Below are positions 1 to 64,000 of a stretch of DNA of 64,000 nucleotides, piece by piece. Position numbers and translations under genes: made by a program. Origin of the DNA: Angustibacter luteus (lineage in GTDB: Bacteria; Actinomycetota; Actinomycetes; Actinomycetales; Angustibacteraceae); the NCBI RefSeq assembly GCF_039541115.1, contig NZ_BAABFP010000002.1, positions 806,001 to 870,000 of the forward strand, written 5' to 3'. The notes under the pieces were generated by a model. It made no database searches, had not been told where the DNA came from, and was given only the letters and a program-made list of their open reading frames with translations. How positions within the stretch are numbered: position 1 is the stretch's first letter; every line of letters begins with the position of its first letter.

Positions 1-2
1 AC

Positions 3-359
3 CTCCGCGGACTTGGCCGTCTCGGTGTCTATATCGCGCGCACCGCCGCATACCTTCGCAGCGTCGAGGCGGGCGAGGTCAACTTCGACATCGGCTTGCT
101 CAGCCAACAACTCGACCAGCCTGGGCTCGCCGACGCAGTTGCTCTTCGCCGTCAGGCGACGTTCTCGCTCTCCGATATCGCAAAGCTGCGTCATGAGATC
201 GAGCGCATCGTGCCAAACGTGCCAAGCGGCCCTATCGAATCCGTTGAGTCGTACGCCATCGCACATGCAGACCATGGGGAACTGGCAATGCTCATGGCCA
301 CGGTGTTGACCGATGAAGACGAGCTGGAGTACAGCGCACTCACCCTCCCCCCGTTCTGA
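3..359 (+). CDS. C-terminal part of an unknown protein (5' end outside window)
   Basis: Frame +3 is open from base 3 (LRGLGRLGVYIARTAAYLRSVEAGEVNFDIGLLSQQ...LTLPPF*). Its TGA overlaps the next ATG (TGATG, 357-361). Confidence 0.7.
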   Translation, partial: LRGLGRLGVYIARTAAYLRSVEAGEVNFDIGLLSQQLDQPGLADAVALRRQATFSLSDIAKLRHEIERIVPNVPSGPIESVESYAIAHADHGELAMLMATVLTDEDELEYSALTLPPF

Positions 360-1036
360 TGCGTGAACGGATCGCGGTCGTCGGTGACGTCCACGGCAAC
401 GCTCGGGCGTTGGCGCGAGCCTTCGAGTGGCTTGAGACTTGGGACGGATTGGTGATCTTCGTCGGGGATTACGTAAACCGTGGCCCGGCATCGCGCGAAG
501 TCGTCGATCACTTGATCCTCGCCAAGGACGCACTCGGCGAGCGCTTGGTGCTCCTGCGTGGCAATCACGACCAAGTGCTGCTGGACTTCATTTCGGGCGA
601 GAGCCCACGCCGACTGCTTTCGCATGGCGGCCTGACCACCGTCAGCAGCTACCTGAAGGGTACGGAGGCTCAGGCGAGCATTGAGACTTTTCGCGAAACC
701 TTTCCCGACGGGCATCTACGTCTCCTAGGCGACACAGGGACGCACTTCGAGACCGACGAGATGCTGGTGTCGCATGCCGGCTATAACCCTGACAGACCAA
801 CAAGTAGGAGGTCAGAAGACTTGGCCTTGGGACGGCATCATGGGATCTTTTCCCGAGGCGCTACTGCACCAAAGGCGCTCATCATCTGCGGCCACTACAT
901 CCAGAGGGGGATGAAGCCGTTCGAGTCGAGGAACCTGATATGCCTTGACACCGGAAGCGGCACGACCGCGGGGGCTCCGCTGACGTTGGTCACGCTGCCA
1001 GATCGCAACTTCTACCAATTCTACGGAGAGACATGA
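359..1036 (+). CDS. Calcineurin-like metallophosphoesterase (PPP/PphA-like)
   Basis: Motifs GDVHG, GDYVNRG, RGNHD, HAG, CGH, DTG. Confidence 0.9.
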   Translation: MRERIAVVGDVHGNARALARAFEWLETWDGLVIFVGDYVNRGPASREVVDHLILAKDALGERLVLLRGNHDQVLLDFISGESPRRLLSHGGLTTVSSYLKGTEAQASIETFRETFPDGHLRLLGDTGTHFETDEMLVSHAGYNPDRPTSRRSEDLALGRHHGIFSRGATAPKALIICGHYIQRGMKPFESRNLICLDTGSGTTAGAPLTLVTLPDRNFYQFYGET

Positions 1037-2163
1037 CGGATCTGAAGGAGGCATGTCGGGACCTTTTCGCGGCGCTCGATGAGGGCAAGCGCGTAATCTG
1101 CATCCACTATAGTTGCGAAAACTTCCACGATGTCACCGACCGCCCTGTTGCGGTGAGCGCCATCGCTGTTTCCGAACTGACCGATGCAACAGGGGGACGA
1201 GAGTCAACCGTCTTCTCCATCGCCAATTCTTCAGCAAACCAAGACCCGGTCGAACGCGAAAAGGAGATGTTTGCCAGATTCTTCGAGTATGCACGCACAC
1301 GCCCCGATGCGTTCTGGGTTCACTGGAATATGAACAACGCCACCTACGGCTTTTCTGCACTGATCTCTCGATACCGTTACCTGTTGGGCTCTGAACCCAA
1401 CAGTCCGTGGCAGAGCAACCGTCTCTTCGATCTTGACTCACTAGTGGGCGCCAGGTACGGCGATCAGTTTGCCAAGCACCCAAAACTCCTGAGTCTTTGC
1501 TCGTTGAATGGGTATTTCCTCTCGTTCTTCAAGGCGGGCCGTGACGAAGCAAAGGCGTTTTCGGACGGCGACTACGGCTTGTGCGAGAGGTCCACTGCGG
1601 AGAAATCACACCTTCTAGCATCTATTTTGACTGACTTCCGTGCGGGATCGCTGCGTACACAAAACTCAGTCGGTTCACTGCACTTTGCATCCGAGCCCCT
1701 AGACGCTGTGAAGGTCGTGCTGGCCATAGGTGATCGCTTTCGATATGTGGAACGGCAACTGCTCCGTCGCCACGCCTCTCGCGACACGCTTAAGATTCAA
1801 GACGAGTACGATGCACAGGATTTGCTCAGGGCGCTCCTTGCCGTGTTCTTCGAGGATATTCGCCCTGAAGAGGTCGCACCAAAGCTTGGCGGCGCCTCCT
1901 CACGCATCGACTTCATTCTTCCCGACTACGCGCTCGCACTAGAGCTGAAGTACGCGCGTAGCAGCATGACTTCAGCTTCACTCGGCGAGGAACTCATCGT
2001 TGATCGAGACCGGTACCAATCTCGGCAAGAGATCCAGCACCTGATCTGTCTGGTATTTGATCACGACGGCCAGCTCGATAACCCGCGTGGCCTAGAACGG
2101 GACCTGAGTCGGGAGGCCAGCCTTGAATCGTTTGCGGTGACCGTTCGGATCTACGACCGGTGA
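1033..2163 (+). CDS. Two-domain protein: uncharacterised (possibly exonuclease-fold) N-domain plus C-terminal DpnII/MboI-like PD-(D/E)XK nuclease
   Basis: C-terminus EYDAQDLLRALL...DIRPEE...RIDF...LELK...D..RY...FDHDG...NPRGLERDL; N-terminus IHYSCENF...HWNM...YGF. ATGA overlap with the upstream gene. Confidence 0.75.
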   Translation: MTDLKEACRDLFAALDEGKRVICIHYSCENFHDVTDRPVAVSAIAVSELTDATGGRESTVFSIANSSANQDPVEREKEMFARFFEYARTRPDAFWVHWNMNNATYGFSALISRYRYLLGSEPNSPWQSNRLFDLDSLVGARYGDQFAKHPKLLSLCSLNGYFLSFFKAGRDEAKAFSDGDYGLCERSTAEKSHLLASILTDFRAGSLRTQNSVGSLHFASEPLDAVKVVLAIGDRFRYVERQLLRRHASRDTLKIQDEYDAQDLLRALLAVFFEDIRPEEVAPKLGGASSRIDFILPDYALALELKYARSSMTSASLGEELIVDRDRYQSRQEIQHLICLVFDHDGQLDNPRGLERDLSREASLESFAVTVRIYDR

Positions 2164-2250
2164 AGGCCGCCACCCCCACCTGGCTAGGGCTTCGCGCCAT
2201 TTCCCCTGTGGCTGACAGTCATGAAAGTGCCCTGACCGGAGGATTCCTGA

Positions 2251-3465
2251 ATGTGGCGCCCTGATTCAGAGAAGCAACTTGTCGACGCTCTATCAAGTGG
2301 CGATGTACGCGAACATCGCGGCTTGGATGTCAAGCGCGAGGTCGGAGACAGCAACGGACCCCGGCGCGAATTGGCGCGGGATCTTGCCGGATTCGCTATT
2401 GATGGTGGCGCCCTGCTGATCGGCGTCGCCGAGGACACAGACACAGGAACGCTCACGCCTAGTCCCGTCCCCCTAGTTGGGCAGGCGGAGCGCATCGAAC
2501 AGGTAGCAGCGACTCGCATCGACCCTCCACTCTTCGTGCAGGTCCGCGCGATTCCAACTGCGAGCGATCCCGCCCGCGGCTACCTCTGGGTTGATGTTCC
2601 ACCCAGCCCGCTAGCCCCCCATATGGTTGAGGGCGCGTATTGGGGCAGGGTCGACAAGACCAAGGGACGGCTCACCGACGCCCAGGTCCTTCGCTTGCAC
2701 GCCGAGAGGAAGTCCGTCGAGGCCAGCATGTCGGCCACCTTGGACCTTGAGATCGAGCGCGATCCTGTCCCTCTCGGCCTTCAGCGCGAGGGCCACTTGT
2801 ACCTTGCCGCGAACCCGCTATCGCCTCAGGCAGACCTTGGACTCGCCTTTCTCAAGCAACGGGACCAGGCTCGCTTGTTTCGACTGATCAACGCCCCAAG
2901 TACGACTCTGTCGAATCGCGCCCGGGGCATTCCCCCGACACCTGAGTACGCCGGTGCGATGCGACTGCGTGCCGAAGGCATTGCCATGAGCTCGCTTTCG
3001 GAGGGTGCACGTGAGAGCCCGGTCAACGCCGATCGCGAGACAGACCTGGTGGACATCGAGTTCCGGGAGGACGGCGGAATCCGAGCCGTCGTGGGACGCG
3101 CAACAACCACCTGGGGCGAGCGACGCGCGATCGTGGACGGGCTCGCCGTGGCCTACGCGCGCCTGATGTTGGGTTGGGCACGAGAGTACGGCTCGGAGTG
3201 TGCCTTCTCTGGGGTGTGGGTCTTTGGTCTTGCCGCCACCGGGCTGAAGAACCTGTCGTCCTCGGTGTACGACAGTTCAAGCATTCGCCGTCAGCCTCCA
3301 ATCTACGACGCTGCGCAGTACCGAGCCGTGACGAGAGCTAGCACCCTCGAGTTGGAGGATCAGCCCTGGGCTGTAGCGGATCGCCTCGTCTCGAAGTTGC
3401 TTCGGAGCTTGGCGACCGAGCAGTACTTCATAGCCGATCTTCAGACACCCAACTCGGCGGGCTAG
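2251..3465 (+). CDS. Schlafen/AlbA_2-domain protein
   Basis: N-terminal E-x3-LDVKRE...ARDLAGFAIDGGALLIGVAE...PPL...VPPSPLAPHMV...YWGR; RBS GGAGG at 2238-2242. Confidence 0.8.
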   Translation: MWRPDSEKQLVDALSSGDVREHRGLDVKREVGDSNGPRRELARDLAGFAIDGGALLIGVAEDTDTGTLTPSPVPLVGQAERIEQVAATRIDPPLFVQVRAIPTASDPARGYLWVDVPPSPLAPHMVEGAYWGRVDKTKGRLTDAQVLRLHAERKSVEASMSATLDLEIERDPVPLGLQREGHLYLAANPLSPQADLGLAFLKQRDQARLFRLINAPSTTLSNRARGIPPTPEYAGAMRLRAEGIAMSSLSEGARESPVNADRETDLVDIEFREDGGIRAVVGRATTTWGERRAIVDGLAVAYARLMLGWAREYGSECAFSGVWVFGLAATGLKNLSSSVYDSSSIRRQPPIYDAAQYRAVTRASTLELEDQPWAVADRLVSKLLRSLATEQYFIADLQTPNSAG

Positions 3466-3707
3466 CCACGACCGGCACGTGCCTCGGCGGCTCGGCATAG
3501 ATCACCGAGCGATAGGTCCAGAGCCCAAGCTAGCCGGGCTGCCACCTGAAGCGTGACTCCACGCTCGCCACGCTCAATCAATCCGACAGACGTGCGGTGG
3601 AGGCCGGCCTCCCCGGCGAGTTGTTCCATGGACCAGCCGCGCTCTCGACGCGCAACCGCCAACTCCTCGGCAACGGAGCGAGCAAACACTTCGTCACGGG
3701 CCGGCAC
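3462..3707 (-). CDS. XRE-family HTH regulator resembling restriction-modification controller (C) proteins
   Basis: RRERGWSMEQLAGEAGLHRTSVGLIERGERGVTL; 81 aa; candidate -10 TAGGTT 6 nt before the GTG start. Confidence 0.85.
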   Translation of the reverse strand: MPARDEVFARSVAEELAVARRERGWSMEQLAGEAGLHRTSVGLIERGERGVTLQVAARLAWALDLSLGDLCRAAEARAGRG

Positions 3708-3742
3708 ATGGCGAACCTACGGACCGTGGCCGCACGACGCCA

Positions 3743-3758
3743 CGAGACTATAGTCTCG
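3743..3758. promoter_or_regulatory. Perfect 16-bp palindrome CGAGACTATAGTCTCG; putative operator (C-box-like GACT..AGTC)
   Basis: Lies between the divergent XRE gene and a hypothetical gene; contains TATAGT (3749-3754). Confidence 0.65.
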
Positions 3759-3761
3759 GCT

Positions 3762-4223
3762 GTGTCCAACGAGACTCCCAAATCGGTACTAGGTGAAGAT
3801 GGCGGCTACTACTGGCCAATGATCGGGACGCCCGTCGCCCGGGAAGAGGCCTGGTCGCGGTTCTGGGCGGTCATGCGGGATGGCCTAGCCGAGCTTGCCA
3901 TGGAAGGCCGGCTGCCAGAGTGGATCGTTGACCCAGACTGCGCCGACGCCATGAAATCAGCCTCAACCCCCGGGGAGGGTCGACGCGCTGCCATGGAGTT
4001 GTGGATCACAAAGCTCATACGCGGCGATGTCGTCGAGATGCAGGTGTTTCCGAATCTCGAGCAGATGGTCTTCGACGGCACCGACGATCTTCGACACGCG
4101 CGTCGGCGAGCGCGACGCGAAGGAATGACAGATGTAGTGGTCAGCCTGGCTGATCGCTACCAGCTGCGCATCGACATAGCGAGGCGCTCGCGATGTAGTG
4201 GCCGTGGCGGAAATAGTCGTTAG
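3762..4223 (+). CDS. Hypothetical protein (island)
   Basis: Open frame; GTG at 3762 lies 7 nt after TATAGT (leaderless-type spacing). Start uncertain, no recognisable motif. Confidence 0.45.
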   Translation: MSNETPKSVLGEDGGYYWPMIGTPVAREEAWSRFWAVMRDGLAELAMEGRLPEWIVDPDCADAMKSASTPGEGRRAAMELWITKLIRGDVVEMQVFPNLEQMVFDGTDDLRHARRRARREGMTDVVVSLADRYQLRIDIARRSRCSGRGGNSR

Positions 4224-4263
4224 CGATGGATCGGTCCGCGGCCAAATGCACTAACGAATTCAG

Positions 4264-5070
4264 TTACAAATCGTAGTCAACCGTAACGGCAGCGTGATCA
4301 CTCCATCGCTCAGCGTAACTGCTTGCCCGCCCGACTGTCGCTTTTACCGCTTTCGTAGCCATTTCTCGTGACGCTAAGTGATAATCGATTCGCCAGCCAG
4401 CGTCGTTATCGAACGCCTGCCCGCGCCAGGACCACCACGTGTACGGGCCGGGGCCCTCACCGGCCAGCGCCCGGTGCACGTCCACGTACCCGCCGCGGGT
4501 CGACGTCCACCGGTCGAGCAGCGCTCGCTCCGCGGGCAGGAAGCCGGCCTTGCCGCGGTTGCCCTTCCAGTTCTTCAGATCTGCCTCGCGGTGGGCGACG
4601 TTGAGGTCGCCGGTCACCACGACGTGCCCACCCACCCGGCGCAGCGCACTCATCCGACGTCCCATGGCGTCCAGGAAGCGCAGCTTCGTGTCCTGGCGCG
4701 GGGTACCCGCCTCGCCCGTGTGCACGTACACCGACACGGCGGTGAGCAGCCCGGACTGGGTCGCGACGTCAGCCTCGACCCAGCGGCCGGTACCGGCGAA
4801 CTCGCGACGACCCACCCCGTGCCGGACGTCGAGCGGCTCGTCGCGGGTCAGCACGGCCACGCCGGCGTGCCCGGCGACCAGGCTCGCGTCGTGCGAGACG
4901 TGCCAGCCGGCGAAGGGACCGACGGCGAGGAGCTCGCGCAGCAGGTCGTCGCCGGCGCGCACCTCTTGCAGCGTCAGGACGTCCGGTTGCTGCGCCGCCA
5001 GCCAGTCGAGCCCGCCGCGCCTGGCGGCGGCCCGGATCCCGTTGACGTTGGCGGAGACGACGCGTAGCAC
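4264..5070 (-). CDS. xth: Exodeoxyribonuclease III / AP endonuclease
   Basis: NVNGIRA, LQEVR, GDLNVAH, YTWWSWRG, GWRIDY, SDHA motifs. Confidence 0.95.
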   Translation of the reverse strand: MLRVVSANVNGIRAAARRGGLDWLAAQQPDVLTLQEVRAGDDLLRELLAVGPFAGWHVSHDASLVAGHAGVAVLTRDEPLDVRHGVGRREFAGTGRWVEADVATQSGLLTAVSVYVHTGEAGTPRQDTKLRFLDAMGRRMSALRRVGGHVVVTGDLNVAHREADLKNWKGNRGKAGFLPAERALLDRWTSTRGGYVDVHRALAGEGPGPYTWWSWRGQAFDNDAGWRIDYHLASREMATKAVKATVGRASSYAERWSDHAAVTVDYDL

Positions 5071-5091
5071 GCGCCTATCCTGCCGGTCGGG

Positions 5092-5565
5092 TCAGCGACG
5101 GATGAAGTCGGTCACCGTGGTGCACTGGCTGGCGCACTGGGTGCCGACGCCGATCTGGTTGACCTTGGGGTCGAGGATGTTCGCCCGGTGACCCGGCGAC
5201 CGCATCCAGAGCGCGACGAGGGAACGGGCGGGCAGGTTGGCGCGCGCGATGTTCTCCGAGGCCCGGTTCGCGCTGCAGGCCTTCATGATGGGCAGCAGCG
5301 CCTGGTGGGTCAGCGTCGACTTGGTGCGCAGCTGGGTGGCCAGCCGCTCGGCGTACCGGTCAGGGCACGAGGTGTACGAGAGCGGCTTGAGGTGGTGGCT
5401 GACGCGCTGGGCGTTGATCGCCTTGACGACCCGCACCTCGTAGGCGTTCAGGTAGGACTGGCTGACGGCCGCCTGCGCCGGTGCGACACCCGCGCCAGCG
5501 ACCACACCAGCGGCCAGTGCCACGGCCACGCCGGCCCGCGCGATTACTCTGGGTGTAGAAGGCAT
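5092..5565 (-). CDS. Secreted CAP (SCP) domain protein
   Basis: Signal peptide; ENIA...WMRSPGHRANIL...IGVG. Confidence 0.9.
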   Translation of the reverse strand: MPSTPRVIARAGVAVALAAGVVAGAGVAPAQAAVSQSYLNAYEVRVVKAINAQRVSHHLKPLSYTSCPDRYAERLATQLRTKSTLTHQALLPIMKACSANRASENIARANLPARSLVALWMRSPGHRANILDPKVNQIGVGTQCASQCTTVTDFIRR

Positions 5566-5648
5566 CCCCAGAGAGTAGGGGGTGAATGGGCCGATTGACT
5601 AGTCCCAATCTCACCCAACGTGCCTGAACAACTACCCAGAGCGCCGCA

Positions 5649-5700
5649 GCGCGGCGTCCCCGAGGGGGCGCCGCGCCGCGGTCGGAGCCTGCCAGGCTCC
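5649..5700 (-). terminator. Tandem GC-rich hairpins downstream of icd
   Basis: gcgcggcgtccc-cgag-ggggcgccgcgc (5649-5676) and ggagcct-gcc-aggctcc (5684-5700). Confidence 0.5.
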
Positions 5701-5710
5701 TTCGGATGTC

Positions 5711-6928
5711 TCAGACCTGAGCTGCGGCCAGGTTCTCGTCCAGCGCCGCGAGGAACTCCTCCGTCGTCAGGAACGGCTGGTCCTTGCTGATCAGCAGCGC
5801 CAGGTCCTTCGTCATCTTGCCGCTCTCGACGGTCTCGATGCAGACGCGCTCGAGCGCCTCCGCGAAGCCCGTGACCTCGGGAGTGCCGTCGAGCTTGCCG
5901 CGGTGCTTCAGGCCACCGGTCCAGGCGAAGATCGAGGCGATCGGGTTCGTGGACGTCGGCTTGCCGGCCTGGTGCTGGCGGTAGTGCCGGGTGACCGTGC
6001 CGTGCGCCGCCTCGGCCTCGACCGTCTGGCCGTCCGGCGTCATCAGGACCGACGTCATCAACCCGAGCGAGCCGAAGCCCTGGGCCACGGTGTCGGACTG
6101 GACGTCGCCGTCGTAGTTCTTGCAGGCCCAGACGTAGCCGCCCTCCCACTTCATCGCGGCCGCGACCATGTCGTCGATCAGCCGGTGCTCGTACGTGAGC
6201 CCCGCCGCGTCGAACTCGCCCTTGAACTCGGCCTCGAAGATGCGCTCGAAGATGTCCTTGAACTGGCCGTCGTAGGCCTTCAGGATCGTGTTCTTGGTGG
6301 ACAGGTACACCGGGTAGCCGCGCTGCAGGCCGTAGCTGAACGACGCCCGCGCGAAGTCCTCGATGGACTTGTTGAAGTTGTACATGCCCATCGCCACACC
6401 GCCGTCCGCGCCGTAGTTGGCGACGACGTGCTGGATCGGCTCGCTCCCGTCCTGCGGGGTGAACGTCATGGTCAGCTCGCCCGCACCGGGCACCTTGAAG
6501 TTGGTCGCCTTGTACTGGTCGCCGTGGGCGTGACGGCCGATGATGATCGGCTTCGTCCAGCCCGGCACCAGCCGCGGGATGTTGCTGATGATGATCGGTT
6601 CGCGGAACACGACCCCGCCGAGGATGTTGCGGATCGTGCCGTTCGGCGAGACGTACATCTTCTTCAGGCCGAACTCCTCGACCCGCGCCTCGTCCGGCGT
6701 GATCGTCGCGCACTTGACCCCGACGCCGTACTGCTTGATGGCGTTGGCCGCGTCGACCGTGACCTGGTCGTCCGTCGCGTCGCGGTGCTCGATGCCGAGG
6801 TCGTAGTACTTGAGGTCGACGTCGAGATAGGGGTGGATCAGGCGGTCCTTGATGAACTGCCAGATGATCCGCGTCATCTCGTCGCCGTCCAGCTCGACGA
6901 CCGGCTGGGCGACCTTGATCTTGGCCAT
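5711..6928 (-). CDS. icd: NADP-dependent isocitrate dehydrogenase
   Basis: [52 protein letters not shown]. Confidence 0.97.
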
Positions 6929-6969
6929 GAGGGGAGCCTCTCGTGGGGATGCGATGCGATTGCTTGACG

Positions 6970-7938
6970 TCAAGATATCGGCAACCCGGTCGCGGTCGCC
7001 ACCCCGGGATCCTCGGCCCATCCGGCCGGGTCCGTCCAGGCCCGCAGCGAGCGCCGGCTCTCGAACCGGCGCGGCCGCCCGCTGACCGGGTCGGTGAACT
7101 CGAGGGTCCGGGCCAGCAGCTGCAGCGGGCGGGACCAGTCGTCCACCGCCTGGTCCCGCACGACGGGGTAGAGCGGGTCGCCGAGGATCGGCAGGCCGAT
7201 CGCGCACATGTGCAGCCGCAGCTGGTGGGTGCGTCCGGTCAGGGGCAGCAGCCGGTACCGCCCGAGCCCGTCCCGCTGCTCGACCAGCTCGATCCGGGTG
7301 CTGCTGTTGGGCTCCCCGGGGACCTCGGCCGCCGCGAACACCCCGCGCTCCTTGACGATCCGGGTGGCCCGCTCGACCGGCAGCTCGACCCGCGGGTCGT
7401 ACGGGGCCACCGCCTCATAGACCTTGCGCACCTGACGGTGCTCGAACAGCGACTGGTACGCGCCGCGCAGCTCGGGGCGGACGACGAACATGACCACGCC
7501 CGCGGTGATCCGGTCCAGCCGGTGCGCCGGGCTCAGGGCTGGCAGGTCGAGCTCGGTGCGCAACCGCACCAGCGCCGTCTGCAGCACGTGCCGGCCGCGC
7601 GGGATCGTCGCCAGGAAGTGCGGCTTGTCCACCACGAGCAGGTCGTCGTCCCGGTGCAGGACGTCGATCTCGAACGGCACCGGCGCCTCGTCCGGCAGGT
7701 CGCGGTGGAACCAGATCGACGTCCCCGGTCGGTACGGCGCGAGCCGCCCGAGCGGACCGTCGCGGTCCACGACCTCGCCGTCGTCCAGCATCTGCTCGAG
7801 CCGGCCCGAGGGTGCCCACGGCAGCCGGTCGTGCAGGTAGTCCAGCACCGTCGCCCAGTCGCCGCCCGCGGGCAGCCGCAGCTCAGCGGGCTCCAGCCCG
7901 TGGCGGCGCGGCAGCGGGGACGGCAGGGCTCGGCGCAT
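6970..7938 (-). CDS. RluA-family RNA pseudouridine synthase
   Basis: VDKPHFL, HRLD catalytic motif, [15 protein letters not shown]. Confidence 0.9.
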
Positions 7939-8012
7939 GGTGGTCCCAGGGTAGGCGCGCTGGCGTGCCGTGCGCGCGAGCGGCAGACTCACGCCGACCC
8001 CTGGAGGCACCC

Positions 8013-8327
8013 GTGCTCGAGAACGCCGCCGACCCCGACATCCTGCGGCAGTCCCTGCAGACCCACCGCGCCCTGCTCAGCGCCGCCTACGCCGAGGGAG
8101 CCCGGCCGGACATCGGCAAGGTGACCAGCCTGGACGTCCGGCTCGATGCGCTGCTCGACCGGTGGAACGAGCTCGACGACGCGGACCAGCGCGACCTGGC
8201 CCGGGTCGTGCAGTACGTGGTGCGGGTGCCGGACGACATCGACGACGTGCACCGGCGGGACGGCCTGGACGATGACGAGGACCAGGTCGAGCAGCTCGTC
8301 ACCCGGCTGCACGACCGGGTGGGCTGA
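8013..8327 (+). CDS. Hypothetical protein, weakly YkvA/DUF1232-like
   Basis: RBS GGAGG before GTG; host-like codon usage; YVVRVPDDIDD...GLDDD. Confidence 0.55.
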   Translation: MLENAADPDILRQSLQTHRALLSAAYAEGARPDIGKVTSLDVRLDALLDRWNELDDADQRDLARVVQYVVRVPDDIDDVHRRDGLDDDEDQVEQLVTRLHDRVG

Positions 8328-8351
8328 CCGACCGCCAGACAAGGCTGTCGG

Positions 8352-9197
8352 TTACGGCACGCCGAGGTCGGTGACGGCGTCACCGACGCGCACGACGCCC
8401 GTGGACAACGGGATCAGCCGGACGCCGAACCAGACCTTGTGGTCCCACCGGCGGTACCGCGCCATGGTCCGCAGCGGCTCCTTGCCGCCGGCCAGCGTCA
8501 CCGGGTCGAGCGTCGTCATCACGCACCGGTCGCAGTGCTCGCCGAACCGGTACTCGACGTCCCCGATCCGGACCCGCCGCCAGCCGTCCTCGACGAACGG
8601 GCGGAGGTCTCCGTCCACCACGACGTTCGGCCGGAACCTCAGCATCGCCAGGGGTTCGGACGCCGGTTCGCCGCGGTCCACCCGTTCGGCGGCCACCCAG
8701 GAGTTGAGCTGGTGCAGCGACGCAGTGGTGGTGAGCAGCAAGGGTCCGGCGTCGGCCAGGCTCAGCGGGTCCGTGCCGCTGCCGCCGTGGTGGGTGCCCA
8801 CCGGCCGCCGGGCCGGGTCGTCCAGCCAGACCAGCCGGGCCGGCTCGCCCAGCAGGTCACTGACCCAGGCGTCGGCGGCCGGCCCCGCGCAGGTCGCCCG
8901 GTCCAGCCGGGACAACGAGACCGCGACGTCGGGCGGACCGTCCGGTGGGGCGACCAGGAGGGTGTCTCGACCCGGCGCGGCCAACGTGAGCCCGTCGTCG
9001 CCGGCGCTCGCCGCGACCGACAGGAGCACGTGCCGCTCGCGGGCGGTGAGCACCTCGCCGTCGGGCCGCACGACCATCCAGCGGCGGTCGTGCCGTAGCC
9101 CGGCAAGCTCGACCCGCGCCCGATCCACCGCCTGGCCGCCGAGCGACTTCACCGGGTAGACGTGCACGGCGCTGACGACCGCAGGCTCGACCCTCAC
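8352..9197 (-). CDS. MOSC domain protein
   Basis: [34 protein letters not shown]. Confidence 0.92.
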
Positions 9198-9262
9198 GAG
9201 GCCCGAACCTACCGAGCGGACTAGGCTCGGCGCGCCAGATCCGTCGTCCTGAGGAGCATGTC

Positions 9263-10255
9263 GTGAGCCCCACCCCCGTCAAGGTCGCCGTCACCGGAGC
9301 CGCCGGCCAGATCGGTTACAGCCTGCTGTTCCGCATCGCGAGCGGCGCGCTGCTGGGCCCCGACACTCCCGTCGAGCTGCGCCTGCTGGAGATCACGCCG
9401 GCGCTCGGCGCGCTCGAGGGCGTCGTCATGGAGCTCGACGACTGCGCGTTCCCGCTGCTGTCCAAGGTCGAGATCGGCGACGACGCCGAGACGATCTTCG
9501 ACGGCGTGAACCTCGCCCTGCTGGTCGGCGCCCGCCCGCGCACCAAGGGCATGGAGCGCGGCGACCTGCTGGAGGCCAACGGCGCCATCTTCACCGCGCA
9601 GGGCAAGGCGCTCAACAAGGTCGCGGCCGACGACGTGCGGATCGGGGTGACCGGGAACCCGGCCAACACGAACGCGCTGATCGCGATGAGCAACGCCCCC
9701 GACATCCCCCGCGAGCGGTTCTCCGCGCTGACCCGGCTGGACCACAACCGTGGCCTGTCGCAGCTCGCGAAGAAGGCCGGCGTCACGGTCAGCGAGATCA
9801 AGAAGCTGACGATCTGGGGTAACCACTCGGCCACCCAGTACACCGACATCTTCCACGCGGAGATCAACGGCCAGAACGCCGCCGAGGTCGTGAACGACCA
9901 GGCCTGGATCGCCGACACGTTCATCCCGACCGTCGCCAAGCGCGGTGCGGCGATCATCGAGGCGCGGGGCTCGTCGTCCGCCGCCTCCGCCGCGTCGGCC
10001 ACCATCGACGCCGGCCGCGACTGGCTCACCGGCTCCCCCGAGGGCGACTGGGTGTCGATGGCCGTCGTCTCGGACGGCTCGTACGGCGTCCCCGAGGGCC
10101 TGATCTACTCCTACCCGGTGATCACCAGGAACGGTGACTGGGAGATCGTCCAGGGCCTGGAGATCGACGACTTCTCGCGAGCCAAGATGGACGCGACCGC
10201 CGCCGAGCTCGTCGAGGAGCGCGACGCCGTCAAGGCGCTGGGCCTGATCGGCTGA
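9263..10255 (+). CDS. mdh: Malate dehydrogenase
   Basis: [29 protein letters not shown]. Confidence 0.97.
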
Positions 10256-10258
10256 GCG

Positions 10259-10528
10259 TCAGGCCGTGAGCTTGATGGTCGCCGCCAGGGCGATCGCGGC
10301 GACCGCGACGGCCGCCAGCATCAGGACGTCGGCGGGGCGGGAGCGCACCACGAGCGCTCCCGCCGCGGACGCCGGCAGCACGGCGCGGAGAACCGCCACC
10401 AGTCCGATCGTCGCGGCCAGCAGGTAGCCGCCGAGCCGCAGCTCGTCCGCGACCACCGCGGTCACGCCGGCCGCCACCCCGACGGGGAGCACCAGCCAGG
10501 GGCCGAGCAGCCGCGGCGTGGTGTTCAT
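10259..10528 (-). CDS. Small membrane protein (DUF3017-like)
   Basis: Three hydrophobic segments; LRAVLP...[13 protein letters not shown] overlap with folD. Confidence 0.75.
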
Positions 10529-11394
10529 GCGCTGGCCCGCTCCGCGGCGTCCACGACGTTGCTCAACAGCATGGCCCGGGTCATCGGCCCGACGCCGCCG
10601 GGGTTGGGGCTGACCCAGCCGGCCACCTGCGTGACGTCGTCCGCGACGTCCCCGGCGACCCGCGACTTCCCGTCCGCACCGACGACGCGGCTGACGCCGA
10701 CGTCCAGGACGGCGGCACCAGGCTTGACCATGTCGGCCGTCACCAGACCGGGGACGCCGGCGGCCGCCACGACGACGTCCGCGCGACGCACCTCGGCGGC
10801 CAGGTCGCGGGTTCCCGTGTGGCACAACGTGACCGTGGAGTTCTCGCTGCGCCGGGTGAGCATCAGGCCGAGGGGGCGACCGACGGTGATGCCGCGGCCG
10901 ATGACGCAGACCTGCGCGCCGGCCAGCGGGACGTCGTAGCGGCGCAGCAGCTCGATGATGCCGGTCGGCGTGCACGGGGTGGGGGCGGCCTTGCCGAGCG
11001 CCAGCCAGCCCAGGTTCATCGGGTGCAGGCCGTCGACGTCCTTGACCGGGTCGACCCGCTCGAGGATCGCGAACTCGTCCAGGCCGGTGGGCTGCTGCAC
11101 CAGGAACGCGGTGCAGGCGGGGTCGGCGTTGAGCTCGTCGACGACGGCCTCGACCTCGGCCTGGGTCGTGCCGACGGGGAGCTCGCGCTGCAGGCTGGCG
11201 ATGCCGATCTCGGCGCAGTCCTTGTGCTTGGCGTTGACGTACCACCGGCTGCCCGGGTCGTCGCCCACCAGCACGGTCCCCAGCCCGGGGACGACGCCCT
11301 GCTCGCGCAGCCGGTCCACCCGGACCCGCAGCTCGCCCTTGATCTGGGCGAGCACCGCCTTGCCGTCCATCACGCCTGCCGCCATGCCGTTCAT
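10525..11394 (-). CDS. folD: Methylenetetrahydrofolate dehydrogenase/cyclohydrolase
   Basis: [34 protein letters not shown]. Confidence 0.96.
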
Positions 11395-11435
11395 CCTTCC
11401 ATGCCGACCGGTCGGCGCTGCCCGGGACCCGCTGG

Positions 11436-11462
11436 CTCAAGCCGAGGCGCCGCACCGCCGAT
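11436..11462 (+). promoter_or_regulatory. Putative sigma-28 (FliA/WhiG-type) promoter CTCA-N17-GCCGAT
   Basis: CTCA at 11436-11439 and GCCGAT at 11457-11462, just upstream of GTG at 11471. Confidence 0.5.
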
Positions 11463-11470
11463 GGGGGGGC

Positions 11471-12388
11471 GTGGTGGACTGCGCAGACCAGGCCCGCGGG
11501 CCGGACGACGCCCCGTGCTGGGCCGGGCACTGGTCCCGGGTCGAGCCGCTCCAGTCCGTCTGGGCGCAGGCCGCGCTGGTGCGCACCGTGGGTTCGCTCC
11601 CGCGCCTGCACGCATGGCGCCTCGGTGACGCCAAGGGTTCGTCACGCCAGCTGCAGTGGGTCGCACAGCTGGCCGGCAGCCCGGCGCCGATCGCCCCGCT
11701 CGGGGTCCTCGCGGTCACCGCGACCCAGCCCCGGCTGGACCACGGCGACGGGTCGGACGTCGGTGACAGCGTCGACCTCGCGATGGCCGTCGGCAGCTGG
11801 GCCGTCGACGCGCTGACCGGCGCCCTGAACGGCCTGGCGACGCGAGGGACGAACCCGCAGTGGGCAGGCGCGATGGTCCGGTTGCCCGGCAGCTGGCTGC
11901 CGCCGATGGCCTGGCTACCGCGCGACCGGCGCGGCGGTGACGACCCGGGGACCGCGTGGCCCACGGAGTCGGTCGAGGTGGCCCGCCGGTACACGTTGCA
12001 CTGCGCCGAGCTGCGCACGATGGCAGCGCTGCTCACGCCTGCGGTGCTGGCCCTCGCGCTGGACGCCGTGCCCGCCGGCAGCGCGGTGACGGTCGCGGGC
12101 GATGCGCTGCACGTGTGGTGGCCGTACTCCGGCGACGCGCTGCGCCAGGTGGGCCGGGTCGCCCGGGCCGGCCGTGCCGCGCGGCTCATCGCGGACGCCT
12201 TCCCGGCGTTCGTGCTCGCCGACTTCCCGGACCGCAGCGGTGAGGTCGAGGCGGACCTCGCCGAGCGGCAGTCCGCAGCCGACGCGTACCGCGCGTCCCG
12301 ACGTCCGGGCGCGTCCGTGGACCCCGTCATGCAGCGGATCTACGACCAGGCCCGCGCCGCCTACGACGCCGGCCACCCCTCCCCCTGA
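11471..12388 (+). CDS. Hypothetical protein
   Basis: Fills the folD-purH gap with host-like codon usage; start uncertain. Confidence 0.6.
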   Translation: MVDCADQARGPDDAPCWAGHWSRVEPLQSVWAQAALVRTVGSLPRLHAWRLGDAKGSSRQLQWVAQLAGSPAPIAPLGVLAVTATQPRLDHGDGSDVGDSVDLAMAVGSWAVDALTGALNGLATRGTNPQWAGAMVRLPGSWLPPMAWLPRDRRGGDDPGTAWPTESVEVARRYTLHCAELRTMAALLTPAVLALALDAVPAGSAVTVAGDALHVWWPYSGDALRQVGRVARAGRAARLIADAFPAFVLADFPDRSGEVEADLAERQSAADAYRASRRPGASVDPVMQRIYDQARAAYDAGHPSP

Positions 12389-12402
12389 CCCGCCCGACCT
12401 CA

Positions 12403-12465
12403 CGCAGATGTCCCGACATCCGGGGTCGTGGGCGCTCCATGACCCCGAATGTCGGGACAAGTGCG
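12403..12465. repeat. Long imperfect inverted repeat (REP-like or bidirectional terminator)
   Basis: tgtcccgacat-c-cggggtcgtgg / ccatgaccccg-a-atgtcgggaca between convergent genes. Confidence 0.75.
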
Positions 12466-12481
12466 GGTGAGGCTGCTCGGG

Positions 12482-14086
12482 TCAGTGGGCGAAGTGGCGG
12501 GTGCCGGTGAGGTAGAGGGTCACGCCGGCGGCGTTCGCGGCCTCGATGATCTCGTTGTCGCGGATCGACCCCCCGGGCTGGACGACGGCCCGCACACCCG
12601 CGTCCAGCAGCACCTGCAGCCCGTCGGCGAACGGGAAGAACGCGTCGGACGCCGCCACGGCACCGGCCGCCCGCTCCGCGCCGGCCCGCTCGACGGCCAG
12701 CCGGCACGAGTCGACCCGGTTGACCTGACCCATGCCGACCCCGACGCTCGCCCCGTCGGCGGCGAGCAGGATCGCGTTCGACTTCACGGCCCGCACCGCG
12801 CGCCAGGCGAAGGCGAGGTCGGCCAGCACGTCGTCGCCGGCCGCCGGACCCGCCGCCAACGTCCAGGACGACGGGTCGTCGCCCCCGGTGGGGACGCCGT
12901 CCTCGCCGGTCACCACCGCGTCGATCCGGTCCCCGGTCTGCACGAGGACGCCGCCGCTGACCTGGCGCAGCTCGACGCTGTCCCGGCCGTAGCCGTCGGG
13001 CAGCTCGAGCAGCCGGACGTTCTTCTTGCGGGTGAGCAGCTCGTAGGCGTCGGCCTCGAAGGACGGCGCGACGACCACCTCGGTGAACACGTCCGCGAGC
13101 TGCTCGGCCATCGCCAGCGTCACCGGACGGTTCGCCGCCACCACGCCGCCGTACGCCGACACCGGGTCGCAGGCGTGCGCCTTGCGGTGCGCGTCCGCGA
13201 CGTCGTCCCCCACCGCGATGCCGCACGGGTTGGCGTGCTTGATGATCGCGACGGCCGGCCGGTCGAAGTCGAAGGCCGAGCGCAGCGCGGCGTCGGCGTC
13301 CACGTAGTTGTTGTAGGACATCTCCTTGCCGTGCAACGGGGTCGCCTGGGCGATGCCCGGCGTCGCGTCGGCGTCCACGTAGAGCGCGGCCTGCTGGTGC
13401 GGGTTCTCGCCGTAGCGCAGGGTCGCCGCCCGCTCCAGCGCGAGGCCCGCGTAGGCCGGCCACCACTGCGGGTCGTCGTCCAGCTCCTGCGCGCACCAGG
13501 CCGCCACGGCCTTGTCGTACGACGCCGTGTGGGCGAACGCCCGAGCGGCCAGCCGGCGACGCGCGGCGAGGTCGAAACCGCCGTCCTGCAACGCCTCCAG
13601 CACCTGTGGGTAGTCCGACGGGTCGGTCACGATCGCCACGCTGGCGTGGTTCTTCGCGGCGGCGCGCACCATCGACGGGCCACCGATGTCGATCTGCTCG
13701 ACGACGTCGTCCAGGCCCGCGCCGGAGGCCACGGTCTCGCGGAACGGGTACAGGTTGCTGACCACCAGGTCGAACGGCTCGATGCCGAGCTCGTCGAGCT
13801 GGCGCTCGTGGTCGGCGTTGCGCCGGTCGGCCAGGATGCCCGCGTGCACCTTGGGGTGCAACGTCTTCACGCGCCCGTCCAGGCACTCCGGGAAGCCCGT
13901 GAGGTCCTCGACCTGGGTGACCGGCACGCCCGTCGAGGCGATCAGCTTGGCCGTCGAACCGGTCGACACGATCGCCACGCCGGCACCGTGCAGCGCCGCC
14001 GCGAGGTCCTCCAGCCCGGACTTGTCGTACACCGACACCAGGGCGCGGCGGATGACCCGCCGGCCGTTCGTGGTGGGCTCGCTCAC
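12482..14086 (-). CDS. purH: Bifunctional AICAR transformylase/IMP cyclohydrolase
   Basis: [48 protein letters not shown]. Confidence 0.98.
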
Positions 14087-14727
14087 GGGATGGTGACCCT
14101 TCTGTCGTGGACGGTCCAGCCGTCGCGGGCCATCCGGCCCACGACGTCGACGAGCATGGCGCGCTCGACGGTCTTGATGCGCTCGTGCAGGGACTCGACG
14201 TCGTCACCGTCGGCGACCTCGACCGCGCGCTGGGCGATGATCGCGCCGGTGTCGACCCCGTCGTCCACCAGGAACAGCGTCGCACCGGTCACCTTCACGC
14301 CGTACGCGAGGGCGTCGGCCGCGCCGTGCATGCCGGGGAACGAGGGCAGCAGCGCCGGGTGGGTGTTGACGTAGCGGCCGGCGAAGCGGGCCAGGAACGC
14401 CGGACCCGCCAGCTTCATGAACCCGGCGGAGACCACCAGGTCCGGCTCGCACGCCGCGACGACGTCGGTGACGTCGCGGTCCCAGGCCGCGCGGTCGGGC
14501 GCATCGGCCACCCGCCGGACGAACGTCGGGACGCCGGCCCGCTCGGCCCGGGCCAGCCCCTCGATGCCGGGCCGGTCGGCCCCGACCGCGACGACCTGCG
14601 CGCCGTACGACGGGTCCTGGCAGGCATCGAGCAGCGCCTGCAGGTTCGTCCCGGCGCCCGAGACCAGCACCACCAGGCGCGCAGGTCTGCGCGGGCGGTC
14701 GCGCGGGCGGCCCGCGTGCGTCGTCAC
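14083..14727 (-). CDS. purN: Phosphoribosylglycinamide formyltransferase
   Basis: [32 protein letters not shown]. Confidence 0.95.
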
Positions 14728-14752
14728 GGTGGACGAGGGTATCCGGCTCGGG

Positions 14753-16036
14753 TCAGTGGCTGATCCGGCGGTGGGTCATCCAGGCCACCGCCGCCGCCCC
14801 GAACGCCAGCTCGCCGGCCAGCACCAGCCCCACCCGCCACGGGGACGGACCGACCTCGGCCAGCGCCCCCGGCCCCGCCGCACCCCCGCTGAGCGCCATC
14901 AGCACGGTCAGGAACCCGGCCGCGAGCGCCGCCGCGGTCAGGGCGGCGCGGATGCAGTCGACCGCGCTGGGATCCGGCTCGGGCGTCGAGCGCGCCGCCA
15001 CCCACCAGCCGAGCAGGCCGCCGACGACCACCGGCACCAGCACCACGGCCCACAGCGCGGTCGGCAGCGGACCCGGTGCGGGCACCGCACCGAGCGCGGG
15101 CACCAGCGGCAGCAGGCCCAGGCTCGAACCACCGGCGGAGACCAGCGACCCGGCTCCGAACGCGACCCCGGGGCCGGCCAGGAAGGCCACCGACCAGATC
15201 GCGGCGTTGGGGATCAGGGCGAGCTGGCCGAGGCTCAGCACCAGCCCGCCGACCGCGCCGGGATCGAGGGCCCGGTGCAGGGTCAGGATCCGGTCCAGGT
15301 GCCAGGCGAGCGTCACCGTGAGCAGCACGGCACCGCAGAGCAGCAGCGAGAACGTGGCCATCAGGGCCCCGCGCAGGGCCCGGACGAACGACGGCGGCAC
15401 CGGGACGACGTCCGCGACCAGCGCGCTCAGGGGACGTTCCAGCGTCCGGCCGCTCGCCCCCAGCGCGCCGGCACCGGCAGCCAGCAGGGGCAGCACGAAC
15501 CCGAACACGGCCGCCTGCCAGAGCACCGGCCGGAGCATCCCGGACGACGAGCCGCCGCCGTCGGTGCGGGCCACCAGCGCGGCGAACGTCACGACGATCG
15601 CGTAGCCGCCCGCCAGCGCCGCCACCACCGGTGCGAGCGCGCGCAGTGGGGACGTGCTCGCGGTCAGGGTCTTGCGGTCCAGCCCGGACCCCACCCGTCG
15701 CCCGGCGACCCAGCACAGCCAGATCGGGACGAGCGTCAGGCCCAGCGGGGCGAAGGCGACCGAGCCGCCGGGCAGCAGCACCTGCACGCGGTGCACGACG
15801 AGCCAGAGCACCGTCGACACCCGCGCGGCCTCACCCCAGGTGGCGCTGGCCTGCGCGGACGTGGCCCACGCCAGGAGCGCCGGCAGCACGACGGCGACCC
15901 AGGACAGCGCCGCGGTGGCCGCGCCGGTCAGCGCCGCCATCGTCGCCGTCGTCGCCCGCTCCTGGGCAGCGGTGGACGACGCGCGCTCGGAGGCGCGCGG
16001 GGGCGAGTCGTTGCGCAGGCGGTCGAGGAGGCTCAT
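14753..16036 (-). CDS. Multi-pass membrane protein (DUF6350/PerM-like)
   Basis: Many TM helices; PLGLT, PNAAIW, LSGG..GPG motifs; usual position upstream of purN. Confidence 0.8.
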   Translation of the reverse strand: MSLLDRLRNDSPPRASERASSTAAQERATTATMAALTGAATAALSWVAVVLPALLAWATSAQASATWGEAARVSTVLWLVVHRVQVLLPGGSVAFAPLGLTLVPIWLCWVAGRRVGSGLDRKTLTASTSPLRALAPVVAALAGGYAIVVTFAALVARTDGGGSSSGMLRPVLWQAAVFGFVLPLLAAGAGALGASGRTLERPLSALVADVVPVPPSFVRALRGALMATFSLLLCGAVLLTVTLAWHLDRILTLHRALDPGAVGGLVLSLGQLALIPNAAIWSVAFLAGPGVAFGAGSLVSAGGSSLGLLPLVPALGAVPAPGPLPTALWAVVLVPVVVGGLLGWWVAARSTPEPDPSAVDCIRAALTAAALAAGFLTVLMALSGGAAGPGALAEVGPSPWRVGLVLAGELAFGAAAVAWMTHRRISH

Positions 16037-16166
16037 GTCCTGTCCATGGTCGCGGGCGCAGCCGCTCCGCCGTCGGACCACGCGAAAGGTCGGGGTGTCG
16101 CGCCTGCAACCATCCGGCCCGCTGCCGCGTGATGATGGACGTGGACGGACCGGACGGAGGTACCAC

Positions 16167-16733
16167 GTGGCTGCGCACCCGGCGCAGGAGTCGTTCGACG
16201 ACTTCTACCGGACGACGAGCCGTCGCGTGGTGCACCAGGTGTACGCGATGACGGGCGACCTGGCCGAGGCGCAGGACTGCGTCCAGGAGGCGTACGCCCG
16301 CGCCTGGCAGCGGTGGGGACGGGTGGGGTCGATGGCCGATCCCGAGGCCTGGGTGCGCACGGTCGCCCGGCGGGTCGCGGTCTCCCGCTGGCGACGCACC
16401 GTGACCGCCACCCGGCACCTGCTGCGCCAGCGCGGCGAGCCGGTGACGCCGCCGCCCAGCGAGGACCACCAGCTCGTCGTGCAGGCCCTTCGCCAGATCC
16501 CGGCCGCTCAGCGCGAGGCCATCGTGCTGCACCACCTGGTCGGGCTGCCGGTGGCCCAGGTCGCCGTCGAGACCGGCGCCCCCGAGGGCACGGTGAAGGC
16601 GCGGCTGCACCGCGGCCGGGCCGCGCTCGCGCAGATCATCGGGCCGCTCGACGCGCCTCCCGACGTCCGGCCCGATGCCCGAGCCGATGCCCGGCCCGAA
16701 GCCCGGCCCGATGCACCGGGAGGCCGGTCATGA
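16167..16733 (+). CDS. ECF sigma factor (SigE-like)
   Basis: EAQDCVQEAY.RAW..W, QREAIVLHH...GTVKARLHRGR; RBS GGAGG. Confidence 0.92.
   Translation: MAAHPAQESFDDFYRTTSRRVVHQVYAMTGDLAEAQDCVQEAYARAWQRWGRVGSMADPEAWVRTVARRVAVSRWRRTVTATRHLLRQRGEPVTPPPSEDHQLVVQALRQIPAAQREAIVLHHLVGLPVAQVAVETGAPEGTVKARLHRGRAALAQIIGPLDAPPDVRPDARADARPEARPDAPGGRS
16659..16718 (+). repeat. Five imperfect 12-bp tandem repeats in the sigma factor C-terminal tail
   Basis: cccgacgtccgg cccgatgcccga gccgatgcccgg cccgaagcccgg cccgatgcaccg. Confidence 0.7.
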
Positions 16734-17701
16734 GCACCGACCCGGTCCACGACGTCCTGGACTCGCTGCGCGACGACGTCGCGCAGGTGCCGCTGGCGGA
16801 CGCCGGTGCCGTGCGCCGCCGCGGTGACCGTCGCCAGCGGCGCCAGCGGGTCGCGGGCGCCGCCGGGGCCGTCGCTGCCGTCGCGGTGGTCGCGGCCGGC
16901 GTCGGTCTGCTCCAGGGTCCGGCGCCCTCCCCACCCACTCCGCCGGCGACCCAGTCGCTGTCCGTCCCCCCACCCTCGACCGGGACCACCACCGGGACCA
17001 GTACCGGGAGCACGTCTCCCACCGACACCTCCTCGGCGACCACGCCCGCGACCCCGGCCACCCGCTCGGTGATCACCGTCCAGCCGGTGGGTGTCGGCGA
17101 CGTCCCGGCGCGGTACTTCCTGCCCGGCCGCTACTGGCGCGGGCCCGACCTGAACGACAACGCGGCGATCGTCTCGGCCGCGCTCAAGGAGTCCGAGGGC
17201 TCGATCCAGTACTTCGACTGCGACCCCGACACCCGACTCAAGGGCGACGTCGCGCTGGTGCAGGCGACGGAGCGGTCCGGCGGCTACGTCGGGGTGCAGA
17301 AGGTGCGCGTCCTGGGCTCGGTGCAGGCAGCGCAGACCCTCATGGACGAACTCGTCGCCGCGATGCCGCGCTGCCAGGCCCGCCTGCGGGCCCAGGCGAT
17401 CGCGGACGCCGGGCCGTTGCCCTCCGGCGAGACCGCTCCCGTGCCGAACGCCACCGTCGTCGAGGACCCGCAGAGCCAGCTCGACGACGCGAGCGGGTCC
17501 CTGCGGGTCTACCGGACCACCTCGGACTACGGCACCCCGGCCAGCTCGAAGACCATCGAGTGGGTGGTCCTGGCCCGCGAGGGATCAACGGTCACCTCCG
17601 TCGCGATCCGCAAGAGCGAGGACACCCAGGCCACCTTCGGGGCGCTGCGCCGGATCGGTTCGCAGGCCCGCGACCAGCTGCGGTGGGCACTCGCTCAGTG
17701 A
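16730..17701 (+). CDS. Single-pass membrane protein, probable anti-sigma factor
   Basis: ATGA-coupled to the ECF sigma; AVRRRGDRRQRR then TM helix, Thr/Pro linker and extracellular domain. Confidence 0.75.
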   Translation: MSTDPVHDVLDSLRDDVAQVPLADAGAVRRRGDRRQRRQRVAGAAGAVAAVAVVAAGVGLLQGPAPSPPTPPATQSLSVPPPSTGTTTGTSTGSTSPTDTSSATTPATPATRSVITVQPVGVGDVPARYFLPGRYWRGPDLNDNAAIVSAALKESEGSIQYFDCDPDTRLKGDVALVQATERSGGYVGVQKVRVLGSVQAAQTLMDELVAAMPRCQARLRAQAIADAGPLPSGETAPVPNATVVEDPQSQLDDASGSLRVYRTTSDYGTPASSKTIEWVVLAREGSTVTSVAIRKSEDTQATFGALRRIGSQARDQLRWALAQ

Positions 17702-17720
17702 CGGCGGCAGACTGGCGGGC

Positions 17721-19238
17721 ATGACGTCCGACGCCACCACGAACCGGTGGCGGGCGCTCGCGGTCTGCCAGGTCGCGCTGTTCGCGACGCTGATCGACGT
17801 CAGCGTGACGAACGTGGCGTTGCCCTCGATCGGCCGGGCCACCGACGCGACGCCGTCCCAGCTGCAGTGGATCGTCACCGGGTACGTCCTGGCCTTCGGT
17901 CTGGTGCCGGTGCTCGCCGGGCGGCTGGGCGACGACCGGGGCCGGCGGTCGATGTTCCTGATCGGCGTCGGCGGCTTCGTGGTGGCGTCCGCGATCGTCG
18001 GGATCTCGCCCGACCCGAAGCTGATCATCGTGGCCCGGGTGGTGCAGGGCCTGTTCGGCGGCCTGATCAACCCGCAGGTGTCGGGGATCGTGCAGCAGCT
18101 GTTCAGCGGCGCGGAGCGCGGGCGGGCCTTCGGGGCCATCGGGGCCACGGTGGGGACGGCGACCGCGGTCGGACCGCTGGTCGGTGGCCTGCTGATCGGG
18201 ATCGGCGGCCCGGACCTCGGTTGGCGGCTGGTCTTCTTCATCAACGTGCCGATCGGGCTGACCGCGATGGTGCTGGCCTGGCGCTGGCTGCCGGCGCGGG
18301 ACGTTCGGCGCGGCCCGCCGCCACGGCTCGACGTCCTCGGGGCCGCGCTGCTGGGACTGACCACGTTGTGCGTGCTCTTCCCGACGGTGCAGTACGACAG
18401 CGTGCGCGACGCGAGGCTGTTCTGGCTGCTGCTGCCGGCCGTGCCGCTCGCCGCCGCCTTCGTGCGGCGGGAGTGGCGGCTGACCAAGGCACGGCAGGAC
18501 CCGCTGGTCGACCTGCGGCTGTTCCGCCGCCCGTCGTACACCGTGGGGGTCGGGCTGGCGCTGCTGTTCTTCTGCGGCTTCACCGGGCTACCGCTGGTGC
18601 TGGCCCTCTACTACCAGCTGGGCCTGGGGTTCACCGCGCTGCAGTCCGGGCTGGGGATCACGGCGTTCGCGGTCGGGTCGGCCACCGCCGCGCCGCTGGC
18701 CGGACGGCTGGTGCCGCGCTTCGGGCGTCCCCTGGTGATCGTGGCCCTGGGCGTCTTCGCGGCCGGCGCGCTCGCCATCGACCTGGTGGTGCGCAGCGCC
18801 CCGGTCACCACGGACCCGCTGGAGGCGGCGCTGCGGCTCTCGTTGCCGCTGCTGCTGCTCGGGATCGGGGCCGGCGCGATCATCACGCCGAACCAGGCGC
18901 TATCGCTCGCCGACGTCGACCCGCGCATGGGTGGCGCGGCCGGCGGCGTCCTGCAGACCGCGCAACGCATCGGCTCCGCGGTCGGCCAGGCCGTCATCGG
19001 GTCCGCGTTCTTCGCGGCGCTCGCGGCCCAGGGCGTCTCGAACGCGACGGTGGGGACGACGTCCGGCCCGACGTCCGTGAAGGTGTCGCAGGCCTACGCG
19101 TCGGCGCTGTCGACGTCCGTGCTGGTGACGTTGCTGTTCATCGGCGCGGCCCTCGTGCTCGGCGTCGTCGACCTGACCCTGACCCGCCGCCGCAACCGCA
19201 CACCAAACGCGAAAGACGTGCCTATCGCGTCGGGATAG
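17721..19238 (+). CDS. MFS transporter (DHA2/EmrB-like)
   Basis: DVSVTNVALPSI, GRLGDDRGRR, FFINVPIG. Confidence 0.92.
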   Translation: MTSDATTNRWRALAVCQVALFATLIDVSVTNVALPSIGRATDATPSQLQWIVTGYVLAFGLVPVLAGRLGDDRGRRSMFLIGVGGFVVASAIVGISPDPKLIIVARVVQGLFGGLINPQVSGIVQQLFSGAERGRAFGAIGATVGTATAVGPLVGGLLIGIGGPDLGWRLVFFINVPIGLTAMVLAWRWLPARDVRRGPPPRLDVLGAALLGLTTLCVLFPTVQYDSVRDARLFWLLLPAVPLAAAFVRREWRLTKARQDPLVDLRLFRRPSYTVGVGLALLFFCGFTGLPLVLALYYQLGLGFTALQSGLGITAFAVGSATAAPLAGRLVPRFGRPLVIVALGVFAAGALAIDLVVRSAPVTTDPLEAALRLSLPLLLLGIGAGAIITPNQALSLADVDPRMGGAAGGVLQTAQRIGSAVGQAVIGSAFFAALAAQGVSNATVGTTSGPTSVKVSQAYASALSTSVLVTLLFIGAALVLGVVDLTLTRRRNRTPNAKDVPIASG

Positions 19239-19259
19239 GCACGTCTTTCGCGATTGGTG
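19201..19259. repeat. Inverted repeat with a perfect 19-bp stem (REP-like or terminator)
   Basis: cgcgaaagacgtgcctatc (19208-19226) / gataggcacgtctttcgcg (19234-19252), flanked by caccaa/ttggtg. Confidence 0.85.
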
Positions 19260-19264
19260 CGGGG

Positions 19265-20167
19265 TCAGAGCGACTGCATGATCTCGCGCATCAGCTGGGC
19301 GGTCTCGGACGGCGTCTTGCCGACCTTCACGCCGGCGGCCTCGAGGGCTTCCTTCTTGGCCTGCGCAGTGCCCGACGAGCCGGACACGATGGCGCCCGCG
19401 TGGCCCATGGTCTTGCCCTCGGGCGCGGTGAACCCGGCGACATAGCCGACGACCGGCTTCGTCACGTGGTCCTTGATGTACGCAGCGGCGCGCTCCTCGG
19501 CGTCGCCGCCGATCTCGCCGATCATCACGATGGCGTCGGTCTCCGGGTCGTTCTCGAAGGCCTCCAGCGCGTCGATGTGCGTGGTGCCGATGATCGGGTC
19601 GCCGCCGATGCCGATCGCGGACGAAAAGCCGAAGTCCCGCAGCTCGTACATCATCTGGTAGGTCAGCGTGCCGGACTTCGAGACCAGCCCGACCCGGCCG
19701 GCGCCGCTGATGTCCGCCGGGATGATGCCCGCGTTGGACTTGCCGGGGCTGATCAGGCCCGGGCAGTTCGGCCCGATGAGCCGCGTCTTGCCGGAGCGCT
19801 GGGCGTAGGTGAAGAACTCCGCGGTGTCCTTGACCGCGACGCCCTCGGTGATGCAGATGGCGAGCGGGATCTGGGCGTCCACGGCCTCGACGACCGCGGC
19901 CTTGGTGAACTTCGCGGGCACGAAGATGACGGTGACGTCCGCGCCGGTGGCCTCGACGGCCTCGCCGACGGAGCCGAACACCGGGATCTGGACGCCGCCC
20001 GGTGCGTCAGGGCCGTCGAACTCGACGCTCTGGCCGCCCTTGCCGGGCGTGACGCCGCCGACGATGTTCGTGCCGCTGGCCAGCATCCGCTGGGTGTGCT
20101 TGCGCCCCTCGGAGCCGGTCATGCCCTGGACGATGACCTTGCTGTTCTCGGTCAGGAAGATTGCCAT
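19265..20167 (-). CDS. sucD: Succinyl-CoA synthetase alpha subunit
   Basis: [27 protein letters not shown]. Confidence 0.97.
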
Positions 20168-20183
20168 GTGTGTGGTCCGTCCC

Positions 20184-21353
20184 TTACTTCGCGGCCGCGA
20201 GCTCGGCCGCCTTGCGGGCGGCGCCGTCCATGGTGTCCTCGAGCGTGACGAGCGGGTGGTTCGCCTCGGCGAGGATGCGTCGTCCCTCGATCACGTTGTT
20301 GCCGTCGAGCCGGACGACGAGGGGCTTGGTCGCCTCGTCGCCGAGGATCTGCAGGGCCTGCACGATGCCGTCGGCCACCGCGTCGCACGACGTGATCCCG
20401 CCGAAGACGTTCACGAAGACGCTCTTGACCTGCGGGTCGTTCAAGATGATGTGCAGCCCGTTGGCCATCACCTCGGCCGACGCGCCGCCGCCGATGTCCA
20501 GGAAGTTGGCCGGCTTGACGCCGCCGAAGTCCTCACCGGCGTAGGCGACGACGTCCAGGGTGCTCATCACGAGCCCGGCGCCGTTGCCGATGATGCCGAC
20601 CTCGCCGTCCAGCTTGACGTAGTTGAGGCCCTTCGCCTTGGCCTGCGCCTCGAGCGGGTCGGCGGCGGCCGTGTCTTCGAGCGCCTCGTGCGCCGGGTGC
20701 CGGAAGCCGGCGTTCTCGTCGAGGGAGACCTTGCCGTCCAGGGCGATGATCGCCCCGTCCTCGGTCTTGACCAGCGGGTTGACCTCGACCAGCGTCGCGT
20801 CCTCCTCGCGGTAGACGACCCACAGCTTCTGGATGACGTCGGCGATGGCGTCCTTGACGTCGTCGTCGAAACCGGCCGCGTCCACGATCTCGCGGGCCTT
20901 GGCCTCGTCGATGCCGTCGATCGGGTCGACCGCGATGCGGGCCAGCGCCTCCGGGCGCTCCACGGCCAGCTGCTCGATCTCCATGCCGCCCTCCTTGCTC
21001 GCCATCGCGAGCAGGGAGCGGTTGGCCCGGTCCAGCAGCACCGAGAAGTAGTACTCCTCGGCGATCTTGGCGCCCTGGGCGACCATCACGCGGTGGACGG
21101 TGTGGCCCTTGATGTCCATGCCGAGGATCTCGCCGGCCTTCTCGGCCGCCTCGTCCGGGGAGTGGGCGAGCTTGACGCCGCCGGCCTTGCCGCGCCCGCC
21201 GGCCTTCACCTGGGCCTTGACGACGACGGTGCCGCCGCCGATGCGCTCCGCGCCCGCGCGGGCTTCCTCGGGGGTGTCGGCAACCGCCGCATCGAGCACG
21301 GGAACCCCGTGCTCGGCGAACATGTCGCGCGCCTGGTACTCGAACAGGTCCAC
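20184..21353 (-). CDS. sucC: Succinyl-CoA synthetase beta subunit
   Basis: [40 protein letters not shown]. Confidence 0.97.
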
Positions 21354-21529
21354 GGGTTTCTCGCCTTCCGGTGACGTCGTCGTCGGGTTCATGAGGCCGC
21401 GGACGCACCCCGGGGGGCGGCCGGCAGGGCCGCTGGCGAGCCTAGCCCTGTGCGTGGACGTCGCACGACGCCGGTGCGCCAAGTGCGACGAACCGCACAC
21501 GGCGGGCGCCCGGCGGGCGGCCCGGGCGG

Positions 21530-21934
21530 TCAGTCGGAGGAAACGTTCTCCCGCACCCAGGTGACGATGGACTCCATGGTGGCGCCGGGCGTGAACACCT
21601 TCGCGACGCCGAGCTTCTGCAGCTCGGGGATGTCGCCCTCGGGGATGATCCCGCCGCCGAAGACGACGATGTCCTCCGCGTCGCGCTCCTTGAGCAGGGC
21701 GACGACCTTGGCGAAGAGCGTCATGTGCGCACCGGACAGCACGGACAGGCCGACGACGTCCGCGTCCTCGGCGATGGCCGCCTCGACGATCTGCTCGGGC
21801 GTCTGGTGCAGGCCGGTGTAGACGACCTCCATGCCCGCGTCACGCAGCGCCCGCGCCACGACCTTCGCCCCCCGGTCGTGGCCGTCCAGCCCCGGCTTGG
21901 CGACGACGACGCGGATCGGTGCGCTGCTGCTCAT
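21530..21934 (-). CDS. Cobalamin-binding subunit of an acyl-CoA mutase
   Basis: [26 protein letters not shown]. Confidence 0.93.
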
Positions 21935-22068
21935 TGCGGCGGGACCTCCTGGTCACGGGGCGGGCCGGCACCGTCGCCGGACTGCGCCGAAACTCTAGCG
22001 GCCCTTCGTGGGCGGCTTTCGCCGCGTCGTCCTGCGTCCGCCCCTACCTGCGGGTAACGTCCCGGCTC

Positions 22069-23058
22069 GTGAGGACCTCGGGGCGTCGGGCGATCAGCCG
22101 GGCCCGCAGCACGTCGAAGGCGGTCTCGCGCGGGGCGCGCACGCTGCTGTCGCCGTCCGGGATGCGCGGCGCCGTCGTGGAGGGCGCCTGGCTGGCCACC
22201 CACCTCGCGCTGTACCCGCTCGGCGTGCTCGCGCCGTCCGAGCGGGCGGGCGACGTCCCCCGCCAGTACGGCGTCGGGCACCTGCCGCCGGTGCAGCGCG
22301 GCCTGCTGATCGGGGACGTCGAGGCCGCCGGGACGCCGATCCTGCTGGTGCACGGGATGGTGGACAACCGCTCGATCTTCACGCTGCTGCGCCGCGGCCT
22401 GCTGCGACGGGGCTTCGGCCGGGTGCACTCCATCAACTACTCACCGCTGACCACCGACATCCGGGTCGCGGCGGAGCGCCTCGCGGCCGAGGTCGAGGCG
22501 ATCGCCGCGGACACCGGCTACGAGCGGCTGCACGTCGTGGGCCACAGCCTCGGCGGGCTGATCGCCCGCTACTACGTGCAGCGCCTCGGCGGCGACGAGC
22601 GGGTGCACACGCTGGTCACCTTGGGCACCCCGCACGGCGGCACCCTGCCCGCGTACCTGCTGCCCGCCCGGCTGGGCCGACAGCTGCGACCCGGCAGCGA
22701 CCTGCTCGCCGAGCTCGACGACCCGAGCGCCGGCTGCCGCACCCGGTTCGTCGCGTACTGGTCCGACCTGGACCAGATGATCGTGCCGCAGCGCAACGCC
22801 CGGATGCTGCACCCCGACCTCACCGTGCGCAACGAGCTGGTCTCCCGGGTGGGGCACATGTCGCTGCCGATCGACCCGCGGGTGGTGCACGGGATCTGCT
22901 CCGAGCTCGCCCAGCTGGACGTCGACGGGTCGACGCTGCGGCCCGGGGTCTCACCGCTCGCGCCGCGGCGCGAGGCGCGTGCGCAGTCGCCGCGCGGGCG
23001 TCGGCGGGCGGGCGAGCCTGGCGGGAACGTCACACAGCGTAGTCAATCATCAACTTGA
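22069..23058 (+). CDS. Alpha/beta hydrolase (lipase-like)
   Basis: LLVHG, GHSLGG, LGTPHGG, GHMSL; start uncertain. Confidence 0.88.
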   Translation: MRTSGRRAISRARSTSKAVSRGARTLLSPSGMRGAVVEGAWLATHLALYPLGVLAPSERAGDVPRQYGVGHLPPVQRGLLIGDVEAAGTPILLVHGMVDNRSIFTLLRRGLLRRGFGRVHSINYSPLTTDIRVAAERLAAEVEAIAADTGYERLHVVGHSLGGLIARYYVQRLGGDERVHTLVTLGTPHGGTLPAYLLPARLGRQLRPGSDLLAELDDPSAGCRTRFVAYWSDLDQMIVPQRNARMLHPDLTVRNELVSRVGHMSLPIDPRVVHGICSELAQLDVDGSTLRPGVSPLAPRREARAQSPRGRRRAGEPGGNVTQRSQSST

Positions 23059-23124
23059 TCACTGGCCGTCACCACCGTATGGTCGGAGAGCCCCTTGCTC
23101 CACGCCCCATCGTGAGGTCCCGTT

Positions 23125-23898
23125 TTGCCCAAACGCACCAAGTACGCCGGTCGCCACCGTGGTCGCCACCGCGCCGAGGTCCGTCCCCGCTCCTCTGCCC
23201 TGCCTGGGGCAGCGGCGGCGGCGCTGACGCTGACCGCCACCGGTGCGGCTGTGATCCCGGGACTGGCGGGTACGGCGGCGAATGCGAGCGGTGACGACAC
23301 GGGTGCACTGAAGAACACGAACGGCTCTGGTTCGGCGTCGGGCGGCGTCACCGGCAGCGCACAGGTCGCCGGTCTGCGGGAGCGCGAGGCGCAGTCCGTG
23401 ATGCTCACCCAGGCCCGCGAGGCGCGGGCCGAGGCGGCGGCTCGGGCCAGCCGCGCCGAGAAGCGCCAGAAGCTCGAGGACAAGCAGCGCAAGGCCCGCG
23501 CGATGGCGCACCGCTGGGTCATGCCGCTCAGCAACTTCCGCTTCACCTCCGACTTCGGGGCCCGCTGGGGCAAGCTCCACGCCGGGGACGACCTGGCCGC
23601 GCCGATCGGCAGCCGCATCGGCGCGCTGTCCTCCGGCACCGTCGTGTTCGCCGGCCAGCAGAGCGGCTACGGCAACAAGGTCGAGATCCGGCACTGGGAC
23701 GGCACCGTCAGCTGGTACGGCCACATGTCGCAGATCGAGGTCAAGGTCGGCGAGAAGGTCACGCCCGGCCAGAAGGTCGGCGAGGTCGGCAACACCGGCC
23801 ACTCCACCGGACCGCACCTGCATCTCGAGATCCACCCGGACGGCGCCGGCCCGGTCGACCCGCAGCCGTGGCTGGCCAAGCGCGGTCTGAAGATCTGA
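23125..23898 (+). CDS. M23 metallopeptidase
   Basis: HAGDDLA, YGHM, GNTGHSTGPHLHLE; N-terminal GRHR motifs and hydrophobic segment. Confidence 0.93.
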   Translation: MPKRTKYAGRHRGRHRAEVRPRSSALPGAAAAALTLTATGAAVIPGLAGTAANASGDDTGALKNTNGSGSASGGVTGSAQVAGLREREAQSVMLTQAREARAEAAARASRAEKRQKLEDKQRKARAMAHRWVMPLSNFRFTSDFGARWGKLHAGDDLAAPIGSRIGALSSGTVVFAGQQSGYGNKVEIRHWDGTVSWYGHMSQIEVKVGEKVTPGQKVGEVGNTGHSTGPHLHLEIHPDGAGPVDPQPWLAKRGLKI

Positions 23899-23909
23899 CC
23901 CGCCCGGCG

Positions 23910-24302
23910 ATGGCCTCCGGCGCGCTGCCCGTCTTCGGGCCAGGGGACGACGTCCTGCTCGTCGACGACGCCCCGGTCGCTCCCCTCTCGGTGGCCCGTA
24001 GCTCCGGGGCTCGCCGCAAGGGTCTGCTGAAGACGTCCGCCGTCGACGGCGCCCTGTGGATCACCCGGTGCCCGAGCGTGCACATGGTCGGCATGAAGTA
24101 CCCGATCGACGTCGCGGTGCTGGACGGGGACGGTGTGGTGCTACACGTCGCGACCCTGCGCCCGACCTGGGGCATGACGCGCTGGCGTCTGCGCGCGCGG
24201 TCGACCGTCGAGACCGGCGTCGGTCAGCTGGAGCGCTGGGGTGTGCGGGTCGGCTCCCGGCTGGCGATCGGCTCGGAGTCGACCAACCCCGACGCCGGCT
24301 GA
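23910..24302 (+). CDS. DUF192-family protein
   Basis: RRKGLL, SVHMVGMKYPIDVAVLD. Confidence 0.8.
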   Translation: MASGALPVFGPGDDVLLVDDAPVAPLSVARSSGARRKGLLKTSAVDGALWITRCPSVHMVGMKYPIDVAVLDGDGVVLHVATLRPTWGMTRWRLRARSTVETGVGQLERWGVRVGSRLAIGSESTNPDAG

Positions 24303-24312
24303 GCGCCGGCCC

Positions 24313-24870
24313 TCAGGGGTGCCAGCCGGCCGGCGGGTCCTCACCGGTGAGACCGTCCACGGCCTCGCGCAGCAGGTCCGCATGCCCGGTGTGCCGGCCG
24401 TACTCCTCCACGAGGTCGAAGACGAGGCGGCGCAGGTTGGCGTGCTCTCCGGAGTCGCTACTGGCGTGGATGGGCTGGTCGAGCCCGCCGTCCGCGAGCG
24501 CCGCGGCGAGCCGCGCGTGCGAGCGCTCGACGGCGCCGTCCCAGAGGGCGTAGAGGTCGGCGGGGCTGTCGTCAGCGGCGCTGGCGAACTCCCAGTCGTT
24601 GCCCCCGTCCCAGCCGGTCGACTCCCACGGCTCGCCGATCGGCTCACCGCGCAGCTTGTGGGTGAAGGAGTAGTCCTCGACGGCGGCGAGGTGCTTGAGC
24701 AGCCCACCGAGGGTCAGCGTCGAGGCTCCGACGCGGTGTTGGAGCCCGGCCGAGTCGAGGCCGCCGGCCTTCCAGCGGAAGGTGGTGCGCAGCCGGTCGA
24801 CGGCGCCGGTGAGGTGCTGGACCTCGTTGCCCGCGAGCGGGGGTTCCCAGGGGTAGTCGTTGTCGCTCAT
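24313..24870 (-). CDS. DinB/DUF664 family protein
   Basis: LTLGGLLKHLA.VE, EEYGRHTGHADLLRE.VDG. Confidence 0.88.
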   Translation of the reverse strand: MSDNDYPWEPPLAGNEVQHLTGAVDRLRTTFRWKAGGLDSAGLQHRVGASTLTLGGLLKHLAAVEDYSFTHKLRGEPIGEPWESTGWDGGNDWEFASAADDSPADLYALWDGAVERSHARLAAALADGGLDQPIHASSDSGEHANLRRLVFDLVEEYGRHTGHADLLREAVDGLTGEDPPAGWHP

Positions 24871-24949
24871 GGCGTGAGGCTAGAACGGGTTCCGGACGTT
24901 CTGACTCCGGTAGCGGCGCTCCCACCGGAATCCAGGCCGGAATCGCAAG

Positions 24950-24994
24950 CGGTCAGGAATCGAGAAGCATCCCCGCGGGTGCCGCGCCTAGCGT
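24950..24994 (+). promoter_or_regulatory. Conserved operator/promoter, copy 1 (CGGTCAGGAATCGAGAAGC-N18-CCTAGC)
   Basis: Identical 19-mer and spacing at 47979. Confidence 0.7.
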
Positions 24995-25001
24995 GAACGG
25001 C

Positions 25002-25649
25002 ATGGATACCACCGAGTCACGAACTGAAGGACACGCCCTGACGTCGATCACGTCCGTCGTCCTCGACGTCGCCGATCCCGTTGCCGCCCAGGCGTTCTAC
25101 GCCGCACTCGGCGTCGACCACCTGCTGAGCCTGCGCGAGTCGCAGGCGCCGACGAGCGGCTTCCGCGGGTTCACGCTGTCGGTCGTGGTGGCGCAGCCGG
25201 CGGACGTCGATGCGATCGTCGGCGCCGCGCTGACCGCGGGCGCGACGTCGCTGAAGCCGGCGGCGAAGAGCTTCTGGGGGTACGGCGGCGTCGTCCAGGC
25301 ACCGGACGGGACGATCTGGAAGGTCGCGTCGTCGTCCAAGAAGAACACCGGACCGGCCAACCGGGAGATCGACCAGATCGTGCTCCTCCTCGGGGTCAGC
25401 GACGTCCGTGCGACCAAGCGCTTCTACGTCGAGCGCGGCCTGACGGTGGGCAAGAGCTTCGGCGCCAAGTACGTCGAGTTCGACACCCCGTCGTCGACGG
25501 TGAAGCTCGCGCTCTACGGGCGCAGGGCCCTCGCGAAGGACGCCGGCGTGCCCGAGGACGGGACCGGGTCGCACCGGATCGTCGTCGTCGGTGGCACCGA
25601 GCCCTTCACCGACCCGGACGGGTTCGCCTGGGAGGCTGCGTCCGCCTGA
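25002..25649 (+). CDS. Two-domain VOC/glyoxalase protein
   Basis: LDVADP..AQAFY, FWGYGGVVQAPDGTIWK, FTDPDGFAWE; ATG 7 nt after TAGCGT. Confidence 0.88.
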   Translation: MDTTESRTEGHALTSITSVVLDVADPVAAQAFYAALGVDHLLSLRESQAPTSGFRGFTLSVVVAQPADVDAIVGAALTAGATSLKPAAKSFWGYGGVVQAPDGTIWKVASSSKKNTGPANREIDQIVLLLGVSDVRATKRFYVERGLTVGKSFGAKYVEFDTPSSTVKLALYGRRALAKDAGVPEDGTGSHRIVVVGGTEPFTDPDGFAWEAASA

Positions 25650-25713
25650 GCCGGGCGATGGTTGGCTTTGGCCCGGTGCGGGGCCATGCTGGGGACTCCA
25701 GCGAAGGAGTCCC

Positions 25714-26055
25714 ATGGCCAAGAAGAAGCCGAAGTCAGCCGCCGACAAGCAGCACGAGGCGACCATCAAGCAGCTCCGCACCGACCTGAAGAGCGCAGAG
25801 GCCAAGCGAGACAGCTGGAAGCAGCGCGCCACGAAGGCCGAGGCGTCAGCCGCCGAGCTCCGGTCCCAGCTCAAGGTGACGAAGAAGTCGCTCAAGAAGT
25901 CGCGCAAGCCCAGCGCCGCGGAGGTGCCAGCCGTCGCGGCGGCCGGTCCGGACGCCGAGTGGACGGTCGTCCAGCTGCGGGCCGAGGCACGCCGTCGCGG
26001 CCTCACCGGCCTGTCGAACAAGCCCAAGGCCGAGCTGTTGGCTGCCCTGGCCTGA
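25714..26055 (+). CDS. Basic coiled-coil protein with a C-terminal Rho-N/SAP-like motif
   Basis: RBS AAGGAG; WTVVQLRAEARRRGLTGLSNKPKAELLAAL. Confidence 0.75.
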   Translation: MAKKKPKSAADKQHEATIKQLRTDLKSAEAKRDSWKQRATKAEASAAELRSQLKVTKKSLKKSRKPSAAEVPAVAAAGPDAEWTVVQLRAEARRRGLTGLSNKPKAELLAALA

Positions 26056-26150
26056 AAAGCGTCCAGGATAGGTGTCGGATCTGACCCGAGGCATTCGTTG
26101 CGAGGGTAGACAGTGGGCGGACCGGCCCACGACACCCTAAGGAGACAGAG

Positions 26151-26510
26151 ATGACGCAGTACCTGATGTCGGTCTACGGGCCGGCCGAGCGCACCGACTT
26201 CGGCAGCTACCCGTCCGAGGAGGCCATGAACCAGGCGATGGCCGACACCGGCGCCTTCAACGAGCGCCTCCAGGAGCAGGGCTACTGGGTCTACGCCAAC
26301 GGCCTGGAGGCGGCCACGACCGCGACCGTCGTCGACGGGCAGAACGGGGAGCCCGTGTTCACCGACGGGCCCTACCTGGAGTCGAAGGAGTACCTCGGCG
26401 GCTTCTGGATCATCGAGGCACCCGACCTCGACGTGGCGCTGAAGCTGGCCGCCGAGGGGTCGAAGGCCTGCCGCGGCAAGGTCGAGGTACGCCCCTTCGC
26501 GAGCATGTGA
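26151..26510 (+). CDS. YciI (DGPF) family protein
   Basis: TDGPYLESKEYLGGFWII, VEVRP. Confidence 0.92.
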   Translation: MTQYLMSVYGPAERTDFGSYPSEEAMNQAMADTGAFNERLQEQGYWVYANGLEAATTATVVDGQNGEPVFTDGPYLESKEYLGGFWIIEAPDLDVALKLAAEGSKACRGKVEVRPFASM

Positions 26511-27745
26511 CGGACGTCGCCGAGGCGATCACCCGGGTCCACCGCGAGGAGTGGGCTCGCGTGGTCGCCTCCCTGACCAGGCGCTTCGGCGACCTGGACC
26601 TCGCCGAGGAGATGGCCGCCGAGGCGTTCGCGGTCGCCGTCGAGCGCTGGCCGACGGACGGCGTCCCGCCGAATCCGGGCGGCTGGATCACCACCACGGC
26701 GAACCGTCGCGCGATCGACCGGCTGCGCCGGGAGTCGCGACGCGACGACAAGCAGAAGGAGGCTCAGGTGCTGTACGAAGGCGACGGACCTGAGCGGCTC
26801 GGCGCGATCGACGACGACCGGCTCCGGCTGATCTTCACCTGCTGTCACCCGTCGCTGGCGATGGACGCCCGGATCGCGTTGACGCTGCGGATGGTCGGGG
26901 GTTTGACGACGCCCGAGATTGGTCGCGCCTTTCTGGTCCAGGAGGCCACCATCGGGCAGCGGATCACCCGGGCGAAGGGCAAGATCAAAGCGGCCAGGAT
27001 CCCCTATCGGGTGCCGTCAACCGAGGACCTCCCGGCCCGCGTCGCCGGCGTCCTGACGGTGCTCTTCCTGGTCTTCAACGAGGGGTACCTCAGCTCGGAC
27101 CCCGAGCGCGAGCCCGTCCGAGGCGACCTCACCCTGGAGGCGATCCGGCTGACCCGGCTGGTGCACGCCCTGCTGCCCGCCGATGGTGAGGTGGCCGGTT
27201 TGCTGGCGCTGATGCTCCTCACGGAGGCCCGGCGGTCGACGCGTGTCTCGGCCTCGGGTGAGCTGGTCACGCTCGACGAGCAGGACCGTGGTGCCTGGGA
27301 TGCCGCCCTGATCGCGGAGGGCCACGCGCTCGTCTGGGAGCAGATCTCGGCTGTCGCAGCGGGCCGGGGACGCCCAGGGCGCTACCAGATCCTGGCTGCC
27401 GTCAACGCCGTGCACACCTCAGCCCGGGACGTGCGCGACACCGACTGGTCCCAGATCGTCGCCCTCTACGACCAGCTCGCCCGTATCGACCCCTCCCCCA
27501 TCGTCGCGCTCAACCGGGCCGTGGCCCTCGCCGAGCTCGACGGGCCCGAGGTGGCGCTGGCGCTGGTCGACCGGCTCGACCTGGACGGCTACCACGCCTA
27601 CCACGTCACGCGGGCAGACCTGCTGCGCCGGATCGGGCGCTCGGCGGAGGCCCGCGCCGCGTACGAGCGGGCCATCGACCTCGCCACGAACACCGCCGAG
27701 GTCGCCTACATCACCCGTCGGCGCGACCAGCTCGGCATCGCCTGA
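26507..27745 (+). CDS. ECF sigma factor with C-terminal TPR extension (ECF42-like)
   Basis: DDRLRLIFTCCHP, FNEGY, TDWSQIVALYD, LNRAVA; coupled to the YciI gene. Confidence 0.92.
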   Translation: MTDVAEAITRVHREEWARVVASLTRRFGDLDLAEEMAAEAFAVAVERWPTDGVPPNPGGWITTTANRRAIDRLRRESRRDDKQKEAQVLYEGDGPERLGAIDDDRLRLIFTCCHPSLAMDARIALTLRMVGGLTTPEIGRAFLVQEATIGQRITRAKGKIKAARIPYRVPSTEDLPARVAGVLTVLFLVFNEGYLSSDPEREPVRGDLTLEAIRLTRLVHALLPADGEVAGLLALMLLTEARRSTRVSASGELVTLDEQDRGAWDAALIAEGHALVWEQISAVAAGRGRPGRYQILAAVNAVHTSARDVRDTDWSQIVALYDQLARIDPSPIVALNRAVALAELDGPEVALALVDRLDLDGYHAYHVTRADLLRRIGRSAEARAAYERAIDLATNTAEVAYITRRRDQLGIA

Positions 27746-27750
27746 GCCGG

Positions 27751-28173
27751 TCAGAGCTCCTTGCGCAGGTGGACGTCGTCCCGCCCGGGAGTCGGGACGG
27801 CCTCCCAGCGGAAGATCTCCACGTAGCCCAGCCGCTCGTAGAAGGCGGGGGCCTGGAACGTGAACGACGTGACGAAGACGTGCGTGCAGCCGCGGTCCTG
27901 GGCGGCGGCCTCGAAGGCCGCGATCAGCGCCGCGCCGACGCCGTCGCCTCGCCGGTCGTCCCGCACCCAGGTCAGGCCGATGCCGGCGGCCCGACCCCAC
28001 GTCCACCCGGAGGCACCGGCGACCAGGTCGCCGTCCTCGTCCATGCGGACCGTGAGCTCCTGGGCCGGGGCGACCTCAGGCGTGGCCGCGGTGTTGAACG
28101 CCTCCAGCTCGTCCCGGAGGCGCTGGTCCAGGGCGGCGTCGCCCTGACCGATGGTCGTCTCTGCGTCAGGCAT
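27751..28173 (-). CDS. GNAT acetyltransferase
   Basis: WVRDDRRGDGVGAAL, FQAPAFYERLGY. Confidence 0.9.
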   Translation of the reverse strand: MPDAETTIGQGDAALDQRLRDELEAFNTAATPEVAPAQELTVRMDEDGDLVAGASGWTWGRAAGIGLTWVRDDRRGDGVGAALIAAFEAAAQDRGCTHVFVTSFTFQAPAFYERLGYVEIFRWEAVPTPGRDDVHLRKEL

Positions 28174-28198
28174 GGCGTGGATGCTGCCACGCCGGCGG

Positions 28199-30544
28199 TC
28201 AGAGCTTGGTGACCGGCGCGTAGCGCAGGAGCAGACGCTTCACGCCGTCCTCGCCGAAGTCGACGTGCGCGAGGCTCTTGTCGCCCGAGCCCTCCATCTG
28301 CACGACCGTGCCGAGGCCGAAGGTGTCGTGGGTGACCCGGTCCCCCGGCTCCAGGTGGATGATCGGGCGGTTGCCGGGTGACCGGACGCCGGGTTGCTGG
28401 GACAGCCGGGCCACCGCGGGCGTCGAGCTGCCGCGCACCCCGGTCGGGTCGGTGCGGCGCCAGTCGACCAGCTCGGCGGGTAGCTCGTCGAGGAAGCGCG
28501 ACGCGGGGTTGTACGACGGCGCACCCCAGGCGCTGCGGACGCTGGCCCGCGACAGGTACAGCCGCTCCATCGCGCGGGTGATGCCGACGTAGGCCAGCCG
28601 TCGCTCCTCGGCCAGCTCGGTGGCGTCGCCGAGCGCGCGCAGGTGCGGGAAGACGCCGTCCTCCATGCCGGTGAGGAAGACCACCGGGAACTCCAGGCCC
28701 TTCGCGGTGTGCAACGTCATCAGGGTGACGACGCCGAGCTCCTCGGCCTCGGCGTCCGGGATGTCGTCCGTGTCGGCGACCAGGGAGACCCGCTCCAGGA
28801 ACTCGGTGAGCGTCCCCTCGGGTGACGTCTCCTCGAACTCGCGGGCCACCTGCACCAGCTCGGCGAGGTTCTCCAGCCGGGTCTCGTCCTGCGGATCGTG
28901 GCTGGCCTGCAGCTCAGCGACGTAGCCGGTCTGCTCGAGGATCGCCTCCAGCACCGTCGCCGGGCCGGCGCCGCCGTCCACGATGGTGCGCAGCGCCTCC
29001 ATCAGCGCGGTGAAGGCGCGGATGCAGGACAGCGACCGGCTGGCGATGCCCGGTGCCTCGTCGGCCCGGGCCAGCGCCTCGGCGAACGAGATCCGCTCCC
29101 GCTCGGCGAGCACCGCGACCACGGCCTCGGCCCGGTCACCGATGCCGCGCTTGGGGACGTTCAGGATGCGTCGCAGGTTCACGGTGTCGGCGCCGTTGGC
29201 AAGTACCCGCAGGTAGGCCAGCGCGTCCTTGACCTCGCGCCGCTCGTAGAAGCGGGTGCCGCCGACCAGCTTGTACGGCAGCCCGACCCGGACGAGCACC
29301 TCCTCCACCGCGCGCGACTGAGCGTTCGTCCGGTAGAACACGGCGACGTCCCGCGGCTTGACGCCCTCGTTGTCCGTGAGCCGGTCGATCTCCTCCGCGA
29401 CGAACGCGGCCTCGTCCCACTCGTTGTCCGCGACATAGCCGACGATCTTCGGGCCGCCGTCGTGCGCCGTCCAGAGGTTCTTCGGGCGGCGCTCGGGGTT
29501 GCGCGAGATCACCGCGTTCGCGGCGGTCAGGATCGTCTGCGTGGAGCGGTAGTTCTGCTCGAGCATGATCGTCCTGGCGTCCGGGTAGTCGGACTCGAAC
29601 TCGACGATGTTGCGCATCGAGGCGCCGCGGAACGCGTAGATCGACTGGTCCTGGTCGCCGACGACGGTCAGCTCGGCCGGGGGCACCTCGACGACGTCCT
29701 CGCTGCCCTCGGGGCGGCGCTTGGCCTCGGCCGCCGAGCCGCCCACCAGCTCGCGGACCAGCACGTACTGCGCGTGGTTCGTGTCCTGGTACTCGTCCAC
29801 CAGCACGTGCCGGAAGCGGCGGCGGTAGTGCTCCGCGACGTCCGGGAAGGCCTGCAGGACGTTCACCGTCGTCATGATCAGGTCGTCGAAGTCCAGCGCG
29901 TTCGCCTGGCGCAGCCGCTGCTGGTACATCCGGTACGCCTCGGCGAGCATCCGCTCGGTCGGGTTCGACTCGTCGCCCGCGCGCTGGGCGAACGACTCCT
30001 CGTCGACCAGCTCGTTCTTCAGGTTCGACACCTGGGCGCTGAACGAGCGCGGCGGGTAGCGCTTGGGGTCCAGGTCGAGCTCGCGGCAGACCAGCGCCAT
30101 CAGCCGCTGGCTGTCCGCCGCGTCGTAGATCGAGAACGTCGACTTCAGGCCGACGTGCGAGGCCTCGCGGCGCAGGATCCGCACGCACGCGCTGTGGAAC
30201 GTCGAGACCCACATGGACGCCGCCCGCGGGCCGACCAGCGCGGCCACCCGCTCCTTCATCTCACCGGCGGCCTTGTTGGTGAAGGTGATCGCCAGCACCT
30301 GGCCCGGCCGGGCCCCGCGCTCGGCCAGCAGGTACGCGATCCGGTGGGTCAGCACGCGGGTCTTGCCCGAGCCCGCACCGGCCACGATCAGCAGCGGCGA
30401 GCCCTCGTGCAGGACGGCCTCGCGCTGGGGCGGGTTCAGCCCTTCGAGCAGGGCTTGGGCGGACGCCGGCGCGGTCCCCGAGGGGTCGTCGATGGAGTCG
30501 GTGCCGAAGCCCGGGACGGGGATGTCATCGAACAGGGTGCTCAT
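28199..30544 (-). CDS. pcrA: ATP-dependent DNA helicase PcrA/UvrD1
   Basis: AGAGSGKT, TFTNKAA, VDEYQDTN, NYRST, TLHTAKGLEF, EERRLAYVGITRA. Confidence 0.97.
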   Translation of the reverse strand: MSTLFDDIPVPGFGTDSIDDPSGTAPASAQALLEGLNPPQREAVLHEGSPLLIVAGAGSGKTRVLTHRIAYLLAERGARPGQVLAITFTNKAAGEMKERVAALVGPRAASMWVSTFHSACVRILRREASHVGLKSTFSIYDAADSQRLMALVCRELDLDPKRYPPRSFSAQVSNLKNELVDEESFAQRAGDESNPTERMLAEAYRMYQQRLRQANALDFDDLIMTTVNVLQAFPDVAEHYRRRFRHVLVDEYQDTNHAQYVLVRELVGGSAAEAKRRPEGSEDVVEVPPAELTVVGDQDQSIYAFRGASMRNIVEFESDYPDARTIMLEQNYRSTQTILTAANAVISRNPERRPKNLWTAHDGGPKIVGYVADNEWDEAAFVAEEIDRLTDNEGVKPRDVAVFYRTNAQSRAVEEVLVRVGLPYKLVGGTRFYERREVKDALAYLRVLANGADTVNLRRILNVPKRGIGDRAEAVVAVLAERERISFAEALARADEAPGIASRSLSCIRAFTALMEALRTIVDGGAGPATVLEAILEQTGYVAELQASHDPQDETRLENLAELVQVAREFEETSPEGTLTEFLERVSLVADTDDIPDAEAEELGVVTLMTLHTAKGLEFPVVFLTGMEDGVFPHLRALGDATELAEERRLAYVGITRAMERLYLSRASVRSAWGAPSYNPASRFLDELPAELVDWRRTDPTGVRGSSTPAVARLSQQPGVRSPGNRPIIHLEPGDRVTHDTFGLGTVVQMEGSGDKSLAHVDFGEDGVKRLLLRYAPVTKL

Positions 30545-30591
30545 CACGGACCAGCCTACGTCGGGCCACCGACGGCGACCGTAGGCTGACC

Positions 30592-31527
30592 GTGATGAGC
30601 AGCCACGGACACGACCACGGCGTCCCGCTGGGTGTCGGCGCGGGAGCCGGCGCACACCGCGGGCGCCTCGCCGTCGTGCTCAGCATCACCGTGACGATCC
30701 TGGTCGCCGAGGTGATCGGGTCGGTCATCTCGGGCAGCCTCGCGCTGCTCGCGGACGCCGGGCACGTGCTGACCGACGTCGCCGGCCTCACGCTCGCGCT
30801 GATCGCCGCCACCCTGGCCCGCCGACCGGCGTCCGACAAGCGCACCTGGGGGTACCGCCGCGCCGAGGTGCTGTCCGCGGCCGCGCAGGCGGCGGTGCTG
30901 CTGGCCGTCGGCGGGTTCGTCCTCGTCCAGGGGGTGCGCCGGCTGATCGACCCGCCCGACGTCTCCGCCGACTCGATGCTGCTCTTCGGGGTGGTCGGCC
31001 TGGTCGGCAACGCGGTGGCGATCTGGGTGCTGGTCGGCGCCCGCAACCATGACCTGAACCTGCGGGCCGCGTTCCTCGAGGTGCTCAACGACGCGCTCGG
31101 CTCGGTGGCGGTGATCGTCGCCGCCGTGCTGATCGCCACGCTCGGTTGGCTGCGCGCCGATGCCGTGGCGTCCCTGCTGATCGGCGCGCTCATCCTGCCG
31201 CGTACCTGGCGGCTGCTGCGCGAGAGCGTCGACGTGCTGCTGGAGTCGACGCCGCGCGGCCTGGACCTGTCCCAGGTGCGCCAGCACCTGCTCGACGTCC
31301 CACACGTGCTGGAGGTGCACGACCTGCACGCCTCGCAGGTCGCCACGGGCCTGCCGGTGCTGTCCGCGCACGTCGTCGTCGAGGACGAGTGCTTCCACGA
31401 CGGGCACCTGCCCGCCATGCTCGACCGGCTCCAGGAGTGCCTCGCCGGGCACTTCGACGTCGAGCACTCCACACTGCAGTTCGAGGCCCGCCGGCACGGC
31501 GCCCACGAGCCGGCCGCCCACGCCTGA
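30592..31527 (+). CDS. Cation diffusion facilitator (CzcD-like)
   Basis: His-rich N-terminus, SLALLADAGH, VHDLH. Confidence 0.93.
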   Translation: MMSSHGHDHGVPLGVGAGAGAHRGRLAVVLSITVTILVAEVIGSVISGSLALLADAGHVLTDVAGLTLALIAATLARRPASDKRTWGYRRAEVLSAAAQAAVLLAVGGFVLVQGVRRLIDPPDVSADSMLLFGVVGLVGNAVAIWVLVGARNHDLNLRAAFLEVLNDALGSVAVIVAAVLIATLGWLRADAVASLLIGALILPRTWRLLRESVDVLLESTPRGLDLSQVRQHLLDVPHVLEVHDLHASQVATGLPVLSAHVVVEDECFHDGHLPAMLDRLQECLAGHFDVEHSTLQFEARRHGAHEPAAHA

Positions 31528-31558
31528 CCGCCAGCCGCACCCTCTGAAGGAGAACCGC

Positions 31559-32284
31559 ATGCCCTTGCCGGACAACGAGATCGAGCGCGTCCTCGCCGTC
31601 GTCGCGCACCCGGACGACGTCGACTTCGGCTCGGCGGGCACCATGGCCGGCTTCGTCCAGGCGGGGCTTCAGGTGACCTACCTGCTGTGCACGTACGGCG
31701 AGCAGGGCGGCTTCGACGAGACGCCGCGCGACCAGATGCCGGCGATCCGCGAGGCCGAGCAGCGGGCCGCCGCCGCGGCGGTCGGGGTGGACGACGTCCG
31801 CTTCCTGAGCGGGTACCGGGACGGTTGGCTGGAGCCGACCTTCGAGCTGCAGCGGGAGATCTGCCGGGTGATCCGCCAGGTGCGGCCGCAGCGGGTGCTG
31901 ACGCAGAGCCCGGACCGGTTCTGGGACCGGCTCGGTGCCAGCCACCCGGACCACCTGGCCGCAGGTGAGGCGACCGTCCGGGCCGTCTACCCGGCGGCGC
32001 GCAACCCCTTCGCCTGGCCGGAGCTCATCGCCGACGAGGGCCTGGAGCCGTGGACCGTCCAGGAGCTGTGGATGATGGCGCACCCCGAGTCGAACCACAC
32101 CGTCGACATCACCGACGACTTCGACCGCAAGCTCGCCGCGCTGCACGCCCACGTCAGCCAGACCGGCCACCTCGGCGACGGGCTCGAGGAGCGGTTGCGG
32201 CAGTGGGGAACGACGGTCGCGTCGGGCGGTGGGCTCGGTGAGGGGCGACTGGCCGAGGCGTTCCGGGTGGTCGCGACCGGGTGA
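31559..32284 (+). CDS. PIG-L/LmbE family deacetylase
   Basis: AHPDD and HPDH motifs. Confidence 0.92.
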   Translation: MPLPDNEIERVLAVVAHPDDVDFGSAGTMAGFVQAGLQVTYLLCTYGEQGGFDETPRDQMPAIREAEQRAAAAAVGVDDVRFLSGYRDGWLEPTFELQREICRVIRQVRPQRVLTQSPDRFWDRLGASHPDHLAAGEATVRAVYPAARNPFAWPELIADEGLEPWTVQELWMMAHPESNHTVDITDDFDRKLAALHAHVSQTGHLGDGLEERLRQWGTTVASGGGLGEGRLAEAFRVVATG

Positions 32285-32305
32285 GCGCCGGTTCGGGGCG
32301 CGGCG

Positions 32306-32659
32306 TCAGCGCCAGACGGCGGCGACGACCACGTTGAGGATGGCGAGGCCGCCGACGAGGTGCGCCAGCACCGCCGAGTCCTTGCCTTCCCTGTCGCGCT
32401 TGGCCCCGACGATCGCCAGGGCGAGGACGGCGAGCGCGACGACGAGCTTGACGCCCATCTTCGCGTGGTTCAGGTCCTTGTCGACCGCGTCGGACTCGGC
32501 CAGCCCGACCAGCACGATCCCGGCCAGCAGCGCGGTGCCCGCGCCGTCCCGCATGATGCCGAGCACCCGCGGCTGACGCAGCACCGTCAGGTAGCCGCCG
32601 ACGACGGCGGCCATGCCGAGCAGGTGCATGACGACGACGATGTTGTAGACCACGCTCAT
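32306..32659 (-). CDS. Small membrane protein (about 4 TM)
   Basis: Hydrophobic; HLLGMAAVVGG, K.GVKLVVAL. Confidence 0.75.
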   Translation of the reverse strand: MSVVYNIVVVMHLLGMAAVVGGYLTVLRQPRVLGIMRDGAGTALLAGIVLVGLAESDAVDKDLNHAKMGVKLVVALAVLALAIVGAKRDREGKDSAVLAHLVGGLAILNVVVAAVWR

Positions 32660-32697
32660 GCGGTTGATCGTACGGCCGCCTGCGGTGGTGTTCGGGA

Positions 32698-33213
32698 CTA
32701 GTAGTAGCCCGTTTCGCCGTCGATCAGCTCGCGGATGGCGTCGAGCTGCCCGACGTGACGCGCGGTCTCCTCGAGCATGTGGAGCACCATCCAGCGCAGG
32801 GTCGGTGCGGCCCAGTCAGGATCCTGGTGGTGGCCGGCCTCGTCCAGGCTGTGGGCCGCGATGATCTCGTTCGACCTGGCGCACTGGCGTTCGTAGTCGT
32901 CGAGCAACTGGGCCAGCGGGACGTCGTCCACCAGGAAGTCCAGGTCCTCGGACCCCTCGGTGAACTGGGGGTTCTCGGCGGCGGGCGTGTCGAGGAAGAT
33001 CACCTCGAACCAGCAGTGCTCCGTCCAGCGCAGGTGCGAGACGAGGCCCGCCACGGTCATCCGTGGTGACGATGGCAGCACGGCGCGGTGGGCGTCGGCC
33101 TCGCTCAAACCCTCGGCCTTGAACCGGACCAGCGCTCGCTGGAGGTCGTACCAGCCCGTGAGCTGGGTGCGCTCGTCGGCAATGGCGGGTGGGCGAACGC
33201 GTTCGAATGGCAT
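32698..33213 (-). CDS. DinB/DUF664 family protein
   Basis: TVAGLVSHLRWTE, LRWMVLHMLEETARHVGQLD..RE..DG. Confidence 0.88.
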   Translation of the reverse strand: MPFERVRPPAIADERTQLTGWYDLQRALVRFKAEGLSEADAHRAVLPSSPRMTVAGLVSHLRWTEHCWFEVIFLDTPAAENPQFTEGSEDLDFLVDDVPLAQLLDDYERQCARSNEIIAAHSLDEAGHHQDPDWAAPTLRWMVLHMLEETARHVGQLDAIRELIDGETGYY

Positions 33214-33392
33214 GGCCGCGAACGTTACCCCCGCCATCCTCGACCTCGCACCAGCTTTCGGCCGGATGGACCTGTCGTGCGAGATGGGGTGTGAGCGAGG
33301 TGGTCGTGATCGTGACCCGGTGCCTCGCACCACGGCGCGCACCACGTGCCAGGGCTTGCCCTCCTGGGGATGGCAGGGGTACCACGGAGGGC

Positions 33393-34643
33393 GTGCAGGC
33401 GATTCGGGCCACGACCGTCTTCGACGGTGAGACCTTCCTGGACGGCGGGGCTACCGTGCTCGTCGAGGACGGCGTGGTCGTCGGTGTCGAATCCCGTGGG
33501 CACGACCTTCCCGCCGGGTGCAGCGTCACCGTGCACGACGGCACGCTCCTTCCGGGGCTGATCGACGCCCACAGCCACCTGGTGGCCGACAGCGGGCTGA
33601 ACGCGCTCGACCGGGTCGCCGGCTACTCCCCCGCCGAGCTCGACGGCGTCATCACGCAGGCGCTCGGCGACCAGCTCGCCGCTGGGGTCACCACGGTGCG
33701 CGACCTGGGCGACCGCGACTTCTGCGTCGTGGACCGGCGCGACCGCCAGCATCCTGGGCTCGTCGAGCCCACCATCGTCGCCTCGGGGCCGCCGATCACC
33801 ACGGCCGGCGGCCACTGCCACTTCCTCGGCGGGGCTGTCGCCAGCGAGGAGGTCATCGCCCGCGCGGTCGCCGAGCGCGTGGAGCGCGGCGTCGACGTGG
33901 TCAAGGTGATGGCGTCGGGAGGGGTCAACACCCCGGGGACCGACGTCCTGCGCACCCAGTTCAGCGACGACGGGTTGCGGCGCCTCGTCGAGCAGGCCCA
34001 CGCGGCCGGGCTCCCGGTGACCGCGCACGCGCACGGCACACCGTCGGTGCAGCAGGCCCTCGACGTCGGCGTGGACGGCGTGGAACACGGGTCCTGCGTC
34101 ACCGAGCGCGGCTTCGGCCAGGCGTCCGACGACCTGCTGGACGCCTGGGCGCGCAGCGGGATCGTGCTGTGCCCGACGCTGGGGACGGACCCGGACCTGA
34201 TGAAGGAGCCGCCGGCGCCGATCAAGGCCGTCATGGACCGGATGGGCGTCACCGCCGAGCAGATGATGCGGATGCGCTACGAGTTCGTCGGGCGCCAGCA
34301 CCGGGCTGGAATCCAGCTGGTCACCGGCGTCGACTCCGGGATCCAGCCGCCCAAGCGGCACGGCGCCCTTCCCTTCGCCGTCGGCGACCTGGTCAGCGCC
34401 GGACTGACCGTGGCGCAGGCACTGGCCACGGCGACGTCACGGGCTGCCGCCGCCGTCGGCCTCGGCGAGCGCAAGGGACGGGTCGCTCCGGGCTACGACG
34501 CCGACCTGGTCCTCGTCGCCGGCGACGTGGCGGCCTCGATCATGGCCCTGCACGACGTCCGATCCGTTCTGCTGCAGGGACGTCCGGTCACGCCGCCCGG
34601 CGCTGACCACCGTCTCGGAGCAGGTCCCGCGCCAGCACGCTGA
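33393..34643 (+). CDS. Metal-dependent amidohydrolase
   Basis: PGLIDAHSH, VKVMASGG, AHAHG, VEHG, GYDADL. Confidence 0.9.
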   Translation: MQAIRATTVFDGETFLDGGATVLVEDGVVVGVESRGHDLPAGCSVTVHDGTLLPGLIDAHSHLVADSGLNALDRVAGYSPAELDGVITQALGDQLAAGVTTVRDLGDRDFCVVDRRDRQHPGLVEPTIVASGPPITTAGGHCHFLGGAVASEEVIARAVAERVERGVDVVKVMASGGVNTPGTDVLRTQFSDDGLRRLVEQAHAAGLPVTAHAHGTPSVQQALDVGVDGVEHGSCVTERGFGQASDDLLDAWARSGIVLCPTLGTDPDLMKEPPAPIKAVMDRMGVTAEQMMRMRYEFVGRQHRAGIQLVTGVDSGIQPPKRHGALPFAVGDLVSAGLTVAQALATATSRAAAAVGLGERKGRVAPGYDADLVLVAGDVAASIMALHDVRSVLLQGRPVTPPGADHRLGAGPAPAR

Positions 34644-35763
34644 TATCGCTCTGATCGGTGAACAGGCCGTCGATCCCGGTGCGCAGGAACGCGAGCTGCT
34701 CGTCGAGGGCGCGGCCGAACGCGGTGGGGTCGGCGCCCACCCGCAGATCGACGGGCACGAACTGGTTCTCGGCCCGGAACGTGTACGGGTGGACGACGAG
34801 CCCGGCCGCGTGGGCATCCGCGACCAGGGACGTCGGGCTGCCGAGGGTCCCGTCGGCCGCCCGTCCGATCACCTGGCTCTTGTCCGGGCCGACACCGTCG
34901 ATCCGTAGGTGCTGCAACGACTTCAGCCCCGCCGAGGTGGTCAGCTCGGCGTACGTTCGCGGGTCGCCGGAGCTCTTGAGGTCGTACGGCGCACCACTGG
35001 CCGAGGTCAGGAAGACCGCCCGCGTGCGCAGCCCGAGCGCGGCTCGCAGCTCGACCAGGTTGGTGAGCTCGAAGGACTGCACGAACGCCGGCGCAGAACG
35101 GGTGTTGAGGCCGGCGTGGTTCAGGGCGCGCACCAGCCGAGCCTCCAGGGGCAGCCCGACCGACTGGAAGTACGTCGGGTGCTTGGTCTCGGGGTACACC
35201 CCGATGGTGCGCCGCAGCTCGCGGGACAGGCGAGTCCGCAGCGCGAGCACCTCGGCGAACGTCGGGACCTGGAACAGCCCGTCGTAGAGGGTGTTCTCCT
35301 GGCGGACCAGCGGCAGGCGCTCCTTGGCGCGCAACGTCTTCAGCTCGGCCAGGGTGAAGTCCTCGGTGAACCATCCGGTCACGGCCACACCGTCCACGGT
35401 TTTGGTGGCACGCCGTCCGGCGAACTCGGGGTGATCCGCGACGTCCGTGGTGCCGCCGATCTCGTTCTCGTGCCGGGCGACCAGCACGCCGTCCTTGGTG
35501 CACACCAGGTCCGGCTCGATGAAGTCGGCGCCCATCCGGGCGGCCAGCTCGTAGGAGGCGAGCGTGTGCTCCGGCCGGTAGCCGGCCGCGCCGCGGTGCC
35601 CGATCACCAGCGGCCGGCGGGACGATGCCGGGCCCGCGGTCGACGACGCTGCCTCGGCGCCCGAGCCGGGCGTGGCAACTGCGACGACGCTCGCCGCGAC
35701 GGAACCGAGGGCGGCTCGTCGGGTGATGCCTCGCTGGGTGAAGCCAGGAGCGGTGGGACTCAC
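34588..35763 (-). CDS. Tat-exported glycerophosphodiester phosphodiesterase
   Basis: TRRAAL Tat motif; GHRGAAGYRPEHTL, IEPDL, ETKHP, FTD. Confidence 0.93.
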   Translation of the reverse strand: MSPTAPGFTQRGITRRAALGSVAASVVAVATPGSGAEAASSTAGPASSRRPLVIGHRGAAGYRPEHTLASYELAARMGADFIEPDLVCTKDGVLVARHENEIGGTTDVADHPEFAGRRATKTVDGVAVTGWFTEDFTLAELKTLRAKERLPLVRQENTLYDGLFQVPTFAEVLALRTRLSRELRRTIGVYPETKHPTYFQSVGLPLEARLVRALNHAGLNTRSAPAFVQSFELTNLVELRAALGLRTRAVFLTSASGAPYDLKSSGDPRTYAELTTSAGLKSLQHLRIDGVGPDKSQVIGRAADGTLGSPTSLVADAHAAGLVVHPYTFRAENQFVPVDLRVGADPTAFGRALDEQLAFLRTGIDGLFTDQSDISVLARDLLRDGGQRRAA

Positions 35764-36013
35764 GGTTCCTCCTCGTGGACGCAGCCGGTCTGCGTGCCAC
35801 AAGAAGTCAACGACCCCCGTCAGATCGGACGGCGAGCGCGACGCCAACGTCGGGTGAACCTCGCGCGAACCTCCGCGACGCCTGGTGCGTTGCCAGTCAC
35901 ATCGGCGGCTCCTGTGCCTCCGGAGATGGGCCACAACGCAAGGCTGGCGTGGCGCTTCTTCGTCATCTCAACAACGAGAGCGGTCACGCCGCTCGTGGGT
36001 AGTCTGCTGCGGC

Positions 36014-36787
36014 TCAGTAGCCCGGGAAGACGTTGCGGAGCTCGTCCAGCGTGACGTTGCCGGTCACGGTCACCTCAGCGGCGTGCTCGGGGCCGAGCCG
36101 GCCGCTGAGCAGCCGCACCACGGCCTCCGCCGGACCCTCGAAGACGGCCGTTGGATCGTCGATCGAGCCCAGCACGGTGACCGCGTCGGTGATCTCGAGT
36201 GCACCGCCCGGGATCGCCAGGCGGACCTCCCGTTCGACCTCGTGGGGCTTTCCGGTGAACCCCAGCAGGAACGCCAACGGTCCGCCGAAGAGCTCGACGA
36301 TCAGTTCCGCGGACTCGGGGTCCACGGTTGCGGACGGGTCGACGCCGACGCGCGCGTCCCAGCTGTGGTTGGCAACTTCGTTGAGCCGCATGCCGAGCGC
36401 GACCACCAGCGGGACCGGCTCGGGGAGGAAGCCCAGGTCGACCTTCAGGCTTGCGCGCTGCTCGTCGCTGAGCGCCTCAACCGTCTCGAGGTACGCCAGG
36501 TCGTGCGTGACGAACTCGGCTGCCTGGTCGGCCGGGGCGGACGCGTTCCACCGTGCCCAGATCGCCTGGTTGTCCTCATCCTCGACCCGCCCGCCCGCGG
36601 CGGCCGCGATCGGCTTGCGGGCGATTTCCGCACCGCTGCCAAGGTGCGAGAGCACCTGCGCGACGCTCCACTCCGTCGCACCACTGGGCTTGCTCAGATC
36701 CGCTTCGGACAAGGTGGGCGTCAGCGCCGCGAGGGCGCTGTGGTTGGCACGCAGCGCCGCGACGGTGCGGTCGACAAGTGTGGTCAT
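36014..36787 (-). CDS. Mycothiol-dependent maleylpyruvate isomerase family protein
   Basis: PS...EWSVAQVLSHLG, E...HSWD. Confidence 0.85.
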   Translation of the reverse strand: MTTLVDRTVAALRANHSALAALTPTLSEADLSKPSGATEWSVAQVLSHLGSGAEIARKPIAAAAGGRVEDEDNQAIWARWNASAPADQAAEFVTHDLAYLETVEALSDEQRASLKVDLGFLPEPVPLVVALGMRLNEVANHSWDARVGVDPSATVDPESAELIVELFGGPLAFLLGFTGKPHEVEREVRLAIPGGALEITDAVTVLGSIDDPTAVFEGPAEAVVRLLSGRLGPEHAAEVTVTGNVTLDELRNVFPGY

Positions 36788-36918
36788 ACCCCACGCAACC
36801 TTGCCGACCACGGGCTTCTTCCCGCCCGCCGATCGGCGCGGTCGTGCCGAGGAACGGCACCTGCCGCGTACCTCGGGGCGATCAGTGCGCAGAGTCGGTC
36901 GTCCGGCATCATGCGCAC

Positions 36919-37692
36919 ATGGTCGAGGAGAGCTCGGTAACCCACGCTGCTGGCCCGGTTGGCGGCGACTCGAGCCACCCATGGGGGACGCTCGCCTCCG
37001 GCTTCGAGCAGGCCCGCGCCCGCGAGGACTCACTCGACCGACTCGTCGAGTGGCCGGCCCAGCGCGCTCTGCTCGGCGACGTCACCGGCCTCGCCATCCT
37101 GGACGCCGGATGCGGCAACGGGGCGAAGATTGCGCAGCTCGCCAACGACGGGGCCTCCGCGTCGGTCGGCGTCGACATCAGCGGGAACTTCATCACCCCC
37201 CCGCCGGGAGTCGAGCTCATCGAGGGTGATCTCTCCGACCTGGCGGTGGTCCCCGGACTCGCGGGCCGGAGGTTCGATCGGATCCTGTTCCTGCAGTCCT
37301 TCGGGTACGCGGCCAACGGGGTGAGGGCCTTGCAGACCGCGCGCGAGATGCTGACCGAGGACGGCTTCATTCTCCTCACCCGGACCCAGCCGATCCGGTA
37401 CGCCATCGAGCGTGCGGAGGAGAACGGGACCTCACTGGGAGAGGAGTACTTCGCGACCGAGCCGTTCGCCTACCGGCACCAGAGCTGGAACGACCACGTG
37501 ACCCTCACCAAACGGCCGTACACGATGTCGGATCTGCTGAACACGTTCAGCGCAGCCGGACTCTGGATCGAGGCTGCGCTCGAGCCGCAGATGCCTCCCG
37601 AAGCCGCCGAGCGCTATCCCCACAAGCAAGCGGTGATGGACAAGTACCTCGGCATCCTCATGTTCAGGTTGAGGCCGTTGCCAGGGAGGTAG
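36919..37692 (+). CDS. Class I SAM-dependent methyltransferase
   Basis: ILDAGCGNG, GVDIS; start uncertain. Confidence 0.85.
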   Translation: MVEESSVTHAAGPVGGDSSHPWGTLASGFEQARAREDSLDRLVEWPAQRALLGDVTGLAILDAGCGNGAKIAQLANDGASASVGVDISGNFITPPPGVELIEGDLSDLAVVPGLAGRRFDRILFLQSFGYAANGVRALQTAREMLTEDGFILLTRTQPIRYAIERAEENGTSLGEEYFATEPFAYRHQSWNDHVTLTKRPYTMSDLLNTFSAAGLWIEAALEPQMPPEAAERYPHKQAVMDKYLGILMFRLRPLPGR

Positions 37693-37751
37693 CCGAGTCG
37701 CGGCGCGAGGGCGGCCGGCGCCGATCGATCCATCCCGGTGGTGGGTGACCG

Positions 37752-38897
37752 TTACCCGGCCCTCGTCGCCCCAGTGGTCGGTGAGGAGGTGAGCGTGACG
37801 GTCAGCTCGCGGCCGACGAGCGTGCCGAGTCTGACGGCCTCCTGCTCGATGGCCTGATCGGCTGGACGTCGCCTGTCGAGCCAGACGACGGTGAGGTCGT
37901 CACCCTTGCGTGCCCAGGTTCCGCAGACGACGCCGCGGAAGATCACCGGGTTGGCCTTGCGGGTGATGAGATCACGCCGGGACTGCGGCGTGACGCGCCC
38001 GTCCTTGGTGCCGGGTCCCATCACCCACTGGTCGTGCCCGGGTAGGAACCGCACCGCGTTCGAGGCACGCGCGGCGAGGAGGGAGTCGACGTCCTGCCTG
38101 ACGACGTAGGCCGTGGTGCCGTCGACGTCAACGGGCACCAGGCGGTCGCCCAGCTCGGACAGCCAGGTGTTGATCCGCTTGCGGCCCGCGCTCAGGCCGT
38201 CACCGAGCCAGTAGTGGACGCGGTCGACCGTCGCCGGGCCGTACGTCCGCAGGTACGCGGTGACGGCACGCGGACCCGCGTCGTCGAGGTCAGGCAGACC
38301 TGTCCACCTCGGGTTGAGGTCCAGGCGTTGAAAGGTGTGCTGGCCGTCGCGTGGTGGCGCGAAACCGATGTCTCCTTGCCAGGTCAGTGGCTTGATCAAC
38401 GTCTTCGCGCCGTCGTCGAACACGTGTCCCAGGTGGCGGTACGCGCGGTTCCTGACCACCGCTTCGCCGAGCTCGGCGATCGTCAACGGGCCCGCATCGA
38501 GGGCTTCGCGCACCGCGGCCCGGAAGTCTGGCCAGTCCGACGGGGTGAGCCGGTAGTAGTCCACCCAGCTCGGCAGCTCCCACTGCCGGCCGGCCGATCG
38601 GAGCGCCAGGTAGATGCCGCCGTCCTCAGGTGAGAGGTAGTTCATCGACCCACGGAAGGCGAACGCCTTGATGACGGTCCCGTCCGCCAACGCCGCGGCC
38701 AGCTCGCCGGAGCGTGACGTCTGACGCCGGGTTCGAACGGCGAGCTCAGCCAGCGACTCGTCCATCGACGGCACGGCACCCAGGCGGCGTACGACGTCCG
38801 CCACCGACGCGGATCCGATCGGGTCGAGCAGGTGCCGTTCGGACCGCCAGGCCAGCGCCTGCTCCCACGTGACCGAGGCCTCTACCGGAACGTCCAT
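37752..38897 (-). CDS. HTH_42 / AlkZ-YcaQ-like DNA glycosylase family protein
   Basis: AFRGSMNYL, YLRTYGPAT, FLPGHDQW, GVVCGTW. Confidence 0.8.
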   Translation of the reverse strand: MDVPVEASVTWEQALAWRSERHLLDPIGSASVADVVRRLGAVPSMDESLAELAVRTRRQTSRSGELAAALADGTVIKAFAFRGSMNYLSPEDGGIYLALRSAGRQWELPSWVDYYRLTPSDWPDFRAAVREALDAGPLTIAELGEAVVRNRAYRHLGHVFDDGAKTLIKPLTWQGDIGFAPPRDGQHTFQRLDLNPRWTGLPDLDDAGPRAVTAYLRTYGPATVDRVHYWLGDGLSAGRKRINTWLSELGDRLVPVDVDGTTAYVVRQDVDSLLAARASNAVRFLPGHDQWVMGPGTKDGRVTPQSRRDLITRKANPVIFRGVVCGTWARKGDDLTVVWLDRRRPADQAIEQEAVRLGTLVGRELTVTLTSSPTTGATRAG

Positions 38898-38950
38898 GTC
38901 CTCAGACTGGCACCTGTGCGCAGATGTCAGGCGCGGTGCGGACGAGGTGG

Positions 38951-39604
38951 TCAGAGCAGCCGGCGGTCGGCGGCCCACTTGGTGAGCTCGTGCCGGCTGG
39001 ACAGCTGGAGCTTGCGCAGCACCGCCGACACATGGGTCTCGACGGTCTTCACCGAGATGAAGAGCTCCTTCGCGACCTCCTTGTAGGCATAGCCGCGCGC
39101 GATGAGCCGCATGACCTCGCGCTCGCGCGCCGACAGCCGGTCGAGCTCGGGATCCACCGACGGCGCCTCGCCCGTCGCGAACGCGTCGAGCACGAAACCG
39201 GCCAGCCGCGGGCTGAACACCGCGTCGCCGTCCGACACCCGCTCAATGGCCTGCACCAGCTCGGCTCCGGTGATGGTCTTCGTCACGTAACCGCGCGCAC
39301 CGGCCCGGATCACCCCGATGACGTCCTGCGCCGCATCGGAGACCGACAGGGCCAGGAACCGGGACTGCGAACCCTGCGCGGCCGCCTGGGTGAGCACCTC
39401 GACCCCGCCCCCACCGGGCAGGTGCACGTCGAGCAGGACGACGTCCGGTGTCTCGCGCAGCACCGCGGCGACCGCGCTGGCCACGTCCTCGGCCTCCGCG
39501 ACGACGTCCACCGCGTCACCGAGCTCGGCCCGGACGCCACTGCGGAACATCGCGTGGTCGTCGACCACCACCACGCGCACCCGGCGGGGACTGTCCTCGC
39601 TCAT
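38951..39604 (-). CDS. NarL/LuxR-family response regulator
   Basis: VVDDH, LLDVHLPG, LSAREREV...KTVETHVS. Confidence 0.95.
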   Translation of the reverse strand: MSEDSPRRVRVVVVDDHAMFRSGVRAELGDAVDVVAEAEDVASAVAAVLRETPDVVLLDVHLPGGGGVEVLTQAAAQGSQSRFLALSVSDAAQDVIGVIRAGARGYVTKTITGAELVQAIERVSDGDAVFSPRLAGFVLDAFATGEAPSVDPELDRLSAREREVMRLIARGYAYKEVAKELFISVKTVETHVSAVLRKLQLSSRHELTKWAADRRLL

Positions 39605-40896
39605 TGCTCCTCCTCCGCCGCCTTGTCGCCGACCGGCCGGTCCGCGCCCTTGCCGATCGTCAACGCCACCTCGGTGCCCTCCCCGGGGGCCGACCTGATC
39701 CGCGCCGTCCCGCCGTGCCGTTCCATCCGGCCCGTGACGGAGCCTCGCAGACCCATGCGGTCCTCGGGGACGTCGTCCGGGTCGAACCCTCGCCCTCGGT
39801 CGCGCACGAACACCTCGACGAGGTCGTCGGCGCACTCCCCATAGACGTCGACGGACGCGGCGCCCGAGTGCCGGGCCGCGTTCACCATCGCCTCGCGGGC
39901 GGCCCGCACCATGGCGTGCAGCCCGTCGTCCAGGGGGCGATCGCCCACCACCACGACCTCCACCGGGACGCCGTGCGCCTGCTCGACCTCGGCGGCGGCC
40001 TCGTCCAGCGCGCCCCGCAGCGTGCCCTCGTTGTTCGCGGCGTTCTCGAACAACCAACCGCGCAGGTCGCGTTCCTGCGCCCGGGCCAGCGTCATGACGG
40101 CGCGCGGGTCGTCGGCCTTGCGCTGGATCAGCGCCAGCGTCTGCAGCACCGAGTCGTGCAGGTGCGCGGCCACGTCGGCCTGCTGCTGCTGCAGGACCCG
40201 CTCGCGGCGCTCGTCCTCCAGCTGGCGCAGCAGACGCCAGACCAACGGGCCCGCGACCAGGCCGAGCCCGAGCGCGACGACCACGAACAGCAGGATCGTG
40301 CTGCCGATCTCGGACGGGCGTCCGCTACCCACCAGGAAGGTCAGGACGGCGACCACGACGAGCAGCAACCCGCCGACCACCCGGACGACGGTCACCCACG
40401 GCCGCTCGCCCGTGCCGGACACCGCGGACAGGCCGCCACCAGAACCCGAGTTGAACCAGGCCCGCTCGCTCGCGTCGGCCTGCGTCCACAGCAGGGCCAG
40501 GCCGGCGCCGGCGATCAGCACCGGGACGGTCACGGTCAACGGCAGGCCCCAGCCCGTGCGGTTGAGCAGCAGCAGGAGCCCCACCGCGAGCGCCCCGAGG
40601 GCCACCAGCTGACCGAGGTCGTCGGGACGGACGGCCCGGCGCGGACGGCGTCCGCCGCGGTTCGCCGACGCGAGCCCCGCGGGTTCGTCGTCCAGGCCCT
40701 GCGCGGGCACGAAGATCCACAGCGCGCCGTACAGCGCGAGGCCGAAGCCGCCGAGCACGCAGAGCAGCACGAAGGCGATCCGGACCTTCAGCACCGGCAG
40801 GTGCAGGTGCTCAGCGAGGCCCGCGGCGACACCACTCAGCAGGCGCCCGTCGGTCGGGCGCACGAGATGCGGCGGGTCGCCGGGAGTCAGGGGCAC
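39601..40896 (-). CDS. Sensor histidine kinase with N-terminal PspC domain
   Basis: GVAAGLAEH (PspC), HLHDSVLQTL, VNAARH, DRGRGF, GEGTEV. Confidence 0.92.
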   Translation of the reverse strand: MPLTPGDPPHLVRPTDGRLLSGVAAGLAEHLHLPVLKVRIAFVLLCVLGGFGLALYGALWIFVPAQGLDDEPAGLASANRGGRRPRRAVRPDDLGQLVALGALAVGLLLLLNRTGWGLPLTVTVPVLIAGAGLALLWTQADASERAWFNSGSGGGLSAVSGTGERPWVTVVRVVGGLLLVVVAVLTFLVGSGRPSEIGSTILLFVVVALGLGLVAGPLVWRLLRQLEDERRERVLQQQQADVAAHLHDSVLQTLALIQRKADDPRAVMTLARAQERDLRGWLFENAANNEGTLRGALDEAAAEVEQAHGVPVEVVVVGDRPLDDGLHAMVRAAREAMVNAARHSGAASVDVYGECADDLVEVFVRDRGRGFDPDDVPEDRMGLRGSVTGRMERHGGTARIRSAPGEGTEVALTIGKGADRPVGDKAAEEEQ

Positions 40897-40974
40897 GGCT
40901 CGATCCTCTCGCGTGCGCAGGCGCCCGACCACCAGGCATGGCACCCATTCGGCGCGGCGTCCCTGAGTGCGGAC

Positions 40975-41037
40975 GTCAGGGGTCGCTCAGGGTGCTCACC
41001 GATGGTTTCGGGGACGCCGGACGCCGACGATGGATGC
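40975..41037 (+). promoter_or_regulatory. Putative response-regulator box/promoter, copy 1
   Basis: gtcaggggt...cagggt...gatggt...ggacgccgg shared with 43696-43769. Confidence 0.6.
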
Positions 41038-42354
41038 ATGGATGAGAACCAGCCCCACGCCGAACCACAGGCCGAACCACAGGCCGCCCCACCGCCGCCG
41101 AGCGGACCCACCAGCAGCTCCACCAGCGACCAGATCCTGGACCAGCTGCGTGGCCTGCGCCGCAGCACCGACGACAAGGTGATCGCCGGTGTCGCCGGCG
41201 GGCTCGGTCGCAGCCTCGGGATCGACCCGCTGCTGCTGCGCGTGGTGCTCGCCGTGCTCGTGCTGTTCGGCGGCTCGGGGATCGTGCTCTACGCCCTGGC
41301 GTGGCTGCTGGTCCCGCAGGACGACGGAACCCCCTCCGTCGGGCAGCAGGCACTGGACCGTCCGCGGTTCCGGCCGTCGGGCTCGACGGTGTGGCTGGCG
41401 ATCATCCTCGTCGTCGCCGTCTCGATCGGCGTCGTCGGTGCCTTCTCCCAGTGGCACGGACCGGTCCTGCTGACGCTCGCGGTCGTCGCTCTGCTCGTGC
41501 TGCTGCTGCGCCAGGACGACCGGACGTCGCGGGCCGCGAACGCCCCGGCGCCGGAGTACGCCCCGGCGGCCGCGCCGACGTACGCCGCCGCTGCGGCACC
41601 GACGTACGCTGCGACCGCGGCACCGACGTACGCCGCCCCCACGACGGCGATGCCGACGGCCGGCGCGCCGGTCCCCCCGCAGCCGCCGACCTGGGCCGCG
41701 CCGGTACCGCCGCCACCGCCCCTGCCGCCCCGGCCGCCGAAGCCGCGCTCGCACCTGTTCGGCATCACGTTCAGCCTCGGCCTGATCGCACTCGGCGTGC
41801 TCGGCGCGGCGGACCTGTACGGCGCGGACGTGCCGACCGGTGCCTACCCGGCGCTGGCCCTCGGGATCGTCGGCCTGGGGCTGCTCGTCGGCGCCTGGTT
41901 CGGCCGGGCCCGCGGGCTGATCTTCTGGGGCATCCTGCTGGTCCCGGTGATGCTGGTCGCGACCATCGCCGGTGAGGCGAGGAGCATCAGCCACCGCGCG
42001 GTCGACAAGAACGTGGTCGTCACGCAGGTCGACCAGCTGCCCTCGGACGACCGGTACGGCGCAGGCCAGGTCGAGTACGACCTGACCGGCCTGGACCTGA
42101 CCGGTCAGACCGCGAGCATGGGCGCCCAGATGGGCTTCGGCGAGATCGTCGTGACCGTGCCGCGCACGATGGACGTGCACCTCACCAGCCGCGTCGGCGT
42201 CGGCGGCCTGACGCTCTTCGGTCAGGAGAGCGGCGGCGTGAACGAGCGCATCGTGCGCGTCGACAACGGCCCGGACGGCGTCGGCGGCGGGCAGCTCGAC
42301 CTCGACCTGTATGCGGGATTCGGACACCTGGAGGTGCGTCGTGCGACGTCATGA
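41038..42354 (+). CDS. PspC-domain membrane protein with C-terminal LiaF-like domain
   Basis: RRSTDDKVIAGVAGGLG, LYALAWLLVP; C-terminal G.VEYDLT, GEIVVTVP. Confidence 0.88.
   Translation: MDENQPHAEPQAEPQAAPPPPSGPTSSSTSDQILDQLRGLRRSTDDKVIAGVAGGLGRSLGIDPLLLRVVLAVLVLFGGSGIVLYALAWLLVPQDDGTPSVGQQALDRPRFRPSGSTVWLAIILVVAVSIGVVGAFSQWHGPVLLTLAVVALLVLLLRQDDRTSRAANAPAPEYAPAAAPTYAAAAAPTYAATAAPTYAAPTTAMPTAGAPVPPQPPTWAAPVPPPPPLPPRPPKPRSHLFGITFSLGLIALGVLGAADLYGADVPTGAYPALALGIVGLGLLVGAWFGRARGLIFWGILLVPVMLVATIAGEARSISHRAVDKNVVVTQVDQLPSDDRYGAGQVEYDLTGLDLTGQTASMGAQMGFGEIVVTVPRTMDVHLTSRVGVGGLTLFGQESGGVNERIVRVDNGPDGVGGGQLDLDLYAGFGHLEVRRATS
41548..41643 (+). repeat. Four imperfect 24-bp tandem repeats encoding (APxYAxxx)4
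   Basis: gcgccggagtacgccccggcggcc / gcgccgacgtacgccgccgctgcg / gcaccgacgtacgctgcgaccgcg / gcaccgacgtacgccgcccccacg. Confidence 0.8.
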
Positions 42355-42613
42355 CACGGATGTGACCAGCCTGGTCTTCGGCCTGATCTTCGTCGGGGTG
42401 GTGGGGCTGTGGGCGCTGGTCGCCAGCGACACGATGGGCCTGCCGGACCTGTCGGTGCTCGGCCCGGCCGTCCTGGTCGTGGCCGGCTTCATCGGCCTGG
42501 CGGCCACGCTGGGCAAGAGCGGCAAGTCGCGCGGTCCGGGGCAGGCCCAGGCCGAGCCGGCCGAGGAGCCGGACCTCCTGCTCGAGCCGGAGCCCGAGGA
42601 CGAGAAGGCCTAG
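42341..42613 (+). CDS. Small 2-TM protein of the pspC operon
   Basis: RRHDTDVTSLVFGLIF; RBS GGAGG; overlaps the upstream stop. Confidence 0.8.
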   Translation: MRRHDTDVTSLVFGLIFVGVVGLWALVASDTMGLPDLSVLGPAVLVVAGFIGLAATLGKSGKSRGPGQAQAEPAEEPDLLLEPEPEDEKA

Positions 42614-42620
42614 TCGGCCT

Positions 42621-42684
42621 GTGCACCAGTGGGTGCGGCGAGGTGGTCGTGATCGCGACCACCTCGCCGCACCCACTCATGCAC
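42621..42684. repeat. Near-perfect palindrome with 22-bp arms between convergent genes
   Basis: agtgggtgcggcgaggtggtcg (42628-42649) / cgaccacctcgccgcacccact (42656-42677). Confidence 0.85.
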
Positions 42685-42687
42685 CTC

Positions 42688-43641
42688 CTAGCTCGTCCAG
42701 ACCCGCGCGTCCGGACCCTTCGGCACGATGCCGGTCGGGTTGATGGTGTCGTGCGTGACGTAGTAGTGGCGCTTGATGTGGTCGAAGTCCACCGTCTCAC
42801 CGAAACCGGGCTGCGAGAACAGGTCCCGGGCGTAGCGCCACAGGTTCGGCAGCTCGGTGAGCTTGACCCGGTTGCACTTGAAGTGACCGTGGTAGACCGC
42901 GTCGAAGCGCACCAGCGTGGTGAACAGCCGGACGTCGACCTCGCGGATCTCCTCGCCCATCAGGTAGCGCCGGTCGGCCAGCCGGGTTTCGAGCACGTCG
43001 AGCCGCGCGAACAACCGGTCGAACGACGCCTCGTACGCTTCCTGCGAGGTCGCGAAGCCGCACCGGTACACGCCGTTGTTGACGTCGGCGAAGACCTGCT
43101 GGATGAGCTCGTCCATCTCGGCGCGCTCGTCCTGCGGGTAGAGGGACGGCGCGTCCGGCCGGTGCAGCGCCGTCCACTCCGTCGACAGGTCCAGGGTGAT
43201 CTGCGGGTAGTCGTTGGTGACGACCAGACCCGTTGCGGTGTCGACGATGCACGGCACGGTGACCCGGCCCTCGTACGACGGGTCGGTGCGCAGGTAAGCC
43301 TCGCTGAGGTACTCGATGTCGAGCCGCGGGTCGCGGTGCGCGTCGTCCAGCCAGAAGCGCCACCCGCGCTCGTCCCGGATCGGGTCGACAACGGCCAGGC
43401 TGATCGCGTCCTGCAGTCCGAGCAGCTCGCGCACGATGATCGACCGGTGCGCCCACGGGCAGGCCAGCGAGACGACCAACCGGTACCGGCCCGGCTCGAC
43501 CGGCCACCGCCCCTGCGCGTCCGGCCCGTCGCCCGGCGCGCTGTCGCTGTCCGCTGCGATGCGGCCGGTGAAGCGGTTCGGCTGGCGCTTGAACTCGCCG
43601 CTCGTGCCGGTCTCGGCGGTGAACTGTCCGGTGGTCGTCAT
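42688..43641 (-). CDS. Glutathionyl-hydroquinone reductase-like GST (YqjG / Xi class)
   Basis: ACPWAHR, VTVP, NNGVYRCGFA, RFDAVYHGHFKCN. Confidence 0.93.
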   Translation of the reverse strand: MTTTGQFTAETGTSGEFKRQPNRFTGRIAADSDSAPGDGPDAQGRWPVEPGRYRLVVSLACPWAHRSIIVRELLGLQDAISLAVVDPIRDERGWRFWLDDAHRDPRLDIEYLSEAYLRTDPSYEGRVTVPCIVDTATGLVVTNDYPQITLDLSTEWTALHRPDAPSLYPQDERAEMDELIQQVFADVNNGVYRCGFATSQEAYEASFDRLFARLDVLETRLADRRYLMGEEIREVDVRLFTTLVRFDAVYHGHFKCNRVKLTELPNLWRYARDLFSQPGFGETVDFDHIKRHYYVTHDTINPTGIVPKGPDARVWTS

Positions 43642-43695
43642 GGCTCGACGGTACGTCCACCCCGCGCCGGCGACCACGGCACCGTGCACCCGGGA

Positions 43696-43769
43696 GTCAG
43701 GGGTTGGCCAGGGTCGGGTGCGGGCTCTCCCTGATGGTCACCGGACGCCGGCCCGGCCACGCTGGAGGC
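43696..43769 (+). promoter_or_regulatory. Putative response-regulator box/promoter, copy 2
   Basis: Same motif set as 40975-41037, with GATGGT 37 nt before the ATG in both. Confidence 0.6.
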
Positions 43770-44003
43770 ATGACACAGAACCTGACCGAGAACCTGACCG
43801 AGAACCCGACCGATGCCACCCAGCCCAAGCGGCTGGTCCGACCGCGAGATGGACGCAAGCTCGGTGGCGTCTGCGCCGGCGTGGCCGACTACACCGGCGT
43901 GGACGTGACCGTCGTCCGGCTCGTCGCCGTCGCGTCCGTGCTGTTCGGCTTCGCCGGCGTCGTCCTGTACGTCGCGGGCGTCATCCTCATGCCGCAGGAG
44001 TGA
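43770..44003 (+). CDS. Stand-alone PspC domain protein
   Basis: KRLVRPRDGRKLGGVCAGVADY, LY...ILMP. Confidence 0.9.
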   Translation: MTQNLTENLTENPTDATQPKRLVRPRDGRKLGGVCAGVADYTGVDVTVVRLVAVASVLFGFAGVVLYVAGVILMPQE

Positions 44004-46125
44004 GCCGCTCGAACGCCGCCAGCACGCGCTCGCGCGTCACGAACCGCCCGCTCCGGGCCTCGTCCGCGGCGCGCAGCGCGCCGAAGGTGCCCAGCACGTG
44101 CTCGAGGTCGGACGTCGTCCAGCCGAGCAGGTGGGCGTGCAGCGCATCGAGGTCGGCCAGGGCGAGCGCCCGGGCCTGCGGCGACGGAACGGGCGGGACG
44201 ACGTCGAGGCCCAGCTCGCCGGCCAGCGGCGCCAGGGCGGCGCACCAGCCCACGGCGTCGGCCAGCCGGCGCAGCGCCCACTCCCCGAGGGTGAGCCCGT
44301 CGGTACCCCGCCAGATCGCCTGGTAGCAGCCAGGTCCGGGGACCGGCAGCTGCTCGACCTTGAACAGGCTCAGGTTGTGCCCGCCCGACTTGGCGCGAGC
44401 CACGTAGTCGATCGGGATCGACGCGAACGCGGCCAGCAGCAGGGGCAGGTCGGGCGACTCGAGGAGCGCCAGCGAGTTCGCGTACGCGCCGGCCGGCACC
44501 GCGACCGGCAGCAGGGTGCGGGCCGTCTTGTCGGTGGACACGATCCGGTAGCCGGCCAGCCAGCCACGGGTCAGCAGGTCGCCGTACCTCGCCTCGACGA
44601 GCTCCGTCGGGACCCACCAGCGGGTCCGCGGCGACCAGCCCGGGTCCGCCAGCTCGTCCACCGTCGGCGGACGGACCCGCCCGCCGTCCCAGGTCGCGGC
44701 GCGCGGGTCCAGCAGCCCGGCCAGCTTGGCCTCGCCGAGCGGCAGCAACCCAGCCCCCGCGGCGGTGCGTACGTGCCGGGCCTCGCGGCTCAGGTGGATC
44801 GGGGTGCGCGCCCGGAACCCCCAGCGGCCGTGGACGACGTCACCCGCGCGGTCGCGCTCCAGCAGCACGCCGAAGCGTTCGTGCGCCGCGGCGACCAAGG
44901 CAGCATCCCGACCGGAGCGGAACAGGACGGCGGTCCCCGACCCCGGGTTCACCCGGCGCACGAGGTCGGCGGTGAGCCGCCACGAACGGGCTCGCTCGAC
45001 CTGCGGGTCCCGGGCGTCAGCCACCCGGGTCAGCACCTCGGCTCCCGTGGTCTTGGAGGCGCCGGACCCGTTGCGGCGCAGCGTGATCAGCGCGGCACGC
45101 ACCCCGGGGGCGCCGACGAAGCCGGCCCGGTCGGCCAGCGTGTGCACCGAGACGAGCGCGTCCGCGTCCAGCAGCGCGCGCACCAGCGCGCCGGCCTGAC
45201 GGTCGGTGACCGCCCCCTCGGGGACGAGCAGGGCCGCGGTGCCGCCGTCGGCGAGCAGCCGCCAGCAGGTCTCCAGGAACGGCAGGTGCGCGTTCAGGTC
45301 GCCGGACCCGGTGAGCGGGTGCCGCCCGCCTTCGCGGACGGCGCGCACCCGGTCTCGGACGTACCCGCGCTGGACGTCGAGGTCGTCACCCTGGTGCTCG
45401 GCCCGCGGCACCTTCAGCCGCTCCCACGGCGGGTTGGCCAGGACCACGTCGAAGCCGCCGGACCAGCCGGTCACCGGGTCGCGCGGACCGGGCCGGGCCA
45501 GCACCTCGGTGAACGTCGTCCGCCAAGTCATCGCCGGGGTGTCCACGAGCGCGTCCCCCACGACGATCCGGTGCGCCACGTCCGCCAGCAGGTCCGCCCA
45601 GGTGGCCGGGTCGGCGCCGCCCCGGACGGCGCCAGCCACGACCGCGGCCCGGGCCAGCGCGACCGCGGTCGGGTCGACGTCCACCCCGTGCAGGCAGCGC
45701 ACGGCCGTGTCCGGGGCGAGGCCCTGCCCGACCAGCCGGTCCAACGCGACGAGCAGCAGCGCACCCGCACCGCAGGCCGGGTCCAGCACCGCCGGAGGGT
45801 TCGCACGCGGCGTCGGCAGCGCCCGGTCGGCCAGCGCCGCGGCGAGCTGCGGCGGCGTCGCGAAGGCGCCCAGCCGGCGCCGTCCGTGCTTCGCGACCCG
45901 CTGCCACCGCACGCCGCCGTCCCCACCACCGACGCGGACGGGCGCGAGCTCGAGCAGCTGGTCGTAGCGACCGGCGAGCGCCAGCACGTCGGCGCCGTGA
46001 CGGGCCAGGACGGCGCGGTCCAGCTCGGCGAGCACGCTGGCTCGCCGCCACGCGTCGCCGTCCGGACCGGCCGGCTCCACCCGGGTGGCGGCGGCCTCCA
46101 GCCGGCCCAGCAGAGCGTCGTCCAC
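43987..46125 (-). CDS. Orphan amino (N6-adenine-type) DNA methyltransferase, Eco57I/type IIG MTase-TRD-like
   Basis: GAFATPP, VLDPACGAG, GVDVDP, VGDAL, GGFDVVLANPPW. Confidence 0.85.
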   Translation of the reverse strand: MDDALLGRLEAAATRVEPAGPDGDAWRRASVLAELDRAVLARHGADVLALAGRYDQLLELAPVRVGGGDGGVRWQRVAKHGRRRLGAFATPPQLAAALADRALPTPRANPPAVLDPACGAGALLLVALDRLVGQGLAPDTAVRCLHGVDVDPTAVALARAAVVAGAVRGGADPATWADLLADVAHRIVVGDALVDTPAMTWRTTFTEVLARPGPRDPVTGWSGGFDVVLANPPWERLKVPRAEHQGDDLDVQRGYVRDRVRAVREGGRHPLTGSGDLNAHLPFLETCWRLLADGGTAALLVPEGAVTDRQAGALVRALLDADALVSVHTLADRAGFVGAPGVRAALITLRRNGSGASKTTGAEVLTRVADARDPQVERARSWRLTADLVRRVNPGSGTAVLFRSGRDAALVAAAHERFGVLLERDRAGDVVHGRWGFRARTPIHLSREARHVRTAAGAGLLPLGEAKLAGLLDPRAATWDGGRVRPPTVDELADPGWSPRTRWWVPTELVEARYGDLLTRGWLAGYRIVSTDKTARTLLPVAVPAGAYANSLALLESPDLPLLLAAFASIPIDYVARAKSGGHNLSLFKVEQLPVPGPGCYQAIWRGTDGLTLGEWALRRLADAVGWCAALAPLAGELGLDVVPPVPSPQARALALADLDALHAHLLGWTTSDLEHVLGTFGALRAADEARSGRFVTRERVLAAFERLTPAA

Positions 46126-46134
46126 CGCCGCTCC

Positions 46135-46623
46135 TCAGGTGGGGGGGAGACCGAGCAGCCGGCCGATCCAGAACCTGGCGCGGTCGCCCAGGTCGAGGGT
46201 CGGCAGGTCGGCGAGGTCGACCCAGCGGGCGTCCGACGTGCTGCCGCCGACGTCCAGGACCCGCGGCTCCAGCACGCGCTCCACCTGCCCGGAGTAGACG
46301 ACCTGGATGCCGTGGAAGTCCTCGAGCCGGCCGCTGGGCGCGCGTCCGGTGAACCGGTGCGACCCGACGTCCAGCAGGCGGACGTCACGGAGCCGGTGCC
46401 CCGTCTCCTCGTAGACCTCGCGGACGACCGCGTCCAGCGGCGCCTCGCCGTGGTCGATGCCGCCACCCGGCAGGACCCAGCGTCCCGGCGCCGGCGTCCG
46501 CTCGGACAGCTGGGTCAGCAGGAGCCGGCCGGTCGCCAGCACGATGGCGTACGCGGCCACCCGCTGCATCGGGACGGGCTGCTCCGCGTCACCGGTGTGA
46601 CCCGCGCCATGACCACCGCTCAC
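46135..46623 (-). CDS. NUDIX hydrolase
   Basis: PGGGIDHGE...AVVREVYEETG; start uncertain. Confidence 0.9.
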   Translation of the reverse strand: MSGGHGAGHTGDAEQPVPMQRVAAYAIVLATGRLLLTQLSERTPAPGRWVLPGGGIDHGEAPLDAVVREVYEETGHRLRDVRLLDVGSHRFTGRAPSGRLEDFHGIQVVYSGQVERVLEPRVLDVGGSTSDARWVDLADLPTLDLGDRARFWIGRLLGLPPT

Positions 46624-46656
46624 TCGGGCGACCCTAGCCGTCCGTAGGCTGGGGTG

Positions 46657-47169
46657 ATGGCTGCCGCTCCGGTGCACTCACGCCCGGTCTACCTGCTGGC
46701 GCTGCGGATCTTCCGCAGGCTGCCGGCTCCCGTACGCCGCTCCTTGGTGCGGGCCGGTACGCCGAACTTCACCGTGGGCGCGGTGTGCCTGCTCCAGCGG
46801 GGCGACACGCTGCTCATGCTGCGCCAGCCGCACCGGGTGGGTTGGAGTCTGCCCGGCGGTCTGCTGGACCGTGGTGAGTCGGCGGCGGTGGCGGTGGTCC
46901 GCGAGGTGCGCGAGGAGCTGGGCCTGACCATCGAGGTGGGCCGTCCCGTCACCGTCGTGGTGGACTCCCCGCTGCGCCGGGTGGACGTCATCTTCCAGGT
47001 GCAGGTGGAGGGTGAGGTGAGCGAGGAGGTCGGCGGCGAGGCCACCACCGCCCGCTGGCTGCGCCCGCAGGACGTGGACGAGATGGACGCCCCTACTCGG
47101 CAGATCCTGGACGCGGCCCGCGCCGTCGCCCAGCCGGACGGGTACGCCGGGCGCGTCGTCCTGCCATGA
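46657..47169 (+). CDS. NUDIX hydrolase
   Basis: LPGGLLDRGE...AVVREVREELG. Confidence 0.9.
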   Translation: MAAAPVHSRPVYLLALRIFRRLPAPVRRSLVRAGTPNFTVGAVCLLQRGDTLLMLRQPHRVGWSLPGGLLDRGESAAVAVVREVREELGLTIEVGRPVTVVVDSPLRRVDVIFQVQVEGEVSEEVGGEATTARWLRPQDVDEMDAPTRQILDAARAVAQPDGYAGRVVLP

Positions 47170-47963
47170 CCGGCTCGCTGGCCGCCGTCGCCCTCGCCGC
47201 GGGTCGTGGCGAGCGGATGCGGCCGTTGACCGACACGGTGCCGAAGGTGCTGATGCCGTTGGGGCACACCACCTTGCTGGACCTGGCGCTCGACCGGCTG
47301 GCCGGCGAGGCGGTCGCGCCGGACTGGGTGGCGGTGAACGCGCACTACCTGGCCGACCAGGTCCGCGCCCGGGTCGGCAACCGGGCGACGGTGTCGCGCG
47401 AGCGACCCGAGGCGCTCGGCACGGCGGGTGCGCTCGGCCGGTTGCGCCCGTGGCTGGACGGCCGCGACGTCCTGCTGACGAACGCCGACGTCTACCAGCC
47501 GGGCGACCTGAGCCGGCTGACGGAGGGGTGGGACGGCGAGCGCTGCCGGCTGCTCGTCGCGGACGCGCTGCCCGGACGCCGGGCCGACTTCCGGACGTCG
47601 GACGGCGCCCAGGTGCGGTACGTCGGCTCGTGCCTGCTGCCGTGGTCCGCGGTGCACGAGCTCGAGGCGCTGCCGAGCGGGCTGTACGAGGTGCTCTGGC
47701 GTGACCTCGATGCCGCGGGGCGGCTGGACCTGGTGCGACTCGACCCGTCGTCCGTCTCGATCGACTGCGGGACGCCGGCCGACTACCTCGCCGCGAACCT
47801 GCACGCCTCGGGTGGTCACAGCGTCGTGGGCGAGGGCGCGGTGGTGCAGGGGTCGGTCGACCGCTGCGTCGTCTGGCCCGGTGCGTGGGTGGGTCCGGAC
47901 GAGCAGCTGCGGGACGTCGTCCGCGCCGGGACGCGCGAGCAGCCGATCACGGTGGCCGGGTAG
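47166..47963 (+). CDS. Sugar-phosphate nucleotidyltransferase family protein
   Basis: LAAGRGERMRPLT..PK, LGTAG, DCGTP.DY. Confidence 0.88.
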   Translation: MTGSLAAVALAAGRGERMRPLTDTVPKVLMPLGHTTLLDLALDRLAGEAVAPDWVAVNAHYLADQVRARVGNRATVSRERPEALGTAGALGRLRPWLDGRDVLLTNADVYQPGDLSRLTEGWDGERCRLLVADALPGRRADFRTSDGAQVRYVGSCLLPWSAVHELEALPSGLYEVLWRDLDAAGRLDLVRLDPSSVSIDCGTPADYLAANLHASGGHSVVGEGAVVQGSVDRCVVWPGAWVGPDEQLRDVVRAGTREQPITVAG

Positions 47964-47978
47964 CGGCAGACCGCGATC

Positions 47979-48023
47979 CGGTCAGGAATCGAGAAGCGGC
48001 CCGGTTTCCCCGGGGCCTAGCCT
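47979..48023 (+). promoter_or_regulatory. Conserved operator/promoter, copy 2 (CGGTCAGGAATCGAGAAGC-N18-CCTAGC)
   Basis: Identical to the 19-mer at 24950, same spacing to the TAGC(C/G)T box. Confidence 0.7.
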
Positions 48024-48081
48024 TTGGGACGGAGGCCAGCAGGACGCTGAGCCCGCGAGTGCGAGAAGGGGAGCGCGCGAG

Positions 48082-48534
48082 ATGCCCACGAAGAAGGCCA
48101 CGACCGAGTCCGACGGCGGCTTCAGCGCCGCCGAGCGCGCCGCGATGAAGGAGCGCGCCGCCGAGCTGCGCGCCGAGGGCAAGAAGGGCGCCAAGAAGGC
48201 CGACGGCCTGCAGGCGGTGCTGGACGCCATCGCCAAGATGGGGCCGGACGACCGTGCGCTCGCCGAGCGGGTGCACGTGGCCGTGACCGCGAACGCCCCG
48301 GAGCTGTCTCCGAAGACCTGGTACGGCATGCCCGCCTACGCGAACGCGGACGACAAGGTCGTGCTGTTCTTCCAGGACTCCGGCAAGTTCAAGTACCGGT
48401 ACTCGACGCTCGGCTTCCAGGACGCGGCGAACCTGGACGACGGCGACCTGTGGCCGACGTCGTACGCGCTGCAGCAGTGGACCCCCAAGGTCGAGAAGCA
48501 GGTCATCGCGCTGGTGAAGGCCGCCCTGTCCTGA
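48082..48534 (+). CDS. DUF1801/YdhG-like protein
   Basis: FSAAERAAMKERAAE, PKTWYGMPAY, RYSTLGF. Confidence 0.85.
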   Translation: MPTKKATTESDGGFSAAERAAMKERAAELRAEGKKGAKKADGLQAVLDAIAKMGPDDRALAERVHVAVTANAPELSPKTWYGMPAYANADDKVVLFFQDSGKFKYRYSTLGFQDAANLDDGDLWPTSYALQQWTPKVEKQVIALVKAALS

Positions 48535-48552
48535 GCGTGACCGAGTGCCCGA

Positions 48553-49809
48553 TCAGGCGACGCTGCGGATCCGGAGCACGAGGATCGAGCCGAGGACGCT
48601 CACCGCCGCCGCCAGCGTGTACAGCGCGGGGTAGCCGAGACCGGCCCCGATCACCAGGGCCGCGATGGCGGGTGCGAGCACCTGGGGCAACGTGTTCGCG
48701 ATGTTGATGACGCCGAGATCCTTCCCCCGGTCGCCCGCCGCGGGCAGCACCTGGGTGATCAGGGCGAAGTCCACCGCGGTGTAGGCGCCGAACCCGATGC
48801 CCAGCACCACGGCGCCGACGTACGCCGCGGTCATGGTGGGCACCAGGGCGAAGAGCTGCAACGCCGCCGCCGTGATCAGGCCCGACCAGATGACGAAGAC
48901 CTTGCGCTTGCCGAGCCGGTCGGACCAGAGCCCGCCGAGGTAGGCGGTGACCACGGTGCACAGCCCGTACACGGCAGTGAGCACGAAGACCGCGTCCTCG
49001 GCCTCGTCGTCGGTCAGCTGGACCGCGTCGGTGAGGTAGTAGAGCAGGTAGAGCACCAGCAGGGCGTTGCCGAGGTTCATCAGGAAGCGGGTGATCCAGG
49101 CCCAGCCGTAGTCCGGATGCTGTCGCGGCGAGACCCAGAACCCGCGCAGGAACGCTCGCCACCGCATCGGGGGGCGCAGCTCGCGCGGCAGTGGGATGTC
49201 CCGCGAGTCGACGGCGTACGGCAGGGTCGTCACGACGAGGACGGCGGCGAGTGTCAGGTAGCCCGCGGCGATGCTGCCCGTGGCCGCGGCGACGCCCGAT
49301 CCCGCGATCACGCCGAGGGTCTGAGCGATCGCGAGCGCGCCGCCGACCACGCCTCGCTCCCGGCTGGGCACCTGGTCCGGGACGACGGCCGTGATCGCGG
49401 CGAGCATGGCGTTGAGCCCGGCCTGGGCGAGCGACCACGCGAGCACCATCGCCGGCACGCTGTCGGCCCGGGCGAGCAGCAGCATCGCCACCGCTCCGCT
49501 GGCGGCACCGCCGACGACCCACGGGAGCCGTCGACCCAGCCGGGACACCGTGCGGTCGGAGAACGCGCCCCACAACGGGTTGAGCACCATCGACACGGTG
49601 GCGCCGACGCCGGTGACCAGGGCGAGCACCGCCTCCTTGTGGTCCGGCGAGACCGCCTCGGCCTGCTGCGCGAGCAGCACCTGGATCGGCCCGAAGAACC
49701 CCGACCAGAGACCGATGCTCGCCAGGACCAGCCAGCCGACCCACAGCCGGGACGGCGAAGCGGTCGGCTCCGCGAGGGCCCGGTCCACCGGTCGGGCCGG
49801 GCTGCTCAC
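48553..49809 (-). CDS. MFS transporter
   Basis: GAFSDRT.SRLGRR.PW, WSDRLGKRK; about 12 TM; coupled to the GH1 gene. Confidence 0.92.
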   Translation of the reverse strand: MSSPARPVDRALAEPTASPSRLWVGWLVLASIGLWSGFFGPIQVLLAQQAEAVSPDHKEAVLALVTGVGATVSMVLNPLWGAFSDRTVSRLGRRLPWVVGGAASGAVAMLLLARADSVPAMVLAWSLAQAGLNAMLAAITAVVPDQVPSRERGVVGGALAIAQTLGVIAGSGVAAATGSIAAGYLTLAAVLVVTTLPYAVDSRDIPLPRELRPPMRWRAFLRGFWVSPRQHPDYGWAWITRFLMNLGNALLVLYLLYYLTDAVQLTDDEAEDAVFVLTAVYGLCTVVTAYLGGLWSDRLGKRKVFVIWSGLITAAALQLFALVPTMTAAYVGAVVLGIGFGAYTAVDFALITQVLPAAGDRGKDLGVINIANTLPQVLAPAIAALVIGAGLGYPALYTLAAAVSVLGSILVLRIRSVA

Positions 49810-51152
49810 TCAGCTGCCCCGTGGTGGGCGCGGATCACCGCGGCGTACCAGTCGAACGACCTCTTCGGGGTGCGCACCAGCGTCTCGTAGTCGACGTGCA
49901 CCAGGCCGAACCGCTGGGTGTACCCGTGCGCCCACTCGAAGTTGTCCATCAGCGACCAGCAGTAGTAGCCACGGACGTCGACGCCGCGCTCGACCGCCTC
50001 CGCCACAGCCCGCAGGTGCGAGTCCAGGTAGTCGATCCGCGTCTGGTCGTCGACCTCGCCGTGCTCGTCCGGTCCCATGCCGTAGGAGCACCCGTTCTCG
50101 GTGATGATGATCGGCGGGATCGCCGGGTACCGCTCCTTCAGCTGTACCAGCAGGTCGGTGAAGGCCGCCGGCACCACCGGCCAGTCGAAGTCCGTGGTCG
50201 GGTAGCCGGGCACGGTGTCGACCTCGAACGGCAGCGGAGCACCCTCGGCGGCCGCCCGGACCCCCAGCGGGTTGTAGTAGTTCACCCCGTAGAAGTCGAG
50301 CGGCTGCGAGATGAGCGCCAGGTCGTCGGCGACGGGGCCGGGCATGGCCTCCCCGATGCCCTCGGGGTACTGGCCGAGCAGGACCGGGTCGGCGAACAGC
50401 CGGTTCCAGAGGGTGTCCATCAGGGTGGCCGCCGCTCGGTCGGGCTCACTCTCGGACAGCGGCCAGACCGGCAGGTGGTTCGTCGCAGTCCCGATCTCGC
50501 GGACGCCGGCCGCCCGCAACGCCTGGACGGCCAGCCCGTGAGCCAGCAGGACGTGGTGCGCCACCGGCAGGGCACCGAAGGTGAGCGCCTTGCCCGGCGC
50601 GAGGGTGCCCTCGCCGTAGCCGTTGAGCGTGACGACGTTCGGTTCGTTGACCGGGCACCAGTGGGTCACCCGGTCCCCCAGCAGGTCACCCATGATGGCG
50701 GCGTACTCGCCGAGCCGGAGTGCGGTGTCGCGGTTGAGCCAGCCCCCGTCGTCCTCCAACGCCTGCGGCAGGTCCCAGTGGTAGAGCGTGGCCATCGGCT
50801 TGACGCCGGCGTCGAGCAACGCGTCGACGAGCCGGTCGTAGAAGTCCAGGCCGGCCTGGTTCGTGACGCCCCGGCCGGTCGGCTGGATGCGTGGCCACGC
50901 GATCGAGAAGCGGTAGCCGTCCAGGCCCAGCCGTCGCATCAGCTCCACGTCCTGCGGCCACCGGTGGTAGTGGTCGCAGGCCACGTCTCCGGTACTGCCA
51001 TCGAGGATCCGGCCGGGCTCGGCGGCGAACGTGTCCCAGATGCTCTGGCCCTTGCCGTCCTCGGTCGCCGCCCCTTCGATCTGGTACGAGGCGGTGCTGA
51101 CACCGAACAGGAAGTGCGCCGGCAGGGCGGGTCTGGGCGGGTTGGTCTCCAT
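49806..51152 (-). CDS. GH1 beta-glucosidase
   Basis: STASYQIEG, YRFSIAWPRI, NEP, ITENG, WSLMDNFEW. Confidence 0.96.
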   Translation of the reverse strand: METNPPRPALPAHFLFGVSTASYQIEGAATEDGKGQSIWDTFAAEPGRILDGSTGDVACDHYHRWPQDVELMRRLGLDGYRFSIAWPRIQPTGRGVTNQAGLDFYDRLVDALLDAGVKPMATLYHWDLPQALEDDGGWLNRDTALRLGEYAAIMGDLLGDRVTHWCPVNEPNVVTLNGYGEGTLAPGKALTFGALPVAHHVLLAHGLAVQALRAAGVREIGTATNHLPVWPLSESEPDRAAATLMDTLWNRLFADPVLLGQYPEGIGEAMPGPVADDLALISQPLDFYGVNYYNPLGVRAAAEGAPLPFEVDTVPGYPTTDFDWPVVPAAFTDLLVQLKERYPAIPPIIITENGCSYGMGPDEHGEVDDQTRIDYLDSHLRAVAEAVERGVDVRGYYCWSLMDNFEWAHGYTQRFGLVHVDYETLVRTPKRSFDWYAAVIRAHHGAAE

Positions 51153-51245
51153 GCTGCGGCTCCTCGACGCGGTCCGGCGGCGTGCGTGTGCCTGCACCCA
51201 ATCACGAGTGGTGCCTCAGGCACGAGACCTTGTCACATCCGCTGC

Positions 51246-51656
51246 TCAGATGAGAGCGACGACCGAGACCAGGGTGAGCGCCACTGCGGCCAGAGCGAGG
51301 ATGGCGCCCACGACGGCGCCGATGCCGGCCGGGCTGGACTGACCCTCCAGGACCACCCAGGTCGGCTCCTGCGGGTCGTACCAGAGGTTCACCTGCTGGC
51401 CCGGCTCGAACCGGTGCGCAGCGGACGCCGACTGCGACGTCGCCTGCACCACGCGCCCTTCCGCGGTGGTGAACCCGACGGTGCACGCGGCCTGCCGCGC
51501 GCTGTCGCGGTCGATCTCGGCGACGACGCCGCTGGCCATCGTGGCGCCGCGCAACCGCACCGCCGACCGGCGCGCGTCCCGCAGGCAGAGCACGGCACCG
51601 AACGCGAAGCTCAGGGCGAGCAAGGGCGCCAGCACCTGGACGAAGGCGAGGTTCAC
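51246..51656 (-). CDS. DUF3592-like membrane protein
   Basis: N- and C-terminal TM helices; GQQVNLWYDPQEP. Confidence 0.7.
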   Translation of the reverse strand: MNLAFVQVLAPLLALSFAFGAVLCLRDARRSAVRLRGATMASGVVAEIDRDSARQAACTVGFTTAEGRVVQATSQSASAAHRFEPGQQVNLWYDPQEPTWVVLEGQSSPAGIGAVVGAILALAAVALTLVSVVALI

Positions 51657-51684
51657 GGCCAGCAGGCTACGCGAGCCCTAGCCT

Positions 51685-52956
51685 GTGCCTGTGCTCACCG
51701 GTCGCCGTCCTCCTGCCCTCGTGGCGGCGCTCGCCTGCACGGCCTTCGCCCTCGCGGCGTGCAGCGACGACAGCACACGGGCCGAGCCCTCCGGGGTGAG
51801 CGCGGGCCCGTCGGGCGCACCGTCCAGCTCGGCACCGTCCAGCCCAGCACCGTCCAGCTCGGCACCGTCCAGCTCGGCGACGGGGACGCCGGGTACAGCC
51901 GCCGGGCAGCCGGCCTGCCCGGGTGACGCCTGCGTGACCCTCGTGATGACCGGCGACGTCCTGCTGCACCCTCCGCTGTGGGACCAGGCGCGCGCCGACG
52001 CCAAGGCCCTGTCGTCGTCGTCCGCCTTCGACTTCCGTCCGCTGCTGGCCGGGCAGAAGGCGATCGTCTCCGGGGCGGACGTCGCCCTGTGCCACCTGGA
52101 GACGCCGCTGGCGCGCGAGGGCGGCCCGTACCGGGGTTACCCGAGCTTCACGGTGCCGCCCGAGATCGCGCCGGCACTGGTGGACACGGGGTACGACGCG
52201 TGCAGCACGGCCAGCAACCACACGATGGACGCCGGCACCGCCGGCATCGACCGGACGCTGGACACGCTCGACGCGGACCACCTGCGGCACACCGGCTCCG
52301 CCCGCTCGGCCGCCGAGGCCCGCACGATCCTGACGTTCGACGTGCGCGGCACGACGGTGGCGATGCTGTCCTATGCCTACGGGCTCAACGGGCGCAGCAA
52401 TCCGGCTGGCGAGCCGTGGCACGTCAACATCATCGACCCGGCGAGGATCCTCGCCGACGCGCACCGCGCCAAGGCCGGCGGCGCCGACGTCGTGGTGGTC
52501 GCGCTGCACTGGGGCACCGAGTACGTGCACCCGCCGACGGCGCAGCAGCGCGCGCTGGCCGACCGGCTGACCGCGAGCAAGGACGTCGACGTCGTGTACG
52601 GCCACCACGCCCACGTCGTGCAGCCGGTGGCCAAGGTGCACGGCAAGTGGGTGGTCTACGGACTGGGCAACACCGTTGCGGCACACAGCGTCCGGCGGCT
52701 GGACAACCGCGAAGGACTGCTGGTCCGGGTGCAGCTCGTGCACTCCGGCGGCCGGTGGCGCAGTGGCCGGCTCGACTGGGTGCCGTCGTACGTGGCCGAG
52801 TCGCCGTACCGCTGGGTCGACCTCACGAAGGCCCTCCGGGACGGGGGGCTCTCGGCTTCCACCCGCGCCGTCTACGCCAACTCGGCCAAGCGGATCGAGG
52901 GGGTCGTGGACAGCCTCGGCGCAGCCGACGACGGCGCCCACCTGCTCGATCCCTGA
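51685..52956 (+). CDS. CapA-family lipoprotein (metallophosphatase fold)
   Basis: Lipobox LAAC; GDVLLH, CHLETP, ASNH..D, LHWGTEY, GHHAH, YGLGN. Confidence 0.92.
   Translation: MPVLTGRRPPALVAALACTAFALAACSDDSTRAEPSGVSAGPSGAPSSSAPSSPAPSSSAPSSSATGTPGTAAGQPACPGDACVTLVMTGDVLLHPPLWDQARADAKALSSSSAFDFRPLLAGQKAIVSGADVALCHLETPLAREGGPYRGYPSFTVPPEIAPALVDTGYDACSTASNHTMDAGTAGIDRTLDTLDADHLRHTGSARSAAEARTILTFDVRGTTVAMLSYAYGLNGRSNPAGEPWHVNIIDPARILADAHRAKAGGADVVVVALHWGTEYVHPPTAQQRALADRLTASKDVDVVYGHHAHVVQPVAKVHGKWVVYGLGNTVAAHSVRRLDNREGLLVRVQLVHSGGRWRSGRLDWVPSYVAESPYRWVDLTKALRDGGLSASTRAVYANSAKRIEGVVDSLGAADDGAHLLDP
51817..51876 (+). repeat. Four 15-bp tandem repeats in the lipoprotein linker
   Basis: gcaccgtccagctcg x3 plus gcaccgtccagccca. 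Confidence 0.8.
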
Positions 52957-52972
52957 GCAGGTGGGCGGCGCG

Positions 52973-53965
52973 TCAGGCGATGCGCCGGACCTGCCGGAAG
53001 GCCAGCAGCAGCAGGCCCGCGGCGAGGGCGACGAAGATCCCCGTCTCGATGCCCTGGAAGAGCCAGTACCGGCTGGCCGGCTGGTAGGAGAGCCAGTTGT
53101 AGGCGCCCTTGCCGATCCCCAGCGGGGTACCGCAGCCGCCGCCGTCCGGGCCGGCCGCGCCCACGGGGCACCGGATCTCTGCCCCCGGCGCGATCAGCTT
53201 GCCTGCGACGTCCCGGATGCCACGGGCCAGGATCCAGTCCTCGGGCGACGTCTGCGAGAGCCTCCCTGGGCCCTCGAGCGGGTACGTGAGCGTCTTGGCG
53301 GGCAGGTAGCGCGGTCGTGCCAGCGCCGTCAGCAGCAGCCGTACGACCACGAACGCGGCGAGGGTCACGGCCATGGCCGGCAGGACCCGCCGCCACAGCG
53401 TGCCGACGAAGATGCCGAGCGCGACCGCGAACAGCGTGTAGCCCACCGGGGCGATGCCGGACATGTCGAACAGGAACTGCTGGAAGCGGCTCTGCTCCCC
53501 GACGGAGGTCAGCGGCTGCAGCCACCACGACATCCCCAGCCCGTAGGCGAGTCCGACGACGACCGCCAGACCGCCGACCGCGCCGAACTTGACCGCCGCC
53601 CAGCGGGTGCGGCTGATGCCCTGGGTCCAGACCAGCCGATGCGTGCCGTGCTCCACCTCGCGCGCCACCAGCGGGGACCCCCAGAACAGGCCGATCAGCA
53701 GCGGCAGGAGCAGCAGCAGGATGCCGATGAACATCATCGAGCTGTACCGGTTGGTGAACTGGTCCATCGCGTAGTGGCAGCCGTCCACCTTCGCCTGCGC
53801 GGTGCTCGGGTCGGCCATCTGCTTCAGGCAGGCACCGAGGCCCTTGCCGGTGTACGCGGAGTGCATGGCCAGGCCGGTCGGCAGCATCAGGGCGGCCAGG
53901 ACCACCAGGCCGATCCCGGTGAACAGGGCCTGCTTGCGGTGCTGCCGCCACGCGAGCCAGATCAT
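52973..53965 (-). CDS. ABC transporter permease
   Basis: PLVAREVEHGTHRLVWTQG, YQPASRYW.FQ.IE. Confidence 0.9.
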   Translation of the reverse strand: MIWLAWRQHRKQALFTGIGLVVLAALMLPTGLAMHSAYTGKGLGACLKQMADPSTAQAKVDGCHYAMDQFTNRYSSMMFIGILLLLLPLLIGLFWGSPLVAREVEHGTHRLVWTQGISRTRWAAVKFGAVGGLAVVVGLAYGLGMSWWLQPLTSVGEQSRFQQFLFDMSGIAPVGYTLFAVALGIFVGTLWRRVLPAMAVTLAAFVVVRLLLTALARPRYLPAKTLTYPLEGPGRLSQTSPEDWILARGIRDVAGKLIAPGAEIRCPVGAAGPDGGGCGTPLGIGKGAYNWLSYQPASRYWLFQGIETGIFVALAAGLLLLAFRQVRRIA

Positions 53966-54876
53966 GCCGTCACCCCCCACGCCTCGTGGCTGCCCTGGGT
54001 CTGACCGTCGGCCAGGTACGCCAGGATCAGGTCCTCCAGCGGGATGTCGTGTGCGGCCCAGGCCGGGTCGAGCGGCGTCCCGTCGGTGCGCACCAGCAGA
54101 GTGGACTGGCGGTCGGTGTGGCTGGCCCGGACGACGTCCGCGACTCCCGCGATCGGCTGCCCGTCGTGCCGGGGACCGACCAGCTGGCAGTGCTCGGCGA
54201 CCAGGTCGTCGACGGCGCCGACCAGGCGGACCTTGGCCCGGTTGAGCACGATCAGGTAGTCACAGACCCGCTCCAGGTCGGCCAGCAGGTGCGACGACAG
54301 CAGCACCGTGGTGCCCGTGTCGGCGACGCTGCCCATCAGGGCCTGCAGGAACTCCCTGCGCGCCAACGGGTCCAGGCTGGCCACCGGCTCGTCGAGCAGC
54401 AGCAGGCGGGGCCGCTTGGCGAGCGCGAGCGCCAGGGCCACCTGCGCGCGCTGGCCGCCCGACAGCTGGCCGACGGGCTTGTCCGGCGGGATACCGAGCT
54501 GCGCGAGTCTCGTGCGAGCCAGGACGTCGTCCCAGGTCTTGTTCAGCTTGCTGCCCATGGTGATCAGCTCGGCCGCGCTGAAGTCCGCGTACAAGGGGGT
54601 GTCCTGCGCGACGAAGCCGATCTGGCTGAGCACGCCGGTGTTCGCCCACGGCGACTCACCGAAGATCCGCACGTCACCGGCATCCGGGCGGAGCAACCCG
54701 ACCGACAGGTGCAGGAGCGTGCTCTTCCCTGCCCCGTTCGGCCCGACCAGGGCGGCGATGCGCCCCTCGGGCAGGTGTAGCGAGCAGTCCTGGAGCGCCC
54801 AGGTGTCGCCGTAGCGCTTGCCGAGCTGGTCGGTCTCCAACGCCAGGGGTGTCTGTGGTGCTGCTGAGCCGTTCAC
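53962..54876 (-). CDS. ABC transporter ATP-binding protein
   Basis: GPNGAGKST, LSGGQ, LLDEP, SSH. Confidence 0.95.
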   Translation of the reverse strand: MNGSAAPQTPLALETDQLGKRYGDTWALQDCSLHLPEGRIAALVGPNGAGKSTLLHLSVGLLRPDAGDVRIFGESPWANTGVLSQIGFVAQDTPLYADFSAAELITMGSKLNKTWDDVLARTRLAQLGIPPDKPVGQLSGGQRAQVALALALAKRPRLLLLDEPVASLDPLARREFLQALMGSVADTGTTVLLSSHLLADLERVCDYLIVLNRAKVRLVGAVDDLVAEHCQLVGPRHDGQPIAGVADVVRASHTDRQSTLLVRTDGTPLDPAWAAHDIPLEDLILAYLADGQTQGSHEAWGVTA

Positions 54877-55280
54877 GCGTCCTCCTCGTGCGGCGAGCCA
54901 TCGGTGAGGGTGGCTCGGATTGTGGTGTCGATGAGCGCGACGACGTCCTCGTGAGCGAGGCCGGCCGCTTGCGCCTGGCCGAGCCACGCGACGAGGTCCT
55001 CGCGCAGCTCGGCCTGGTTGACCAGGGACGGTCCGGCCAGGGTGCGGCGGACGAACGTGCCCACCCCCGGCTTGCCCTCGGCCAGACCCTCGAGCTCCAG
55101 CTCGCGGTAGGCCTTCAGGACCGTGTTCGGGTTGATCGCCAACGACTGCGCGACGTCCCGGACCTTCGGCAGCTGGTCCCCCGGCTCGAGCAGACCCACG
55201 CGTAGAGCCTGCTTCACCTGCTGGACCAGCTGCATGTAGGTGTTGACCTTCGACCGGCCATCCAGGACGAACTCGATCAC
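54873..55280 (-). CDS. GntR-family regulator (YtrA subfamily)
   Basis: LPKVR...INPNTVLKAYRELE..G...GVGTFV; heads the ABC operon. Confidence 0.93.
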   Translation of the reverse strand: MIEFVLDGRSKVNTYMQLVQQVKQALRVGLLEPGDQLPKVRDVAQSLAINPNTVLKAYRELELEGLAEGKPGVGTFVRRTLAGPSLVNQAELREDLVAWLGQAQAAGLAHEDVVALIDTTIRATLTDGSPHEEDA

Positions 55281-55295
55281 CGGTCACCTCCCTGT

Positions 55296-55315
55296 TGTCT
55301 TACGACAATAAGACA
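55296..55315. promoter_or_regulatory. Inverted repeat TGTCTTA-N6-TAAGACA; putative GntR/YtrA operator
   Basis: AT-rich palindrome 15 nt upstream of the GntR start. Confidence 0.7.
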
Positions 55316-55384
55316 GGATGGAGGCGACGCCGTCAAGCCCCTCGTGGACGCCGGACTGTCGGACCTCTCTGGTCTGCTCGGACG

Positions 55385-55810
55385 GTGCGCAGGTACTGGG
55401 TCAACACCGTCAGTCGGGACCACGTGCTGATCGGGGTCGAGGGGGGCTTCACCCAGGCCGACCACGGGAGGTCCACCCGGCTGCACCGACTCAGCCGCGG
55501 CGACGTCCTGGTGTTCTACTCCCCGCGGACGGCGATGGGGTCCGGCGATCCGGTGCAGTGCTTCACGGCCATCGGGGTGGTCGCGGACGACGAGCCGTAC
55601 CAGGTGGAGATGAGCGAGACCTTCCACCCGTGGCGTCGCCGACTCGACGTGCTGCCCTCCCACGAAGCGGCAGCCAAGCCCCTGGTCGAGCAGCTCAGCT
55701 TCGTCGCCGATCCCCAGCGCTGGGGACTGCCGTTCCGCCGCGGGCTCTTCGAGGTGCCGGCGGCGGACCTGGCCGCCATCGCCCACGCCATGGGCGCCGA
55801 GCTCCCCTGA
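55385..55810 (+). CDS. EVE domain protein
   Basis: YWVNTVSRDHV..G...GF.Q..HG, GD.LVFYSP, FTAIG, FRRGLFE. Confidence 0.85.
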   Translation: MRRYWVNTVSRDHVLIGVEGGFTQADHGRSTRLHRLSRGDVLVFYSPRTAMGSGDPVQCFTAIGVVADDEPYQVEMSETFHPWRRRLDVLPSHEAAAKPLVEQLSFVADPQRWGLPFRRGLFEVPAADLAAIAHAMGAELP

Positions 55811-55813
55811 TCC

Positions 55814-57193
55814 CTACTGCGACACCGCCGGCAGCTTCGTGAGCGCCTCCGCGACGGCGGCCTGGTCGGCGTCCGTCCACTCGCGGTCCGACATGGCGCC
55901 GGACAGGTAGGCGTCGTACGCCGGCAGGTCCAGGTGGCCGTGCCCGCACAGTGCGGTCAGGATGACCTTCTCCTCCCCGGACTCCTTGCAGCGCAACGCC
56001 TCCTCGATCGCGGCCGCCAGCGCGTGCGTCGGCTCCGGTGCCGGCACGTTCCCCTCGGTGCGCGCGAACAGCACGCCCGCCGCGAAGCACTCCGACTGCG
56101 TCTTCGCGATCGCCTCCAGCTCGCCCTCCTCGTAGAGGTGGCTGATCAGCGGGCTCATGCCGTGGTACCGCAGGCCACCGGCGTGGATCGGGTCCGGGAT
56201 GAAGTCGTGGCCGAGTGTGTGCATCTTCATCAGCGGGGTCATGCCCGCCGTGTCGCCGAAGTCGTAGGCGTAGGTGCCCTGGGTGAGCGACGGGCAGGCC
56301 GCCGGCTCGACCGCACGAACGACCGGACTCATCCGGCCCGCCCACTTCTCGCGCAGGAACGGGAACGCCAGGCCACCGAAGTTCGACCCTCCCCCGGTGC
56401 AGCCGACCAGCAGGTCCGGCGTCTCGCCGACCTTCGCCAGCTGCAGCAACGCCTCCTCGCCGATGATCGTCTGGTGCAGCAGCACGTGGTTCAGCACGCT
56501 GCCCAGCGCGTAGTTCGTGTCGGCGTTCTGCGCGGCCACCTCGACCGCCTCGCTGATCGCGATGCCCAGTGAGCCGGTCGAGTCCGGGTGCTCGGCCAGG
56601 ATGGCGCGGCCGGCGTTCGTCAGGTCGGACGGGCTGGGGTGCACGCGGCCACCGAAGGTCTCGATCATCATCCGGCGGTAGGGCTTCTGGTCGTAGGACG
56701 CCCGCACCTGCCAGACCTCGCACTCCATGCCGAACTGCGCGCAGGCGAACGCCAGCGCCGTCCCCCACTGACCGGCGCCGGTCTCCGTGGTGAGCTTGCG
56801 GATCCCGGCCTTGAGGTTGTAGAACGCCTGCGGCACAGCAGTGTTGGGCTTGTGCGATCCGGCCGGCGAGACGCCCTCGTACTTGTAGTAGATGCGCGCC
56901 GGCGTGCCCAGCGCCTGCTCCAGCCGGTGTGCTCGGAACAGCGGGCTCGGGCGCCACAGCCGGTAGACGTCGAGCACCTCCTCGGGGATGTCGACGTACT
57001 GCTCGCCCGAGACCTCCTGGAGGATCAGGTCCATCGGGAACAGCGGGGCCAGGTCGTCCGGGCCGACGGGCTGCCCGGTGCCCGGGTGCAGCACCGGCGG
57101 CGGCGGGGTAGGCAGGTCGTGCAGCACGTTGTACCAACGCGTCGGCATCTCGTCCTCGGTGAGCAAGACCTTGTGCTGCAGCGGTGCTGCCAT
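55814..57193 (-). CDS. trpB2: TrpB2-type (stand-alone TrpB-like) PLP enzyme
   Basis: [42 protein letters not shown]. Confidence 0.92.
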
Positions 57194-57342
57194 GGTGCGC
57201 CCCGTTCCCGTTCGCCCCTGCCCGGCCGCCACCGGCCGGTGCGCGAAGGCTACTCCGGTCGCCGAACTCGAGGCCCGGCGCTAGCGTTCCTCCCGCATCG
57301 CGACGAATGTCCCGATGCGTCCACTTCTGAAGGGGAGAGCAC

Positions 57343-57801
57343 ATGACGCGAACGATCTTCAGAGCGACCCTTGCGCTGATGCTGGCGCTGACAGCCGCGA
57401 CCGGGCTGGCCACCTCGGCGCAGGCCGCGAACTTCCCGCACGACGGCAACTTCGCCCGTGAGGACGGCTGTCGCGCGGATCAGCAGGTCATCTACCACAC
57501 GGTGATCTACCAGGGCTCGACCGCTGTCGGCTACATCGACCTCATGTACTCGGTGCACTGCCACAGCGCCTGGGGACACGTGCACGGAACTCGCACCGTG
57601 CAGAACCAGACCTGGGTGCCGCACGGCTACATCCACCGCAACTACGACGGCAAGCAGTACCAGTGCACGACCGCCGAGGGGGCGCAGGACTGCTACACCC
57701 CGATGGTCTACGACCTGAACATGACGTCCTACGCCAAGGGGATCATCGACCCCAACGGCGCCGCCGGTACCGAGTTCACGGCTCGAACGCCGAGCTACTG
57801 A
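57343..57801 (+). CDS. Secreted DUF2690-like protein
   Basis: Signal peptide ending AQA; LMYSVHCHSAW, YTPMVYD; four Cys. Confidence 0.75.
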   Translation: MTRTIFRATLALMLALTAATGLATSAQAANFPHDGNFAREDGCRADQQVIYHTVIYQGSTAVGYIDLMYSVHCHSAWGHVHGTRTVQNQTWVPHGYIHRNYDGKQYQCTTAEGAQDCYTPMVYDLNMTSYAKGIIDPNGAAGTEFTARTPSY

Positions 57802-57867
57802 CAGCTCCCGCGACCGCTCGGCGCTGCTCACGATCGACGGGGCGGCGCCGAGCGCTAGCGTCTGTCC

Positions 57868-58632
57868 ATGAGCTTCGCCGACCTGCACCACGCCGACCTG
57901 CCGCTCCTGCTTCCCAACGCGTGGGACGTTCCGTCCGCACTGGCCTTCGTCGAGGCCGGGTTCGAGGCCATCGGCACGACGAGCTTCGGCGTCGCCAGCT
58001 CCATCGGACGTCCGGACGGCGACCGGGCCACCCGCGATGCGAACCTCCGCCTGGCCCGACAGCTCGCCGACCTGGGGTGCTACGTGAGCATCGACATCGA
58101 GGACGGCTACTCCGAGGACGCCGATGAGGTCGCCGAGTACGTCGCGAACCTGCCGGCCGACGGGGTCAACCTCGAGGACAGCATCGAGGGCCACCTCGTC
58201 CCGCCAGACGTGCTTGCTGCAAAGATCTCGGCCGTCAAGATGCGGCGGCCCGAGCTGTTCGTGAACGCCCGGATCGACACCTACTGGTTCCGCGAGCTGG
58301 CCACCGTCGAGGAGACCGTGGCCCGAGCGGCGCGGTACGTCGAGGCCGGGGCAGACGGCGTCTTCGTGCCGCGGGCGAGCGACCCCGACCTGCTGCGCGA
58401 GCTGACCGCGAGGATCCCGGTGCCCCTCAACGTGCTGGCCATCCCCGGCACGTCGCTGCTCGACCTGGCTGCCCTCGGGGTCCGACGGGTCAGCACGGGG
58501 TCGTTGCCCTACCGCGCCGCGGTCCAGGCCGCCACGGACGCCGCGACCGCCGTGCGTGACCACCTGGCCGTACCAGCGTCGGTCGGCTACGACGACCTGC
58601 AGGCCAGGCTGGTCGAGTACGCCGGCCGCTGA
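57868..58632 (+). CDS. Isocitrate lyase/PEP mutase family protein
   Basis: LPNAWDVPSA, DIEDGY, NLED, NARID, AGADGVF. Confidence 0.9.
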   Translation: MSFADLHHADLPLLLPNAWDVPSALAFVEAGFEAIGTTSFGVASSIGRPDGDRATRDANLRLARQLADLGCYVSIDIEDGYSEDADEVAEYVANLPADGVNLEDSIEGHLVPPDVLAAKISAVKMRRPELFVNARIDTYWFRELATVEETVARAARYVEAGADGVFVPRASDPDLLRELTARIPVPLNVLAIPGTSLLDLAALGVRRVSTGSLPYRAAVQAATDAATAVRDHLAVPASVGYDDLQARLVEYAGR

Positions 58633-58639
58633 GCGCCGA

Positions 58640-59152
58640 TCAGAACAGCCGGTCCGTCCCGACCGGGGCCAGCCCCTCGAGCTCGAGCAGAAAGTGCTTG
58701 CGCGCCAACCCGCCCGCGTACCCGGTGAGCTTCCCGTCGCGTCCGACGACCCGGTGGCAGGGCACGACGATGGACAGCGGGTTGTGCCCCACGGCCCGGC
58801 CGACGATGCGCGCCAGGTTCCGGTCACCCAACGACTCGGCGATCTCGCCGTACGACATGGTCTCGCCGTAGGGGATCGCGGCCAGGACCTGCCAGACCCG
58901 CTGCTCGAAGCCGGTGCCGGTCGCGGCAGTCGGCAGGTCGAACGACGTGCGCTCACCGGCGAGGTACGCGACCAGCTGAGCGCGCGCCGTCCCGAGCAGG
59001 ACGTCGTCATCGGCGTCCACCTGCCTGCCGAACGCCGTCCGGTCGGGGTTCGTCCAGTGCTGCGGGTAGTAGAGGCCGACGACCGCGTCGCGGTCCGCGA
59101 CGATCGTGACCTCGCCGAACACGGTCTGCACGACCGCGTGCCGAGTGCTCAT
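58640..59152 (-). CDS. ogt: Methylated-DNA-protein-cysteine methyltransferase
   Basis: IPYGET.SYG, NPLSIVVPCHRVVG, GYAGG. Confidence 0.95.
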   Translation of the reverse strand: MSTRHAVVQTVFGEVTIVADRDAVVGLYYPQHWTNPDRTAFGRQVDADDDVLLGTARAQLVAYLAGERTSFDLPTAATGTGFEQRVWQVLAAIPYGETMSYGEIAESLGDRNLARIVGRAVGHNPLSIVVPCHRVVGRDGKLTGYAGGLARKHFLLELEGLAPVGTDRLF

Positions 59153-59253
59153 GCTGCTGACCTCCGTCGCCCGCCATTGTCCGTCACTCGGAGAACGCAG
59201 CGAGGCGCAGCCCTGTGAGGTCGCTCGCGGAACCGGCCCTGGCTGCGTGCGGG

Positions 59254-60501
59254 TCAGCCGTCGCCGACCGCGGCGGACCCCTTGGCCGCACGGCGGGCGC
59301 GCACCGCGTCCATGTCCGTCCAGACCTGCGAGTCGAACGAGACGTTGCCCAGCGTCGAGACCTGGTTGTGCATGACGATCACGACGTCCGGCTTCACCCG
59401 GGCGACGACGTCGCGGATGTTCTCGGGCTTGTTGTAGTGGCGCTCGTCGATGGTGATGAGGGTCTTGACCCGCTCGGAGAAGTACGTGGAGAAGGCGTCG
59501 CCGAACGAGTCCTTCAGGATGAGCACCGTGCCGCGGGCGGCTGGGTCCGGGTTGACCGAGCGCTGGTAGGCCGAGTCGCCGCCCATGAAGGCGAGGTACC
59601 GGTTGGCGTACTTGTCCTTCGCCTTGGCCGCCTTGGTGACGAAGGTGGGCTTGTTGCAGACCGAGCCCCGGCAGATCCGGGCGCGCCACGCGTCCGGCTG
59701 CAGGACGTCGAAGGCGTCCGGCTGCCGGGTCGCACCCGCGGTGACCTCCCGGGCCAGGCTGCCGTAGAAGTCCGGGTACGTCACCGTGTGGTAGGCGCGG
59801 GTGTCGGTACCGATCCGCACGCCCATGCCCGCCAGTCGCTGCGACACCAGGTCCACTGCCCTGATCGCCCCCGCTGGCGTCCAGTGGTGGTCGGTGCGCC
59901 AGTAGTTGGCCTCGCGGGTCGCCGGGTCCGACAGCGTCGGGCCGAGGTCGAGGACCGGGCCACCTCGGGCGATCGCCTTCAGGTAGGCCGGCTTGGTGCC
60001 GGTGTAGCCCCCCTGCCAGGCGGCCGGCAGCTTGTCGTCGAAGACCTCCTCGCGGCGGGGGGCGTAGACCCACAGGATCGGCGTGCCCGTGGCGCGCACG
60101 TCCTTGCCGAGCTGCTCCGCGCGGTCCCCGAACGTCGTCGGCAGCCGCAGCTTGGCCGGCTTGCCGAGCAGGAAGCCGTCCTGGTCACCGACGTAGACGT
60201 TGTTCACGACCGGCTGCCGCAGCACGCCCTTGGACAGCGAGGCGTGCGCCTCGAGCCAGCGCTGCCGACCGGGCACGTGATCGTCCAGCCAGGCCTCCGT
60301 GGTCCGCATCCAGCTGCCGTCGCGGACCGAGTCGACCGTCGCCGGCTCGTACGACTGCAGGGAGCGGCCGTCGAGCGTCGAGCGGGCCGGCGGGTCGAGG
60401 GCGACGGCGCCGAACCCGAGGGCCGTCACGAAGAGCACCAGGGCGAGTCCTGGCGCAGCAGCCAGCCAGAGGCGGCGGCCGTGGCGGGTCGGGCGGGTCA
60501 T
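59254..60501 (-). CDS. DHHW/AlgJ-like SGNH O-acetyltransferase
   Basis: N-terminal TM; YWRTDHHWT, LKDSFG. Confidence 0.85.
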   Translation of the reverse strand: MTRPTRHGRRLWLAAAPGLALVLFVTALGFGAVALDPPARSTLDGRSLQSYEPATVDSVRDGSWMRTTEAWLDDHVPGRQRWLEAHASLSKGVLRQPVVNNVYVGDQDGFLLGKPAKLRLPTTFGDRAEQLGKDVRATGTPILWVYAPRREEVFDDKLPAAWQGGYTGTKPAYLKAIARGGPVLDLGPTLSDPATREANYWRTDHHWTPAGAIRAVDLVSQRLAGMGVRIGTDTRAYHTVTYPDFYGSLAREVTAGATRQPDAFDVLQPDAWRARICRGSVCNKPTFVTKAAKAKDKYANRYLAFMGGDSAYQRSVNPDPAARGTVLILKDSFGDAFSTYFSERVKTLITIDERHYNKPENIRDVVARVKPDVVIVMHNQVSTLGNVSFDSQVWTDMDAVRARRAAKGSAAVGDG

Positions 60502-60512
60502 GGAAGAGCTCC

Positions 60513-62159
60513 TCAGAACCGGAAGTAGATGAACGGCGAGTAGGTCGTCGCCACGACGAAGGCCGTCGCGATGAGCAGCAGCACGCAGCCGGCGGCGGTC
60601 AGCGCGAGGGTGAGCAGCGGCGCCGGCTCGCGCACCAGCACCTCGTCGGGTTCGAGTTCGTCGAGCTGGACGTCGATCGGCTCGGACCCGGCGGCCGTGG
60701 TCGTCAGCGCCGGAGCCTCCTCCACCGCGACCACCGTGGACGTGCCACCGGTCGGAGCCGACGGCAGGCCCTGGTGCACCGGCTCGACGGCAGCGGGCGA
60801 CGTCGCCGGGTCGGCCGGGGAGGCGGGCACCGGGGTCCGGCGTCCGACCCCGCTCGGCGCCTCCCAGCGGCCCGCCATGACGAGCTCGGCCTTGTCCATG
60901 AGGGGCCGGAAGATGCCCGCCGCCAGGACCACCGCGACGATCACGATCACCCAGGTGCTCTGCAGGTCGAGCGTGGTCTGCGAGTCCCAGGCCGGGAGGC
61001 CGCCGCCGGTCAGCATGGTCCGGTAGTACTCCCCGGCCTGGCCGACCGAGGTGCTGCGGAACAGCACCCAGCCCAGCACCGCGACCAGCACGCCGTACAG
61101 GTGCTGCAACGGGATGGGCAGCCGCTCGACGGCGCGGCCCAGGAACGAGCGCTCCAGACCGATCAGCACCCCGTAGTAGAGGCCCCAGAGGATGAACGTC
61201 CACGCCGCCCCGTGCCACAGGCCGGTCAGGCCCCACACGATCAGCAGGTTGCGCCACAGCACGAGAGGCCGCACTCGCGAGCCACCGAGGGGGATGTACA
61301 CGTAGTCCCGGAACCAGGAACCGAGCGAGATGTGCCAGCGCTGCCAGAACTCGCGGGCCGACTTGCTCACGTACGGGTAGCGGAAGTTCTCGTGGAACCG
61401 GACCCCCATCATCGCGGCCAGGCCGATGGCGATGTCGGAGTAGGCGGAGAAGTCCAGGTAGATCTGCAGGCTGTAGAGGACGACGGCCAGCCAGGCCGCG
61501 CCGAACGAGCGCGGCTCGCCGGTGGCGAACATGCCGTCGATGATGACAGCGAGCGAGTCCGCCAGGACCGCCTTCTTCGCCAGGCCGCCGGCCACCCGGA
61601 GCGCGCCGTAGCCGAACAGGCCCGGGTCGAACCGCGGCGCCGCCAGCTGCGGTCCGATGTCGTGCCAGCGCACGATCGGGCCGGCTACCAGGTGCGGGTA
61701 CATGGTCAGGAAGCCGGAGAACGACAGCAGACCCGGCGCGCCGTCGTCCCGGCGCCGGTGGATGTCGATCAGGTAGCCGATCGCCATGAACGTGTAGAAC
61801 GAGACCCCGATCGGCAACGGCAGGTGGGTGCGATCAGCGAGCGCATCCAACCCGAACACGTTGAGCGCGAAGTCCAGGTACTTGAACACCGCGATCGGCA
61901 CCAGCACCACAGCTATGCCGACGACCAGCAACGCGGTGCGCCGCTGGTCCTCGCGGTGGCGCACCAGCAGCCGCCCCCACTGGTAGGTGAAGAGGCCCGT
62001 GACCAGGATCAGGACGACCAGCACCGGCTCGCCCCACGCGTAGAACACCGCGCTCGCCACGAGCAGGGGCGCAACCCGCCAGCGCGGCGGCGCGGCATAG
62101 AAGAGCAGCATCGCAGCGGGCAGGAAGAGGAACAGGAAGATGGTGCTGGTGAAGACCAT
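60513..62159 (-). CDS. MBOAT O-acyltransferase (AlgI/PatA-like)
   Basis: LPIGVSFYTF, AGPIVR, DFSAYSD, FWQRWHISL, LTGLWHGA, FIYFRF. Confidence 0.93.
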   Translation of the reverse strand: MVFTSTIFLFLFLPAAMLLFYAAPPRWRVAPLLVASAVFYAWGEPVLVVLILVTGLFTYQWGRLLVRHREDQRRTALLVVGIAVVLVPIAVFKYLDFALNVFGLDALADRTHLPLPIGVSFYTFMAIGYLIDIHRRRDDGAPGLLSFSGFLTMYPHLVAGPIVRWHDIGPQLAAPRFDPGLFGYGALRVAGGLAKKAVLADSLAVIIDGMFATGEPRSFGAAWLAVVLYSLQIYLDFSAYSDIAIGLAAMMGVRFHENFRYPYVSKSAREFWQRWHISLGSWFRDYVYIPLGGSRVRPLVLWRNLLIVWGLTGLWHGAAWTFILWGLYYGVLIGLERSFLGRAVERLPIPLQHLYGVLVAVLGWVLFRSTSVGQAGEYYRTMLTGGGLPAWDSQTTLDLQSTWVIVIVAVVLAAGIFRPLMDKAELVMAGRWEAPSGVGRRTPVPASPADPATSPAAVEPVHQGLPSAPTGGTSTVVAVEEAPALTTTAAGSEPIDVQLDELEPDEVLVREPAPLLTLALTAAGCVLLLIATAFVVATTYSPFIYFRF

Positions 62160-62361
62160 GAAGTGATTTCTTGTCGCGGCAGGCAGGCCTGGGGAGTATA
62201 CCGGCGACACGTCGCTGCCCGGACCGCGAGCGCGCGCGGCACAGCGGCCGTCCACCCAGAAGAACCGCAGGTCAGAGTAGGTGTGAGCACCCGTGACGGA
62301 CCGTGTCGGGACCGCGTCGGACCGCGTACCGCGAGCCCCCCGCCGCCGGTAGGTTGAGCCC

Positions 62362-64000
62362 ATGGGCCGCACTCCTGAGGAGCCGACGTCCGGGATCGAC
62401 GCGGTGCTGCTGGCGCAGCCGCCCGCGTTCGCCGAGGACGCCGCCGCCGCGATGGCACGCCAGGCGTTCGGCATCGAGACGGCGGGTGCGCGGAACTTGG
62501 GCAGCGAGCGGGACCAGACGTTCATGCTGCTCGACGCCGCGGGCGAGGGACTGGCCATCCTGAAGGTGTCCAACCCCGCCGAGGACCCGGCGACGCTGGA
62601 CATGGAGGCGCTGGTCGCGTTCCACGCCGTCCGCGCCGACCCCGGCCTGGCGGTGGCTCAGCCGCGCCGCGTCCCGACGGCCGACCCGGCCGCGGACGCA
62701 CCCGGGTACCGGGCTCGGTGGGAGCACGCCGGCGACACCCACTGGCTGCGCGCCTACGACCTGCTCCCCGGGCGCGCCCGCCTCGACCCGCTCACCCTGC
62801 CGGACCCGGCCCTCATTGCCTGGGGTGAGACGACTGCTCGACTCGGGCTGGCCCTGCGCAGCTTCATCCACCCCAACGCGATCCGCACCCTGCCGTGGGA
62901 CGTCCAGCACGCCGCCACGGTGCGCCCGATGCTGGGCTCGATCCGCGACGGGGCGACGCGCCGGACGGTCGAGGCGGTGCTGGACCGGTTCGAGGCCAGC
63001 GTCCTGCCGCGCTGGTCCGCGCTGCGGGCGCAGGTGATCCACAGCGACCTCACCGCTGACAACGTGCTGGCGGACGACGACGGCCTGATCACCGGGATCA
63101 TCGACTTCGGCGACCTGAGCCACAGCGCCCTGGTCGTCGACCTCGCGTCCGTGCTGGACTCGATGGCGATGGGCCGTCGCGGCGACGAGATGTTCCGGGT
63201 GGCTCGGCTCGTCCTGGACGGGTACGAGAGGGTCCTGCCGCTGGAACCCCTCGAGCGCGAGGTGATGGGTGAGCTCTGGGCGGCCCGGGCCGCGGTCGGT
63301 GTCGCGATCGGGTCGTGGCGGGCGTCCGAGGGCCTGGAGGAGCAGGTGTTCGCGGAGCGGCTCAACGAGACCGCGCTGGTCATGATGGACCACATGCTGA
63401 CCACCGGGTGGGAGCGCACGGCGCACGCCCTCGGCGCGTCAGGCACCAACGCCCGCAACGGTTCTGGCCTGTCCGGCCGGCGGGACGCGGTCTTCGGTCC
63501 GGCGATGGAGCCGTTGAGCTACGACGAGCCCATCGAGCTGACCTCCGCCCGCGGCGTGTGGATGGCCGCCACCGACGGCCGTCGCTACCTGGACACCTAC
63601 AACAACGTCGTCTGCGTCGGTCACAGCCACCCGCGGGTCACGTCGGCCGTGGCCCGGCAGTGGCGCGTGCTGAACACGAACATGCGCTACCTGCACCACG
63701 CCGCGATCGAGCTCGGCGAGCGCCTGGTGGCGACCTGCCCGCCCGAGCTGGACACGGTCCTGTTCATGAACTCCGGCTCCGAGGCGAACGACCTCGCCTG
63801 GCGGATCGCCAAGTACCACACCGGAAACACCGGCGGCCTGTGCACCGACTTCGCCTACCACGGCATCACCGAGGCGATGGCAGACCTGTCCCCCGAGGTG
63901 CTGCCCGCCGGGGTGTCCGCGGCGGGGCACGTCGAGACCTGGCTGCCGCCGGACGCCTACCGCGGGGCGCACGCCTCGACGGCCGGGTTCGCCGACGCCT
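62362..64000 (+). CDS. APH-like kinase fused to a class III aminotransferase-fold domain (3' end outside window)
   Basis: Read manually (absent from the ORF track): LGSERD, LKVSN, IHSDL...NVL, IIDFGD, then YLDTYNNV..VGHSHP, NSGSEANDLA. Confidence 0.88.
   Translation, partial: MGRTPEEPTSGIDAVLLAQPPAFAEDAAAAMARQAFGIETAGARNLGSERDQTFMLLDAAGEGLAILKVSNPAEDPATLDMEALVAFHAVRADPGLAVAQPRRVPTADPAADAPGYRARWEHAGDTHWLRAYDLLPGRARLDPLTLPDPALIAWGETTARLGLALRSFIHPNAIRTLPWDVQHAATVRPMLGSIRDGATRRTVEAVLDRFEASVLPRWSALRAQVIHSDLTADNVLADDDGLITGIIDFGDLSHSALVVDLASVLDSMAMGRRGDEMFRVARLVLDGYERVLPLEPLEREVMGELWAARAAVGVAIGSWRASEGLEEQVFAERLNETALVMMDHMLTTGWERTAHALGASGTNARNGSGLSGRRDAVFGPAMEPLSYDEPIELTSARGVWMAATDGRRYLDTYNNVVCVGHSHPRVTSAVARQWRVLNTNMRYLHHAAIELGERLVATCPPELDTVLFMNSGSEANDLAWRIAKYHTGNTGGLCTDFAYHGITEAMADLSPEVLPAGVSAAGHVETWLPPDAYRGAHASTAGFADA

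Follow-up and report, generated by a model that had tools for sequence, protein, structure and literature searches.

Hailong is an anti-phage system composed of HalA and HalB (Tan et al. 2025, Nature 643:794, as summarized in PMC13434031, PMC13276650, and PMC13712596). According to review passages (PMC13434031) and PDB entry titles, HalB carries out nucleotidyl transfer to a tyrosine hydroxyl and constitutively makes tyrosine-primed poly-dA, trimmed "probably by cellular enzymes," which keeps the effector inhibited until it is degraded by a phage exonuclease. HalB thus modifies itself, and the constitutive DNA oligonucleotide acts as bait for phage nucleases. Hailong is known with one type of effector, the transmembrane, DNA-gated HalA channel.

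Here we analyze a three-gene locus of Angustibacter luteus that encodes a HalB-like nucleotidyltransferase (NTase), a metallophosphoesterase (MPE), and a nuclease fused to an exonuclease-like domain. The locus lies at the 5' end of a 64,000-nucleotide stretch of contig NZ_BAABFP010000002.1 (positions 806,001 to 870,000), which we refer to as the window.

Three overlapping genes form a conserved module

The preliminary description of this DNA proposed three co-directional genes coupled by TGATG and ATGA overlaps, and direct reading confirms both the open reading frames and the overlaps (Table 1). The TGATG at 357-361 combines the gene 1 stop codon TGA (357-359) with the gene 2 start codon ATG (359-361), while the ATGA at 1033-1036 joins genes 2 and 3 and has a Shine-Dalgarno-like run, GGAGAG, upstream at 1025-1030. 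In a longer region that includes DNA upstream of the window (L002, in which position 18379 is window position 4379), the complete gene 1 occupies positions 13568-14359, encodes ~263 amino acids, and starts 433 nt upstream of the window.

Table 1. Features of the three-gene locus and its surroundings (window coordinates)
Feature	Position	Strand	Remarks
Gene 1, HalB-like nucleotidyltransferase, C-terminal 118 aa	3..359	+	Open at the window's 5' end
Gene 2, metallophosphoesterase (MPE), 225 aa	359..1036	+	Lambda-phosphatase (NinI)/ApaH/PrpE type; Pfam Metallophos
Gene 3, N-terminal exonuclease-like domain and C-terminal nuclease, 376 aa	1033..2163	+	
Gene 3 N-terminal domain, residues 1-222	1033..1698	+	DnaQ/DEDD 3'-5' exonuclease fold, apparently degenerate active site; proposed sensor
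Gene 3 C-terminal domain, residues 223-376	1699..2163	+	DpnII/MboI-type PD-(D/E)XK nuclease; proposed effector
Schlafen/AlbA_2-domain protein, 404 aa	2251..3465	+	Pfam SLFN_AlbA_2, E 2.5e-6; island cargo
Cro/C1-type HTH regulator, 81 aa	3462..3707	-	Pfam HTH_3, E 1.4e-10; PADLOC control protein, E 1.2e-9
ORF divergent from the HTH regulator	~3705-4223	+	No family match (Pfam, PADLOC, NCBIfam, PHROG)
Island-borne sequence replacing the final ~38 codons of xthA; right island end	4264..4379	-	70-74% identity to relatives
Right copy of a ~28-31 nt core that the displaced native xthA 3' end also contains	4380..4410	.	Three-way alignment

The three genes also occur together in other genomes, a point on which the preliminary description had asked for evidence. 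Thirteen related loci, fetched via gene 3 homologues and drawn from Actinomycetota, Myxococcota, and Verrucomicrobiota, all carry the three genes in the same order and on the same strand (13/13), and the flanks differ every time. Judged by candidate starts, 11 of the 13 loci have a start codon 4 nt ahead of the NTase stop, and at 7 the MPE gene overlaps the nuclease gene by 1 to 4 nt. Gene order and overlaps show that the arrangement is no accident: the three genes make up a conserved module with translational coupling.

The distribution of the module is sporadic: it was found in 0 of 20 relatives and in 0 of 400 further genomes sampled from the phylum. Proximity to defense genes, also raised in the preliminary description, holds for part of the set. 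Defense- or mobile-element-type neighbors are found at 5 of the 13 loci (a NACHT/TPR STAND protein with an integrase, a transposase with Hypoth_Ymh, PIN_8, a caspase-domain protein, and a group II intron reverse transcriptase), but the flanks of the other 8 are housekeeping or uninformative. A sequencing-run lookup listed one run, a soil metagenome with 0.08 of the sampled words, and no RNA run.

The trio is carried by an island inserted in xthA

The trio lies within a lower-GC island of ~5.04 kb inserted in the 3' end of xthA (exonuclease III). GC content is 54-62% over window positions 1-2500, versus 70-76% from 4500 onward and further upstream. The lower-GC setting and the adjoining Schlafen and controller-like genes, as first described, are borne out at this locus by GC content, Pfam, and PADLOC, but this neighborhood is not a general property of the module: homologues of the Schlafen gene, the HTH regulator, and the ORF at ~3705-4223 are found at 0 of the 13 other trio loci. 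A consensus scan of the island for promoters and terminators gave two sites of each, at or below shuffle expectation, and is uninformative for a high-GC actinobacterium.

The island ends were placed by a three-way alignment of the xthA remnant, the island-borne xthA end, and the intact xthA of a member of the same genus. The left copy of the core lies outside the window, at L002 13306-13336, giving a direct repeat with a spacing of 5074 nt, and this core of ~28-31 nt is the probable crossover site. The peptide of the xthA remnant is 68% identical to the xthA C terminus (E 5e-23). DNA from window position 4379 onward is 81-85% identical to relatives, versus 70-74% for the island-borne xthA end. 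GC content and the comparison with relatives mark the island as foreign DNA gained by insertion. No tRNA was found in a scan of the 18.5-kb region, and no integrase family was found among the island proteins with Pfam or NCBIfam.

We considered whether the site is a hotspot for defense genes and rejected this idea. In a genome of the same genus (G403), the ~3.5 kb that separate the protease gene from xthA contain ordinary genes, one of them for a beta-lactamase-family protein, with normal GC and an intact xthA. The site is thus unoccupied there, without alternative defense cargo.

Gene 1 encodes a HalB-like nucleotidyltransferase

The preliminary description had guessed, from 118 visible residues, that the cut-off first gene might encode a nucleotidyltransferase, and the full protein indeed matches Pfam NTP_transf_2 (E 6.9e-6). 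Its best NCBIfam match is anti_phage_HalB (E 4.3e-31), at 108.2 bits, below the equivalog cutoff of 190 bits; the same model matches all five further homologues examined (E 1e-31 to 5e-36) at 110-124 bits, again below 190. In the PDB, gene 1 matches HalB structures 9dbh, 9dbj, and 9dbi with E 1.6e-12 as a single sequence and E 4e-24 as a family profile, while the next-best nucleotidyltransferase in the profile search has E 1.2e-6. The similarity to HalB spans ~185-200 residues.

Structure prediction agrees with the sequence searches. The ten best Foldseek matches of the gene 1 model (pLDDT 86.1) are all HalB chains, with HalB-normalized TM scores of 0.81-0.85 and an rmsd of ~3 Å; the TM score against ANT(4') is 0.40-0.49. 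Motifs GSxAR and SDxD are invariant among 14 gene 1 sequences, and the SDxD aligns with Asp21 and Asp23 of HalB, the residues that the title of the HalB PDB entry names in a D21A/D23A mutant. Three tyrosines, Tyr76, Tyr163, and Tyr256, are invariant in the family, the last within the disordered C-terminal tail of the model.

Other nucleotidyltransferase families match less well. MntA, the second-best NCBIfam match, reaches 24.3 bits against a cutoff of 60 over a core of only ~25-70 residues; the generic MNT-like candidate models of PADLOC, PDC-S09 and PDC-M05A, also match the core only; and the best PADLOC cyclase model gives E 0.066 over ~50 residues. On three independent tests (NCBIfam model, PDB profile search, and predicted fold), we assign gene 1 to the HalB family as a nucleotidyltransferase with an evidently intact active site, and its closest relative by both measures is HalB of the Hailong system. 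The score of 108 versus 190 bits on the HalB model places gene 1 in a sister subfamily, and, because both it and the five homologues fall below the cutoff, its product may differ from that of HalB.

Gene 2 and the C-terminal domain of gene 3 retain catalytic motifs

The predictions of a metallophosphoesterase and a DpnII/MboI-like nuclease both hold. Gene 2 matches Pfam Metallophos (E 1.3e-14) and PHROG 246, a NinI-like phosphatase (E 7.2e-29), and also matches PHROG 8238, annotated "RNA ligase." Its best partial NCBIfam matches, to ApaH, PrpA/B, the Pnkp phosphatase domain, and PrpE, are all below cutoff, and its best PADLOC match has E 0.045. The motifs GDxHG, GD, GNH, His139, GH, and DTGxG are invariant in 14 sequences (Gly9, Asp10, His12, Gly13; Gly36, Asp37; Gly68, Asn69, His70; His139; Gly178, His179; Asp197, Thr198, Gly199), and by the PPP-type motif set (GDxHG, GDxxDRG, GNH(D/E), H, GH) gene 2 belongs with this type. 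Taken together, the motifs identify the predicted product of gene 2 as an intact lambda-phosphatase/ApaH-type metallophosphoesterase. Members of the lambda-phosphatase/PrpE group act on phosphotyrosine. A search for this MPE within longer proteins returned a single match, an unrelated MPE fused to an O-antigen ligase, which is weak evidence.

In gene 3, residues 230-371 match Pfam DpnII-MboI (PF18742, E 8.5e-42), and the nuclease part matches PHROG 29450 (E 9.6e-37). The PADLOC model Aga_Helical-REase (E 3.1e-24) aligns only to residues 225-362. As for the phosphoesterase, the catalytic motif proposed for the nuclease proves invariant: Asp293, Glu304, and Lys306 (D...ExK) are unchanged in 23 gene 3 sequences, identifying the C-terminal domain as a predicted intact PD-(D/E)XK nuclease. 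No DNA methyltransferase was found among the island proteins (Pfam, NCBIfam) or among the Pfam matches listed (at most five per protein) for 83 ORFs flanking the 13 trio loci, so the nuclease would require some other control.

The N-terminal domain of gene 3 has an exonuclease fold with an apparently degenerate active site

The N-terminal domain of gene 3 has no sequence match in Pfam, NCBIfam, or the PDB, the PDB having been searched with the N-domain profile. Its predicted fold is recognizable (gene 3 model, pLDDT 87.1 and pTM 0.84). Foldseek places RNase T-single-stranded DNA (ssDNA) complexes on top, with family B polymerase exonuclease domains, 3'hExo, and Maelstrom also matched (E from 5.5e-5), and a wide VIA-align search gives exonuclease or exonuclease-like domains in 50 of 50 rows, with Z scores of 15.5 to 10.0 over residues ~16-207.

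Twelve residues of the domain are invariant: His25, Tyr26, Glu76, His97, Trp98, Asn99, Met100, Asp133, Asp135, His149, Ser187, and Lys191. At Exo I, the sequence HY(S/A)C(E) stands at the end of strand 1 where DxE is expected, and Glu29 is not invariant. Around the Exo II aspartate position are a variable residue (Thr104 here) and the invariant Gly106, and the Exo III helix carries SxxxK (Ser187, Lys191). A profile-profile alignment with true DEDDh domains is weak (probability 2%, E 0.024) and covers Exo II only. The canonical DEDD catalytic residues thus appear to be lost; because this reading comes from motifs and a weak alignment, the domain may yet have an unconventional active site.

The domain belongs to a family of 942 clusters at 50% identity that has no Pfam or NCBIfam name. 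One class has at least 552 metagenomic relatives, and the family also includes plasmid-borne members and a phage protein family; a scan of viral contigs with the N-domain profile gave nine pattern matches, of which none was confirmed. Among 24 members chosen for unusual length, the domain is fused to TIR_2 in five and to a CAP12/Pycsar TIR, Abi_C, and DpnII-MboI in one each. The commonest form is solitary, ~262-290 amino acids long, with a hydrophobic tail. Of 80 metagenomic loci of this solitary form (at least 800 nt available upstream in 48 and downstream in 49), none has an NTase or MPE beside it and none shows a conserved neighbor, the largest neighbor family occurring in 3 loci. All three plasmid loci inspected likewise lack an NTase, an MPE, and a conserved neighbor. 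A dedicated signal synthase is therefore not essential for the domain to function, and this makes a receptor role for an NTase product less convincing. The notion that the solitary class is HalA was rejected on sequence, as it has no PDB or NCBIfam match; the fold searches do not list HalA either, although such absence is not proof.

A guard system with a nuclease effector is the preferred reading

With moderate confidence, we propose that the trio is a self-contained, horizontally mobile conflict system, most likely anti-phage, that is related to Hailong and combines guard logic with a nuclease effector. In this proposal, the NTase, like HalB, would constitutively make protein-primed ssDNA, probably oligodeoxyadenylate, with priming possibly on the invariant Tyr256 in its disordered tail. 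The phosphoesterase would release or trim the DNA from the NTase, allowing enzyme turnover and keeping the free oligonucleotide pool short-lived. The pseudo-exonuclease domain of gene 3 would bind the 3' end of the oligonucleotide, as RNase T binds ssDNA, and hold off the attached nuclease. When a phage nuclease or other phage activity depleted the oligonucleotide, the nuclease would be freed to cut DNA, and the infection would be aborted. The signaling logic, the role of the phosphoesterase, the sensor role of the N-terminal domain, and anti-phage activity itself are inferred.

The same parts could instead be wired for activation. As in CBASS and type III CRISPR, infection would switch the NTase on, its oligonucleotide would bind the exonuclease-like domain and activate the nuclease, and the phosphoesterase would degrade the signal in the manner of a ring nuclease, preventing self-killing and resetting the system. 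Systems that turn over a signal usually encode a hydrolase in the operon of the synthase, and the catalytic motifs of the MPE are all intact; activating systems typically exchange sensor domains among TIR, nuclease, and membrane effectors, and, with gene 1 below the HalB equivalog cutoff, constitutive behavior need not be common to both enzymes. We nevertheless consider this logic unlikely, since the closest characterized relative, HalB, is described in review passages as constitutive and inhibitory (PMC13434031), neither Pfam nor the structure model reveals a separate phage-sensing domain in the 263-aa NTase, and solitary sensor-domain proteins occur without any synthase.

Those solitary proteins would be accounted for by covalent control of the toxin-antitoxin kind seen in type VII MntA-HepT. 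Here the NTase would nucleotidylylate the nuclease or grow DNA on it to keep it inactive, the phosphoesterase, of a phosphotyrosine/phosphodiester type, would remove the adduct, infection would tip the balance between writer and eraser, and the exonuclease-like domain would sense a phage cue directly. The tyrosine-directed chemistry reported for HalB (PMC13434031) would suit such a scheme, as would the invariant Tyr26 in the effector, an MPE of the lambda-phosphatase/PrpE group, and the rank of MntA as second-best match to the NTase core. However, the MntA match is confined to that core and far below cutoff, and the whole-protein kinship of gene 1 is to HalB, which modifies itself. Nor is there any sign of contact between the proteins; a complex prediction for the NTase, MPE, and nuclease, with the nuclease as partner, gave no answer (score, 0.00; mark, 0.32) and is no evidence either way. 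We regard covalent control as distinctly improbable.

A DNA-end processing or repair module, or an addiction or stabilization cassette of a mobile element, built from a template-independent polymerase, a phosphoesterase, and a nuclease, is highly improbable: such enzymes do combine in nucleic acid repair, the MPE partly matches the Pnkp phosphatase domain and the PHROG 8238 "RNA ligase," 8 of the 13 loci lack defense-type neighbors, and the island sits inside the repair gene xthA, but the spread is sporadic (0/400 and 0/20 genomes), the island has a foreign GC content and arrived by insertion, TIR and Abi_C fusions of the sensor domain occur elsewhere, and the closest characterized relative of gene 1 is a defense enzyme.

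The proposed guard system can be extended to a broader, more tentative idea, which we hold to be rather doubtful as it stands. The degenerate exonuclease domain may represent a new class of receptor for ssDNA 3' ends that is widespread in prokaryotic immunity with nuclease, TIR, Abi_C, or membrane-tail outputs, reading, in the trio, a self-made protein-primed DNA signal set by a HalB-like writer and a phosphoesterase eraser or unlinkase, and sensing phage DNA ends directly in the solitary forms. If true, the trio would be the first defense system with its own DNA-signal synthase-hydrolase pair.

In the trio, a DNA-making enzyme of the HalB type seems to have been recombined with another effector, a nuclease, by way of another candidate DNA-binding sensor. 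Certain lineages would also carry a processing enzyme of their own for the step that the Hailong review assigns "probably" to cellular enzymes. With three small soluble proteins, the release or trimming of protein-primed DNA and the gating of a non-membrane effector by a DNA signal become testable, and the TIR and Abi_C fusions of the exonuclease-like domain point to further undescribed single-gene defense proteins.

Comparison with known systems

The nuclease domain of gene 3 belongs to the family of the DpnII/MboI type II endonucleases and of PADLOC Aga_Helical-REase. In contrast to DpnII/MboI restriction-modification, no methyltransferase partner was found for the trio, and where Aga_Helical-REase has a helical domain, the N-terminal half of gene 3 has an exonuclease fold. 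That fold is shared with Maelstrom, the EXO-like domain of Exuperantia, ESRP1, and the exonuclease-like domain of Pol alpha, which are among the structural matches of the N-terminal domain and are inactive, with a nucleic-acid-binding role. These inactive DEDD/RNase H-like domains are, however, eukaryotic, with neither detectable sequence kinship to the N-terminal domain nor a role in bacterial immunity.

Type VII MntA-HepT resembles the trio in that a minimal NTase, whose core motif matches gene 1, neutralizes a nuclease toxin. The toxin there is a HEPN RNase, whereas here the effector is a PD-(D/E)XK DNase accompanied by an additional phosphoesterase; no HEPN domain was found in the island with Pfam or NCBIfam. 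CBASS and Pycsar likewise pair an NTase of the Pol-beta superfamily with an effector that has a sensor domain and a swappable killing domain, and one member of the gene 3 N-domain family carries a CAP12/Pycsar-type TIR. Unlike CBASS, gene 1 is not a CD-NTase by its cyclase score, the putative sensor has a DEDD exonuclease fold and not that of SAVED, STING, or CARF, and accessory genes of the Cap2/Cap3 type are absent.

Panoptes (mCpol and effector) and Clover (CloA dNTPase and CloB NTase) share the proposed logic, in which a constitutive nucleotide signal restrains the effector and its loss during infection triggers that effector (PMC12265719, PMC13712596). As portrayed in excerpts of these sources, they differ from the trio in having unrelated synthase families, cyclic or small-nucleotide signals rather than ssDNA, other effectors, and no phosphoesterase partner. 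We found no sequence kinship of the trio to either system.

The preliminary description did not recognize the combination as a named system. This stands insofar as PADLOC-DB v2.0.0 (2023) gives only domain-level matches and no system-level match for the trio, and our literature searches found no description of this three-gene combination; it falls short in that gene 1 is a HalB-family protein and Hailong is a published system. HalA itself is missing: NCBIfam HalA models matched none of the six island proteins, and across the genome the best score of HalA model NF051894 was 26.8 bits (cutoff, 250) over 56 of 338 positions, ~490 kb away, with similar weak matches in 5 of 14 control genomes. In place of the HalA channel, the trio has a pseudo-exonuclease fused to a PD-(D/E)XK nuclease, and it adds a third, obligatory gene for a metallophosphoesterase. 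What it shares with Hailong is a HalB-type NTase with the same predicted fold and catalytic aspartates, in a small operon with an effector of toxic type and no separate phage sensor. Since gene 1 falls in the HalB family, the trio is better seen as a variant of a Hailong-type system than as an entirely new one.

The operon encodes a HalB family nucleotidyltransferase

Reading the sequence directly returned the same three co-directional open reading frames (ORFs) as the preliminary description, coupled by TGATG at 357-361 and by ATGA at 1033-1036, the latter just preceded by GGAGAG. The GC content is lower here, as had been claimed (54 to 62% over the trio versus 70 to 78% in the chromosome around it). 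Pfam identifies both the phosphoesterase and the DpnII/MboI nuclease as proposed, and the reported Schlafen and controller-like neighbors are recovered as AlbA_2 and Cro/C1 helix-turn-helix (HTH) proteins.

Features of the trio, its island, and the flanking DNA (L002, the fetched region including 14 kb upstream, is numbered as window coordinate plus 14,000)
Feature	Position	Strand	Basis or remark
Three tandem 16-nt copies	L002 13084-13131 (window -916 to -869)		88-100% identical
xthA remnant, 50 codons	L002 13192-13342	-	Just 5' of gene 1
Inserted element, ~5.04 kb	L002 13337-18379 (window up to ~4379)		
Core common to both junctions, ~28-31 nt	L002 13306-13336; window 4380-4410		
Gene 1, 3' part	3-359, open at window edge	+	ORF
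Gene 2	359-1036	+	ORF; Pfam calcineurin-like phosphoesterase
Gene 3	1033-2163	+	ORF; Pfam DpnII/MboI nuclease domain in residues 230-371
Schlafen/AlbA_2-domain protein, 404 aa	2251-3465	+	Pfam
Cro/C1-type HTH gene, 81 aa	3462-3707	-	Pfam; PADLOC control-protein models
ORF of ~172 aa	~3705-4223	+	No Pfam, NCBIfam, PADLOC, or PHROG family matches
xthA (exonuclease III)	4264-5070		Similarity to remnant, E = 5e-23
Partial duplicate of the upstream protease gene	G000:C2:402268-402866 (same contig)		77% identical over ~600 nt

To complete gene 1, we fetched 14 kb upstream of the window. The longest ORF begins at L002 13220, its upstream extension overlapping the opposite-strand xthA remnant; an ATG at L002 13568 gives a protein of 263 aa, and homologues are 258 to 265 aa long. 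The protein carries a GSxARG...SDxD motif and matches Pfam NTP_transf_2 as well as the NCBIfam model "anti-phage Hailong system nucleotidyltransferase HalB" (E = 4.3e-31, profile positions 1 to 197 of 211), with a score of 108 bits that lies under the 190-bit equivalog cut-off. Its sole full-length sequence relatives in the PDB are the HalB entries 9dbh, 9dbj, and 9dbi (E = 1.6e-12 from the single sequence). A 14-member family profile finds HalB at E = 4e-24, and the next nucleotidyltransferase (NTase) at 1.2e-6 over a core of ~35 residues alone. Similarly, the ten best Foldseek matches of the AlphaFold model (pLDDT 86.1, pTM 0.83) are all HalB chains (HalB-normalized TM 0.81 to 0.85, rmsd ~3 Å, 24 to 26% identity), followed by ANT(4') enzymes (TM 0.40 to 0.49). 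Based on these NCBIfam, PDB sequence, and fold matches, we call gene 1 a nucleotidyltransferase, as had been guessed from the window; it is a member of the recently characterized HalB defense family and the only HalB-like gene in the Angustibacter luteus genome.

Genes 2 and 3 encode a metallophosphoesterase and a nuclease with an exonuclease-fold domain

The metallophosphoesterase (MPE) motifs GDxHG, GD, GNH, H139, and GH are intact in gene 2 and invariant across 14 sequences, as is DTGxG, which is typical of the lambda-phosphatase/ApaH group. The closest named families (ApaH, PrpA/B, Pnkp phosphatase domain, and PrpE) all match partially and below cut-off; the phage NinI-like phosphatase family PHROG 246 matches at E = 7.2e-29.

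A search of 5.8 billion proteins for gene 3, with 8,000 candidates scored, yielded 251 relatives at E <= 0.001, whose named sources include Agrococcus, Leifsonia, Plantibacter, Humibacter, Microbacterium, Rathayibacter, Micromonospora, Nocardia, and Mycobacteroides. The 120 matches listed are 44 to 100% identical, mostly full-length, and all contain PF18742; none of these 120 bears a functional name. In an alignment of 23 sequences, the nuclease triad D293...E304-x-K306 is intact and invariant, as are H25, Y26, E76, H97, W98, N99, M100, D133, D135, H149, K151, S187, and K191 of the N-terminal domain (N-domain, residues 1 to 222).

The AlphaFold model of gene 3 is confident (pLDDT 87.1, pTM 0.84). 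Its best Foldseek matches in the PDB are RNase T bound to single-stranded DNA (ssDNA), the exonuclease domains of family B polymerases, 3'hExo, and Maelstrom (E from 5.5e-5). VIA-align, an independent fold search against 48,161 chains, aligned residues ~16 to 207 at Z scores of 15.5 to 10.0, and each of its best 50 rows is a DnaQ-type exonuclease domain or an exonuclease-like one; ExoI, Pol III epsilon, TREX1, Cap18, Cas2-DEDDh, and the inactive domains of Exuperantia and ESRP1 are among them. Both searches therefore assign the modeled N-domain to the DEDD-exonuclease fold. True DEDDh domains from related genomes read DLETTG / HNAxFD / HRALxDA. In the N-domain, strand 1 ends in HY(S/A)C(E) in place of DxE (Nocardia sequences lack E29), the residue at the Exo II Asp position varies (T104 here) beside an invariant Gly, and the Exo III helix carries S187...K191. 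Profile-profile alignment with the true domains pairs HWN with HN and DLD with vDT, as expected, but the match is weak and confined to Exo II (probability 2%, E = 0.024). With no canonical catalytic residues evident, exonuclease activity has likely been lost.

The trio lies on an island in xthA

The remnant just 5' of gene 1 is 68% identical to the xthA C terminus. Relatives have a contiguous xthA, of which the last ~150 nt resemble the remnant at 82 to 88% identity and continue directly into L002 18379 onward (81 to 85% identity). The final ~115 nt of the window's own xthA (4264-4379) are just 70 to 74% identical to those relatives. The remnant, the diverged end, and the contiguous xthA of relatives thus show that a mobile element inserted into the xthA 3' end. 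Besides the trio, it carries the Schlafen and HTH genes, the family-less ORF, and its own diverged replacement xthA end. Such exchange of a gene's 3' end for a diverged copy is what integrative elements do. No recognizable integrase or transposase is encoded on the island, and no tRNA lies nearby. Searches of 20 relatives, five of them from the same genus, found no member of the NTase family (E <= 1e-8), and searches of 400 further genomes sampled from the phylum found none of the N-domain family (E <= 1e-5).

The Schlafen stop overlaps the end of the convergent HTH gene, which is divergent from the ~172-aa ORF; these three genes may form a second, separate defense or regulatory module. Upstream of the island, the tandem 16-nt copies begin in the last codons of a secreted serine-protease-like gene, span its stop, and finish about 60 nt short of the remnant. 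The partial second copy of this protease gene is probably an ordinary paralogue.

The three genes are obligately linked

We scanned GTDB, one genome per species, with the gene 3 alignment and obtained 13 loci, from Hamadaea, two Micromonospora, three Nocardia, Rhodococcus, and metagenome-assembled genomes (Micromonosporaceae, Acidimicrobiales, Kofleriaceae, Sandaracinaceae, Verrucomicrobiota, and "uncultured bacterium"). In all 13, tblastn places the NTase (28 to 41% identity) and the MPE (32 to 43%) directly 5' of gene 3 in the same order and on the same strand. In 11 loci a start codon lies 4 nt ahead of the NTase stop, and in seven the MPE gene overlaps the nuclease gene by 1 to 4 nt. Five additional NTase homologues all match the HalB model (110 to 124 bits).

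The flanks differ in every locus, and neither the Schlafen gene, the HTH gene, the family-less ORF, nor xthA accompanies the trio in any of the 13 (tblastn). We surveyed 83 flanking ORFs, chosen greedily by length and GC3. Defense- or mobile-type neighbors occur at five loci, namely L003 from Hamadaea tsunoensis (Barstar, a NACHT/AAA_16/TPR giant protein, and an integrase), L004 (transposase, Hypoth_Ymh, and NUDIX), L006 (PIN_8), L009 (a caspase-domain protein), and L011 (a group II intron reverse transcriptase); the other eight have housekeeping or unassigned neighbors such as DnaG, YchF, Cmk/EngA, ArgJ, and MacB. The Hamadaea giant protein (L003 7647-11498, minus strand) is a 1,283-aa STAND-type protein adjoining the trio and followed by a tyrosine integrase; these surroundings look like a defense island. 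No methyltransferase family is among the Pfam matches listed for the 83 flanking ORFs or among the island proteins.

The N-domain belongs to a large unannotated family

An N-domain-only profile retrieved 942 of 1.84 billion cluster representatives at E <= 0.001 (723 at 1e-10, 237 at 1e-30), mostly 255 to 275 aa long, bringing to light as a by-product a large unannotated family. Neither Pfam nor NCBIfam has a model for this domain, and no PDB sequence matches it; its counterpart among the PHROGs is the unannotated PHROG 8766 (E = 5.6e-26), and look-alikes in the protein atlas are labeled "hypothetical protein." We selected 24 members whose length or domain position stood out. TIR_2 is present in five of them, a CAP12/Pycsar TIR in one, Abi_C in one, and DpnII-MboI in one; no significant family is present in the others. 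The TIR and Abi_C fusions are 414 to 815 aa long (TIR_2 in P0135, P0142, P0168, P0172, and P0192; CAP12/Pycsar TIR in P0240; Abi_C in P0221).

The ~267-aa class appears from its sequences to end in a hydrophobic stretch of ~20 residues. Solitary proteins of ~255 to 290 aa (P0145, P0159, P0162, P0173, and others) combine the same degenerate exonuclease-fold domain with such a stretch, and are candidates for a single-gene defense or exclusion protein. A metagenome scan with this class returned at least 552 relatives, of which 80 loci were kept (48 with at least 800 nt upstream, 49 with at least 800 nt downstream). HMMs from the NTase and MPE alignments found neither gene in these 80 loci except for one weak NTase-core match, and no neighboring family recurs in more than three. 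Three plasmid copies (Agrobacterium, Cereibacter, and Bacillus) are also solitary, beside integrases or recombinases. The putative sensor domain therefore does not need a dedicated NTase, which runs against the simplest reading, and as far as tested only the nuclease-fused class has the NTase-MPE pair.

A possible guard mechanism and comparison with Hailong

The reviews PMC13434031, PMC13276650, and PMC13712596 describe Hailong as a two-gene operon in which HalB constitutively makes tyrosine-primed poly-dA that cellular enzymes "probably" trim to oligodeoxyadenylate. This product keeps the HalA channel shut, and its degradation by a phage 5'-3' exonuclease opens the channel.

For the trio, the identity of the parts, the intactness of their active sites, their constant association, and their mobility are established; by analogy, we infer a product, a ligand, a sign of regulation, and a phosphoesterase substrate. 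The NTase would make an ssDNA product, which the phosphoesterase would mature or recycle; the pseudo-exonuclease domain would hold this product and so keep silent a nuclease without methylation protection, and depletion of the product by phage would end the silencing. This guard mechanism has the best support of the readings considered, and we give it an even chance. Activating signaling, with the MPE as the reset enzyme, would use the same parts and seems rather unlikely. Covalent control of the nuclease by a writer and an eraser, with the N-domain sensing phage directly, is quite improbable; of the readings, it best accounts for the solitary sensor-domain forms. A non-immune role in repair or addiction is the least probable. 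The observation in the preliminary description is real, and its interpretation is supported.

The preliminary description did not recognize the combination as a named system; PADLOC v2 likewise gives only domain-level matches for the trio, and among the titles and abstracts returned by searches of a library of PMC and bioRxiv papers, none describes a HalB-like NTase accompanied by both a phosphoesterase and a nuclease. HalA is absent from the A. luteus genome: the best match reaches 26.8 bits where the cut-off is 250 bits, and 5 of 14 control genomes give comparable noise. Lacking HalA, the locus is not a Hailong system as defined, although its synthase is a HalB relative. Instead, in the trio a HalB-type synthase has been recombined with a new effector, and a phosphoesterase is an obligatory third part.

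Follow-up and report, generated by a model that had tools for sequence, protein, structure and literature searches.

A probable remnant island at xth of Angustibacter luteus, likely inserted by a serine recombinase, with a replacement 3' end for the gene

The locus described here raises the question of how a DNA-repair gene comes to read as one uninterrupted frame while its last fifth looks foreign to the genome in which it lies. The window, by which we mean the whole stretch of 64,000 nucleotides analysed (positions 806001-870000 of contig C2 of the Angustibacter luteus genome, G000), holds xth on the minus strand at 5070-4264, where it encodes a 268-residue member of the ExoIII/AP-endonuclease family (PF03372). 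An earlier note on this DNA, made from its letters alone, had proposed that an element entered xth and supplied its own replacement 3' end. It is now possible to say more about how this may have happened: with a probability of roughly 0.72, we consider that a serine recombinase inserted an element at a GA dinucleotide within xth, that one arm of the attP site of the element became the replacement tail, and that the island seen today is a remnant that can no longer move.

The codon counts behind the original proposal are reproduced exactly, with 24 of the last 48 sense codons ending in A or T before a TAA stop and 2 of the 48 just upstream; over all 220 upstream codons the count is 17 (Fisher p 8e-11, the breakpoint having been chosen before p was computed). 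The maximum-likelihood change point falls at codon 221, window position 4410, which is where the switch had been placed by eye and where identity to island-free relatives drops. Codons 1-220 (4411-5070, minus strand; PF03372) constitute the host part, which groups in a tree with the empty relative G003, and the element-borne tail of 48 codons plus the stop occupies 4264-4410 on the same strand. Between them, change point and junction alignment place the crossover dinucleotide GA, the first two bases of the Asp221 codon and the junction on the host 5' side, at 4409-4410 (C2:810410). No other among 2,999 long, GC3-rich reading frames of the genome has so A/T-rich a tail; ranks two to four are taken by two frames judged to be non-coding and one low-complexity extension, none of which has a second copy. 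A similar tail in island-free relatives, named in the earlier note as a finding that would speak against an insertion, is not seen: seven such relatives have only 1-5 A/T-ending codons in the same stretch of 48, and the A/T-rich tail is therefore not a trait of the lineage.

The GWRIDY and SDH motifs are intact in the replacement tail, as had been claimed. The closest solved chain to the protein is 2jc5 (E 4e-57), in an alignment that spans the whole length and includes RIDY and SDH, the Asp and His of which we take, by analogy with ExoIII, to be active-site residues; the chimeric Xth is predicted from its sequence to be active. Since the genome holds a second, distant member of the family (C2:1285205, 30% identity), this xth may not be essential. 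Two observations may be recorded alongside. At 5711-6928, two genes upstream of xth, is a gene for isocitrate dehydrogenase, which in enterobacteria is the classic target of gene-restoring insertions; this is probably a coincidence. In another genome (L049, G906:C2:1064055-1064852), a single TGA interrupts the xth frame at a conserved Trp codon, a few codons short of the attachment site; it is either a point change or a sequencing error.

What happened to the native 3' end becomes clear beyond the left edge of the window, where a displaced, GC-rich copy had been expected. Codons 221-268 of the native gene are present at C2:805336-805190 (L001:5336-5190, minus strand) with 2 of 48 codons ending in A or T, in the same orientation as xth and only four codons from an upstream in-frame stop. 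The island accordingly covers window positions 1-4410 and extends a further 664 bases to the left of position 1, to a far junction at which an arm of the element (L001:5337-5352) borders the displaced tail; 5,074 bp separate the two junctions. Compared with the empty relatives G003 and G002, the displaced copy has 122 of 144 bases in common with each, and the replacement tail 94 and 87, respectively, so the displaced copy is the native one, and codons 201-220 of the occupied gene still match empty relatives at 52 of 60 bases. Replacement and displaced tails are identical at 93 of 144 bases and 34 of 48 residues, and the low nonsynonymous difference (pN 0.21 against pS 0.81) argues that the replacement tail has been maintained as protein. 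The island ends have only GA in common in the junction alignment, as expected of crossover at a dinucleotide core; a longer core that has since mutated is conceivable. Overall, the target frame stays open across the junction for 268 codons with an element-derived 3' end from codon 221, and the native fragment lies at the opposite end in direct orientation, which is the arrangement of a gene-restoring insertion. The DNA from the displaced tail to the neighbouring gene also contains three short repeats in direct orientation, each about 16 bases long (L001:5090-5140). The layout in this genome is that of the assembly, and one might suspect a chimeric join; this is scarcely credible, given that both tail copies flank the island within one contig at a locus devoid of N, and that the arrangement recurs, together with a related gene module, in a second genome.

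That second case comes from the same genus. Among 15 genomes of the family, tail-only copies of xth are found in two, G000 and G004, and the site is empty in four of the five other genomes of the genus. The G004 islet measures 5,847 bp and sits at the same GA of Asp221, with an in-frame replacement tail in which 18 of 48 codons end in A or T. Against the empty relative G005, xth of G004 shows 83-95% identity in 60-base windows up to codon 220 and 54-73% beyond, whereas its displaced tail and the DNA that follows match G005 over 274 bases. The proposal that an element entered the gene and brought a new 3' end is thus borne out by a displaced native tail and by a second example. Both occupied genomes have sister species with an empty site: in the tree of xth 5' parts (about 654 bases), G000 pairs with G003 (97/90), a pairing based on one gene fragment, and G004 with G005 (100/100). 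In the tree of tails (about 126 bases), on the other hand, the two replacement tails fall together (93/93) on long branches, though they are only 67% alike. These groupings point to one element lineage in two host lineages, and from the sequences the islets may reflect separate insertions or a clean loss in the sister species.

Intact elements at the very same GA exist in another family (f12), in the genomes G169, G261 and G273, where they measure 19.2, 18.6 and 23.0 kb, respectively, and resemble pSAM2. The islands at xth in other actinomycetes for which the earlier note had suggested a survey do exist, in G004, in these three genomes and in further genomes of their family. In all three, a large serine recombinase starts 56 bp from the GA; PF07508 is found in each, and PF00239, PF07508 and PF13408 together in the two that were scanned for all of them. 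RepSA and FtsK/SpoIIIE are recognised by Pfam in G169 and G273, and look-alike ORFs are seen in G261. The cargo varies between elements, with GmrSD, Abi_C and TPR proteins among them and a type ISP enzyme in G095 of the same family. The way in which these elements deal with the target is distinct: the xth frame is not restored, the GA is where the host 5' stump stops, and about 66 bp further on a spare whole xth starts (L010:2676-4195; L013:8009-9560; L014:2971-4493). Identity is 89.5-90% among the three spare copies and only 81-83% between each copy and the stump of its own host, and the copies form one clade (100/100). In two of them A/T-rich codons begin near codon 180, a pattern of sequence which suggests that these two copies are themselves mosaics. 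The named records that show this junction, L022, L024 and L025, are from Kineosporia.

In nine genomes altogether, from two families, the displaced tail begins at this GA, and the non-coding arm before it is kept in seven of the nine; among the six genomes with both junctions, the island ends share only two or three core bases, as expected for a serine recombinase. These observations bear directly on an alternative without a site-specific enzyme. The earlier note had offered homology-anchored replacement; more broadly, foreign DNA might have come in through homologous or illegitimate recombination that took hold in the conserved WWSWRG-DND stretch. The breakpoint does lie in the best-conserved part of xth (codons 201-220, 83-95% identity) and the islet does lack an integrase. 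However, such a replacement is very improbable and largely refuted because the native tail survives at the opposite end, where the nine genomes share a sharp junction, with its arm conserved in seven, and a recombinase lies 56 bp away in three.

The enzyme that presumably carried out the insertion has to be sought in these related elements at the same site, since the integrase that the earlier note had proposed to look for is not present: none was found in the islet by Pfam, tblastn recovered no remnant of a recombinase in the islets of G000 or G004, and PF07508 has no match in the entire G000 genome. The islet differs in this respect from G169, G261 and G273, which do bear the recombinase; nor does it fit an island of the tyrosine-recombinase type, as PF00589 has no match on contig C2 and the overlap is two bases. 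The arms of the elements offer a further point of comparison. In G169, G261 and G273 the two arms mirror each other as inverted repeats about the GA at 15-18 of 28 positions (p at most 0.0012), while the symmetry in G000 (7 of 28, p 0.62) and G004 (11 of 28, p 0.10) is not significant. When a 16-base matrix is built from nothing but the three recombinase-side arms, the G000 arm comes 10th among 10,118 islet positions and the G004 arm 10th among 11,664; a 20-base matrix from the same arms ranks them 96th of 10,110 and 9th. Extension of the matrix with three half-sites picked by eye upstream of related recombinases in viral and metagenome loci lifts the G000 arm to rank 1, in a test that is partly circular; genome-wide, a score at least that high is reached by 161 of 8.3 million sites, and the extended matrix gives poor scores to the arms of G333 and G095. 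A similar half-site is found some 50-60 bp upstream of related serine recombinases from viral and metagenome contigs (L028:430-504; L029:5368; L030:193; L038:5914). The core differs in three of the four closest such loci, while the recombinase of L028 is 48% identical, has the same core and has 11 bases in common with the xth target; no xth match was found in the 20 viral and metagenome loci with related recombinases, many of which are short. A GCAGGTCAG-like motif also recurs 30-55 bases inside several element ends (L001:5380-5392; L002:800-812; and the spacers before the spare copies of L010, L013 and L014).

Taken as a serine-recombinase insertion, the history of the locus could be reconstructed as follows. 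A circular element with a large serine recombinase would have crossed over at the GA of Asp221, with one arm of its attachment site doubling as xth coding sequence. With an arm of this kind the gene would be rebuilt in one step, a single crossover at the two-base core restoring the whole of xth with its frame intact and pushing the native tail to the far end of the island. Selection would preserve the protein encoded by the replacement tail, and synonymous positions would drift within the element. A later deletion would then have removed the recombinase and the transfer genes, and the candidate defence cargo would have stayed behind the repaired gene.

A different history with the same recombinase and site deserves attention. 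The element might have carried a whole copy of xth, and homologous recombination between the stump and that copy might then have fused the two, eliminating an attachment site and trapping the island, with only the tail left as element-derived sequence. We regard this as unlikely, even though the whole-copy layout exists in G169, G261 and G273, the spare copies resemble one another (89.5-90%) more than their own stumps (81-83%), and such a fusion would account for the weak arm symmetry in G000 and G004. The single xth of G333 also groups with the spare copies (100/99), as a fusion would yield. A crossover of this sort could, however, occur anywhere within 660 bases, and in both G000 and G004 the change comes no more than one codon from the core, with host-like sequence through codon 220 and foreign sequence from 221-222. 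Moreover, two of the spare copies are A/T-rich already from about codon 180, and the replacement tails nest among the tails of their own family and its neighbours, apart from the spare copies. Thus the attachment arm as the source of the tail remains the preferred reading.

Within the islet, GC content drops to 52-68%, from about 72%. Next to the tail lies ORF X (3762-4223, plus strand), encoding a predicted helical protein of about 153 residues of no known family that is common to the G004 islet, where it occurs in two copies. Between it and a divergent gene for an XRE/Cro-type helix-turn-helix (HTH) protein (3462-3707, minus strand; PF01381) lies a perfect palindrome of 14 bp (3744-3757), a candidate operator and the sole copy in the genome. 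The HTH protein matches PADLOC models of control proteins of restriction-modification systems and is 62% identical to the tail-adjacent copy of G004, and the palindrome between the two genes resembles C-box operators. This module (window 3462-4223) recurs in G004 at L002:958-2116 and 5631-6301, and the 14-mer is present there twice, one copy being part of a perfect palindrome of 36 bp. The remaining genes, all on the plus strand, encode a Schlafen/AlbA_2 domain protein of 404 residues (2251-3465; PF04326), a protein of 376 residues with a C-terminal DpnII/MboI-type nuclease domain (1033-2163; PF18742; PADLOC Aga_Helical-REase, C-terminal part only), a metallophosphoesterase of 225 residues (359-1036; PF00149) and a nucleotidyltransferase of 263 residues (PF01909), of which the 3' part lies in the window (1-359) and the whole gene at L001:5568-6359. 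As PADLOC returned only partial-domain matches on the islet, we infer rather than observe that this is defence cargo, and a protective role is predicted. A scan for promoters and terminators gave results at chance level.

The nucleotidyltransferase and metallophosphoesterase stand side by side, in that order, in two xth islands, at L001:5568-7036 (window 1-1036 and leftward) and in the G261 element at L014:7360-8783, with 26% and 30% identity between the respective counterparts. The third gene beside the pair encodes the nuclease-domain protein in one island and a DUF4062-TPR protein in the other, and the pair with its third gene could possibly be an undescribed defence or toxin-antitoxin module. 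The cargo of G004 is different, an AIPR/AbiU-like gene that matches AbiU/AIPR over its length together with the two HTH-ORF X modules.

ORF X itself is rare. It has no Pfam or PADLOC match, and only five sequences are known in all, with three homologues among 8,000 candidates and four among 1.84 billion representatives; the proteins matching the G004 copies are assigned to Angustibacter by their source. No usable atlas match and no viral locus was found for it, and its structural model (pLDDT 77.6) gave no clear fold match, with a best Z of 4.5. A role of ORF X as a recombinase or directionality factor was considered; neither homology nor fold searches revealed any likeness to recombinases.

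These genes suggest another way of reading the islet, namely as a satellite mobilised in trans by a helper recombinase or by another integrase, with the HTH gene, ORF X and the palindrome as its control module. Two similarly small islets that keep both ends and the same module by the tail, while their cargo differs, are what one would expect of a satellite, and six tyrosine-recombinase matches lie elsewhere in the G000 genome. Nevertheless, this is quite improbable, in that neither G000 nor G004 has a matching serine recombinase (the two serine recombinases elsewhere in G004 match the clade profile only distantly, at E 1e-15 and 5e-10), ORF X is unlike any recombinase, and an overlap of two or three bases is shorter than the roughly seven identical bases described for tyrosine recombinases (PMC10111431).

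Several of the f12 genomes hold decayed forms at the xth site. Loci of this kind are L027:2819-5291, L016:2447-11168, L017 and L018. In G333 a single xth groups with the spare copies, as stated above, and a decayed tail lies 0.7 kb away; G249 has a host-like xth and a decayed tail; in G357 twin tails are nearly identical; and G095 has an intact native xth followed by a decayed, broken copy. The short remnants in G333 and G249 hold one to three small genes. We infer that these four genomes represent stages in the decay of the element. A further genome, G1094 (L048:6863-7756), carries an intact xth and, 3-4 kb further downstream, two decayed tail copies that lack the attachment arm.

How widely the site is used was addressed by several surveys, the tail screens among them being insensitive to decayed tails. 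At the level of the order, 371 of 401 genomes match the xth tail, 28 of them twice; a renewed search of the 26 two-match genomes other than G000 and G004, together with G014, yielded six displaced tails and, in the others, longer paralogues, with one tail piece at a contig end in G300 among these 27. Within family f12 (49 genomes), tail-only copies occur in seven genomes, which are six of the seven genomes of genus g76 and G095. In family f23, 218 of 301 genomes match the tail and three do so more than once, and the junction was found in none of the five cases followed up, two of which were read as DNA. The recombinase clade was not found at E 1e-60 in 401 genomes of the phylum, a sample which contained no positive control. 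Scans of metagenome and viral contigs with a single recombinase protein were blank, while profile scans gave 10 and 10 recombinase loci; the junction pattern picked out four stretches in genome contigs, three true junctions and one with no xth match, and none in viral contigs. An element with both a recombinase and an in-frame xth tail was not found in any of these screens.

Among known systems, the nearest parallels are elements that restore the genes they enter. The prophage e14 and phage 21 integrate at icd, and SCCmec inserts at the 3' end of rlmH by means of Ccr serine recombinases, with the gene left in working order. SCCmec resembles the xth island in that a serine recombinase enters a coding 3' end without loss of the gene, but there only the last few codons are concerned, whereas at xth it is 48 codons that include conserved active-site motifs. 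More generally, islands often reconstitute the genes they have entered (PMC12884075), and when an integrase targets the interior of a gene, such as icd or tRNA genes, attP is described as usually carrying the replacement piece (PMC10111431). Elements of that type share with the xth island the insertion inside a housekeeping gene, an in-frame replacement 3' end and a displaced native end, and they are described there as having a strand-exchange core of about 7 bp and a block of identity of up to about 250 bp. At xth, by contrast, the tails are only 65% identical, the core has two or three bases, the enzyme is likely a serine recombinase, and the target gene is a different one.

Serine integrases are reported in 19 of 144 actinomycete AICEs, some of them inserted in protein-coding genes (PMC3218068). 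The elements in G169 and G273 resemble the pSAM2 type of AICE in possessing RepSA, FtsK/SpoIIIE and a large serine recombinase, and that of G261 in its recombinase and look-alike ORFs; they depart from it in the addition of a spare whole copy of the target gene. The islet of G000, in which Integrase, RepSA and FtsK/SpoIIIE are all absent, is not an AICE. In the parts of the surveys covered, the targets named for large serine recombinases in coding genes (PMC10083194), and for those of the pipolins at ychF in Actinomycetota (PMC11551731), are Mg-chelatase, prolyl isomerase, competence, ychF and FtsK genes. As at xth, such recombinases use a dinucleotide core within a conserved gene, and pipolins too carry defence-type cargo; no piPolB was noticed in the xth elements. 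The terms xth and exodeoxyribonuclease do not occur in the parts covered of PMC10083194 (eight supplementary files included), PMC12884075 and PMC11551731 (one supplementary file included), where targets may be given by cluster number, and 'exodeoxyribonuclease' and 'exonuclease' are absent from the main text of PMC3218068. No report of xth as an attachment site was found in the literature searched, which is weak proof of novelty. The strategy of restoring the gene is itself known from icd and tRNA genes and the surprise is moderate.

It is tempting to generalise from these genomes, and we do so tentatively, as a possibility somewhat short of an even chance. On this broader reading, xth would be a recurrent target of one clade of serine recombinases, with two kinds of repair at the same bases: in G000 and G004 an attP arm that is itself coding sequence, 48 codons with active-site motifs, and in G169, G261 and G273 a complete spare gene that starts 66 bp into the element. 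Decay, through fusion or gene conversion, would leave an xth that is wholly or in part element-derived (G333, G000 and G004) or would bring back the native one (G357 and G095), so that the elements would keep rewriting a repair enzyme while anchoring swappable defence cargo. The DNA-repair gene xth joins the list of protein-coding attachment sites, and a precise attB and a candidate clade of serine recombinases are now defined. The nine genomes constitute a natural series from full element to remnant, and in them the last fifth of xth has not been passed on by vertical descent. The xth site marks a spot at which candidate defence genes are swapped in rare actinomycetes.
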